From assembly GCF_963921235.1 (NCBI RefSeq), contig NC_086097.1, positions 153,762,001-153,826,000 on the forward strand: a stretch of 64,000 nucleotides of DNA, in the 5' to 3' direction. Of this stretch, positions 1 to 64,000 are shown piece after piece. Each line of letters starts with the position of its first letter. Within the stretch, counting starts at the first letter, position 1. Source of the stretch: Mobula hypostoma. Taxonomy: Eukaryota. A program made the position numbers and the translations under genes. The notes under the pieces were generated by a model. It did not search any database. It had not been told where the DNA came from and saw nothing but the letters and a program-made list of their open reading frames with translations.

Positions 1-362
1 GGAAACTTTTTGGTCACTGCTCGTCTGTTAAATGTACGGTAGCAAGGGCTGGAGATCTTGCACTGCAGAGCCAAAATTGTTCTCTACTATGAGGGACTTA
101 AGAGACTCTGCAATGGGGCTAGTTAGAGGAATAACTCTGGCAACTGAAGTTTATTCTTCTAGGAAATCTAGTATTTCTACATCTTTTTTCTGTTCCTGTA
201 ATGCCATTGCCTAAAATTACATTTGGCATTTTAACAACTTTTTTCTCTATGACATCCATTTTCTTTCAATGTAGGTTTTAATTAAACAAAAGTAAGTTTG
301 AATAATATTATTTCAGTACTGTGTATACTGATCAGTGTGTTAGTGTTTATCTAATAAACTGC

Positions 363-380
363 CTCCTGGCTGGCTTGCAA
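363..380 (-). promoter_or_regulatory. Primer-binding site complementary to tRNA-Arg(ACG) 3' end
   Basis: Plus strand CTCCTGGCTGGCTTGCAA matches the vertebrate tRNA-Arg(ACG) 3' 18 nt CTCCTGGCTGGCTCGCCA at 16/18, next to an LTR-like end. Confidence 0.75.
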
Positions 381-387
381 AGTTTTA

Positions 388-883
388 TGTAACACCTGTG
401 TAGTGCTGGTCTTATCTCGTGTGAGTAGTCGCCACACCCTTTATGAGAAAATCTACTTGCATACTATTACACTAGATACTGATAGATTATCAGAAAGGCT
501 TGGTATTGAAAGGAGCAGTGAATAGAAAACACACACTTCCAGAGGTAAGTTTGTTTATTAAAATACCAATATATGGAAAATATTTACATGAGTAAGAACA
601 ATTCAAAATTCCAACATTCTGTTTAGGTTCCAAATCTCAGATATCAATGAAAACCAAATTCCCTTTTAGTTAGAATTGGTGAGATTCATTAGAATAATCT
701 TTATTACTCCAGTTTCTCCAACTAATTAGATCTAGTGTTATTCCCTATTTAGAGGTTTACTGACTAACCTTTCTTTTTTATTTATCCCTAGTTAGTTAGG
801 AAAGTAATTGAATTACTACTTTAAGTATTATGGTTAACCTCAGTTTCAGTTCAGGTCAGTATATCTACAAATTCAAATTCAAT

Positions 884-916
<33 letters not shown>

Positions 917-1516
917 GCGCACACACACACACAGTTTCACTCCTTTCACAACAAATTCTCCAACATCACAACTTTTAAACAAAGTAAGTCTCATTCAGTA
1001 ACTTATCAAAGTTTTTGCAAGAATAATCAGTTCATCCAGAAATTCAAATTCAGATCCTTTGAATAAAAAATAAACTTATATATCCAACCATATTAAATCC
1101 TTTACGTCTTGAACTATTCCAGACCCACACTGGTTCTTTAATGTTAGGAGGCTCGCCATCTTGTTTCTTGGTCTGTTGGATGATATGGTGAGTCATCCAC
1201 AGAGTCAATCCACAATACTGTACTTACATTCATAAACTGACCTGCATACAACAGGATTACAATCTGTAAATTCTAACGTGCATTCTATTTTCTATTTCAA
1301 ATTAACTCAATATCACATTGCCATTTCCAAATATTTCTTAGTTACAACACTACTGAATGTATTTCACAAACAAGTTACACACTCAGACCAATAAAAGTGT
1401 TTTAACTCTCAAAATCTCTTGTTATGATTCAACAGAACTAATTCCCAGTTACATGGTAGAAATCTTGTACACTACTTTCTCCCAATATCATCTTGTTTTT
1501 GCTGATGCTTGTTACA
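388..1516 (-). mobile_element. Putative 5' LTR (~1.13 kb) of an LTR retroelement/ERV extending off the left edge
   Basis: Perfect 7-bp terminal inverted repeat TGTAACA (388-394) / TGTTACA (1510-1516). Minus-strand AATAAA near 554-559. tRNA-Arg PBS 7 nt beyond the LTR end. The right boundary is the best of several GTTACA candidates. Confidence 0.6.
891..933. repeat. (CA)n microsatellite with GCGC interruption
   Basis: Directly visible tandem repeat. Confidence 0.95.
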
Positions 1517-2156
1517 GTCGTAGCTTCAATAAATCTTTTATCGATATTGTCTCTCCTCCAGGGGTGTCATCCTGAGGATTTCAGGTAAGTAGGGTAGAGG
1601 TACTAACTACTAATTACACTTTTGTTAGTTTATATATTTAGTTAGTTTCTATAGTTTGCTGCATTTCTGTCGCTTGTCCATGCCTCATTAGCCATGCTCG
1701 CATTGCTTTTTTAAAAAAAATTCAATAAACCTCGTTTTCATCCCTCCAGAGATGGAGCTTACTAACATTACATCTTTGGGTTTAATTAACCTGGATTACA
1801 ATGGTTTCATCAAAACTGTACAATCGTAAAGAAACATCTCTACGTTTAAAAACCAGCTCCTTTGTAATAAAGGGGAAATGTTAATTGTCTTCTTAACCAA
1901 CATCTCTTGAACTGCTATCTCCAGAACTCCTTGGTCATGTATCTCTTTAGATTTCTCCTCCTTAGATGCTACTTAAAAACTATGTCTTTGGCTTTGATTT
2001 TACTCAGCCATTCTTCAGCTTGCTATCAGTTCTCTGATAATGCACTTGTAAGCAGACTTATTATATTAAATATGCTATATAAATGTAACTGTTGTATTTA
2101 CACATGCTTGTTTTAGACCTTGATAAGACCTTGGATGTCTATAAATAAGCTTTGAC

Positions 2157-2629
2157 TGTCAGTATGTTCAGCTATGGCCCAAGGGGGGGATAGAGGGAGG
2201 GGGAGGAGGGGGAGAGATCAAAAATTCACCAATTTTAATGAAACTTGCAGAACTTGAAGGAAAAGATAAACAATAAATGCTAGGCCAACAGCGTCGTTAA
2301 CTAAACACTCAAACTGAAAATTAAATGCCAACACTGCAGCTGGAAGCAATAACTAAGTGGTAAGTGAATACCATTCCTTCTCAACGTCCATCATAACCGT
2401 AGTCCTCTTTCCCAGACAAAGACATGAATAAACAGGAATTGTAACATTGCTGTCTTTGGGTCAATTCTCAACAAGACTACAATGAAAAGAAGAGAATTAA
2501 ATACTGCTACAATGAAGCAGTAATTAGCTGGAATGTGCACACTTACAGGGCAATTGCCGATCCTTTTGCGCAGCCTACCTGAGAGGGTGTGCAGACCCCG
2601 TAGCGGAGTCTATGGTTGGGACATTGACA
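2157..2629 (-). mobile_element. Possible solo LTR
   Basis: TGTCA...TGACA termini, minus-strand ATTAAA and TATTTAA-like motifs. No matching TSD found. Confidence 0.35.
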
Positions 2630-2704
2630 GACAAGACAAGTGGTTCACTTAGGAAACAGAATATATAGTTGCATTATGATTGTTTACTGAATGTTTTTCT
2701 TATC

Positions 2705-3010
2705 ATCGGCATAGCTAAATGGAGTCCCAATGTCATGACATTAGAGATCTGGGTTCATTCCTGATCCTAGGGTGCTATATGCGTGCACTCTGAATATTCT
2801 CCCTGTAACTGTATGTGTTATCTCGCACACCCCATACTCGTATGGATCAGTAGGTTAATTTGCCAATGTAAATCGCACCTGTTATGCTTCCAAGTGGTAG
2901 AATGGAGTGTGTTAATGAGTGGGGAAATAATTTTTAAAATGTTGTGCAGTTGTTGATTGGAATAGACTTGTAGGTCGATGGGCTTGTTTACATGGTATGT
3001 CCCTGTGGTT
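2705..3010 (+). mobile_element. Degenerate tRNA-derived V-SINE/HE1-like SINE
   Basis: B-box-like GGGTTCATTCC followed by a decayed V-domain-like segment (ATTCTCCCTGTAACTGTATGTGTT...GTAGGTTAATTTGCCAATGTAAAT). Confidence 0.5.
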
Positions 3011-4021
3011 GCCTCTATCTATCTGCCTTTAGACCTACAATTAATATTTAGATAGGCATCTTAAATTTGGTCAATTCATCTAATTTCTATTAGAGTTAAT
3101 ATCTGATGTGGTGATCTTCATATATTTGCCTGTTGCTGTACAAAGATGTCTGAAAGCTAGTCTGCCTGAATGTGTGTTTACGAAGTAAAATTTTTACCTC
3201 CTGTAATGAGTTGTACCTGCAATTTTTCCATAACCTACATCAGTTTACTAGATCTGAACTGCACTAGGTATAGAGCTGACAACAGGGAGAAAGCACATTC
3301 ACAGGTTTTATCTCATGAAAGGTAAATCTAGTCACAAGAACAATAAAGTGCCAGAAGTAGCCAGGAGTGTAACAATAGATGTCTGATTCTACTTAGGCTG
3401 CATAAAGCAAAGAGAATGAATGTGATTGATCAGAAAATGGAGATCTAATTAAGAGGCTCGATGGTATCATAAACTGGAGGGTAAAGCAGTTTTTTAATTA
3501 TTATCTGAAGCTATCATTACACTACAAGAATGATATCATTTCTTGGATCCACTAAATTATGCACCATTCACTGATTCAATTGTCTTTCATCTTTTTGTGT
3601 TATCACTAGTGATGTTTACTGCAAGAGTGCTTTATGTCCTTGAAATCTGATGAGTTATACAGGAGGGGATTAATGATTGTGACGTCGCCAGTGAAATTCC
3701 AAACAGCAGACAGTCCATTGCCATACATTTGGATCTGTAGCTGGGGCTTCTTAATATATCTCACTGCAGTCTGTTTTAAACAAAGTTAAATAAACATCAA
3801 GCAAGTTACCTGCCATATTAATTCCCATCCTATTCCCCACACTGACCTGTTTGTTCTCAGCCTTCTCAACTGCCTCAGTGAAGCCAAGCACAAACTAGAG
3901 GAACAGGCCCTGGGTAGTTTACAACCCAAAGGCATGAACATTGAATTCCTTAATTTCAGTAAACATGCTGTCCTTGTGACCCTTCTCTCTCTCCTCCTGA
4001 GCTACGCAGTACCTCCTCTAT

Positions 4022-4808
4022 CAGCGGTCCCCAACCACCGGGCCGCAAAGCATGTGCTACTGGGCCACGATGAAACGATATGAGTCAGCTGCACTTTCCC
4101 TCATTCCCTGTCATGCACTGTTGAACTTGAACATAGGGTTGCCAACTGTCCCATATTTGCCGGAACATCCCAAATATTGGGCTAAATTGGTTTGTCCCGT
4201 ATATCCCCTGCAAGGGTAGAGCATTCCTATGAAACCTTTCATGCCGAAATGGTGTGAAGCGAAGAAGCAATTGCCATTAATTTATATGGGGAAAATTTTT
4301 GAGCATTCCCAGACCCAAAAAATAACCTAACAAATCATACCAAATACCACATAAAATGGAAAATAAATAACACTAACATATAGTAAAAGCAGGAATGATA
4401 TGATAAATACACAGCCTATATAAAGTAGAAATAATGTATGTACAGTATAGTCGGGAAGATGAAGGCAAAACTGATTTGTGGGGGAAAAAAATTGGCATGT
4501 ATGTGCATGCACACATCATATGCCCACGTCATGCATGCACACATCATATGCCCACGTCACGCATGCACACACAGGTGCCCAAGGTGTCATGGTAGTCTTT
4601 CCTGGGGTAAAGTGTCTTGGGATTTGACTGCTACTTTTGTCCCTTATTTGGGAGTGAGAAAGTTGGCAACCCTAACGGTAAAAGACAAGTTGAGGTGAGT
4701 TTAACCCTACTTAAACAACGTTCCCCCCCCCCCCCCCGGTCGGCCAGTCTGCAAGAATATTGTCAATATTAAACCGGTCCACGGTGCAAGAAAGGTTGGG
4801 GACCCCTG
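4022..4808. mobile_element. hAT (Charlie-like) non-autonomous element
   Basis: TIRs CAGCGGTCCCCAACC / GGTTGGGGACCCCTG. Right flank CTCTACAT fits the NTCTANAN target preference; left flank CTCTAT is an imperfect duplicate. Confidence 0.8.
4134..4674. mobile_element. Second hAT-type MITE nested inside 4022-4808
   Basis: Perfect 14-bp TIRs TAGGGTTGCCAACT / AGTTGGCAACCCTA. Internal ~28-bp tandem duplication at ~4503-4568. Confidence 0.75.
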
Positions 4809-6019
4809 CTCTACATAACCAACCCTAAACTCAGCACATGAACAATCTTTTTTTTCCCTCTTCACCTACTCCAACTGCTCATCATAACTCATTTATTTGG
4901 TTCTATTCTCCATTTTCTTTCTTATCACATTCCATCATTTACAGCCCTTTATTGTATCCATGATCAACTTCCCAGCGTCGGCCAGTAATTCCACATTCCC
5001 CTCCACCCCCGCTTCCTCCTGTTGTTTGCTGCACCCTTTGCTCTCAGCTCATTATACTGGCTACCTCCTCCCTACTCATTCAGTCTAGGTGAAAGGTCTC
5101 AACCTGAAAACTCGATTGTCCAAATCCTTCTACAGATGTCCTGTTGAAGAGTCTCGGCTCAGAGTATTTACTGTTTATTTCCCTCCATAAGTGCTGCCTG
5201 ACCTGAGTTTCTCCCGCATTTTCTGTGTGCTGCCCAAGATCTCTAGCAGAATCGCCTGTGCCTCTCTAAAAGTTGCCTGACCTGTTAAGTTCCTTCAGGA
5301 GTTTGAGTTTTGTTGAAGCATGATCTGCACGACTGGCTCAGAAGCAATTTACGGGACTATAAGAAGATGTGATGTAAGCAATATGGATTTATGGTAGGTG
5401 GAGATGAGTCCATGGCTAGATCAGCCATGATCTTATTGAATGGCGGAGCAAGCTTGATGGGCAAGATGGCATAATCCTGTTCCTCCTACTTGTGTTCTTG
5501 TGTTATTACAAGCATGTTTCTGAGTCAGAATGTTATCACACTGGTCCTCTCTGTCTACAGTCTGCATTGGTTCCTCCATATTGTCTCACCGCACTTGAGA
5601 TGATAAATGATGATTTTCTCTTGAGATGATAAATCAAGGTCTTTTTCACTCATTTGTGTAATCATAGCAATCTTTGAGTATTTTCTCCAGTTTCATATTT
5701 TCTCCCCCAGCTTACTGATTATACCACTTAATTGTAGCTTTTATTACTTTTCAGATGTGGGGCTTTGTGTTTATATTGCTTAACATGTATAAAAAGAAAT
5801 CCAAATGCTTATTTTGACTATGCACAGCCTCAAGGCTAAGGTATACATCATGAATGGAAAGGCCTTAAAGAATATTGAAGAACAGAGGGACCTTGTTGTA
5901 CATGTCTAAGTATTCCTAAAAGTGGCAGAACAGGTAAGGTGGTGAAGAAAGCGTAATAAGACCTTATAAAATGGAATCCATTTAGGATTAGCATAACTAT
6001 GTGTTTAATGGTCTTCTAT

Positions 6020-6492
6020 AGATGTGTAGTGGGAAGCGAATTGAATGGCTGCATTACAGCCTGGTATGGGAACACCAGTGCCTTTGAATGGAAAATCCTA
6101 CCACTGAGCACATCTACATGAAAAGCTGTCGTAGGAAAGCAGCATCCATCATCAAAGATCCTCACCATGATATTTTCTTGCTGCTACCATTAGGTAGAAA
6201 GTACAAGTGTCTCAGGACTTGCTGCAACACATTCAAGAACAGTTACTATCCCTCAACTGTCAGGCTCTTGAACAAAAGGGGACAACCACACTTATTTAAC
6301 GAGTCTTGTATCTTATTATTTCAACCTCATTATTTATTGCTATTTATTTATATCTGCACTTGCACAGCTTGTTATTCATTGATCCTGCTTACAGTTACTG
6401 TTCCATGGATTTTCTAAGAATGCCCACAGAAAAAGAATCTCAGGGTTGTATGTGGTGACATGTATGTACTCTGATAATAAATTTTAACTTTG
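6020..6492 (+). mobile_element. Rex1/Babar-type LINE 3' fragment
   Basis: ORF 6088-6417 KAASIIKDPHH..FLLLPLGRKYKCLRT..FKNSYYPSTVRLLN. Tail GATAATAAATTTTAACTTTGA. Confidence 0.75.
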
Positions 6493-7971
6493 ACAAACAG
6501 CATTGTGCAAATGACCAGACCAATACCTAGAGATTCAGCCCAGGACAACAGAACTGAATTTCAAAAAACACAATAGTGGTTGATAATATATAGAATTTCT
6601 ACCCACTATAAATAAATTTCTAGGTACAACTGTTGTAAGGTTGAGGACTAGGTATTTCCTTGGACAATAGCATAAGAATGATTGCACATTTTATCACTTC
6701 ACTTTGTATACTTATCAAATAATCCCGTGACTGAAGAAGGATGTTGTGTAAATGTATTTTATTTTACTGAATTACAATAGTAATCCCATCTACTAAAACC
6801 ATCAGTGACACTGTGTCTGCATTAGGATTCAGAATACAAATCGGCTATTAGAAAAAGAGTGGCTTTTTGACAACTGCAATTTCTTTCCACTCATCCATCC
6901 AACAAGCTGGAATTTGTTCATATGAGTGAGGGAGAGATTGGTAATCTCTCCTTGTAGGTACATGCTGCACAACATTAACATGTAGCTCATCTTATTCCAG
7001 AACTTGAGTCTTTGATATATTTATTAAGAAATAAAAAAAAGTTCAATTGACACAACTCTGACACCCTGATAATTGCAGAGCACATTGTAAAATCGGGATC
7101 AGAAAAGTGAGATATCAAGGTCTTTCAGTGCAGTGTACATATGCCAGAGGCAGCTCATAATTTAACTCCAATAAATCCTATTTAAAATGCAAATTAAAAA
7201 TTGAATCATGACTCTTAAACCTTTAAAATAGTCAATTTAAATGCATTGAAATCAAATACTAATACCATTAATGTGTGTAGAATGGTGGAGTCAATTTTAG
7301 AGCCTGTTGGATTATGACCACACAGAATAAACCTGGTAACAGTCTAAGCTAAGTTTTGAAACATATGGATTCTTGTTAGGTTGGTTCCTCTATTCAAGTA
7401 TCATTTGATAGAGGTGACACAATACCTTACTAATTCAGGTCCAGTGATGCAATTACAAAGAGACCTTTGGTTGTCTCCAAGTTACAAAAAGAGATCTCAG
7501 AATTGTGCTGTTACATAATTTCCGGTAATAATCCTCTCACAAATAGCCTGTCATGTGCGTGGTGTTGAAATAAATTTAGTTTGGGGTCATCTTACACACT
7601 TCAGCATGACAATTCAAAGGCTCAGTATTTCATCTCTCTCTCTCACTATCTATTAACAATAATCTAATGCTCCATTGTGGAGGATTCCATGATGTGAATG
7701 CGTTGCTAATATTGTGAAGGTCACAGATTTGATAATCAAGTGGCCATCATGTTACTAGTCAGGCTTCTCTGTCTCAAATTCAAATGTTACACAGGCAGGA
7801 TATAATACAGTACAAAAGTCTTAGATTATATATATAATCAATAAATTGGTTTATTAATCATTACAGAATGTCTCTGTTGCCTCCCATTCCTTCTCTCCTT
7901 TCCCCTTTTCCCCAACAAAGATTTCTTTCTCCCTAACCCCTTCCCACTCTTAGTCCAGAATACAGACCCAT

Positions 7972-8345
7972 ATCAGAATCTGTTTTATCATCACTCACAT
8001 ATGTCATTAAATCTGTTTTTTTTTGTGGCAGCAGTACAGCGTCATGCATAAAATTACTACAGTCCTGTGCAAAAATCTTAGGCTTCCTAGCTATATATAT
8101 GTGCCTAAGACATTTGCACAGTACTGTATATTTTTAATATATAAATAAAAAATGTACAGTGTATGTATTTGATTAAATATGTAGTGCAAAAAGAGAGGAA
8201 AAAATACTGAGGTGGTGTTCATGGGTTAATTGTCCATGAGAAATCTGACAGCAGAGGGAAAGAAGCTGTTCCTGAAATGTTGAGTGTGTGTCTTCAGGCT
8301 CCTGTACTTTTTTGATGGCAGCAATGAGAAGAGAGCATGTCACAG
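7972..8345 (-). mobile_element. Rex1/Babar-type LINE 3' end
   Basis: Similar to 52316-52570 (ATCAGAATC tail, GAAGAAGCTGTTCCTGAA). Confidence 0.65.
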
Positions 8346-9071
8346 AGATGCCTTTTTGAGGCATCAGCTTTTACAGGTGTCCTGTTAATATGTCGGAATT
8401 GTCAGGATATTAACCATGGAAACTTGCTGTCAATCACTGAGTTCATTAAGGTTTTTCAGGAAAAGCAGTGTGATTTTCCTGCCCAGACTATGCAGTTAAT
8501 TTTTAATGCTTTCCAAAGAAACGGATGTGGGTAATAAGTTCTGCATTGTTAATGCTGTTCAGATTCCAAGCACATTTTTGTTAAAGAAGAGTTAAGACAG
8601 AATGCAATTCTTTAGAACTCTGATTCGTCAGCTCCATCTACTGATCCCTTTGTAGGGCAATTACAGGATTGGTGCATATGCTGTCACCATGGAAAACAGC
8701 TTGCAGATGATTAAAGAATGCCCCGTAAAGGAAAAAAAAGGGAATGACCAGTAAACATTCTTTACCTAAGCAGAGCCTTGCTGGTCATATTCAACAAGCT
8801 AATCAACATCTGAAAAAAAAAATCAATTCAATTATAAATCAACTTCATTTTTGTGAGACCCTTGTTAGAGACACAGACTCATAGAAATCATAATCTGTTT
8901 CTTGTGTAGGAGGGCAATGACTTGGAAAGAATGTGCTAACCATTTGCAAGAGGATTTTCTGTGCAGATTTAGGATGCCTAGCTCCTTTATTTTCTTTGAG
9001 TATCAAATTGCTGTTCCTACTTTAAGGCATGAGATTGAATGAGTCACAGGGGAATTGAGATGCAGTATTTG

Positions 9072-10065
9072 GAGACATAAAAAGGTGCAGATGCTGGAAT
9101 CTGCAGACGCAACCAATTTGCTTGAGGTACTCAGTGGGCAAGCAGCATCTGAGAGTTGGGGTGGGGTGGTAGGTGGTCAGAGGAATTGTCAATGTTTTGG
9201 AACCCCACATCACTCAGCCACAGAGAAGAAAGCCAGGTGATGAGATGGGGGCCAGTGAGCAGCCCTTGGATGGATGAAGGACAATGGGCAAATCAAGCTG
9301 GGTCGGGGTGAGGGAAGGATGGAGCTGGGTGACAGAAGGAGGTAGCTGAGAGATGTAGGCAGACAAACTGAAGGATAGATGGAGCCAGGTGAGAGTGGGT
9401 GGTGGACTGAGGAGGAAATATCATCAGACTTTGAAGATAATGTATTAAATGATGAGAGGCATTGATCACGTGGATAGTCAGAGGCTTTTTCCCAGGGCCA
9501 AAATGGCTAACACGAGAGGGCACAGTTTTAAGGTGCTTGGAAGTAGGTACAGAGGAGATGTCAGGGGTAAGATTTTATGCAGAGTAGTGAGTGCATGGAA
9601 TGGGCTGCCGGCAACGGTGCTGAAGGCGGATAGGATAAGGTCTTTTAAAAGGCTCCTAGGTAGGTACATGGAGCTTGGAAAAATAGAGGGCTATGGGTAA
9701 CCCAAGGTAATTTCTAAAGTAAGTACATGTTCAACACAGCATTGTGGTTCGAAGGGCCTGTATTGTGCTGTAGGTTTTCTATGTTTCTTCTAGATTTCAG
9801 CACTTGGGGGCATTTGTGTTTCTATTTCTCACTCTCCCAGCTGTGTCCTCCTCCACCCTCTCCACCTAACCCCGCTCACCCTGGCTTCATCGGCCGTAAT
9901 ATGATTTCCCCTATCATCCACTGGCCACTATCTCACCACACTCTATTCACTGGTTCTGTTCCCTCTCCACACTCAGTCCTGATGTAATGTTTTGTTGATT
10001 CATCTCCACCACAGATGTTGCTTGGCCTGCTAGCTCCTCAAGCAGATTGTTTGTTGTACCAGAGT
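9072..10065. mobile_element. Inverted pair of Penelope-like tails (minus ~9072-9420, plus ~9790-10065) flanking a CR1 fragment
   Basis: CAGATGCTGGAATC...GCAGCATCTG on the left and CAGATGTTGCTTGGCCTGCT on the right. Purine-rich versus pyrimidine-rich mirror composition. Confidence 0.55.
9425..9790 (+). mobile_element. CR1-type LINE 3' fragment (subfamily A)
   Basis: ORF 9449-9700 MMRGIDHVDSQRLFPRAKMANTRGHSFKV...AWNGLP. Tail TTTCTATGTTTCT. Near copy at 56590-56930. Confidence 0.9.
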
Positions 10066-10789
10066 TCAAGTTGATTTGCAAACATTTAGAAATATTTCTG
10101 TTTTAAGCTATACTAACAAACACTACAAATAAAAGAAAAAACATGAGATTTGGCTGCAACATCTTATGATTAATCCACACGTTAACAGCTATCGTCTTTC
10201 ATAAAGATGCCTAATGCCAGCCAGAATAGTATTGACTCTTAGCCTGGGGATAGAAAGTTGCTTGATAATTGTCTCCATCAATAGCAATTCTGTCAGTGGA
10301 AAATTCTATGTCATGATTGTTGGCATTTCATTTAATACCACTGCTCATGTAAGCTTACATTCGCAATGATCACGAGCCAAAGAATGATAAATCAGAATTG
10401 TCTTGCAGCGTGTCACACAATTGAATTTGGACTAATTTTAAGCTAATGACTTTGTAATATTTATTGCATATGGAGAAAATTCCCTTCTGTCACTTTCATT
10501 TAACACTGTGTACCAGCATGAAAAATATTTGAAGAACGTAGCCCTTGGCAGCATGTCTGTCCCATTAATGTGCAGAACCCATAGAGTTCTCCATTTCCTG
10601 ACTCACTGAACTCACACTTCATAACATATGCTTGATTGAGGGTAGCCAGAAAATAGTTGTGAAACTCAATGATACCCAAGGCTGAGCTGTCCAGTTGATC
10701 AGCATCTCATCCGGTAGCCAAAATACACACTCTCTCCAATTTGGCCCATTTATTTACAGTCTAATCCTTCAGCAGCATCTCCCAAGACC

Positions 10790-11285
10790 ATCTTGCATGG
10801 AGCCACAGAGTTATACAGCATGGAAGCAAGCCCTTCAAACCAGATCATTCATACCAACCAAGATAGCTATCCATACTAGTCTGACTTGTCTGAGCTGGAC
10901 CCATATCACTCTAAACTAGGGTTCCCAACCTGGGGTTCACGGACCTCTTGGATAGTGGTAGGGGTGCATGGCATGAAAAAGGTTGGAAATCCCTCTTCTA
11001 AACCTTCTTTATTTATATACTTGTGTAAATAACTTTTAACCATTGTAATTGACCCATCTTTGCACGTTCCTTTGGTATATCATTCTATTTACCCACTATC
11101 CTCTGAGTGCAAAAGCTTCTGCTCGGGACCCTTTTAAATCTTTCCTTTCTCACCTTATGTATTTGTCCTCTGGTTTTAGATTCCCCAGCTCTGGGGAAGA
11201 AAAGCTGTGACTATCCACCTTACTTATGTCACTCATGATTTCATATACTTCAATATAGTCACCGCTCATTTTCCTATCCTCCAAG
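10790..11285 (-). mobile_element. Old CR1-type 3' fragment with an ~80-bp hAT MITE (~10917-10995) inserted
   Basis: CR1 3'UTR/ORF2-end motifs on the minus strand. MITE ends TAGGGTTCCCAACC / GGTTGGAAATCCCT. Confidence 0.6.
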
Positions 11286-11871
11286 GATACTTGGCATGAG
11301 GAACAACATCTCATCTTTCATCTGGGCACGTTGCAGCCTTGTAGACTCAATATCAGATTCCCCAGCTTTAGATAAGTGACTCTATCTTTCCGTCTGTGTC
11401 TGAAGTGGATATTTCTGTGCATCATCTCTTTGGCTCAGTTTTTCCTTATTCAATTCACAAGGGCTGGTTCGCCAGACATATCTTACAGCCTCACCATTTA
11501 CAGGTATAAGCATTACACAAAGAATCTCAATATGTCTGTAGCTGCTCAGATTAACCCTTACCCTTTCCCATTCCCCATTCCCCATTCCCCATTTGAAAAT
11601 AACTCTATGGCAAGTCTCTCCATGGATCGAGGCTCAACCTCACCTGTATGCTTGGGGGCCACGTGATGAGCAAGAACTCCAGTGCTCTTGCTCATTAATG
11701 CAATCGTTTAATCAGCCAATCATGTGACAGCAACTCAATGCATAAAAGAATGCCGACATGTTCAAGAGATTAAATTGTTGTTCAGACCAAACATCAGAAT
11801 GGAGAAAGAATGATTTGAGTATCTTAGAGACTGCAGATCCCCTGGGATTTTCACAACAGTCTCTCGAGTTT

Positions 11872-13104
11872 AACATGGAACGTATAACATAGAACATTGA
11901 AAAACCTACAGCACAGTACAGGACCTTCAGCCCACAGTGCTGTGCTGAACTTGTATTTACTTTAGAAATTATCTAGAGTTACCCATAGCCCTCTATTTTT
12001 CTAAGCTGCAAGTACCTATCCAGGAGTCTCTTAAAATACCCTATTGTATCTGCCTTCACCACCATTGCCGGCAGGCCATTCCATGCACTCACCACTCTCT
12101 GCTTAAAAAAACTTACCCCTGACATCCCCTCTGTACCTGCTTCCAAGCACCTTAAAACTGTGCCCTCTCGTGTTAGCTATTTCAGCCTTGAGAAAAAGCC
12201 TCTGACTATCCACACGATCAATGCCTCTCATCATCTTATACACCTCTATCAGGTCACCTCTCATCCTCCATCGCTCCAAGGAGAAAAAGCCAAGTTCACT
12301 CAACCTATTCTCATAAGGCATGCTCCCCAATCCAGGCAGCATCCTTGTAAATCTCCTCTGCACCCTTTCTATGGTTTCCACATCCTTCCTGTAGTAAGGT
12401 GACCAGAACTGAGCACAGTACTCCAACTGGGAGTACTCCAAGTACGTCCTATATAGCTGCAACGTTACCTCTCGGCTCCTGACCTTAATTCCATGGTTGA
12501 TGAAGGCCAATGCACTGTATGACTTCTTAACCACACAGTCAACCTGCGCAACAATAGGTGCAGGAGTAGGCCATTCGGCCCTTCGAGCCAGCACTGTGAT
12601 CATGGCTGATCATCCACAATCAGTATCCAGTTCCTGCCTTATCCCCATAACCTTTGATTCCGCTACCTTTAAGAGCTCTATCCATCTCTTTCTTGAAAGC
12701 ATCCAGAGACTTGGCCTCCACAACCTTCTGGGGCAGAGCATTCCATACATCCACCACTCTCTGGGTGAAAAAGTTTTTCCTCAACTCCATTCTAAATGGC
12801 CTACCCCTTATTCTTAAACTGTGGCCCCTGGTTCTGGACTCACCCATCAGCGGGAACATGCTTCCTGCCTCCAGCGTGTCCAATCCCTTAATAATCTTAT
12901 GTGTTTCAATAAGATCCCCTCTCAGCCTTCTAAATTCCAGAGTATACAAGCCCAGTCACTCCAATCTTTCGACATATGACAGTCCCACCATCCTGGAAAT
13001 TAACCTTGTGAACCTTTGAACAACTTTGTGAACAACTTTGAGTGTCCTATGGACTCGGACTCCAAGATTCCTCTGACCCTCCACACTGCCAAGAGTCTTA
13101 GCAT
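11872..13104 (-). mobile_element. CR1-type LINE 3' fragment (subfamily A), interrupted at ~12551-13015
   Basis: ORF 12103-12603: LEYCAQFWSPYYRKDVETIERVQRRFTRMLPGL. Resumes at ~13020 (QRNLGVRVHRTLKV). Confidence 0.9.
12551..13015 (-). mobile_element. Young CR1-type LINE 3' fragment (subfamily B)
   Basis: ORF 12620-12949 is nearly identical to the C-terminus of 50489-51592. CTATTGT tail at 12551. Confidence 0.9.
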
Positions 13105-14909
13105 TTACAAAGGATGGTGTGAAAAACACAAAATATCCAGTGAGCGGCAGTCCTATGGGTGGAAGCACCTTGTTAATGAGAGAAGTCAGATGAGAATGGT
13201 CAGACCAGTTCACGCTGACAGAAAGGCGACTGTAACTCAAGCAAACATGCCTTCAAATACTATTGTGAAAAAGAGCATAGTTCAACACATGACACATCAA
13301 ACCTTGAAGTAGTTGGGCTACAGCTGCTGAAGACTATGAACACATACTTATTGCCCACTTTATTGGCAACAGAAGGTACCTATTAAAGTAGCCACTGTCT
13401 GTATGCCATCAATAAACTGCTTAGTTTAGAATTTTTATATTATAGTGATGATTGATTAAGGGACTACATTGTTTTGAGTAACTAGACTACATTGCACGCT
13501 CTACTGCATTATTCACTACAACACATATCCAACGCAATGAATAGACCCTATATCATTTACCAGATATATTGCACAGGAAGGGGAGATCATTTAAGCTGCA
13601 GACTTAAAAGCCAGTACTTTGAATAACACGACATGACAAGAACCATCTTCAGATACAGTAAGACCTCTGTTTTCCTACAACTTGTGTGGAGTCAATTGAG
13701 GGAAGATGTAGAACCTTTTCAAACTGGACTTGTAAAGGATAGTCCTATTGCAAGTCATTCTGTCAAACATTATTCATCTTATGTCCTTTATTATAACATG
13801 CCCTTTAACTCATGGCTGTTCTAGAACAAATGACACAGAACAGGCAATTCAGCCTGTTTCAGCAAGTCATACTGAATATTAGCTTTTCTGTCCATTATTA
13901 ATTTCCACTTGCTTGTAAACTAAGTTCTCCATGATTTCCGCTAGTGCTTTATCTTTCAGACAGAGCATCAAAATCAACAACTTCCTTTAATTACTTGTTC
14001 TTTTGCAAATTTATAGGCAAGCATTCCAACTGCAGACTCTTGTCCATCCCTCCTTCCTTGGCTTTGTCATTGGTAGGAAAGTTTCAGCTCTCTCATTATT
14101 GCCTTCATAACCACCCGCTGCACTGCTGTGCTCCCCGCAACCACTTATGTAGTCCCGTTGAAATTTTTCTATGACTGCCTATTTAGTTTATCACTCCTTG
14201 CCCGACATATGCTGCTTGGTCACGAACAAGTGCTGTTTGGTATTTGATTTTGGCAGAAGCACCCTGGACATGTTGTTCTTTAAATACTCTATCATCTACA
14301 TTCAAGTTATAACTCCTGGAAAACTTTGTTAAAAACCTGTCATGGTCTATATGACTCATTTCCAAAAGTTATTAGGTCATCGTCCACCACACAGCATTTC
14401 AAATTCAACCCCATTGCTGTGCTACTGGACACAAAACACTTTTATGTGCTTAAGAAGCATTTTGACAGTCAGCTTGAAATGTATATTAATCATAAGGCCA
14501 GGGAGAGAAATAAGCTACTCAACACCCACATAAATGTTTTACAATTCAATTTGACTACAGTTGACCTTTCCATCAAGTTTGTTTATTTGCTTTCTTCAAT
14601 GTCCTTTGAGGTACCTTAGGATTGTCATAGCTGGGGAAGGTAGTGGGGTAAACCTCCTTTCTTTGTTCACTTATCATGTTCTTACCTTTTCCTACCTTCC
14701 CCCTCCCCCTGTGCAATATCCTTATCATCTCCCACCTCACCTGATCACTCTATCACTAACCAACCTCTGTTTATAAACTGGCTTTCTTCCTCCTACACTC
14801 CTAGTCCTCGTCCTGATGTGGGGCTTCAACCAAAAATGTGGACTTTGAGTGAAAGCATAGAAAGATGAATCAACGAGCATGAGAATTATGGAAAAGCAAG
14901 GAAAAGCAA

Positions 14910-16169
14910 GCACCGGCCTTAATGACTATAGACCGGTGGCATTGACCTCCCATATCATGAAGACCCTGGAGAGACTTGTACTGGAGCTGCTCCGGCCTAT
15001 AGTCAGGCCACACTTAGATCCCCTCCAGTTCGCCTACCAGCCCCAACTAGGAGTTGAGGATGCCATCGTCTTCCTGCTGAACCGTGTCTATGCCCACCTG
15101 GACAAGCCAGCGAATACTGTGAGGGTCATGTTTTTTGACTTCTCCAGTGCATTCAACACCATCCGCCCTGCACTGCTGGGGGAGAAGCTGACAGCGATGC
15201 AGGTGGATGCTTCCCTGGTGTCATGGATTCTTGATTACCTGACTGGCAGACCACAGTACGTGTGCTTGCAACACTGTGTGTCCGACAGAGTGATCAGCAG
15301 CACTGGGGCTCCACAGGGGACTGTCTTGTCTCCCTTTCTCTTCACCATTTACACCTCGGACTTCAACTACTGCACAGAGTCTTGTCATCTGATGACTCTG
15401 CCATAGTTGGATGCATCAGCAAGGGAGATGAGGCTGAGTACAGGGCTACGGTAGGAAACTTTGTCACGTGGTGTGAGCAGAATTATCTGCAGCTTAATGT
15501 GAAAAAGACTAAGGAGCTGGTGGTAGACCTGAGGAGAGCTAAGGTACAGGTGACCCCTGTTTCCATCCATGGGGTCAGTGTGGACATGGTGGAGGATTAC
15601 AAATACCTGGGGATACGAATTGACAATAAACTGGACTGGTCAAAGAACATTAAGGCTGTCTACAAGAAGGGTCAGAGCCATCCCTATTTCCTGAGGAGAC
15701 TGAGATCCTTTAACATCTGCCGGATGATGCTGAGGATGTTCTACGAGTCTGGTGGCCAGTGCTATCATGTTTGCTGTTGTGTGCTGGGGCAGCAGGCTGA
15801 GGGTGGCAGACACCAACAGAATCAACAAACTCATTCGTAAGGCCATCTTGGACAGTGTCTCCCATCCACTACATAATGTATTAGGTGGGCACAGGAGTAC
15901 ATTCAGCCAGAGATTCATTCCACCGAGATGCAGCACATAGTGTCATAGGAAGTCATTCCTGCCTGTGGCCATCAAACTTTACAACTCCTCCCTTGGAGGG
16001 TCAGACATCCTGAGCCAATAGGCTGGTCCTGGACTTATGTCATAATTTACTGGCATAATTTACATATAACTATCTAACTATTTATGGTTCTATTACTATT
16101 TATTATTTATGGAGCAACTGTAACGAAAACCAATTTCTTCCGGGATTAATAAAGTATGACTATGACTAT
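14910..16169 (+). mobile_element. 5'-truncated Rex1/Babar-type LINE (RT domain to 3' tail), frameshifted
   Basis: LNDYRPVALTSHIMKTLE, QFAY, FFDFSSAFNTI, GAPQGTVLSPFLFTIYT, YKYLG. Tail AATAAAG(TATGAC)n. Confidence 0.9.
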
Positions 16170-16869
16170 TTGTGGGACTTGAACAAGTCACAACACAGGT
16201 GGACTGAAACAGGGCAGGGCTGGAGATGGTGGGAGCATTGTGTCCAAACTCCATTCCAGATTAATGAGAGGAAAAAAATTATAAACACCTAAACAGAAAA
16301 GGAGGAATTAAAATGCAAACATGCATAAAAGAAAGCAAGAATAGGTGATATCCTACCAGGCACTTTTAATAGTCTCAGATGACGACAGATTTTCAACGGG
16401 CGATGGTATCAGTAGAGAAGGTACTGTTTTCAGTGTTCTCTGGCATTTGGATCAGTATATTACTTTGTATGGTCAGAAATTTGTGGGAATGGGATTAAAT
16501 GTCAACATTTCTAAAGATTGAAACAATATTTTATTTTATGAAAAGTGATCATGCTTACTGAAGTTCAGTCAGTACTGGAGTGTGCAGGTTCAGTTCGTGA
16601 ATTCCACAGGGTTCATGGGTGTGAACCCCAGTATTGTCTCACCCTAGAGTTCAACTCTATGATTTTAACGGCTGGTGTAAATAATGTGAAAAAATTAAAT
16701 TTATTTATTTTTTGATGGAAAGATCCTTAAATTTCTAAAATGTGTCTCCTTTTCCAGTAATTGCCTGCTGATTTAGTTCTATCTTTCAGAAGGACCATCA
16801 ATGCTTTCTCATTCAGGGCAATGTTAGAAATAACAATGGGGACACAAGAATCTGGAACCACAATCTGCT

Positions 16870-17546
16870 GGAATTTCTTGGACTGTTCATCATAGATGAC
16901 CTCATCTGATCCCTCAACATTATTTCTTTAGTTAGATAGTCACAGCAGCACTTTCACTTCCTGAGGATATTGAGGAATCCCCAACCCCACTCTAACCATA
17001 TTCTACCAGAGCACCATCAAGAGTGTCCTGACCATCTGTGTCACTGTCTTGTATGGGATCTGAATGCAAAACCCTGTAACAGATTTTGAGGACTGCTGAG
17101 AGAATCACTGAGGTCTCTATCCTACCATCCAAGTCCTATACCAGAATTGCTGTATTCACAGGGTCCTCAGCATTGCCAATGACCCCTCCCATCAGTCCCA
17201 CAATTTCTCTAAACTCCTACTGTCAGGCAGAAGGTACCGCAGTGTAAGATCAAGGACCATTCAGCTGGGTAACAGTTTCTTATCTCAGGCTGTGAGACTT
17301 CTGAACACCCTGCTACCACCGGTACACATTAATTATGATGGCACCGGTAGCAATATACTGTTATATATTTAACAGTATGTCATATATGCACTTTATATCA
17401 ACTTGTACCTCTACAAAATTCTCTTTTATCTGTTAATATTATTTTATGTGCTGTATGTGATATATGCAGTGTGTTTTGCCCTTAGGAACATTGGTTTGTT
17501 TGGCTGTATGTATGTGTATGGTTGAATGACAATAAACTTGAACTTG
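16870..17546 (+). mobile_element. Old Rex1/Babar-type LINE 3' fragment
   Basis: Decayed FYQSTIKSVLT, LLLSGRRYRS, NSFLSQAVRLLN. Tail AATAAACTTGAACTTG. Confidence 0.7.
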
Positions 17547-18930
17547 TAATTGAATTCAGCTGATTGAGCAACATCTATTCCTTTCCTCCCACAGATGCTG
17601 CTTCATCCACCGAGTTCCTCCAGCAGTTTTTTTTAATAAAGCTGAGGCTCAAAGATATAAATGACATTGTGGACCAGCCTCAAGAGAATGTGAAACATAT
17701 TGTACAACGTTCTTGTTCGAATTGTGATTGTAAAGGAGAGTGCTGGCATGGAGCGATGTGAAGGAGCTGGTTCAGTACTGGTCAAAGACTATACATACAC
17801 ATTTCAAATTGCTCAATATTTGCTCTTTATAGAAACAAGTACTGTTTGGAAATTGTAACCAATGTGAGAATGATGAAGGGTCTCAGTCTGAAATGTCAAC
17901 TATTTATTCCCCTCCATAGATTCTGCCCGACCAGCAGCATTCATCCAGCATTTTGTGTATTTATGAGAACGTTGCGTTTGTTTTGCAGGGGTACATTAGG
18001 CAGGTGAATCCAGGAAGGTAGCTGGTGCTGGCAAAGGGGGCATAGAAATGCATAACTGTGGAGGCTATCCCACCTGCAGCATCTCACTTCCCCCATACTA
18101 GCATGTATAATGCTGGTATCTGAGTGCTGTGTGAATTGTGCCTTAAAGAGCTGTTGAACTTTTCTGGGTGCTGCCCAACAAAGTGGTGGAAATTGCATTA
18201 ACAGCGATACTGCTCTGATTGGGATCTATGAAGGTCATGTTTCAGCACCACCACTAAGACTGAAACCATATTATAAGGTTGTTAGAATGCATTGAGACAC
18301 AAAAATGTATATTTGTACAGTAGCTAGGCTCTTGGGACATAAGGACACAGCAGGTGACACTGTCCAATAGAATTACAATCTAAATTCTTCCACATATACT
18401 GGGCAAGTAATATATTCATTGTTTGAATATTCATTATGCACACAAATATTGTGGCATACTTTTAATTAATCTCATAATATATTTGGAAGATCTTGATCTA
18501 GCTGTCATGCACTAGATAAGTAAGTTCCAATTTGATTTAAGTTTGACAGATATGACTCATTTGATCAGTTTAAGCATCTCAGCTGTATCACCCTCTGTCA
18601 TTTGTATTCGGTTAAACATTTGTTAATGATATTATTTTTTCATAGCCAATATTGCCATTTTATTATTGTGCATTCTAGTGCAGTAGTCTTATTGCAAGCT
18701 TTTATTGCTATTGGATACAGGGCCAATTTTTCATTCAAATTGCTGCACTTAAATGGAATCCAGCAAATTGCCTGGCTCTTTCATTTAATCCACCATATTT
18801 GTCTTTGGTGCTTTACTCTCCATTTCTTCCTGTCTTGCTTTAATTATGTTTCCAATGAGGAAAAAAATGCATTAATGTTCACAATTCTCAAGAAAAGAAC
18901 TAAATACAATTGAGAAACAAAACTAAAAGA

Positions 18931-19076
18931 AAACAATAGGAATTCTGCAGATGCTGGAAATTCAAGCAGCACACATCAAAGTTGCTGGTGAACGCAGCAG
19001 GCCAGGCAGCATCTATAGGAAGAGGTGCAGTCGATGTTTCAGGCCGAGACCCTTCATCAGGACTAACTGAAGGACT
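18931..19076 (-). mobile_element. 146-bp Penelope-tail mini-insertion containing a minimal hammerhead motif
   Basis: Perfect 15-bp TSD AACAAAACTAAAAGA at 18916-18930 and 19077-19091. Confidence 0.85.
19029..19064 (-). ncRNA. Minimal type I hammerhead ribozyme motif
   Basis: Minus strand AGTC-CTGATGA-AGGGTCTCGGCCT-GAAAC-ATC-GACT: stem I AGTC/GACT, core CUGAUGA and GAAA, stem II AGG/CCT, NUH triplet. Stem III is vestigial, as described for PLE hammerheads. Confidence 0.65.
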
Positions 19077-19169
19077 AACAAAACTAAAAGACTCATTCTC
19101 TCTGACAGTTTTATTTGAAATAAATTTCTGCTCCCTGAATGTAAAAACTCTACAAACTGTTCTAAAACA

Positions 19170-19645
19170 ATACACATAAAATGCTGGAGGAGCTCAGCAT
19201 CTATGGAAATTAATAAACAATTGATGTTTCAGGCCGAGACCCTTCCACAGGACTGGAAAGGAAGGGGGAAGACAACAGAATGAAAAGGTGGCAGAAGGGA
19301 AGGAGAATAGCTAGAAAGTGTTAGGTGAAGCCAGGTGGGTAGGAAAGGTACAGGCCTGGAGGGGAAGAAACCTGATAGGAAAGGAAGGTGGACCATAAGG
19401 GAAGGGAAAGGAGGAGGCGACCCAGGGAGAAGTGATAGGCAGGTGAGAACAGATAAGATACTCGAGTGGAGAACAGAAGAAGAGGGGAGGGGAAGGAAAA
19501 AAATTATTACCAGAAAGACAAATTGGCATTCATGCCTTCAGGTTGAAGGCTACCCAGAAGCATATAAGGTGTTGCTCCTTCGCATGAGGATGGCATCATT
19601 GTGGCACAAGAGGAAGCCATGGACCAACATATTGGAATAGAAATG
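19170..19645 (-). mobile_element. Penelope-like element 3' remnant
   Basis: Minus strand VHGFLLCHNDAILMRKEQHLI, pyrimidine-rich UTR and hammerhead-like tail at ~19220-19255. Confidence 0.75.
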
Positions 19646-20189
19646 AGAACCAAAAAAAAACTAATCTAAATCTAAAAACACACATCTACAACAAGCAATG
19701 CCGCAAGAAAGCAGCATCCTTTGTCAAGGACCCTCACCATGTAGTCCATGCTCTCATCTTACTGCTGCCATTGGGAAGGAAGTAAAGAAGCCTTAGGTCC
19801 CACACCATCACAGTTACTACCCTTCAACCATCAGGCTCCCAAACCAACATGGAAAACTTCACTCACCTCAACTCTGAATGGATTCCATAGTCTTTAGATT
19901 TACTTTAAAGGACTCTATGACTTATGTTCTCAGTATGATTTATTTACTGCTTTATTTTTATTAATTTTTTTTTCTCAGCTCTAGCTGGGAAAACCTGAGG
20001 TACAGGCATAGCCTAGTTTCTCAGTTTCTAGGCACTTCTGGACTATTCTAGTGGTGTTTAGCAGTGTAGCTTTAGGGAGATTTACATAAATATTGCTGTG
20101 TAGGCCTAATTATTTAATACTACTGTGTCATGACTTTGGAATGATACCATTTGTAGATATTATTATTGGGACAAGGTACAGTATACCCT

Positions 20190-23100
20190 GTACATAGAGT
20201 CATAGAAATATAGCGCAGATACAGATCCTTTGGCCCATCTAGCCCATGATGATCCATTTAAACTGCCTATTCCCATTGACCTGCACCAGGACCATAGCCT
20301 TCCATACCCCTACCATCCATGGACCTATTCAAACCAGCTTAACTGTTGAAATTAAGCTTGCATGCACCTCTTGCACTGCAGTTCATTCTACACTCTCACA
20401 ACCACAACGCTCACAGTGAAAAAGATCCCCCTCACGTTCCCTTTAAACTTCTCACCTTTGATCCTTAACACATGACCTTTTGGTCGTATTAATGCAGTTA
20501 AGATGTTTTTTTTGCCAAAATTTTTATATGTGTTTCAGGCATTACCAATTTTCGTTCCTAAATCTTTTTTTGATAAAGTTGACTCTAAAATTTCTTCATT
20601 TATTTGGCAGAATAAGAATCCGAGACTGGGTAAAATACATTTACAGAAAGCTAAGAGAGATGGAGGTTTAGCATTACCTAACTTTAGATTTTATTATTGG
20701 GCTATTAATATTTGACATATGAAATTTTGGTTACTTGACCGGGACATACTATCTATTCCTAAATGGGTAGCATTGGAATTACAATCTGTTCAGGGTTATA
20801 CACTTGGTTCTATTTTAGGTTCCTCTCTTCCTTTTGATTCGAAACGCCTTAAGCAGGTCTCTAACCCGATAGTTAAATATGCTTTGCGCATTTGGTTTCA
20901 ATTCAGAAAATTTTTTGATCTTAATCAATTCGGGTTAGCGATTCCTATTTTAGGCAACATATTTTTTCCTCCCTCTTTTACGGATCGCGCTTTTCAAACT
21001 TGGAAGACTAAGGGTATTTTACGGTTTTTGGATTTATTTTTAGATGGTTCCCTTATGTCTTTTGAACAATTATCTAATAAATATAACTTATCAAGAATAC
21101 ATTTTTTTAGATATTTACAAGTTAGAAATTTCCTAAGTACTATACTTTCTTCCTTTCCAATGCTTCCTCCTATAAATATTTTAGATTCGATAATTAACCT
21201 TAATCCATGTCAGAAAGGTGCATCGGCTATGATTTATAATATTATTATGAAACTTAGGAAAGCTCCATTTGATAAGATTAGGGTAGATTGGGAACAGGAA
21301 TTGGGGCTTACCATTTCTGTGGATGATTGGGGGCAGATTTTACAATTAGTTAATACTTCCTCTATTTGTGCTAAACATTCCCTAATTCAATTTAAAGTGG
21401 TTCATAGAGCACATATGTCCAAAGATAAGTTAGCGCGTTTTTACTCGCATATTAATCCTTTCTGTGATAGATGTTCGGGGCAGATAGCCTCTTTAACTCA
21501 TATGTTTTGGTCTTGCCCTACTTTGGAAACTTTTTGGAGAGATATTTTCAATATTATTTCTAAGGTATTAAATATAGATATCTCTCCTCACCCTATTACT
21601 GCTATCTTTGGACTACCTAAAATTTCTAGTAATCTTTCCCCTTCAGCCCGTAGAATGATTGCATTTCTTACTTTAATGGCGAAAAGATGTATTTTACAAC
21701 ATTGGAAAGAGCTTAATGCTCCAACTACCTTTTTTTGGTTTTCTCAGACGATTTTATGTTTGAATCTGGAGAAAATTAGAAGTAACCTTTATGATTCTTC
21801 ATTTAAATTTGAACAGATTTGGGGACCTTTTATTCGATATTTTCATTTAATGTAATATTTACCCTTCTTGTTTTTTTTTCACTGTTTTAATGGAGGTCGG
21901 GATTGAGGACGTGATTTTAAGTTTAACTCTGTTTGGTTTCAAGTTAGCCCATTGCTTTGCTTTGCTTTTAGTTAGTTGCACGGTGGGTTTTTTTTTTGGG
22001 GTTTTTTTTTCTTTTTTTTTCCATTGATATATATAAAATCTAGTATACTATTATGTTATCTTGGTTTCTTATGCTTAAATTACATTGTTTGTAGTATTTT
22101 CTTTTTGGTATTGTTATCTTTTGGAATTTTATTATACTTTAACATTGTATTAATGTTTATATGGCTTACCTTTTTTGTATACTTACTCAATAAAAAGATT
22201 TAAAAAGAAAGAAAGAACACATGACCTTTAGTTGTAGTCCCACCCAACCTTAGTGAAAAAAGCCTGCTTGCATTTACCCTGTCTATATCTCTCTTAATTT
22301 TTTATATTTCTATCAAATCTCCTCTCAATATTTTATGGTCCAAGAAATAACATCCTAACCTAATCAATATTTCATTATAACTCTCATCCTCCAGTCCCAG
22401 CAACATTCTTGTAAATATTCTCTGTACTCTTTCAACCTCGTTTACATTTTATCTGTAGGTAGGTGACCAAAACTGCACACAATACTCCAAATTAAGCCTC
22501 ACCAATGTCTTATACAACTTCAACATAACATCCCACCTCCTATACTCAATATTTTGATTTATGAAGGCCAATGTGCTAAAAGCTTTCTTTATGACTCTAT
22601 CTACCTGTGATGCCACTTTCAGTTAATTAAGGGCCTGCATTGCCTTTGTTCTAAAGCATTCCTCAGTGCCCTACCATTCACTGTCTAAGTCCTACCCTGG
22701 ATGGTCCTACCAAAATGCAGCACCTTGCACGTGTCTGCATTAAATTCCATCTGCTATTTTTCCAGCTGGTCCAGATCCTGCTGCAAGTTCCGATGGTCTT
22801 CCTTGCTTTCCACGACACCCCCAGTCTTGAAGTCATCTGCAAACTTGCTGATCCAGTTAGCCACGTAATCACCTATATCATTGATAAAGATGACAAACAG
22901 CAATGGACCCGACACCAATCCCTATAGCACACCACTGGTCACAGGCTTCCAGTCAAAGAGGCAACCATTCCTTACCACTCTCTGGCTTCTCCCACAAAGT
23001 CAATGTCTAATCCAATTTACTGCCTCATCTTGAATACCAAGCCACTGAAACATCATGACCTACCTCCCATGAAGGACCTTGTCAAACGCCTTGCTAAAGT

Positions 23101-24720
23101 CCATGTAGACAACATCAACTGCCTTGCCTTCATCCACTTTCCTGGTTACTTCCTTGAAAATCTCTATTGGATTGGTTAGACATGAACAATCCATGTTTAT
23201 CCAAATACTCATATATCTGGTTCCTTGGAATGCTTTCCAATAACTTTTCCTTTAACTTGGCTTATAGTTTCCGGCTTTAGTTTTAGAACCTTTCTCAAAC
23301 AGCAGAACAACAACAGCTATCCTCCAATCCCCTGGTCCCTCACCTATCACTAAGGATGATTTAAATATCTCTGCTAATGCCTTGGCAATTTCTGCACTTG
23401 CCTCCCTCAGGAGTCAAGGGAACACCTTGTCAGGCCCTGGTAATTTATCCACCCTAATTTACAGAAAACACCTCCTCCTCTGTAGTCTGCATTGGGTCCA
23501 TGAAGTTGATACTGTTTTGCATCAATTCTATAGACTCTGTGACCAACTCCTGAGTAGATTCAGTTGCAAATAATCCACTTAAGATCTCCCACATCTCAGC
23601 CCAAAACATCAACTTGCTTTTTTTATTCCTCAGTTCCATCCGTAATCCCTCACTAGACAAGTTCTCTAGACTGTCTTGACTGAGCACTGCCATGACATTT
23701 TCCCTGACTTGTAACGCCACCCCTCTCTTAATCACTCTCACTCTGTCACGTGTAGAATAACGGAGCCCTGGAATATTGAGCTGCCAGTCCTGCCCCTCCT
23801 GCCAGTCTCACTCATGACTACAATATCATAATTCCATGTGTCAATCCATCCTCTGAGCTATACTGCCTTTCCAACAGTACTTCTTGTATTGAAATTATCA
23901 CAGCTCAGGACATTAGTTGCACTATGCTCAATCTTTTGATTCTTGCTTTTGTCTGAGGTCTTAACATCTGTCTTCACAACCTCTCCACTATCTGTTCTGG
24001 TACTCTGGTTCCCCCACTGCCATGCAGCGCTAGCAAATCTTCCCACCAGGATATTAGTCCCTTTCCAGTTCAGGGTGCAACTGCCTCTTCTGTATAGTTC
24101 CCACCTTCCCTGCCAGAGAGCCCAGTTATCCAAAAACCTGAATCTGATACCCTCCCTTCTACACCAACTCCTTAGCCATGCATTAAACTGTATAATCTTT
24201 GTATTTCTGGCCTCACCAACATATGGCAATGGTAACAATGCTGAGATCACAACCTGGTGGTCATGCCCTTTAACTTAGCACCTAACTTCCTGAGCTCTCT
24301 TTGCAGAGCCTCATCCTTCTTCCTACCTATGTTACTGGAACCTACCTGGGCCACCAACTTTGACTGTTGCCTGTTGAATGCTGAGGATTCAATTCAAGAT
24401 ATCGAGACACTGGCACCCAGGAGGCAACATCACTTTCTCGTCCACAGAACCTCCTGTCTGTTTCCCTAACTAATGAATTCCCTATTACCACAGCTCACCT
24501 CTTCTCTCCCTTCCCTTCTGAGTCACAGAGGGAGACTCAGTGCCAGAGACCTGACCGCCATGACTTTCTTCTGCTAGGTCAATCCCCCACCTGTATTCAA
24601 AGGGATATACCTGTTGTAGAGGGACATGACCACAGGGATGCTCTGCAATGGCTGTTTAACTCTTTTCCCTTTCCTGACTGTCACCCAGTTTCCTGTGTCC
24701 TGACCTTGAGAGTAACTACT
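20190..24720 (-). mobile_element. Long, internally deleted CR1-type LINE (ORF1 esterase, APE and RT remnants), interrupted by L1
   Basis: ORF1 SGNH-like FNAWLRSWCRREG..FLDNW. RT remnants at 22300-23460. CR1 3' tail near 20193. Confidence 0.85.
20481..22215 (+). mobile_element. Young 5'-truncated L1/Tx1-clade LINE (ORF2 C-terminus + 3'UTR)
   Basis: GRINAVKM..LPKFLY, GGLALPN, CCHC motif CDRC..LTHMFWSC. ORFs 20503-20715 and 20719-21855 are in one frame. AATAAA plus (GAAA)n tail. Perfect 14-bp TSD AACACATGACCTTT (20467-20480, 22216-22229). Confidence 0.92.
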
Positions 24721-24729
24721 GTAACATTA

Positions 24730-26276
24730 CAGTGCCCTGTAAAATTATTCAGCCCCCAACCCTTTGTTCAGGTAGGTAAGTATTACAACAGGGGAGTTTG
24801 ATCATTTTAACCGAGAATTCTTAATTGTGAATCACATGCTCCTTTATTTTCACAGTAAAGCCAAAAATAGGAAAAATGGTAAAGTATGCAAAACTACAAA
24901 ATTCAAGAACAAGAAATGTCAGCTGTTCAAAAGTATTCCCTTTATGCTCAGTACTTAAGTTCAACCACCTCTTGTAGTTATTACAGCCAGTCACTTTCAT
25001 CATCACATTGCAGAACATGACGGACAAGATTTGCCCCTTCCCCCTTGCAAAATTTTTCAAGCTGAGCCAGGTTAGTTACAGAGCAGTGGTTGACAGCAGT
25101 CTTGAGGTCTTGCCAGAGATGTTCAATCTGGGTAAGGTTCCAGACTCTAACTAGGCCACTCAAGGACATCAATTTTCTGCATTTGAAGCCATTCCGCGGT
25201 TGCTCTGGCAGTGTGTTTTGGGTTGTTGTTCTGCTGATCGATGAGCTTCCTCCCCAGTTTAAGCTTTCTGGCAAGAGGCTAGCAAATTTTTATCCAGGAT
25301 CATTCAGTATTTATCAACATTTGTCTTCCTATCAGTTCTGACCACATTTCCAGTCCCTGTTGATGAAAAGCATCCTGATAGCATGATGCTACCTCCACCA
25401 TACTTTACAGTAGGGATGGTTGGTGTGCAGTATTAGATTTACACCACACATACCATTTAATGTAGAGGCCTAAAACATTCCACTTTAGTCTCATCTGACC
25501 AGAAGACCTTCTTTCACATTTTTACAGTATCTTCTAGGTGACACTTTGCAAAGCCTTTACGAGCAAGGACATTTTTTTTTAGAGCCAGGGCTTCTTCCTT
25601 ACCACTCTTCCATAAATACCCTTTTAGTGCAAGGCCTTAAAGGTTGTGGAGCTATGAACCTCATCTCCAGTTGGAGCCACTGACTAATGCAGCTCACTCA
25701 CAGTGACTGTTGGTGTCACAATAGTCTCTCTTACATATGCCATTCTTCTCTAGTGACAAAGTATAGAAGAGCGGCCTGACCTAGGTAGAATTGGTGTGGT
25801 TTCATATTTCTTCCACTTTTTGATGATGGACTACACTGTGCTCCGAAGCATGTTCAGTGTTTTAGAAATGTTGTACGCTTCCGCTGATGTATTATTATAG
25901 CTTTAAGTTACTTTGAATGCTTTTTTTAACTTCATTTTGGTTTGGTGTGTTGAAAATCTACCATGCTGTTGGACTTCATTGAAGAAGGTATATTTATTCA
26001 GTTCATCTTCCCACTTCCTACATCAACAGATTGAGTGAGTTGGAGCTGTGGAAAGTTAGTGTAGTGATTACAAAGGGAATGATTTATTTTTCAGACTCAT
26101 AATTTTGATCTTTAATTTTTATCAAATTGTTGATAGGTTTTGGAATTTTATTTTTGATTTGACATGATGCATGTAGATTAGCTCAAAAATCCCACTTCAA
26201 TATATTTTAACTTTAGAAAATGAGATAGTAAAATATGAAAATAATTGTAGGGGCTGAATACTTTTTCGAGGCACTA
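24730..26276 (-). mobile_element. Tc1-family transposon with decayed transposase
   Basis: TA-flanked TIRs CAGTGCCCTGTAAAATTATTCAGCCCC / GGGGCTGAATACTTTTTCGAGGCACT. Minus-strand IEHLWQDLKTAV and GGSIML remnants. Confidence 0.9.
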
Positions 26277-26874
26277 TATATATGGACTGTTATTACGGAT
26301 TGCCCGATTTGTAATAACGGATCAGTCATTATATAATTTGTAGGTCTCTGACTCTAATACTGGATAACATTTCTATTTATAGTAAAACATGGTGTCTTTT
26401 ATGAGTTTGTATTTTAAAGTAAGAATTTGGTGAATGATATCTGCCACTTCATTGTGCCTGTGTAAGGAATCAGTTTGAGTCAAACTGCTGTAAGATCGTA
26501 TAATGTATTGGATTGTTTCTGGTTTCTGTTTGCATTTTCTGCATTTATCATCTTGAATTTGTTTGTCTTTTATTATGTATTTTTAATATGTTTTTTGTGT
26601 AACCACCTGACCCTGTATTGCCACAAGGAACCCACTCGCCACCCCCTCCCCGCCTTTCTGGGAAAAAGTTTCCATCTCTGAGCGAGGTGATTGATACTTC
26701 CTTGTCAACGTCTAGACTGTTCAGCTCATAAGGATGTCTTTCATATTATTATTATTATTTTATTTGCATTTTGTACTTTTTGCACATAGTTTATTTGCCA
26801 GTCTTTCTTTGTGTGCAGTTTTTCATCAACCCTGATGTATTTTCATAAGACCCTAAGACATAGGAGCAGAAGCT

Positions 26875-27465
26875 TAGGAGGAATGATATCATCTAACAGC
26901 GACTCCTTTGCTTGCAACTTCGGAAACAGCTCTATTTCCACCTTTAATATCTTCATTTTTCCCTTTCAGGGTTCTTTTGAAGACCCTGACCTGGAGTTAC
27001 ATGCAGGCTTTGGTTCTTTGCGGGAATGGGACCCGTTCTCGGTCTTTGCAATCTTCGGACAAGAGCTCAAAAAAAGCAACGATATGGACTTTTAACATTG
27101 TAAGCCAGCAGGTTGTTATGTTTCTTGTTAGCTGTGAAAATGGGGGTCACCTCCCTCTCCCTTGCCAGGGAGAGAGAGAACCTGTGGGTTGTCAAATTTC
27201 AGATGAAATGCGAAGCCTTTGGGGTAACTTTGGTCTGTGTCTTTGCTGTCGCTTAACTTAAGCTTGTGCTCGGTAGTGGGTGCGCTTTTTTTGCCAGTGG
27301 GGGGAGGGGGGAGCTGGGGGGGGTACTTTGGGGTTCCCATGTTTAACTGTTGTTCACTCTTTGGGGCACTTCTCTGTTTTCGTGGATGTTTGTGAAGAAA
27401 AAGCATTTCAGGATATATATTGTATACACTTCTCTGACATTAAGTTTGACCTTTGAACCTTTGAA
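26875..27465 (+). mobile_element. Non-autonomous LINE-mobilised element inserted in a CR1 3' end
   Basis: Interrupts CATAGGAGCAGAA|ATTAGGCCA. Ends in a TTTGACCTTTGAACCTTTGAA tandem tail. Confidence 0.55.
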
Positions 27466-27555
27466 TTAGGCCACTGGACCTATCGAGACTGCTCCACCAT
27501 TCCATCATGGTTGATTTATTATCCCTCCTAACCACCCTCTCTTATGTCTTCTACA

Positions 27556-28135
27556 TGCAAGGGGTTTCTTCCTTTATGTTATTGTGTATGTTAATCAAAA
27601 TAGCTTTTTTGTTATGTTAAATGCTCAGAAGGTTCTCTCGCTCCAGCTGATTTGGTATTTGGGTTATCTTATGCTAAGAGAGCTATTGAACCAATGGGTG
27701 TCCATGTTATTCTTTTTTGGGGTAATATTCTGTCTCATATGGCTGGGAAACGGTGCTTTTGGCGGGCTTTTGCAGGAGAGACCGGGAGTAAGACGGATGT
27801 GCTGGGAGCACCCTGGTCGATCACTTTGTGTGGTCCCGAGCTGCGAGTCGGGGTGGTCAGAGTGGATCGCAGGGTGAAGAAATTGAACTTTGATACGTCT
27901 GGCACCTTTTTCTTTTCCTTTTATATTGTATCTCTATTAATCTCATAGTCCTAGTAAGATTTATAAAGTGTAATCTGTAAAATGTACATTGGGTGCTGGC
28001 TGATGATTGACGTTTGAGGCCGAATCAGGTGGCATTGCACAGCAAACGATGCAACTGGGAGAGAAGGCTGGGCGGCGGACGGGGTTTCCCCGAGATAAAT
28101 ACGAGCTGATATAGCTGACATAGCTGAGCATTACA
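27556..28135 (+). mobile_element. Probable solo LTR
   Basis: TG(C)AA...TTACA termini. Flanks TACA/TGCA give a 3/4 TSD. Internal organisation resembles the LTR-like segment at 46573-47305. Confidence 0.5.
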
Positions 28136-29204
28136 TGCATAAGATCTGGAGAGTGGAGTTGAAATTGATAATAAATTACTTTGTTCTACTGTGAATGTCT
28201 GCAATAAATTAAATCCCAGGATAGTGTATAGTGATCTATATGTACTTTGATAATAAGTTTACTTTGAAATTTAAACTTTGAACTTTGATAAACAGTCTTA
28301 AGTATAAAATTGACCAACTTTGAACGTTTTAGCATCATTTTAGGTCACCTATCAGGGCATTTGCTATTGTTTGGGCTGAATTACTTGAAGAAAAGTTTCA
28401 TTGTATTAACTTTGTTGTGGAAGAACTTGAGGGCTGAATAATGTGGACTGTGTAGGATTGCTTCTCCTGGTGAAGCCTAAAAGCAAGGGATATGATTACC
28501 AGATGACAGAGTCTACAACTGAAGTTTGAGATGAGGAATTTCTTCTCTGTGAGTTATGAATCTTTGGAATTCTCTATCAGTGACAGCCATGGATGTTAAG
28601 TCATTTCATATATTCAATCCTGACAAGTGGGCAGAAAAGTTGAATTGAGGCCAAGATCAGATCAAGTCATTGATCATATTGAAAGGCAGAACAGGTTTTG
28701 AGGAGCCATACAGCCTCTACTCAATGCTGACACCTTGTAAAGCAGTTGGGAATTATTGCATTCTGAGGCATCTTTAAGAAGAAAATAAAAACTGCATATA
28801 TTTTTGTTTCAAGTGGTTTTGTCCAAGTTTATTTAATTACTTCATTTTATAGTGAATGTAGATGATAGTAAAACCAGTCTGAAATGAAAAAAAAAAATGG
28901 TTAACAGTTGTCTAGCACAGTTATTAGGATGTGTGCAATAGTTCTGCACAGGTCATATGAATGGAAGATGATCTGAAGTAATATGTTAAGTAATAGTCGA
29001 TGGAAAAATAAACTCAAAAGAAACATTAGCTGTTTCTGCATTTAGATTGTAATTGAAAATAATAACAACATTTATTTGCATGGCATTTTTAATAGAATAA
29101 ATTCCCAAGTCATTTCTTGGGAAACTTATCAATGCAAGTCTCAGGTTATATAACCGACACCATGCTCAACGGGGCATCTTTTAAGGCATATTACCCAGAT
29201 GTAA

Positions 29205-29900
29205 AAAAGAAGTTGGTGGTGCACTGAAACACAGTCGCCTCTCCGGGGCCAAACAAATGTCTTTTTGCATTTTTGAAGTCTCTTTTTCACAATTGCAAAA
29301 CAATGCTGGACTTTAAGAACTTTGAGTACTGTAGGACTACCCCATCAGTGAGCTGCTCGTTGGCGGAGGAGCTGGACTGTGCAGACCATATTGCTGCCTG
29401 CTACAGGAAGGCATCAAAGGCTTTGGAGTTGGTGTGCAAAGACAGCATATAGTGTAACGGCGGGTGATTGTCTTGACATTGATAATATAAGATGCCAAAA
29501 GCCTGTTTCCCTTGTTTGCTGGCAGGGGGCTGCATGACCTCAGTTATAGCGAGGACCAAGTCTCGATCTGCGGACTTGTCTGTTGCTGCAGTACTGGAGA
29601 GGAGTCGCCGGAGGTGATGTAGCGCTGTACCCATGTTCAGATGGGAACAAGCCTCTCCTGCTGGATGCCTGCATCTGTGGACTGCCAGAAACTGCTTTTC
29701 TTCCTGATAGCACCCATGCACCATCAACTTGAGGGACGTGTCACTCAGGGACTTGGGCTTTTTTTTTATGAGATTGTATGGTTGATTGCTATCTTGTAGG
29801 TGCTGTGTATGTTTTGCACCTTTGCTCGGGAGGAAGACTGCTTTGCTCAAATGTATTCATGTATGGATGAATGATATATAAGCTTAAATTGAACTTGAAT
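29205..29900 (+). mobile_element. SINE-like non-autonomous element with TTGAAC tail
   Basis: 3' ~90 bp shared with 17470-17546 and 33665-33760. Confidence 0.5.
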
Positions 29901-30127
29901 AAATAATATAAAGAATAGGGTAGAGCATCCCAGAGCCACAAGACAACAAATGTCATGTCACATGAGTCAAACCAGGCTCTGAGACCGTGGACTAGCTAAT
30001 TGAAGAATGATCATCTATGATGGAATGAAAAAGAATCAAAAGTAAGCCAAAAGCCAGATTTGGAGAGGCATAGAGATATTGGGAGAACTGGAGGGCTGAA
30101 AGGTATTAGAGATAGAATAGATTAGGA

Positions 30128-30195
30128 CGACTGCGCCTCTTCCTATAGATGCTGCTTGGCCTGCTGCGTTCACCAGCAACTTTGATGTATGTTGC
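30128..30195 (+). mobile_element. 68-bp Penelope-tail micro-insertion
   Basis: Perfect 11-bp TSD ATAGATTAGGA (30117-30127, 30196-30206). Sequence matches the post-hammerhead part of the 18931-19076 and 53246-53380 copies. Confidence 0.85.
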
Positions 30196-31127
30196 ATAGA
30201 TTAGGATGAGGTTAGTTAGCTACTTGAAAGCGAGTGTGATTTTTTTAATTTCAAAGTGTTGGCAAACCAAGAACCATTAAGTTGAACCATAAGTTTTGGT
30301 AGGAGTTAGGATACTTAATTGATAACTAGAAGATAATAATATCAGAATGGAATAGTTGTTGTTTTAATAAAAAAGGGAACATTAATTGTTCATATCTTCT
30401 AGGAGGAGCATGGAAAAGGTGCACCTGTAGGTTACACTTGAAACGTAACATTATAGGCGCTCATGGAAAATGTAAACCAGAATATCATTGATTGTGCATT
30501 ACACACAATCTTTCACTTAGAGGAAGGACTATGTATCTCACTCCCAGTTGGAGAGCTCATGAATAATGGAACTTTTACAAGAGCAAAAGGACCCTTTATA
30601 ATGCTCTGACACCAGAGCAATCTTTCATAATCATTCTGCAAGCTTTGGTGGTACAGTAATTTCATTACTGTCAATGTGAGAATTCACTGTAGTGAATGAT
30701 AACACTACATCCAGAATGAGTTTGGAAATGTCGATAATATCCATTGATTAAGCGGGATATAACAGTGATGACATTGTGTTACTGCCTTTAGCTGTCATGC
30801 TTGAGTTATGCCCTTTTACTAATGGAAGGAAAAACGACATTTGGTGTCAGTAGTGCTGTACGTTTTTATGTAAAATCCTGGTGGTCCGAATCTGATAGAA
30901 TGCTTCACTCAAGAAACATAAATTGAGCTATACCTATCAGCAATAAATATGAACATTAACATTTTGTTTGCCTTATATGCATGCTTTAAAAAATCTGGAC
31001 TATTTTTAATTATGAAGGGGAATTTAGCTGCTGCTTATTGAGGTGAGGTCCAACTTTTCCATCTATTACCGAGTCTTTCCAGTTAATTCTGGCTTTACTA
31101 TTACAAGATAATTTCCATCTCATGAGA

Positions 31128-32010
31128 CTTCAAAGTCCAATGGAAATTTATTTATTGCACACATGTGACCAAATATTACCCTGAGATTTACTTTCTTGCA
31201 GGTACTCACAGTACAACAATGAAGTACAATAGAATCATTGAAAAACTATACACTGACAAATTAGGCAAATGCAAAAAGAACAAATAATGATTAACTAAAT
31301 AATACTGAGAACACAGGTTGTAGAGTCCTTGGAAGTGAGCCCATAGGTTGTGTTGTCCTGAGAGAAGATGTCCACTCTGGTTCAGGAGCCTGATGGCTGA
31401 AGGGTGATAACTGTTCCTGAACATGGTGGGAAAAGGCCTAAGGCTTCTGTACTTCCTTCCTGTTTGTAGCAGCGGGAAGAGAGCATGGCTTGGATAGTGG
31501 GTGTCTTCAATGATAGATTTTGCTTTCTTTTGACAGTACCGTTTGCAGATATACTGCATGGTGGAAAGAGTTTTTCCTGTGATGAAATGGGCAGTATCCA
31601 CCACTTTTGTAAGTTTGGGCATTCTTGGGCACTGGTGTTTCCATAACAGATCATGATGCAACCAGTCAGAATACTCTCTACTGTGTATCTATACAAGTTT
31701 GTCAAAGTTTTAGATGGCATACCATATCTACACAAACTTCTAATAAAGTAGAGGCACTGCCTTGCTTTCTTTGAAACAGCATTTGCATGCTGGGCCCAGG
31801 ACAGATCTTCTAACATGATAACACGCAGGAATTTAAAGTTACTGACACTCTCCACCTCCGATCCTCTGATGAACACTGGCTCATAGACCTTCTAGTTCTT
31901 CCTCCTGCAGTCAATAATCAGCTCTATTGTTTTGCTGATGTTGAGTGAGAGATTGTTGTTGTGGTACCACTCAACCAAATCCTCTATGCTAATTTGTCAC
32001 GACCTTTGAC
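31128..32010 (-). mobile_element. Rex1/Babar-type LINE 3' fragment
   Basis: ORFs 31382-31876 (FKFLRV..DLSW..KKARQCLYF..YRYTVESILT) and 31206-31661. Confidence 0.85.
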
Positions 32011-32121
32011 CATCTTTGAGGACTAAGAGGATTCCATAATTCAATTGAAGGCTGAGGATGAGATCTAGGAGAAATGGTTTAGAAATATCAGAGAAGGTTT
32101 AGATTATGAGAACACTCAGTC

Positions 32122-32758
32122 CTCTTTTATTCTCATTTAGAAATGCATACATGTATTAAGAAATGATACAAAGTTCCTCCAGAGTGATATCACAGAAAAA
32201 CAGGACAAATCAAAGATTAACACTGCCAGAACGACATAATTATAACATATAGTTACAGCAGTGCAAAGCAATACCATAATTTGATAAAGAACAGACCATG
32301 GGCACGGTAAACATAAGTCTCAAGTCCCAATCAACTCCTGAGTCTCCAATAGCAGGTGGCAAACGAGAGAAGCTGCCTGCCATAAACCTCCAGGCACCGA
32401 CAACTGCTGATGCATTGGAAGCAGCCGACCACAGCCGACACTGAGTCTATCCATCCGAAAACTTCAAGCCTCTGACCAGCCCCTCTGATACAGCCTCCCG
32501 AGCATCTTCGGCCTCGCCCCGGCCGCCAAAACAAACAAAGCCGAGGATTAGGGGCCTTCTGCTCCAGAGATTCCGGTTCCACACAGTAGCAGCGGCAGCA
32601 AAGCGGGCATTTCAGAAGTTTCTCCAGATGTTCCTCCGTACTCTCACGGCTGTCTCCATCAAATCAGAATTGTGTACGGTACCCTACTTGAGAGATTACA
32701 GATACCATTCACCGGAGAGGCCGCGCGCGCTGTGTCACGTCACCATCTTCTCCTCCTC
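32122..32758 (-). mobile_element. Non-autonomous retroposon with a GC/CpG-rich 5' part
   Basis: Minus strand starts GAGAAGATGGTGACG.. and ends in AATAAAAG. CpG-rich relative to flanks. No coding similarity recognised. Confidence 0.45.
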
Positions 32759-33139
32759 TTCCTTAAGGGAAGTGTTGGGTAGATATGGATGGGAGTCAGT
32801 ATTTGTGTCAACTGATGTTATATTTTCCATCATGATATCATAGGAGAATTAAAAAGAGCAAAACTAAATGAGATAAAAGTAAGAGGATGTCATTCATCCT
32901 TTCTGCCTGCTTCATAATCCAGTAAGATCAAAGCTCATCTTTTACTTCAGTATCACCTTACTACTCTAATTGCACCCTCCTTAACCCTTTACTGTACTGT
33001 ACAAAGGATCATCAATCTCTGCAGGTCTTGGCCAGATGAACTATCATCCTGTGGCTAGCTTGTCAAATGCCATAAAAATTATGTATGTTGAAATTAAATA
33101 ACTTCTTATGTTTCTAAATTCAACTGAGTATGGGCGGCA

Positions 33140-36075
33140 AGTCTTGAGATTTACAATGTGAAAACCAACAAGAGGCAAGCAATATGACGTACACTAGAAA
33201 TAAATGGAAAATTAATTAAAATGGAATTGGACGCTGGCTCAGCTGTTTCAGTGATTGCACAAAGTGAGTTTGAACCAAAGCTGCATGCATCCAACTAAGA
33301 ACTTAGACATCACAAGATACTGTTGGCCATTGTTAATGTGGAATGCTGCAATATTGGTTTATTGGCAGACGGAAGAGGAGCTGTGTGTCCTCGGTCGTAG
33401 CAGGGACTAAGCCTCAAGTCACAGTGTCACCCAGCCACCCAGGAGAGAGGCATGAGAGTCAGTGTGCTCCACTGGAGGTGGTGTGGCGTGGTGTCCAATC
33501 TGGATTTGATGGTGCTCCCCAGTGGTCGCCCGGCAGAAGACATGCTGTATTGTATTCAACTGCAGACTGTCACAACATTTGTGGACTCAGGGTCTTGGAC
33601 CTTATCCTTTTAAAAGTGATTGTATTTTACTGATCTTATTTGTGCTATGTATGACTGTTGATACTCAGTTTTGCACCTTGCCTGGAGTAACAATATTTCA
33701 CTTGCCTAGTCATGGGAATTCATGTATGGTTGAATGACAATTAAACCTGAACTTGAACTGGAAAAAAAATAACTACAATGGGAATGGCATTTATAACAGT
33801 GAAATACAACAATCATCAAGCCACATTGAGCTTGTATGTGGTTAAAAACAGGAGGGCCAGCATTGTGGGGCTCATGATTGGCGGAGATGACTACAAATTG
33901 ATTGGCGATCCATCCACCATTTGCATGCCACATCTCCTGCAATAAAGTCAACTGAAAATGGATTAAGAAAGGTACTGGATGATGTCACAGCAGTGTTCAA
34001 GAATGGCATTAAAAATTCAAATATATCATGGATAAAATAGTGTTAAACGAAAATGCCACACCCAAGTTTTACAAAGCCCATCTGTTTCTTTATACTATCT
34101 GAGGTAATGTAGCTATTAAGCTAGATCATATGGAAGCTGAAAGAAATCTCTGCAAGTTTGAGTGGAATCCATGGGCAATATCAGTGGTCCCAGTAGCTAA
34201 GAAGATGTTTGAGGATCTGTGGCTATTTTAAGGTCACCATCAACCCAGTACAGAAAGTCGATCAATGCACTCTGCCAGGGATAAAGGATATCTTTGCAAT
34301 CCTTTCTGGAGGGAAACACTTCAGCAAAATGGATTTAGCTGAAACCTACATACAGATGGAGATGGAAGAAGTGTCCAAAGTGTTTTTCAACATATACACT
34401 CTCGAAGTGCTTTATCCCTAAAATGTGCTTATTTTTGGAGTAGAATCTGCACCCGTGTTCTGGCAGAAAGCTATGGGCCAGGTGCTGCAGGCACTCATTG
34501 TTATCTAGATGCATCACTTTTACCAGTGAGGACAACAAGAAATGTCTCCAACATCTCTAGACAGTGTTAAAAATATTAGATTATGGGCCCAGAGCATGAC
34601 ATGACAATTGTGCAACTCTTTAAACCAAGCATCATTTACTGTGCCCCCATCATTGACTCACAAGCATCACACAATTGTGCTGAAAAAAATCTCAAGCAGC
34701 GGTGGATGGTCCAAGGCAAAACGATGTTTCAGAGTTGCGGTCTTTTTAGGATTTGTTAATTACTAAAACCGGTTCCTGCCAAAGCTGGCTGCTGTGCTCC
34801 ACCCCTTGAACTCATTACTGCAGATCGGGAAGAAATGGCAATGGACAAAGCAGTGTGAGGTGTCTTTCCAAAAGGTGAAAAAAATGGTGGTTCAGGCACT
34901 GTGCTCACACATTATGATCCATATCATCCAGTGAAGCTTGTCTGTCATGATTCGCCTTCTGGTATGGGTGCAGTCATGTCACATGTTATGAGTAATGGAT
35001 GTAAATGCCCCAAAGCCTTTGCATCAGGTTCCCTTAAACTGCAGAAAAAATTATGCACAGATTGACGGAGAGGCCTTCAGTCTGGTTTGGGGTGTAAAAT
35101 ATTTCAACCAGTACTTGCATGGGACAGAGTTTACTTTCATTGTTAATCACCAAATGCTAGTATTCACTTTCAATCAACAGAAGGGTGCTTTACTAACAGC
35201 AACAGTACTAATGCTCAGATGGGCTCTGCTTTTTTGGAGGACACAATTACAAGATTAAATTCAAGAGGACAACTAATCATGGAAGTGCTGATCCCATTTA
35301 CCCTCGGAAAAGGAAATACCTAAAAATATTTAAAAAAGGATACTCATCTTGATGTATGCTCTTTAATGCAAATCCAAAGTCTCTCTATTATGGCAGAGAT
35401 TATTCAAAAGGAAACCTGAGAAGACCCTGGACCCCACACTGTCTCAGGTCTGCGTAGCAACCCAAAATAGATGGAATGTGCAGTACAAATTACATTTCCC
35501 CCATTTCTACCAGTGCTAGGATGAACTTGCCCTTCATGGAGGGTGCCTTATGTAGGGATTGAGAGTTGTACCATCCAAGCTGAGAGCTGAAGTTTAGGAA
35601 GAGCTACATGCCGGTAAACTCGGCATGGTTAAAATGAAAGCATTGGCTTGAATCTTTGTCTGTTGGCTTGGAATAAATCAACAGATCGAGCAGCTTGCCA
35701 TGCACTGTTTGGGATTCCAACACATCCAGAATATTCCGCGAACAGTGTGCCTTTCCATACCTGAGAATGGCCAGTATTGCCTTGGTGGAGGATTCATGTA
35801 AATTTTGCCAGATCATTCATGAGCACAAATTTCTTGGTGGTAGTGGATGCAGCTTCAAAGTTGCCAGAAGTGTTCCCTATAGCCTCCACTACAGCCTCAC
35901 ACACTGCTGATATGTTGAGAAGCCTCTCCTCAAGGACTAGTGATCCAGAACACTTAGTGACAATGGACCACGGTTTGTTGGGGAGTGGTTTCAGTCATCC
36001 CGAAAATAAATGGAATAAAACATATTACACTTGCACCGTACCACCCAACTACAAAAGGCTTTGCAGAAAGACCAG
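33140..36075 (+). mobile_element. Decayed Gypsy pol (protease, RT, RNase H, integrase), interrupted at ~33340-33765 by a SINE-like element
   Basis: LEINGKLIKMELDAGSAVSVI, RICGYFKVTINP, FSKMDLAE, NYAQIDGEAFSLVWGVKYFNQYLHG, PWWRIHVNFA..FLVVVDAASK. Confidence 0.88.
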
Positions 36076-36084
36076 AAGACTATA

Positions 36085-39000
36085 ACGTAAAGGAGGAGAT
36101 TAGGCTGTTTGGCCCATTGAGTCTACTCTGCCATATCATCAAGGCTGATCCAATTTTCTTCTAAGCCCCAATCTCCTGCCTCATCCCATATCCCTTCATG
36201 CCATAAACAATCAAGAATTTATAAACCTCTGCCTTAAATATACATAAAGAATTGGCCTCCCCAGCATCCTTTGGCAAATTATTCCATAGATTCACCACTC
36301 CCTAGCTAAAGAAATTCCTTGTCATCACTGTTCTAAAAAGATGCCCTCTATTCTGAGGTTGAGCCCTCTGGTCTTAGACTCTCCTACCATAGGGAACATC
36401 CTTTGCACATCCACTCTATCAAGGCCTTTCAACATTTGGCCAGCTCCCTTTCTACGCACATTGGCCTCCTGCTAATCAGCCACTGCTTTATCCATGCTAG
36501 AATCTTTCCTGTAATACTAAGGGCTCACAGGTTGTTAAGCAGCCTCATGTGTGGCACCTTGTCAAAGGCCTTTTGAAAATCCAAGAACACGACATCAACC
36601 AATTCTTCTTTCCCTTGCCTGCTTGTTATTTCTTGAAGGAATTCCAACAGATTTGACAGGCAAGATTTTCCCTTGAAGAAACCTTGCTGACTATGGCCTA
36701 TTTTATCAAGTACCAAGTACCCTGAGAATACATCCTTAATAATGGACTCCAACATCTTCTAAGCCAATGAAGTCAGACAAACTGACCTACAGTTTCCTTT
36801 CTTCTGCCTCTCTCCCACTTGAAGAGTGGAGTAACATTTGCAATTTTCCAGTCTTCCGGAACCATTGAAGAATCTGGTGATTTGGGAAAGATCATTACTA
36901 ATGCCTTCACAATCTCTTCAGCCACTCTTTCAGAACCCTGGGTGTACACTGTCTTGTTCAAGTGACTTATCCACCTTCAGATTTTTCAATTTCCCAAAAA
37001 CCATCTCCCTAATTATGGTAACTTCACACACTTCATGACCAATGGCACCATACTGTTAATGTCTTCCACAGTGAAGACTGATGTAAAATACTTATTTAAC
37101 TCATTTTCTTCTTCCCCATTACTAGCTCTCCAGCATTGTTTTCCAGTGCCACTCTCACCTCTCTTTTACTCTTCGATATTATGGGCTAGCTTACTTTTGT
37201 ATTCCATCTTTACCTTCTTAATGACTTTTTTACTAGCCTTCTGTTGGTTTATAAAAGCTTCTCTATCCTCTAACTTCGCACTAATTTTTGCCCTCTCTTT
37301 TGCTTTCATGCTGGCTTTGACTTCTCCTGTTAGCCATTGTTGTGTCGACTTTCCTTTAGAATACTTCCTCCTTTTTGAGATGTATATACTGTACATTGCC
37401 TATAAAAGGTATTCACCCACCCCCTTGGAAGTTTAAATGTTTTATTGTTTTACAATATTGATTCACAATGGATTTATTTTCACTTTTTGACATGAAAAAA
37501 CCCTTTCATGTCAAAGTGAAAACAGGTCTCTACAATGTGATCTAAATTAATTACAAATTTAAAACACAAAATAATTGATTACATAAGTATTCACTCCCTT
37601 TAATATGACACACCAAATCTTCACTGCTGCAGCCAATTGGTTTTAGAAGTCACATAATTAGTTAAAGAGAGATCTGTTTTTGGAGACCTGTGTGCAGACA
37701 AGGTGTTTCAATTGATTGTAGTAAAAATATACCTGTATCTGGAAGGTCCAACCACTGGTGAGTCAGTATCCTGGCAAAACTATACCATCAAGAAAAAAGA
37801 ACACTCCAAGCAACTCCACAAAATAGCTATTGAAAAGCACAAGTCAGGAGATGGATTCAAGAAAACTTCCATGTTACTGAATATCCCTTGGAGTAGAGTT
37901 AAGTCAATCATCAAGAAATGGAAGGAATATGGCACACTGCCTAGAGCAGGCCCTCTTCAAAAACTGAGTGAGCACGCAAGAAGGGAACTAGTGAGGGAGA
38001 CCTCACTATGACAACTCTGGAGGAGATACAAGCTTCAGTGGCTGAGATGGTAGAGACTGCGCATACAACAACTATTGTCTGGGTGTTTCACCAGTCACAG
38101 ACTTATGGGAGAATGGCAAAAAGAAAGTCACTGTTGAAAAAATACACATGAAATTTTGGTTAGAGTTTGCTAGAAGACATGTGGGAGACTCTGAAGTCAG
38201 CTGGAAGAAAGTTCTATGGTCTGACTAAACCAAAATTTAGCTTTTTGGCCATCAGACTAAACACTATGTTTGTCGCAAACCAAACACGACATATCATCAA
38301 AAATACACCATTCCTACCATGAAGCATGGTGCCAGCTGCATCATGCTGTGGGGATGCTTCACTGCAGCAGGCCATGGAAGGCTTGTGAAGGTAGAGGATA
38401 AAATGAATCCAGCAAAATACAGGGAAATCCCAGAGGAAAACATGATACAGTCTGCAAGAGAACTGTGACCTGTGAGAAGATTTGATTTCCAGCAAGACAA
38501 TAACCCTAGGCATGAAGACAAAGCTATACAGGAATGGCATAAAAACATCGAAGTTAATGTCTTGGAGAGGCCATGTCAAAGCCCAGACCTCAATCTAATT
38601 GAGAATTTGTGGATGGACTTGAAAAGGGCTGTTCACCTATGATCCCCATGTAATCTGACAGAGCTTGAACAGTTTTGTAAAGAAGAATGGGGAAAAAGTG
38701 CAGTGTTCAGATGTGCAAAGCAGATAGAAACCTATCAACACAGACTCAAAACTGTAATTGCTGCCAAAGGTGTATCTACTAAATACCTACTTGAAGGGGG
38801 TGAATATTTATGCAATCAAGTTATTTTGTGTTTTACATTTGTCATTAATTTAGATTACTTTGTAAAGATCTGTTTTCACTTTGACACAAAAGTTTTTTTC
38901 TGTTGATCAGCGTAAAAAAAAGGCAAATTAAATCCACTGTGATTCAATGTTGTAAAACAATAAAAATGAAAACTTCCAAGGGGGTGAATACATTTTTAGG

Positions 39001-39490
39001 CACTGTATCCTCTGCTTTCCGAATTGCTCCCAGAAATTCCATCCATTGCTGCTCTGCTGTCATGCCTGCCAGTGTTCTTTTCCTGTCAATTCTGGCCAAC
39101 TCCTCACTCATGCCTCTGTAATTCCCTTTACTCCACTGTAATACTGATACATCTGACCTTAGCTTCTCCTTCACAAATTTCAGGGTGAATTCGATCATAT
39201 TATGATCTCTTGCCCCAAAGGGTTCTTTTACCTTAAGCTCCCTAATCAATTCTGGTTCATTGCACAAGACCCAATCCAGAAAAGCTGATCCTTTAGTGGG
39301 CTCAACCATGAGCTGCTCTAAAGAGCCATAGGCACTCTAGAAAATCCCCCTTCTGGAATCCAGCAACAACCTGATTTTCCAAATCTACGTGCATATTAAA
39401 GTTCCCCATGACGATTGTAACATTGCCCTTTTGATATGCATTTTTTATCTCCCGTTGTAATTTGTAGGCCACATCCTTACTACTGTTCAG
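36085..39490 (-). mobile_element. Internally deleted CR1-type LINE, interrupted by a Tc1 element
   Basis: FLDFQKAFDKVPH, PEDWKIANVTPLFK, APE LDWVLCNEP..DHNMIEF. 3' UTR at ~36090. Confidence 0.88.
37394..39005 (+). mobile_element. Tc1-family transposon of IR/DR type (~210-bp TIRs), decayed transposase on +
   Basis: TA at 37392-93 and 39006-07. Long TIRs with GTATTCAC-CCC direct repeats. HKSGDGFKK..STVKS-like HTH, FQQDNNPRH and CQSPDLNLIENLW motifs. Confidence 0.92.
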
Positions 39491-39787
39491 GAATATCATT
39501 TCATGTAAATATCATTTTATGTTTAGGAATGGAAAGGAATATTACTTGAAAAACATGCAAAAATATTTAGCTGAAAATTCTGAGAACATGAATGCAAGGT
39601 ATTCATTTATACTATAGAGCAGTGAAAATGGGCTTGCTTTCAATCTTCGGCGATTGATTGCTCATGCCTGCCAGAATGCCTGGGTAGGGGCAGTACATAC
39701 TGTACTTGTTCCATAAAGCGACTGATGCATGAATATAGCGTATCTATCTTTCATTTGCCATATCCCTTTTTCAGGGATGTGACAAGT

Positions 39788-40087
39788 ACTCAAACAAGGA
39801 GGTTCGATGATTCATTCCTGGAAAAGCAGAGCGGCGGGAGACTTCAGAGGTAACCAAAAACAGGTTCTTAGTAAGATTAAGAACTGGAGCACTCTCCTAC
39901 ACAGAAGAGATTGCATCTGATGTCACCTGCAGACAACGCATTGATCAGTTAAGGAGAACAGATTCAATGTTTAGAGAGAAAGTTTGTCTAAAGCTGTCAG
40001 AACCACTTCCTACATTCCCAGAGTCAACTCCTACAACCACCAAGAAGGAGGAGGCCCCAAAACCTGAGATTGTTTCACAACCACCAT
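39788..40087 (+). mobile_element. Gypsy integrase C-terminal fragment, likely continuing 33140-36075
   Basis: TGALSYTEEIASDVTCRQRIDQLRR resembles the G-P-L-S-Y..RRH-DQLR tail of this integrase group. Same orientation and expected order. Confidence 0.7.
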
Positions 40088-43000
40088 AAGACAGTAAGAC
40101 CATAAGACATAGGAGCAGAAATAGGCCATCTGGCCCGTTGAGTCTTCTGAACCTCCTCTGGACCCTCTCCAATGCCAGCACTTCTTTTCTAAGATGAGGG
40201 GCCCAAAACTGTTCACAATAATCAAGGTGAGGCCTCACTAGTGCCTTATAAAGCCTCAGCTTCAGATCCTTGCTCTTGTATTCTAGACCTCTTGAAATGA
40301 ATACTAACATGGCATTTGCCTTCCTCACCACCAACCCAACCCGCAAAATAACTTCAGGGTGTTGTGCACAAGGACTCCCAAGTTCCTCTGCATCTCAGAT
40401 TCCTGGATTTTCTCCCCATTTAGAAAGTAGACTGCACATTTATGTCTACTACCAAAGTGCATGACCATGCATTTTCCAACATTGTATTTCATTTGCCACT
40501 TTCTTGCCCATTCTCCTATTCTAAGTCCTTCTGCATTCCACCTGTTTCCTCAACACTACCTGCCCCTCCAACAATTTTTGTATCATTTGCAAACTTGGTA
40601 ACAAAGCCAACAATTTCATCATCTAAATCATTTATATACGGCATAAAAAGAAGTGGTCCCAACACCGACCCCTGTGGAACATCACTAGTCACTGGCAGCC
40701 AACCAGAAAAGGATCCTTTTATTCCCATTCACTGCCTCCTACCAATCAGCCAATGCTCCAACCATGTTAATAACTTTCCTGTAATACCATCGGCTCTTAA
40801 CTTGGTAAGCAGCCTCATTTGTGGCACCTTGTCAAAGGCCTTCTGAAAGTCCAAATATACGACATCCACTACATCCCCTTTATCTATCCTATCTGTAATC
40901 TCCCTAAACAATTCCAACAGGTTCATCAGGCAGGATTTTCCCTGAAGGAAACCATCCTGACTTGGTGCTATCTTGTCCTGTGTCACCAAGTACTCCATCA
41001 CCTTATCCTTAACAATTGACTCTAACGTCTTTAGAATCACTGAGGTCAGGCTAACTGATCTATAATTTCCTTTCTGGTGCCTTCCTCCTCTCATAAAGTG
41101 TGGGGTAACATTTGCAATTTTCCAGTCCTCTGGCACCATGCCAGAGTCCAATGATTTTTGAAAGATCATTTCTAATGCCACCAAAATCTCTAATGCTACC
41201 TCTTTCAGAACCCTAGGGTACAGTTTCTCTGGTCCGGGTGAGTTATGTACCTTTAGGTCTTTCATCTTTTTGAGCACCTTCTCTCTTGTAACAGTTACTG
41301 CACCCACTTCTCTTCCTTCACACAGTATAATATCAGGCATACTGCTAGTGTCTTCCACAGTGAAGACTGACGCAAAGTACTCATTTTGTTCATCAGCAAT
41401 CTCCTTGTCCCCCGTTATTATTTCTCCTGTCTCATTTTCTAGTGGTTCTATATCCACTCTCATTTCTCTTTTATTTTTAACATACATGAAAAAACCTTTA
41501 CCATCATCTTTGATATTATTTGCTAGCTTGCTTTCATATTTCATCTCTTCCATTCTAATAATTTTTTTAGTTGCTCTCAGTAGTTTTTTAAAAACTTCCC
41601 AATCCTCTATCTTCCCACTAATTTATGCTTTGTTATATGCCCTTTTTTTTGCTCTTACAGTAGTTTTGACTTCCTTTGTCAGCCATGGTTGTACTATTTT
41701 ACCATTTGAGTATTTCTTCATTTTTGGAATATACATGTCCTGCACCTTTCTCATTTTTCCCAGAAATGCATGCCATTGAGGCTCTATTGACATCCCTGAC
41801 TTTGACCAACTCCTCTCTCATACCACTGTAATTTCCCTTACTCCACTGAAATACTGCTACATCAGACTTTACTTTATCCCTACCAAATTTCAGGTTGAAC
41901 TCAATCATATTGTGATCACTGGTTCCTAAGGATTCTTTTACCTTAAGTTCCCTAATCGCCGCTGGTTCATTACACAACACCCAATCCAATATAGCTGATC
42001 CCTTAACAGGCTCAACGACAAACTGCTCTAAAAAGCCAACTCTTCTCAAACTCATTCTCCTGAGATCCATTACCAACCTGATTTTCCCAATTGACCTGCA
42101 TGTTAAAATATCCCATGACTACCAAAGCATTGCCCTTTTGACTTGCCTTTTCTATTTCCTGTTTCAGCCTGTGATCCACCTCCTACCACTGTTGGGAGGT
42201 CTGTACATAACTGCCATCAACGTCCTTTTACCCTTGCAGTTTCTTAACTCAACCCACAAGGACTCAACATCTTCTGATCCTATGTCACATCTTTCTACTG
42301 ATTTGATGCTATTTGTTATCAGTAGAACTACACCACCCCCTCTGCCTACCTTCCTATCTCTCCGATATATTACGTGTAACCTTGGACATTCAGCTCCCAA
42401 CTACAACCATCCTTCAGCCACGATTCAATGATGGCCACAACATCATACCTGGCAATCTGTAATATTGCGACAAGATTATCCACTTTATTTCTTATACTAC
42501 ACGCATTTAGACACAACACCTTGAGTACCATATTTGCTAACTTTTCTGATTCTGCATCTCTAGAGATTTGATACTCAGCCTGTTGGCTGCAACTAAGTCC
42601 CATCACCTGCCTGCCCTTCCTGACAATCTGACTGCACGCTACCTTTGCTTTTTTTTACCATCCATCCTTTCCTGAGTCCCTTCACTCGGGTTCCCACCCC
42701 TCTGCCAAGTTATTTTAACCCTCCCCAAAAGCTTTAATAAACCTGCCCATGAGAATATTGAACCTCTCCAGTTCAGGAGCAGCACACCACTTTTGAACAG
42801 TTATACCTCCCCCAGAAGAGATCCCAGTTATCCAAGAACCTGCAACTCTGCCCCCTGTACCAGCTTCTCAGCCACATACTTATCTGCCCAATCATCCTGT
42901 TTCTACCCTCACTGGCGCGTGGCACAGGCAGTAATCCAGAAATTACTACCCGGGAGGTCCTTCTTCTCAGCTTTCTACCTAGATCTCTAAATTCTCTTTT

Positions 43001-44000
43001 CAGGACCTCATTGCTTTCCAGGACCTATGTTATTGGTACCAATATGTACCAAGACATCTGGCTGCTCCTCCTTCCTCTCCAAAATGTCGTCGACGCAATC
43101 TGAGACATCAGTAAACCTGGCACTTGGGAGGCAACATACCATCCGGGTATCCTGTTCATGTCCACTGAATTTCCTGTCTGTTCCCCTCACTATCGAGTTC
43201 CCTATCACTACCGCTCCCCTCTTCTCTCTCTCTTCCTCTTCTGCACCATGGACCCATGCTCAGTGCCTGTAACCCGGTCGCCATGGCATTCTCCCGGGAG
43301 GTCATCCCCCACAAAAGTATCCAAAGTGATATACTTGTTTTTGAATGGAATAGTCACATGGGAACTCTGCTCTAACTGTCTATTCCTACCATATTTCTTC
43401 TGATAGTCACCCAGTTACTCGCCTCCTGCAACTTTGGGGTGACTACTTCTCCATAACTTTGATCAATTATATCCTCGCTCTCCCGTCCAAGCCAAAGGTC
43501 CTACAGTTACTGCTCCGGATCCCTAACACAGTCTTCAAGGAGCGCAGCTGGATGCACTTCACACAGATGTAGTTCCCCAGGAGACTCTGGGTCTCCCAGT
43601 TCTCCAACATCCAGCATGAGGAGGACACCACAGCCATTTAAATGGTACAGTAACAGAGGAAGAAAACAAAAAGGAAACCTTAACAGATGCTTTACACAGA
43701 GCTAACACCCCTTCCTAGCCAAAGCCTCCTTTGAGCCAAAACCTATCACTTCGACTTTCACAACTGGTCTACTCCCGACAATGGCCGCTTTACTTATCCC
43801 TTCTGTACTTTTATTTATTTCATAGAGCTTTGTTAATGCCGCTGATAGGCCACGTATAATGGACAAACACCCTCAAAGCTCCCTTTTTAAATAACCGCTG
43901 CCGACCTGCAAGAATTACCTCTTGGTAGAGCTCTGTTGACACCGTTGACAGGCAACGTACAATGGACAAACACCCTCGAAGCTCCCTTTTTAACTAGTTG
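40085..44000 (-). mobile_element. Near full-length CR1-type LINE (5'UTR, ORF1, ORF2) with a deletion near the 3' end
   Basis: ORF1 IGNSIVRG..VHIGTNN (SGNH-like). APE CLNACSIRNK, IIESWL, YRPP. RT YLDFQKAFDKV, VPQGSVLGP, FAND. Confidence 0.92.
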
Positions 44001-44039
44001 CTCTCGTTCCTGTGGAGTGAGCGGAAGGAGTTGCTGATG

Positions 44040-46560
44040 TGAGAGGTCTAATGAGTCCTCCAGCAAGAAAGAAAATTTCGAGATGGTATCAGCAATTGCA
44101 TCACTGGCGGATAAATGACAATGTGCACCAGTGGACAGTCAAAGTTATCGTAGTCGGAGAATGTTCTTGGGATTAAAGCCCACCCCCAAGGAGGAAGAGG
44201 AATATGAAACTTGGGTGGAGCAGACATCTCAGATGCTGGATGAGTAGCAGTGCTCTGATAACGTGAAAAGACAGTGACTGATAGAGAGTCTAAAAGGTCT
44301 GCCTGCAGAGGTGATGACATCCTTGAAGCTAGAGAACCCCTTTGCTACTTCCGTGGGCTACATTCAAGCATTAGAAGGCGTTTTTGACATGATGGGAAGC
44401 ACATTGGAGCTTGTGACAGGGTTTAGGAGCACCTTTCTGCCTACCTTTTCTGGCTGAAGAGACAGCTGCTTTGCTTGCAGTGTAAAGGGGCCATCCAATT
44501 GGCTGAGGTGAATCAATTAAGGATGGACCAAGTATGAAGGGCTGGAAATGGATGGAGAGTGGAAGAGCATTCCTGCACCTGCAGTTAAAAAAAACATGCC
44601 AATTTTCCACCACAGAGAAATCAGAGGCAAGGCAAGGGCATGATATTGCTGTGGATCATTTGGGATCTTCTGGTTGTGCCATCCCACAAGCTTACTGCAA
44701 CGTGACCACTCTGAATATGAAGCAGCTGCCTGCGTTGAGTCCTGGGGACGTGGCTGCCACTCAGCAAGAGAGGTGCCGTTTGGTCAGCTATTGTGAAAGA
44801 GGATATAAACACCCTGCCCTACCTCCACTGCTGAGAGAATGGAACAAACTGGAGTTGAGGAACCAGGTTCTGTACCAAGTCAAGTCTCCTCCATGCAAGT
44901 TTTGGCATTCCCTGTTGGTTTTGTCTGAGAAGCATCTGACGATTGTGTTGAAGTCACCTCATAATGATTCAGGTCACTTGGTGTTTGACAAGGTCTAGGG
45001 ATTGAAATGAGATTGGTTCTACTGGCCTCAAATGAAGCTTGTGTTCGAAGAGTACTGTAACTCATGCACTTGATGTATTCAGAGGGAGATGCTACCTATG
45101 AGGGCCACTCAGTTATCCCATTTGCAGAGTGCAGAGCCACTTGATCGAGTATGTATGGATTTCTTCTCTATAGATTCTGATTCCAGCAACACAGCAAATA
45201 TCTTGATTATTACTGATCACTACACCAGATACACTCAAGCCTACCCAACAAGTATATCATTCATTAAGGTCTTCCCAGATGGATACACAGTTATCAAGGA
45301 AGGGATTTTGACAGTAGGCTCATACGTAAGTTACTGACAATGCTTGGAGTCGAGAAGTTGAGAACTAAGCCTTATCATCCTAAGGGTGATCCCCAGCCCA
45401 AGAGATTCAAACGGGTATTGCTAGACATGCTCAGAACCCTGAATATCAGCAAGAAGAGTAAATGGATTTAGCATGTTGGGCATCTGGTCCACGGATAGAA
45501 TCGTACACAGAATAAAGCTACTGGATACTCGCCATATTACGTGATGTTTGGGCACGAAGCAAGTTTGACCATAAACCACTGTTCTGGAACTGGTGGGGAA
45601 GACTTGCCACAGAAGACCTATGTATCTGACATGAGGAGGGAATTGCAAAAGGCTTATGAACTAGCAGAGTTCTCTGCTACCAAGCAGAATTAAGGAATCA
45701 AGAAGAGATATGATCAAAAGATTAGGTTCTCCCAATTGATGCCCGGAGTCAAGAGTTCTCATGAGGAGTTTGGGGCTACCAGGGAAGCATAAGTTGGCTG
45801 ACCACTGGGTGTCTACACCTTAAGTAGTGGAAAGTCAGATGAAAAATGTGCCAGTTTTTCGGGTGAAGCTAGAAGACGGGAATTGACCTGTCAAAATTCT
45901 CCATCAGAACTACCTTTTACCTTTGGGACAAGGGGTATGCGTTGACCCAGAGCCTGACGTGGACCACACACCTAGTAGGAGGGCTCTGCAGTAATGTGGG
46001 AGAACAGAAAGACAATCAGTGGGGAGACCTGAGGGGGGCGTCACCGCTGAATGTTGTATGGACTCAAAGGATAAGGAAAAGCGGGTGTGGAATATGTTAC
46101 CTTATGCAAACTGCCTAACAATTGATGAAGAAGTTCCCGAAACTCCTCATGCTGATGTGGATGTAGCGGGGTTGGGGGGTGGGAGGTGTGGACTAGCAGT
46201 GGGCAGGCAGGCTTGTGGCTGGACAGTGAAGGGAAACTGAGCTCCAACATAACTGGGGATGAAGCTGAGCTTAGTCAATTGATAGGGGGACCCGGAAGGC
46301 ACTAGTAATGGACAGGGGGAGGTCTCTCCAAGCAGACAAGAATGATTGCAAGAAGCGTCTGAGACTGAAGAAGTGGATGATGGGATAAGGAGGTCCCAAT
46401 GAGTCAGGAAACCTCTGATAGGCTGGATGCACTGGGGGAACAGAGTGTTGCTCCCCCTAGTGTATATGTCACTAATGGATTGGAGGTTCTGACATCATGA
46501 AATTCCTGTATTATCAAAGATGGGTTGATAAATTCCATTCATGAGGACATAGCTATATTT
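44040..46560 (+). mobile_element. Decayed Gypsy internal region: PNMA-like gag plus integrase; no RT recognised
   Basis: 44160-44400 resembles PNMA-type gag (PTP..EEEYETWVEQTSQMLDE..LIESLKG). Integrase HNDSGH, FYWPQM, VCMDF, ILIITDHYTRYTQAYPT, PYHPKGDPQP. Confidence 0.8.
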
Positions 46561-46572
46561 TACTGCTAATAT

Positions 46573-47305
46573 TGTAGGGTATTTCACGTCATGGTTTTCT
46601 GTACGAGCAGTGTGATCTGCTGGTAGTGTTTGGGTTACCGTTAAAGGTAAGGGATGCTTAGGAATGTTATGTTATCCAATCAGGATGGTGGGACTGGGAG
46701 AAGGTTCTGGAGAACGCTGGGGGAGAGGTTTTGTGATGGACACTGAGGTGGGTCGAGGTCTTTTTTCAGCAGGAGATGGAGAGAGAAGAAGCTCGAGAGA
46801 ACCAGCTGTAGGATTCAATCCGGCAGGAATAATGCAATCCAGTGGAGCCCAGGAGGGGGAGTTCTACCGGGGATCAGTGAAAATAAGTTGGTGCCGTGAG
46901 TACATGGGACATGACGGCTTTTGAAAGACTTGAGCTCCAATCTGTGCACATTGGACTGTTTAATTATAAGGGGCCCATTTGTTTTTTTTCCGTTAATAAC
47001 TCTTCGGTTAAGTTAACGTTCTTATATATATAAAAATATACTTTTTTTTATTATTGTATGCAGTGTACAATCTGTTATTTCTTGCCAATGGGCAACAGCA
47101 TGGGGGCAATAAGTTTCACAGTATTCACACAGATCAGAGTTTGGGTGGGCGACATATCCCTACCACACTTGGGCAGGTCCCAAGTCATATCCGCTCTATG
47201 TACAGAGTCTGAGAGATGTGGTTTTCTCACTGCTGAGACCGGTGGCTATTAATAAGGGGCTAACCAGCCACATCTCTAGAGCTGCCCAGTAGAAAGGGGT
47301 TTCGC
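46573..47305 (+). mobile_element. Probable 3' LTR of the 44040-46560 Gypsy
   Basis: Starts with TGT shortly after ATGAGGACAT at the end of the internal region. CCAAT box present. Right boundary uncertain. Confidence 0.45.
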
Positions 47306-49024
47306 CAGCTTGAGCTGAAAAAAAATAGTCAATATCGAGAATATGAACTACAGAGTCCGTGAAACTTATTCCACAGGTTGAGGAATCAGTTAAGTGTTTT
47401 GGTGAGTGAAGTTTTCCAATCTGGTCCAAGAGCTTGTACTTCCTTTCTGATGGCAGCAGTGAGAATCAGTGCATATCTGACACTTTGTACTGTTACTCAT
47501 GCATGGTTTCTATAGTCTACAGTTTCAGCAGCCAGCAACTCTCAGTATTTCTCTCCTCATTGTATTGGAAATTACTCTAATTTAAAGTCAATTCAAAGTT
47601 CCTCTATAAAATATAAAAATCCTTGCAGTCTCGGACAACATTGTTTACCATGTTTTCTCCATAGATGAAGGAACTTTTCACACTAAACATTATTGCAAGC
47701 AACAACACATAGAACAGTAGATTACATGATATGTCCTTATTAAAATTATATGTGCCAAACGGTCCTGCTGAATGGTCTTGGCCCAAAATATCTATTGTAC
47801 TTTTCCATAGATGCTACCTGGCCTCCTGAGTTCCTCTAGCATTTTGTATGTGTTGCTTGGATTTCCAGCATCTGCAGATCTTCTCTTATTTGTGATTATA
47901 CCTGTAACCTATATGTTACAGGTATAAATCTGACATCCCTAAACCTGCAGCTGAATTGCATCAAATAGTTCAAATGGTCATCATGGTGATGATGTTTTTG
48001 GAAGATGTCTCAGAAGTTTTCGCTTATTGTCCATCCCTGAAGACAGTTTTTGTTCTGCTGATGGTAACTGGGTTAAGAACAGCCAACATGACTAGCACTA
48101 ATAGAGATCACAAATAATGAGACCACCATTTAACCCCAGTGACAAGAAATATACTTAGCTCCTAAATATAAATCTGTTAGCAGCACTACACAAGATATTG
48201 TACTGTTTACCACCATCAGACATTCCAATCCTATCAGTTTGAGCTTGACATGACTGACTTCGTACAGCACCCCCACCACCCTGAGGTATAATATTGCACT
48301 GTTCCAATCATTGCACTACATAGACCTATAGACTCCTCTATAACACTGGGTTCTCAATCATACTGAAAGCTCTTCAATCCTTACAGGAGCCCCTTAATTG
48401 CTTTTGGACGTCGGGTAGCATCAGATTGTGGAAACTCCTCACTAGCTATGGATGAACAAATATTAGAATTGTATTACTGAATAACATTTTACAAGCCTAT
48501 GTATAAAATTAGCGTGTTTAGAAAATATTGACAAATTATGAGAAACTTTAGTCTCAGACTGCATCCTGCTGATATATCTGCCCTCCAAATACTGAATATT
48601 TTTGGAAAGAGCTGAACATACTTCGCAATTTAACCTGCGTCCATAACAATGTACTTTGTTTAATCTTCATTACTCATTAGATCAATTGACTAAAAGAGGA
48701 TTTTTTAAATGTATCCAGAGTGACGTGATTTTGAAAAATGTTTCTTCCAACTTAAAAATAGAATACACAAGAGACTGTCGATGCTGGAATCAGGGGCGAA
48801 AACCAAACAGCTGGAGGACCTCACAGTAGCTTCTGTGGAGGGAAATGTACCACTGTTGTTTTAGGTCAAAATCCTACATCAGCCTGAATCATCTGTAAAC
48901 CATCTTTTTGCCACTGCAGATGCTGTTTGACCTTATGTGGTCCTCCAGCACTTTGGTTTTTTCTGCTTCAAATACGATTTCTAATGGATGTTTTCCAAAT
49001 TTTATATCAAAATTGTTAGATATA

Positions 49025-49580
49025 CACTCAGTGGCCACTTTCTAAGGTAGACCAGTACACCTGCTTGCTAATGCAAATATCTAATCAACCAATCATGTGG
49101 TAGCAACTCAATGCATGCAGATATTGTCAAGAAGCTCAGTTGTTTTCTGCCAAACATCAGAATGGGGAAGAAATGTGATCGAAGTAACTTTAACCTCCAA
49201 ATGATTGTTGGTGCCAGACAGGATGGTTTGAGTATCTCAGAAACTGCTGCTTTCCTGGGACTTCCATGCTCAACATTCATTAGGATTTACAGTGGGTGGT
49301 GCAAAAAAAAAAACACAAAAACAAAACATTCAGCTAGCAGCAATTCTGCAGCCAAAAATGCCTTGTTAATGATAGAGGTCAGAGGAAAATGGCCAGACTG
49401 GTTCATGTTGACAGGAAGGTAACAGTAAATCAAATAACCATGCTTTACAACAGTGGTGTGAAAAAGAGCATCTTTGAATGCACAACACATCAAACCTTAA
49501 AGCAGCAGAGGACCACAAATGTACACTCAGTGGCCACTTCATTAAGTACAGGAGGTACCTAATTCAGAGTCCACCAAATA
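49025..49580 (+). mobile_element. Tc1-derived non-autonomous element
   Basis: TA-CACTCAGTGGCCACTTT start, repeated internally at ~49524. Residual MIVGARQDGLSISETA transposase N-terminus. Confidence 0.8.
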
Positions 49581-49871
49581 TACAGAGAATTTTTTTCTTC
49601 AGGATTTCCAACACCATGGTTGTTCCTGAAGCTATGTGTCACATTTGCACCTGTTTGGCTTATATTTCCTATTTTTAAAAAGCTGCAACATATCACAACT
49701 GAACAGATGGAGCAAAAGAACATGTACAAATATAGCATCTATCCAATGTTCAACAGTGACAACTTTTATAAGTATCACTGATAATAGTAAAATATTCAAA
49801 CAGTTTTCAGAGAAACATTATCAACTAGAATATGACACTGAAAGATATGTGGAACTATTATAGCAGGTGAT

Positions 49872-50062
49872 ACAGTGCTTTCCCAGCATAGATGACAAAT
49901 AAACTCTCCTCGGGCTTCCAGCCGGGTACAGTTATTGATTATAACCAATGCTTCAATGACAAACTCTGCCGTCTTCATCAGGGATGAAGAGTTTGTCATC
50001 GAAATGTCAGATATAATCGTTATCTGTACCCGGTTGGAAGCCGAGAAGAGTTTATTCATATC
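49872..50062. mobile_element. Inverted pair of Penelope-like terminal repeats (second family)
   Basis: 49898-49967 is the imperfect reverse complement of 49988-50056. CTGATGA core on the minus strand at 49975-49981. Confidence 0.65.
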
Positions 50063-50249
50063 ATTGCTGGTATCCTGAACTTTAGTTAAAGGGTTAGAGT
50101 AAAAGGGCATTTTATGAGTAGGACTTGCAAGGCTGTGATGTTTAGTGAGGTCTTTGTAAAGATGAATAAAAGAGTAGCTGTCAATTGTGAGACAAAATAA
50201 AGTTGGGTTACTTTTACTTTGCACCAATTGACAAGCCACAATAACAGGT

Positions 50250-52288
50250 ACATGATGAGGTTAAGGGAAAGGCAGTTTTGGAGCTTCTGAAAAGCATTGG
50301 GATAGATATGTCCCTGGGGCCAGTTGGAATATGTCCCAGGTTATTATGGGAACTAGGGAAGAGATTGCTGGGGCATTGACAATGGTTTTTACATCCTTAC
50401 TGACAATATTAGCACCAGAGAATTGGAGGATAGCAAATGCTGTTCCATTGTTCAAGCAATAGAGATAATCCAATAGGGATTAGTTTGCGTGATTGGATTC
50501 AAGAACCAAGAATTCCTGTTGCAGCTCTATAAAGCTCGAGTTAGACCACACTTGGAACATTGTGATCACTTCTGTAACAGCAAAGATGTGGAAGCTTTAG
50601 AGATGGTGCTGAGAAAATTTACCAGTTGTTGTAGAATACACCTTCTACAGGCGGTGACCAGTGGGGTACCACAGGGTTCAATGCTGGGACCGCAGCTATT
50701 TACAATATATATTAATGATTTATATGAGAGAACTAAAAGTAACATTAGCAAATTTGTCGATGGCACAAAGCTGGGTGGCAGTGTGAAATGTGAAGGAGAT
50801 GTTATGAGAATGCAGGGTGACTTGGACAGGCTGGGTGAGTGGGCAGATGCATGGCAGATGCAGTTTAATGTGGATAAATGTGAGGTTATCCACTTTGGTG
50901 GTAAGAACGGGAAGGCAGATTATTATCTAAATGGAGTCAAGTTAGGAAAAGGGGAAGCACAACGAGATCTAGGTATTCTTGTACATCAGTCACTGAAAGC
51001 AAGCATGCAAGTACAGCAGGCAGTGAAGAAAGCTAATGGCATGCTGGCCTTCATAACAAGGGGAATTGAGTATAAGAGCAAAGAGGTCCTTCTGCAGCTG
51101 TACAGGGCCCTGGTGAGACCACACCTGGAGTACTGTGTGCAGTTTTGGTCTCCAAATTTGAGTAAGGACATTCTTGCTATTGAGGGAGTGCAGCGGAGGT
51201 TCACAAGGTTAATTCTCGGGATGGCGGGACTGTCATATGTCGAAAGGTTAGAGCGACTGGGCTTGTATACTCTGGAATTTAGAAGGCTGAGAGGGGATCT
51301 TATTGAAACATATAAGATTATTAAGGGATTGGACACGCTGGAGGCAGGAAGCATGTTCATGCTGATGGGTGAGTCCAGAACCAGAGGCCACAGTTTAAGA
51401 ATTAGGGGTAGGCCATTTAGAATGGAGTTGAGGAAAAACTTTTTCACCCAGAGAGTGGTGGATATACGGAATGCTCTGCCCCAGAAGGCTGTGGAGGCCA
51501 AGTCTTTGGATGCTTTCAAAAAAGAGATGGATAGAGCTCTTAAAGATAGCGGAATCAAAGGATACGGGGATAAGGCAGGAACTGGATACTGATTGTGGAT
51601 GATCAGCCATGATCACAGTGAATGGTGGTGCTGGCTCGAAGGGCCGAATGGCCTACTCCTACACCTATTGTCTATTGTCTATTATTCTGGTGCTACTTGG
51701 ACACGTCTTCAGTGATGAACCCAGGGTCATAGGGTGCTTTGAGTCTTTAATCATCAGACAACCTCGACCGGGCGACCCAGCTGGGGGTGATCAGCCCCCA
51801 ACTTGTGTCCAAGTGGCACACTAAGCCACAGATCCCCCCTCTCCGGATTCTTCCTGGATTAGAGAATATTTTATGAGAAAAGATTGAGCAGGCTGGGGCC
51901 TTTCTCTTTAGAGTGAAGGAGGATTAGTGGTGACTTGTTAGAGGTGTATAAGATTATGAAAGGCATTGATGGAGCCAGTGCCTTATTTCCAGAGTGACAT
52001 TGGTCAATACAAGAGAATATCTGTTAAAGATGAGAGGAGGAATGTTCAGTGGAGATGTGACAGAGTGGTAGGTGACTAAAACACACAGCTGGAGGGTGAT
52101 GGTAGAGTCTAACTCAATAGTGACATTTAAAAAACTCTTAGATATGCACAAGGATTTAAGAAAAATTGAGGTTTATTGATTGTGTAGGAGGGAAGGATTA
52201 GATTGATTGTATAGTAGGTTACATAGGTCAGTGCAACATCATGGGCCAAAGGGCCAATACTGTACTGTTCTCTGTTCTCTATTCTATA
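50250..52288 (+). mobile_element. Old CR1-type LINE interrupted at ~50625-51843
   Basis: PENWRIANAVPLFK and LQLYKARVRPHLEHC..RKFT, resuming at ~51845 through a CR1 3' tail (TGTTCT)n. Confidence 0.75.
50648..51680 (+). mobile_element. Young 5'-truncated CR1-type LINE (subfamily B) with open ORF2 end
   Basis: VTSGVPQGSMLGP..FVDGTKL.. open to the stop at 51592. (CTATTGT)n tail. The catalytic FADD motif reads FVDG. Confidence 0.93.
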
Positions 52289-53245
52289 TGGCAGATTCGT
52301 GAGTCTTTTTAAAATCAGAATCAGAATCGGGTTTAATATCACCGGCATATGTTGTGAAATTTGTTAATTTGGCGGCAGCAGTACAATTCAATACATGATA
52401 ATATAGAAAAAGATAAACAGATCAATTAAAGTAAGTATATATGTACTTTAAATAGTTTATCCATTTTGAAATCAGATGGCAGAGAGGAAGAAGCTGTTCC
52501 TGAATCTCTGAGTGTGTGTTTTCATGCTCCGGTACCTCCTTCCAGATGGTAACAATGAGAAGAGGGCATGTCCTGAGTGATGGGGGCAGCTTTTCTGAGC
52601 ACCACTCCTTGAAAATCTCTTGGAGACTACAGAGCCTAGTACCCAGGATGGAGCTGACTAATTGTACAACTTTCTGTAGCTTCTTTCGATCCAGTGCAGT
52701 AGACACCCCGCCCCACCCCCACCATACCAGATAGTGATGCAGCCAGTCAGAATGCTCTACCTGGTACATCTGTAGAAGTTTTCAAGTGTTTTAGGTGACA
52801 AACCAAATTTCTTCAAACTCCTAATGAAATATAGCCACTGTCTTGCCTTCTTTATAGTTGCATCTATACGTCAGGACCAGGTTAGATCCTCAGAGACCTT
52901 GACAGTCAGGAACTTGAAATTGTTCACTCCCTCCACTTCTGATCCCTTTATGAGGATTGGTTCAATGTTCCCTCATCTTACCCTTATTGAAGTCCACATT
53001 CAGATCTTTCATCTTACTGATATTGAGTACACGGTTGTTGTACAACACCACTCAACTTGCTAGTATGTCTCACTCCTGTATGCCCTCTCATCGCCATCTG
53101 AAAATCTACCAATAATGGTTGTATCATCAGCAAATTTATAGATGGCATTTGAACTATACCTCACCACACAGAGAGAGCAGATTAGTGAGCTAAGTACACA
53201 TCCCTGAGCTGCAGCAGTGTTGTTTGTCAGCAAAGAAGAGATATT

Positions 53246-53380
53246 AGTCCTGATGAAGGATCTCGGCCCAAAACGTCAACTGTACCTCTTCCTAGAGATG
53301 CTGCCTGGCCTGCTGCGTTCACTAGCAGCTTTGATGTGTGTTGCTTGAGCTTCCAGCATCTGCAGAACTCCTTGTGTTTA
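53246..53380 (+). mobile_element. ~135-bp Penelope-tail mini-insertion with hammerhead motif (core G>A)
   Basis: AGTC-CTGATGA-AGGATCTCGGCCC-AAAAC-GTC-AACT followed by the same tail as 18931-19076. Interrupts the Rex1-like LINE, with ATTA on both sides. Confidence 0.8.
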
Positions 53381-53562
53381 CATTACTACAAATCCTCACT
53401 GTTTGTGGTCTTCCAGTTAGGAAGTTGAGGATTCAATTGCAGAGGGAGGTACAGAAACCCAGGTTCTGTAGCTCATTGATCAGTACTGTGGGAATGATGA
53501 TAGAAACGCTGAGCAATAGCCAACGAACAGCATCCTGACATAGGTCTTTGTATTGTCCAGGT

Positions 53563-54367
53563 GGATCGTCCATCATCGTTGATGAAGACCTCGACATCAT
53601 TAGTCACTTTGAGACTGGATGCGATGTGTCGGAAGATGACTGGTCAGGCCAATTCGGGCACAGAATGTCCTGGCACATGTTGGACAGACGTGTAGACACT
53701 GCAGTTGTTGCGCTGGTGTCTCTGGACTTGCGCAGCTCGTGCTTATGTTGTGCTTCAGCAATGCGCCTTGCTTTGTAATCTTGACAGCCCTTGTGGATGA
53801 GGCCGCGCCAAGTAGGGCGGTTTTGTGCCAGCGTTTCCCAAGAGGTCGTGTCTATGTCAAATGACTTCAGGGAGGCCTTTAGTGTGTCTTTGTAATGTTT
53901 CTTCTGCCCTCCATGTGAGCATCTTCCAGCAGAGAGTTCCCCAAAAAGGAGCTGCTTGGGTATGTGCTCGTCCGGCATGCAGATGATATGACCTGCCCAC
54001 CGGGTCTGTGCTCTCATCAGCAGTGTGTGGACTGATGGCAAACTTGATCTAGAGAGAACTTCAGTGTCTGGTACTTTATCTTGCCATCTGATGCCTAATA
54101 TTCTGTGAAGACAAGTCATGTGGAAATGGTTGAGCTGTCTTGCATGCCTTCGATACACAGTTCACGTTTCACAGTTGTACAGGAAGGTAGTGAGTACCAC
54201 GGCTCTGTAGACCTTCAGTTTTGTTGCGGGACTGATTCCTCGAAATTCCCATACAGTGGAGCGCATCTACCGAAAGCAGAACTTGCCTTTGCTATTCTGC
54301 AGTTAACTTCTGTATCAATAGTCACTGCTTGGGAGAGGGTGCTGCCTCTCTGCCTGTAGTTTCTGTC
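53563..54367 (-). mobile_element. 5'-truncated RTE-clade LINE
   Basis: ORF 53604-54158 FHMTCLHRILGIRWQDKV..RWAGH..PKQLLFGEL..GGQKKHYKD. TSD ATTGTCCAGGT (53552-53562, 54373-54383). Confidence 0.9.
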
Positions 54368-56589
54368 CTTTGATTGTCCAGGTAGTCTAGGGCTGTGTGA
54401 TGAGCCATTGAGATTGCATCTGCCGTAGACCTACTGTGATAGGCAAATTGTGGTGGTACAGGTCCTTTCTGAGGCAAGAGTGAATTCTAGCCAGGACCAA
54501 CCTATCAAAACATTTTATAACTGTAGGTGTGAGTACTACTGGACGATAGGCAGCTCACACTTCTCTTCTTGGGGACTGGTATAATTGCTGCCATTTTGAA
54601 GCAGGTGGGAATATCCAACTGTAGCACTGAGAGGTTGAAAATGTCCTTGAATACTCTCACCAGTTGGTTGGCACAAGTTTTCAAAAACTTACCAGGTACA
54701 CCATCTGGGCCTGCTACTTTGCGAGGGTCCACCCTCCTGAAATACAGCCTGACATCAGCCTCCAAGATAGGTATCACAGGATTACTGGGTACAGCAGGGA
54801 TCTTCACAGCTGTAGTTATATTCTCCTTTTTAAAATGGGCATAGAAGGTGTTGAGCCCATCTGGTAGTGAAGCTTTGCTGCCATTCATGCTATTAGGTTT
54901 CACTTTGTAGGAAGTGATGTCCTGCAAACCATGCAGAGTTGACATTGTTCATCCAATGTCACCTCCAACCTTGAAATAGTCCTCCGCAAGTCATACCTAG
55001 TGTTCTTGTACTGACTTGGGTCACCAAACTTAAATGCCACAAATCTAGCCCTCAGCAGATGACAAATCTCCTGGTTCATTCATGGCTTTTGGTTTTAGGT
55101 GTACAGCAAGTTTTCGTAGGCCCACAAGTTTTAATGAAGTCGGTAACAACTGTGGCATACTCATCCAGATTCGCAGATGAATCCCTGAATACAGTCCAGT
55201 CCACTGATTCAAAGCAGTCCTGTTAACACTCCTGTGCTTCCCTTGTCCATAACTTCCTGGTCCTCACCAATGGTACGGCAGTCCTCAGTCTCTACCTATA
55301 GTGGTCATACTTTCTGAAGTATGGGCGTGGAATAGCACGGTAACCAATCTTGATGGTGGTGTAACAGTGGTCCAGTGAGTTGTTTTCTCTGGTACTACAA
55401 GTGATTTGTTGATGATAATCATTTAGTGACTTTTTGAAACTTGCCTGGTTAAAATCCCCCAAAATGATGGTGAAGGCATCAAGGTGTGCAGTTTCATGCA
55501 TGCTGATCCCATTGCTCAGATCATCTAGAGCCTGTTTGACATTGGCCTGAGGTGGAATGTACACCGCTACCAAAATGATCACTGAAATCTCCCGCAGCAG
55601 CTAAAATGGCCAACACTTCATTGCAAGATATTCCAGATCTGGTGAACAGAATTGGACATCACTGGAATTGATCATGAGGCATTGACCTCCACTCTGCTTT
55701 TGAGAGACTCAACAGTCCTATCCTGACGGAGTATAGTGAACCTGCCAGACTGAATCGCAGCATCCAGTACAGAAGGGGTTAACCAGGATTCTGTGAAGCA
55801 GGGAATGCAAGCTGTCCTAACAACCCTCTGATATAGCACCCTAGCTCTGAGATCGTCAATTTTATTTACTAGCCATTGTATGTTTGCCAGTAGTATAGTC
55901 AGTCTTGGGAGTCGAAAACCTTGTTTCTTAAACGCACTTGCAGATTGTGATTATATAAAATCACTGACTTATTTTGTGCACTGAAAAAATTTACAACCAA
56001 ATAAGATTTAGTGTTCAATTGCAACTTTCAGCGTGCTGCAGTTTCTTAGTCTGAATCATTATTCACATCTCAAATACATTGCAACTGACTGAGTATCTCT
56101 CACATAACCTTTGATGATATATTCATTTATGCTGCATCAATGTAACATCAGTTCGGGCAGGCGTTTGTGAGATAGGATTTTTAATGTTAGGATATGGTCT
56201 CACCAATGATAAAAGAGACTAGATGCTGTTTTGCTGATACTGGGATTCTGAGCTATGTGTCAGATCTCCTGAGTACATGTGAGGAAAATGACAGTTGTGT
56301 CTCTGCTCTGTGGAGGGCAGTGTGATGTCTCTTCAATATGCGAATACCAGTGCTGTTAGTTGAATAAATTCACCAGTGCCATGGAGTATAGATAAGGGTG
56401 ACACTCTCAGTATCAGCCTGACCAAACCAAACATTATGTGACAATAACAGAGCATGTAAGGATGAATTCATTTATTGGTGCTTGAACTAGCTACCAGCTA
56501 TCCAACAATTTATGGGCCTAGAAGATAAGATAATCAAGAGAGCTCAAAGACAGATTCACAGTTCCTGAGGCTTTCAAAATCTTTCTTTC

Positions 56590-56930
56590 AACATATATAG
56601 ATAGACAGAGGCCTTCTTCTCCCAGGGATGAAATGGCTATCATAAGAGGGTCAGTTTTAAGGTGCTTGGAGGTAGATGCAGAGGAGATGTCAGGGGCAGG
56701 TATTTTACGCAGAGAGTGGTGAGTGCGTGGAACGGGCTGCCTGTGACGGTGGTGGAGGCAGATACGATAGGGTCTTTAAAGAGACTCCTGGATAGGTACA
56801 TGGAGCTTAGAAAAATAGAGGGCTATGGGTAACCTTAGGTAATTTCTAAAGTAAGTACATGCTTGGCACAGCATTGTGGGCCAAAGGGCCTGTATTATTC
56901 TGTAGTTTTTCTATGTTTCTCTGATTCTAT
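56590..56930 (+). mobile_element. CR1-type 3' fragment (subfamily A)
   Basis: Near copy of 9480-9790. Confidence 0.88.
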
Positions 56931-57392
56931 AAACCAATTGCCTCTCCATTCTAGTTAATTTCACTTCCATTCTTGACTGGTGTCTCAGGTGGTAACTTGT
57001 GCATTTCATTGCTGTCATTGAATAGCTGAACCTCCTGCACTCTTCTCATTCAGCATCAATGCTTTAGTTTATAGAATTTCTGCTGGAGCTTTTCCAACAC
57101 GCTCCTGGAGTGCTGTTTGTTTCCTAGACACTTCAAATCATGGAACATCTTTTATATAGAAGTCATTTGCTCCAGGAATCAAGAGTTGTTTCACAGATGC
57201 TAATTACAGTGGATTTCAGGGCAGCGGATATGCTTTTAATACACTGTGTTTGGAGGTAACATGTTGTCTTTGACACCCTGGATAAGTGATACATTGTTTG
57301 AAGGTTTCCAAAGATCGTGCAGTTTGGTTTTCTTGAATTAACACCCCTACCTTCTGGTAGTGAGGAGGAAGTCATGGAAGAGACCGTTAACC

Positions 57393-57800
57393 ACAAGAAA
57401 TAGAAGCAAAATTAGGCTATTTGGCCCATCGAATCTGCTTTGCCATTAGATCATGGCTGATTCATTTTCCGTGTCACCCCAGTCTCGTCCCTTTCCCCTG
57501 TAGCCTTTCATGCCTTACTAATCAAATATATCAACCCCTACTCTAAATATACCAAATAACTGTCGCAATGAATTTTAGAGATTTGCCACCCTTTCGCTAA
57601 AGAAATTCCTCCTCATCTCTGTTCTAAAGAGATTTCCTTCCATTCTGAGGCTGTGGCTCAGATTCTAGATTCTCCTACTTTTGAAATATTCTCTCCACTT
57701 CCACTATCTAGGTGTTTCAATATCTGGTAGGTTTCAATGAGATCTCCCATCATTTGTCTAAACTCCCGTGATTATAGGCCTAGGCCCATCAAATGCTGTT
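57393..57800 (-). mobile_element. CR1-type 3' fragment
   Basis: Similar to 36090-36435. Confidence 0.8.
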
Positions 57801-58044
57801 TGCATGTGTTTGAATGAGAGCTTATAGTAAATGCTAAGTAAGGCCTAGGTGTGTGGCTATCATGCAAGGGCGAACAAAGCCTGGTCTCTAGTTGTCTTGG
57901 TCCCCCTACTCTTTGCACTTAAGACATTGTTTTGTCAGTTTTATTAGGTAGCTGATATGTCACAGCTACTCCACATTAAAGTAAGCTATAGAATAAACAA
58001 CTCCTAATCCTCCCTATGAAATGTCAAGATCCTCACAGACAGAC

Positions 58045-58278
58045 TGTGGTAAACCATATATATATGTTGTAACTGGGTTACCTGTCTGGACACACCCCTC
58101 TGCTGACTGCTCCTGTGGCTCCTCCCACAGACCCCTGAATAAAGGTGATTTCACCTTGCTCCTCCCCCTCAGCCTGGGGGCAGACACTCAGCATGGTGGA
58201 GGTCACATTTTACTGCTAAAAAAACCCGTTCAGTATTTACTCTACTTCCAGTCTTTTGGAGTTATTGATAGTGCATCA
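58045..58278 (+). mobile_element. 5' LTR (234 bp) of a Gypsy element
   Basis: TG...CA termini, 25 nt upstream of the gag ATG at 58304. Confidence 0.65.
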
Positions 58279-58303
58279 ATTTTATTCGCAGTAATTTTAA
58301 AGC

Positions 58304-60470
58304 ATGGAACACGTTCTGAGACACGACAAGTTAGACCTCGACCCGCAAACACCTGAAGCTGGAAACGCTTTCAAACTCTGGCTGGCCTGCTTCGAATCAT
58401 ACTTAGAGGAGATTGAAGTGACCGAGTCCACCGCGAAGCGCCGAGTTCTCCTCTCCAGGGTCAGTCCACGGGACTACTCGATGATCAGAGACCAGCCAAG
58501 CTACGATGGCGCGATGAGTGCCCTCAAAAGACAATACCTGTGGCCGGTAAACAACGTTTATGCGCGCTATCACTTAGCGAGGTGGCAGCAGTGGCCCGGG
58601 GAGTCGAGTGCTGAGTTTGTCCGTGCCCTACAGACACTCATACAGACCTGCGACTGCCAAGTACTGACGGCAGAACAGTATGCGGAGCTCTTAGTGAGAG
58701 ACGCCTTCGTCACGGGGACCAGGTCAGTGTATGTGCACCAACAGCTGCTGGAACAAGCTGATCTTACCTTACGTTCGGCGAATGAGCTGGCTGACACGCT
58801 GGAGGCCGCTCTGCACAACTCTGAGGCTCTCCAGCTACGCGATCCCCCGATGACCTCGTGGACACCGCAGACCCCGCAACCCACCGGCGAATCGACCACG
58901 GCTGCTGCCAGTCGCGAGTCCGCGAAGTGCTACTTCTGCGGACTCAAGAAGCACCCCCAGAAACGCTGCCCGGCCTGAGAAGCTACCTGTTCCAGCTGCG
59001 GAAAGAAGGGCCACTTTGCCGAGGCCTGTAAGTCCAAACCGCGAGCAGGATCTAGCAGCGCCGCATGCGAGGCATGGGGGTCGCCATACCGCCACCACAT
59101 GTGAGACATGGGGGTGGCCATCTTGGTCGGCGCCACCTCCCACCGTCTACGACCCATAGGTGCTCATGGGGCACCCCACTGCGCCGGACCAAGACAGTGA
59201 CTCAATTCTAGCCTCCGTGACCCTCGACCAAAGTGTTCCCCACCAACTCGCTAGGTCAATGATGGGCATCCTGGTAGAGGGGCGCAGGACAAGCTGCCTG
59301 TTTGACACAGGCAGCATGGAGAGTTTTATCCACCTGGACACGGTGCAGCATTGCAGACTCGCGATACGGTCCATAAGTCAGAGGGTCACCATGGCTTCCA
59401 GGTCACATACAACAGACATCCGGGGGGGTTGTGTAGCGACACTAGAGGTGCAGGGCACAGAATATTGAGACTTTACGTTACTGGTTATGTCTCAACTGTG
59501 TGCCCCTGTGCTATTGGGGCTCGACTTCCAGAGCTACCTGAAAAGCGTAACAATGGAGTATGATGGGCCCATCCCACCAATCACTGTCGTAAATCCTCAG
59601 TTTTGTAGGAATACGTCACATACCCCGCTACTGACCACCCACACACACCGACCCGCACATCCCACCCAACACCATGCCAACAGCCACACTACGGACACCA
59701 CTTGGGGCCTCTCCACCCTCAAGATCCCTCCCCCACTGCTGTTCGCCAACCTGACCCCCGACTGTAAACCTGTGGCAACTAAAAGCAGGAGGTACAGCGC
59801 GGGGGACAGAGCTTTCATTAAGTCGGAGGTGCAGCCGCTGCTCAGGGAGGGGTCATTGAGGCACAAGTCCTTGGAGGGCGCAGGTGGTCATTGTTTGGAA
59901 CGGGGAGAAAAATAGGATGGTCGTGGACTATAGCCAGGCCATCAATAGGTTCATGCAGCTTAACGTGTACCCTCTACCCTGCATTGCGGATATGGTCAAT
60001 CAGATAGCACAGTACAAGGTGTACTTGACCATAGACCTAAAGTCCGCTTACCATCAGCTCCCCATCCACCGGGAGGACCGCCCTTACACCGCCTTCGAGG
60101 CAGACGGCAGGCTTTATCACTTCCTGCGCATCCCCTTCGGTGTCAGGAATGGTGTATCTGTCTTCCAGAGGGAAATGGACCGGATGGTGGACCAGTGGCA
60201 ACTGAAGGCCACGTTCCCATATCTGGATAACATCACCATCTGCGGTCACAACCGGCAGGGTCACGACAGCAACCTCCAAAAATTTTTCCAAGCGGCCAAA
60301 GCTTTCAATCTCACCTATAACAAGGACAAGTGTGTATTTGGGACCACCCGACCTGTCTGCGCCTGTAGAGTCTGCGCAGAGTGCAAACGGCACTTCTACC
60401 GACCCGAAAAGGCACAACCAATCAAGGCCACCCACCCCTTTCAGCGACTGAGTGCTGACTTTAAGGGCCC
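58304..60470 (+). pseudogene. Gypsy gag-pol (two zinc knuckles, protease, RT; RNase H deleted; integrase start)
   Basis: CYFCGLKKHPQKRC and CSSCGKKGHFAEAC separated by one in-frame TGA. LFDTGS, RMVVDY, IDLKSAYHQ, PFGV, YLDN. Jumps at ~60350 to CRVCAECK..PFQRLSADFKGP. Confidence 0.9.
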
Positions 60471-60471
60471 G

Positions 60472-61100
60472 CAGAATGTAGATCACAAAGTCGAGGAAAG
60501 AGGACCTGGTCGAGACAACAGAGACTTATGGAGAAGAGGAGTTCAGTGGGTAATAAAATGGACGAGCTCACGGCACTAGCCAGGCATCAGAGAACATTTC
60601 GGGAGTGCAATATTATGTGTTTCACTGGAACAGGGCTGCACGAGGACATACCCGATCAAAACTTCTCCATGGACGGCTTCCAGACCGTTCCGGCTGACCA
60701 GAAGTGCACTGAGAGCGGTAAGCGTAAAGGAGTTGGGTGCTTACTATTCTGGTTAACAACAGAGGGTGCAATCCGAGTCATATTACGATCGAGGAACGTG
60801 TTTGTAGACTAGATATTGAACTTTTTACTGTTGGACTTCGGCCATATTCCACTGAGATTCAACACTCGGCGGCACGGGAGGTCGTTCCTGCCTGTGGCCA
60901 TCAAACTTACGGCTTCTCCCGTGGAGGGTCAGACACCCTGAGAACTGGTCCTGGACTTTTTTCCATCTGGCATAGTTTGTATTTTGTTGTTTGATTGTTG
61001 GTGGTTTTTGTATTGCTATATTTATGCTCTATTCTTGGTTGGTGCGGCTGTAACGAAATCCAATTTCCCTCGGGATCAATAAAGTATATCTATCTATCTA
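60472..61100 (+). mobile_element. Internally deleted Rex1/Babar-type element (APE start joined to 3' end)
   Basis: GNKMDELTALARHQRTFRECNIMCFT.. then TTCCTGCCTGTGGCCATCAAACTT (as at 15956-15979) and an AATAAAG(TATC)n tail. Confidence 0.8.
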
Positions 61101-63655
61101 AATCAAGCGGCCCGTGGCTTGAAATTCCACAGCAACGTATGTTATTCAGCAACTAGCATTTGTTTGTCCCGACTTGGACAGATCAGAATGAGCTGGAGTT
61201 CCTCAGTATTGCATTGATCGCTTCTTTCTTTTATTTAATTTTTTTAATAGTTAAAGTTATTCTTATTGTTTTTAAATGTATCTACATATTTGAGAAATTG
61301 ATGAACTCTTACAAGTCCTCAAAGATTTAGTGGGATGCTAGTTAAGTAGAACTCACCACAGGCCATTGCTGTCTCTTATCATCTGTGTCGGGGATTAACG
61401 GGTCAAGAAACTGGACTCACACATTTATACACCATTAGATATGGAGTGATCAGAATGGGGACAGGACCAAGGGCCTAATTAGAGAAATGGAGAAAATTCA
61501 ATACGTCGAGAAAACCAAAAGCAACACTGAAACAGTTAAAAAGAGACTGACCAAGCTGGGAAGGATTCCTGATCATGTTGGCTGTTTCCCTGATGCAGTG
61601 GGAAGTGATGACAAAGCCAAAAGAAAAGGGGAGAAATCCACACCTTGGGACAATAAAAAACTGACCGACATCATTTACTTATCAACGTAAATCAACAAAT
61701 GAGACCAAGTATTCTGCCAATTCAGAAATGAGGGTAAATTCTGTTTTGCTAAGAGCAATGTTGTTAACAGGTTAATCTGCCATTTATTCTGCTGCTTTAA
61801 CACAAAGTGCTCATAGTGAAAGAGTTGACACCATTATTGAAATAACATTCAAAATGAACATTCAGGTAAAGTTTTGATACATTTATTAACACCTCAGGAA
61901 GGGCTTTACATTTGGTGTTCAGCAGGAGAACATCAGCAGAGCAGCTTTTGATCAAGTAAGGCACCAAAAAATCCTAGAAAAACTGAGTTAATTAGAGCCA
62001 CAGGGAAAAGCCTTCAGTGTTGTGAATTATGCTAGCATGCCATTTCTGGAGCTATTGAACTTCACAGTACACATTTTAGTCTATCTGATATGAATGGTGA
62101 CACAAAATTCGTTTGCATTACTTATCCTAAAGAATCTAAATATTTTTTTTCGGAGAAGTGAAGCGGGGGAACAGAGACATGGAGAGAGAATTTATTGCTG
62201 AAGAAAGTAAGTCTCAGAACAAATGTTTCTTTAAAAGCAGAATGGCAGTTTTTTGGCAAAAGGAGATTTCGGAATGACATAGCCTTTGCTACAAATGAAG
62301 ATAGAGAAACCATATGGGAACAGATAGAGTCAGAGGTAATCACCAGTGAGAATAATAAATAAATAAGTTATCCTTCATGGGTCAAGAGTCCTTTTCTCAA
62401 TGCAGTTTTCTCTCCTTCTGAACACCAACTGTGAGCCTGTCCTGTTAGCATTGAGCTGAAATGTCAAAAACATAAATGCCAATTTGTCTGTTATTTCAAC
62501 AATGGTGTCAACCCTTTTATTAACACCTTATTTCATGGCAGTATTCAAAATTCCATGTTTTAACCTGTTAATGGGTTTGTTATTGGAAAAACAATGCAAT
62601 TTCAGTGCATTTGCCTTTGACAAGGGGAAAGACATCTCTGGTTGCTTCCAGTATTTGTACAACACAGCAACAACTGTGCATTGTGCTCTGCCACGCATTG
62701 AGATGAACAAAACCATAATTTCGAAGATGTGCATTTTGTAATCTTTTCGGTGTTTCTGAATACTCCATGAGATTGGAGGGTTTTTTTTTTGCCCTTTCTG
62801 GACAATTATCCTGGATGAACCTTTTCAGACCTGTTTTTCGAATTCAGTCTCCACTTATAATACATTCAGATATGTTTTTCAGGCGACTCGAGGGGATAGT
62901 GAATTATAATCCATGTAGGTCAGAAGCACTGGTTCTGGAGTAAATTGTTACTACTACTACTGAGGCAAATGAGTAAAATATGTGTTCCGGTGACATTCAT
63001 ATAAAAAAGTGATATTTTTCCTATTGTTCTGATTTCCCAATAATATTTCTGTAATGACCATCAAATTCCTACTATTCTCTTCCTGTCTGTTTGCGGGAAA
63101 CAATATCAACAGCTACTGAGACTTCATATGGACAGCCATAACAGCAATTTCCATTGGAGCATTTGTGTACTTATACGGATTCAAGCAGTTCCTGTGCTCC
63201 TGCAGAGCATAGTTCCACAAATTAATTTGGTAAGGAAAGAACCTCTTTGTTTCTGTACTTTGTCACACTTGAATGTGTATAGTAAGGTTGTCAAATTGTC
63301 CTGCTTCTCAAATTATCCCGTAGCTTTTGAATTTTGATCTTTGGCAAATGGGAAAAATGTTACCATACACATTAGATGTGCCTAACGCATAATGTTTCCT
63401 TTGTAAGTCATTGCATATTATACTGAGCTGAGAATCTTTTATTTTATGCATTTGAATTTAGTTCTATAATAGCATCTGTATCATGCATGTATTTCATTTG
63501 ACTAGGCTTCATAGAAAATATTTCTCCCTTTCTGATCCATCAGTTTTTCTCTGCTCTTGTTCATTGTTGGGTTATGATTTTGTAAATTTTGCCAGTTCTT
63601 AAGCTCCACAACTAAATAGCTCACTCATTTTTTTTAAAAGAAAAAGGAGTGTGAT

Positions 63656-64000
63656 TGTCAGGAAATGTAGAAGAGGTTTAACCCAAAATCAGAGCAGCTG
63701 AGATGATTTAGCAGCAAACAATAACTTTAATAATGGACTGCAAAATAACGAGCCAGAAGGGGGCCACAAAACAAGAGAGGACAGAAACTAATCATAACAG
63801 GCAACAAGGTACATTTTAGGCAGGGAGAGTGAAGGTTAGGAGCAACTCGTTATGGCAACAGGTTTGATGAGTGAACAAGGACTGTGGGTGAGGACTGGGG
63901 TAAAATAGGCTGCAGGCGATGAGTGTGGAGTGAGTGGCAGATGAATCCAATGAACTAGGTGGAACCTGGGAGGTGCAGGCTGGAAGTATCAGCAGGAGCA
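63656..64000 (-). mobile_element. Possible LTR running off the right edge
   Basis: Starts TGTCA. Minus-strand ATTAAA (~63724-63729) and TATTTTA. Abrupt purine-rich composition shift. Confidence 0.4.

Follow-up and report, generated by a model that had tools for sequence, protein, structure and literature searches.

The role of the hammerhead ribozymes of Penelope-like elements (PLEs) is stated to be unclear (PMC8557442), and a short insertion in the window, by which we mean the whole 64,000-nucleotide stretch of Mobula hypostoma DNA analysed here, raises the question whether such a ribozyme has left its mark on the genome. The initial annotation had noticed that a 68-bp insert begins at a predicted hammerhead cleavage site and had proposed that it was copied from a ribozyme-cleaved RNA. 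If this reading were true, the insert would be the first in vivo trace of cleavage, held in the genome. Our analysis points instead to an ordinary 5'-truncated PLE insertion, most likely derived from uncut RNA, to which we assign a probability of about 80%. The start of the insert one base from the cut is within background scatter, and for a single copy no proof of origin is possible.

The insert and its siblings in the window

The insert occupies positions 30128..30195 of the forward strand and is enclosed by a perfect 11-bp direct repeat, ATAGATTAGGA, which was read in the sequence at 30117..30127 (+) and 30196..30206 (+) and represents the left and right target-site duplication (TSD), respectively. 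Both the repeat and its coordinates are thereby confirmed as annotated. By computation, an 11-mer direct repeat this close to both junctions (~5 nt) would arise by chance with a probability of ~5e-5. Element positions are numbered from +1, the first base 3' of the predicted scissile bond (GAAACGTC^GACTG; minimal-hammerhead scheme of PMC4209133), and alignment to sibling copies assigns positions -1 to +67 to the insert. Its 3' end at +67 coincides with the shorter (+60 to +74) of two 3'-end modes of the family. The first base (30128..30128, +) corresponds, by alignment to 19033 and in the numbering of PMC4209133, to C17 of the hammerhead (H of NUH), that is, the C preceding the scissile bond, which goes with the 5' fragment on cleavage; the predicted cut falls between insert bases 1 and 2. 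The following five bases (30129..30133, +) are the 3' strand of stem I (+1 to +5), whose partner strand is absent. CUGANGA, stem II and GAAA are missing as well, and the insert had rightly been described as lacking the whole catalytic core.

Since C17 lies 5' of the cut and outside the TSD, the insert begins one base too far upstream for a cleaved template. The annotated start 1 nt from the NUH cleavage position is thus correct in that the insert adjoins the cut, but not with regard to the side, as C17 is kept. The reading proposed initially holds that the cDNA ran to the 5'-OH end of a hammerhead-cleaved RNA and that the extra C is untemplated; inclusion of C17 in the insert speaks against it. 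The TSD reads GGA at its 3' edge while the insert opens with C, so this first C is not derived from the target. The extra bases at other TSD-defined junctions are A, AAGA, AGA, AAA, AAAA, GG, AG and one 8-mer containing C. A lone untemplated C would be atypical, because these additions are A-rich or purine-only save for the one 8-mer, and the C at -1 was likely templated.

The insert is 94% identical to 19033-18966 (-) and 89% identical to 53279-53344 (+). It must be young, since it is identical at 68/68 bases to 11 of 100 family copies taken in genome order. Its flank has no match elsewhere among the family loci compared. A longer copy shortened after insertion, or an event at the DNA level, might also leave such a fragment, and many flank-joined starts in the census described below are without a TSD, as later deletion or insertion would leave them. 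However, a perfect TSD abuts both ends of the insert, its 3' end matches one of the family modes and its sequence carries no mutations; we regard an origin as a remnant as very unlikely.

Two siblings extend further upstream. The first, a 146-bp copy at 18931..19076 (-) read from the sequence, spans -41 to ~+102 plus 3 extra bases, is bounded by 15-bp TSDs (19077-19091 and 18916-18930) and contains a minimal type I hammerhead (19028..19065, -) with one base altered in the helix III palindrome. The second, at 53244..53379 (+), is older, starts at -34 at the edge of a 5'-end hotspot (see below), and has a decayed core; no TSD was seen at this copy. The arrangement GAAAC-(G/A)TC-GACTG previously ascribed to the longer copies is present near 19,030 (GAAAC-ATC-GACTG-CACC), but near 53,270 G12 and G+1 are lost. 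At 19170-19500 (-), ~100 bp from the TSD-flanked sibling, the window also contains a degenerate member of a related but older PLE family, its hammerhead broken.

The parent element and its hammerhead motif

Across the 3.5-Gb genome, the 34-nt tail pattern of the family occurs without mismatch 39,253 times, and long copies run upstream into an open frame of 693 aa (L109:568-2649). A reverse transcriptase (RT) upstream of the same terminal module was detected as a weak match to Pfam RVT_1 (E=3.9e-5, with 23.9 bits against a curated cut-off of 29.6), and a YIDD motif is visible in the L109 frame. By eye, the C-terminus of this frame displays the spacing VIY...YIGE...R...EH, which we take to be GIY-YIG endonuclease-like; Pfam GIY-YIG gave no match at E<=0.01 in the frame. 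A C-X4-C-X2-C linker fits the CX2-5CxxC zinc-finger-like linker between RT and endonuclease (EN), which is a feature of the Neptune (or Nematis) clade (PMC8557442). Judged by these sequence features, the parent is probably an EN-bearing PLE that resembles Neptune in its linker.

Partial tandems or pseudo-LTRs, in which the tail continues into a truncated second terminal module (L009, L016, L058, L212), an adjacent inverted 5'-truncated partner in 39/100 copies and two 3'-end modes, at +60 to +74 in 41/100 and at +100 to +114 in 51/100 copies, are known PLE architecture (PMC8557442; PMC11167929). In these papers, truncated copies of EN-bearing PLEs with an optional 30-40 bp tail share with the present family the single RT+EN ORF, the pseudo-LTRs and partial tandems, the inverted 5'-truncated partner, 3'-end modes ~36 nt apart and TSDs in A/T-rich DNA; the insert differs in that it measures only 68 bp. 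TSD, insert identity, parent ORF and 3'-end modes all bear out the annotation of the insert as a PLE-derived, TSD-flanked retro-insertion. One junction of the family is repeated four times at ~19-21 kb spacing (contig C157:102085-161404), reflecting a tandem segmental repeat that carries a single insertion. Just 5' of the hammerhead, at L109:2915-2941, a branch-point-like, pyrimidine-rich stretch with AG resembles a splice acceptor; Penelope of Drosophila virilis has an intron with a comparable splice acceptor near stem I of its hammerhead (PMC4209133).

By analogy with the anole PLE, whose RT initiates internally at two sites in vitro (PMC11167929), the insert likely arose by target-primed reverse transcription with internal initiation. 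That is, the PLE endonuclease would nick A/T-rich target DNA, and RT, beginning at +67, the nearer of its two internal start sites, would stop after 68 bases, with the hammerhead on the RNA likely still uncut, whereupon repair would duplicate 11 target bases. The preferred stopping point of the family is the foot of stem I (-33 to -29).

The minimal type I hammerhead that had been placed upstream in longer copies is indeed seen as a motif. Among the family loci examined, we found 225 distinct hammerhead motifs with a stem I of at least 4 bp, and in the commonest form the CUGANGA and GAAA core, U16.1-H17, stems I and II and the palindromic helix III are all present. The motif, known here from sequence, resembles the minimal PLE hammerheads of metazoans (Cervera and De la Pena 2014, PMC4209133) in the type I topology, the stem I of 4-5 bp, the unpaired base before stem II and a palindromic ACGU replacing helix III. 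In contrast to the G10.1-C11.1 pair typical of the latter, most young copies have G-U and a minority G-C at this place, and the insert itself carries none of the core. The G-U as first stem II pair (position -9) may reduce activity in the young subfamily. Minimal hammerheads are described to self-cleave weakly and as dimers only (PMC4209133); in the predicted homodimer of the present motif the ACGU:ACGU helix did not form. The predicted folding of one natural copy that carries a stem I mutation was unremarkable (z=0.47), and an Rfam scan of the window returned no hammerhead family and one chance match, minimal motifs being such as escape Rfam. With respect to a cleaved template, the intact core of the motif is a point in favour, whereas the lowest-energy predicted fold is a point against, as the bases at the cut site are paired in it with the catalytic core (-11.7 vs -6.3 kcal/mol for a stem I/II scaffold).

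5' ends around the predicted cut site

A full-text search, with subscription papers mostly outside it, retrieved no genomic 5'-end census around a PLE hammerhead. As an unbiased sample we took the first 100 tail matches in genome order, whose 5' ends are unselected because the anchor starts at +11. Of these copies, 46 extend past -58, 39 are inversion joints, 12 are flank-joined and 3 are forward rearrangements; L098, scripted as a forward rearrangement, is by eye a flank-joined start at +1. Seventeen copies end at -35 to -31 and two are flank-joined starts at +1. At L054, the TSD ends exactly at -1.

For a genome-wide census by position, we searched for a 23-nt anchor of the young family preceded by four bases that do not match the element. 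Total matches upstream of the cut were 34 at -8, 25 at -7, 37 at -5, 66 at -4, 55 at -3, 11 at -2 and 10 at -1. Downstream, there were 93 at +1, 29 at +2, 22 at +3, 30 at +4, 26 at +5 and 124 at +7 (the latter in a broader set, of which 42 belong to the TT subtype). A script sorted the loci into inversions, forward rearrangements and flank-joined starts. At +1, 45 of the 93 loci were examined in full (30 automatic, 15 by-eye picks; 41 distinct) and the remaining 48 were taken to be element-derived on the basis of the 12 letters upstream. Thirty loci each were examined at -8, -5 and -3, and 1, 1 and 4 flank-like rows, respectively, were added by eye; likewise, L280 was added at +2 and L373 was dropped at +4 as a mini-inversion. 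Rates were corrected for the filter and for anchor counts of 34,454 and 42,810, leaving out -4, which was read by eye alone (4-5 flank-like of 66).

Flank-joined starts per 10,000 young copies amounted to 7.9 at -8, 4.0 at -7, 4.4 at -5, 7.0 at -3, 3.7 at -2 and 2.3 at -1, and to 14.8 at +1, 11.8 at +2, 0 at +3, 3.1 at +4 and 4.6 at +5. The underlying counts are 15 at +1, 12 at +2 and 10 at -8, where L519 is an internal deletion and 9 would be an equally defensible count. The ratio of +1 alone to -8 is 1.9 (CI 0.8-4.6, p=0.16). For +1/+2 it is 2.2 relative to -8/-7 (CI 1.15-4.5, p=0.013) and 2.4 relative to five upstream purine-start controls (p=0.002), both comparisons being post hoc and leaving out +7. 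In the TT subtype, a two-thirds subset, flank-joined starts number at least 11 at +7 (30 of 42 matches examined), 10 at +1 and 9 at +2, with the proviso that the +7 control gains more chance extension because it accepts two letters. An earlier sample restricted to -4 to +11 (120 loci, old and young subfamilies) was flat, with 4/29 flank-joined at +1, and is too small against a twofold bump.

The approximately twofold flank-joined excess at +1/+2 over the upstream controls would fit a cleaved template, as would several clean TSD-flanked copies that begin exactly at +1 (L054, L254, L341, L240, L258, L337, L270); in 7/15 flank-joined +1 copies the TSD allows for a cDNA that ended precisely at +1 (5 blunt or with added bases), while 3/4 TSD-bearing -8 starts used microhomology. 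However, at -1, where the insert starts, only 2 of 10 matches are flank-joined, and +7 equals or exceeds +1. Moreover, +3 has none, and microhomology and additions of A or GA seem to shift ends from +3..+5 to +1/+2 (L287, L289, L290). At TSD-defined junctions, true ends at +4, +5 and +8 appear as +2 via microhomology. The census shows a roughly twofold local bump at +1/+2 and no dominant peak at the cut site. As a separate observation, AAGA or AGA is recurrently added just 5' of +1 (L258, L337, L200 and several others); this addition is reverse-complementary to the element at about +10 to +13 and looks like snap-back from a cDNA end at +1/+2.

Most +1 matches are inversion joints, 33/93 of them formed via a 4-nt stem I complement (by eye). 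In these stem I joints the partner arm ends at ~-32 to -29, that is in the hotspot, its end being complementary to +1..+4. An equivalent joint at -4, made by a 4-nt CGTC microhomology and requiring read-through of the cut, accounts for 39/66 matches (39 vs 33, p=0.56; by-eye counts). Since this uncut-side joint is just as frequent, cleavage is not needed to account for the excess at +1 among inverted copies, and the census offers a simple cause for that excess.

The 5'-end hotspot at the foot of stem I

The dominant 5'-end hotspot of the family is located at the foot of stem I, from -33 to -29 and ~31 nt upstream of the cut, and comprises ~18% of copies. Position -32 has 984 census matches vs 93 at +1; 10 of 30 loci examined there are flank-joined, corresponding to at least 246 per 10,000 and at least 16 times the +1 rate, a lower bound obtained with the broader 59,141 anchors as denominator. 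Searching the interval from -41 to -24 yielded 6,238 filtered junctions among 59,141 anchors, which is ~32% after correction; the filter correction is exact for random flank only, and figures for all classes are approximate. Among the first 100 junctions of this interval, 57 fall between -33 and -29, -31 being the mode (by-eye tally), and 30 script-checked loci agree; examples are L563, L567, L569, L592, L597 and L612. The 30 bystander copies from locus flanks include 4 that end between -32 and -30, as against none between -3 and +3.

With their ends upstream of the scissile bond, all hotspot cDNAs crossed a cut site that was intact. The genome-wide census by position thus places the true peak at -33 to -29, leaving at the cut a bump that is matched by +7. 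Given in addition that C17 is kept, the proposal of a ribozyme-cleaved, linear template for the insert is not upheld, and we consider it improbable.

At the hotspot lie the 5' strand of stem I and the foot of a predicted rod-shaped fold that buries the catalytic core, and the hotspot may be either a transcription start or a hairpin stop. Its TTAGTCC is presumably initiator-like, chance matches to such a motif being common. Unlike for the present family, no 5' hotspot at the foot of stem I is described for EN-bearing PLE truncations in the portions of PMC8557442 and PMC11167929 consulted. A spliced-exon origin was discarded, as no recurrent upstream exon appeared in 30+30 loci and no spliced copies were seen; four public runs showed no molecule starts, and GT..AG joints numbered 0 among 15 of their 82 joints listed, which is uninformative either way. 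A cap-derived extra G was inconsistent across TSD-defined junctions, and the stems of an alternative hammerhead register cutting near -32 do not pair when checked by hand.

Read-through could still be compatible with cleavage if the template was re-ligated, that is, if RT copied a cleaved and circularized RNA and the stop at -1 was a pause at the junction or at the GTCGAC/ACGT palindromes. Circular templates have been proposed for PLEs (PMC4209133) and shown for retrozymes (PMC7229834), and perfect fold-backs centred on these palindromes are common. However, a unit-length circle has no end at -32, where (from -33 to -29) almost a fifth of the copies stop, and -1 and -2 are without excess; we therefore rate a circular template as somewhat less probable still than a linear cleaved one. 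Non-LTR retrozymes (PMC7229834; bioRxiv 10.64898/2026.07.22.740005) resemble the insert in being short, non-coding, hammerhead-related and PLE-linked, whereas they consist of tandem monomers with a ribozyme per unit and the insert is a single core-less fragment with an autonomous parent.

Another scenario, doubtful but deserving more credit than either cleaved template for the insert itself, invokes two template states in the family. A large class would derive from uncut RNA starting at -32, the first base pair of the hammerhead, and a rare class of ~50-100 young copies would have run off the ribozyme-cut 5'-OH at +1. Flank-joined starts at -1 to +2 combined amount to ~100 copies (0.3%); the rare class may thus make up at most ~0.3% of copies, and the 68-bp copy would be at best a borderline member of it. 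If this scenario were true, the ratio of the classes would be the first in vivo estimate of cleaved germ-line template, ~2-5%, and PLE hammerhead function would be directly testable.

For truncation on uncut RNA, the reading that we prefer, the negative outcome of the census means that the templates of short insertions are almost all intact at the scissile bond. The same holds for the anole element in vitro, for which unprocessed RNA forms the main substrate and no RNA-seq reads starting at the cut site are reported (PMC11167929, as far as consulted). The census bounds flank-joined cut-site ends at ~0.3% of copies, and it is the -32 boundary that needs explanation.

Two further rearrangements recur at the hammerhead. 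A small deletion joins the core GAC to the GAC at +1 with loss of stem II, the arms starting at the hotspot (L241, L246, L260, L349, L350). In addition, many insertions are perfect fold-backs centred on GTCGAC or ACGT palindromes at the cut site (e.g. L410/L411, L440/L441).
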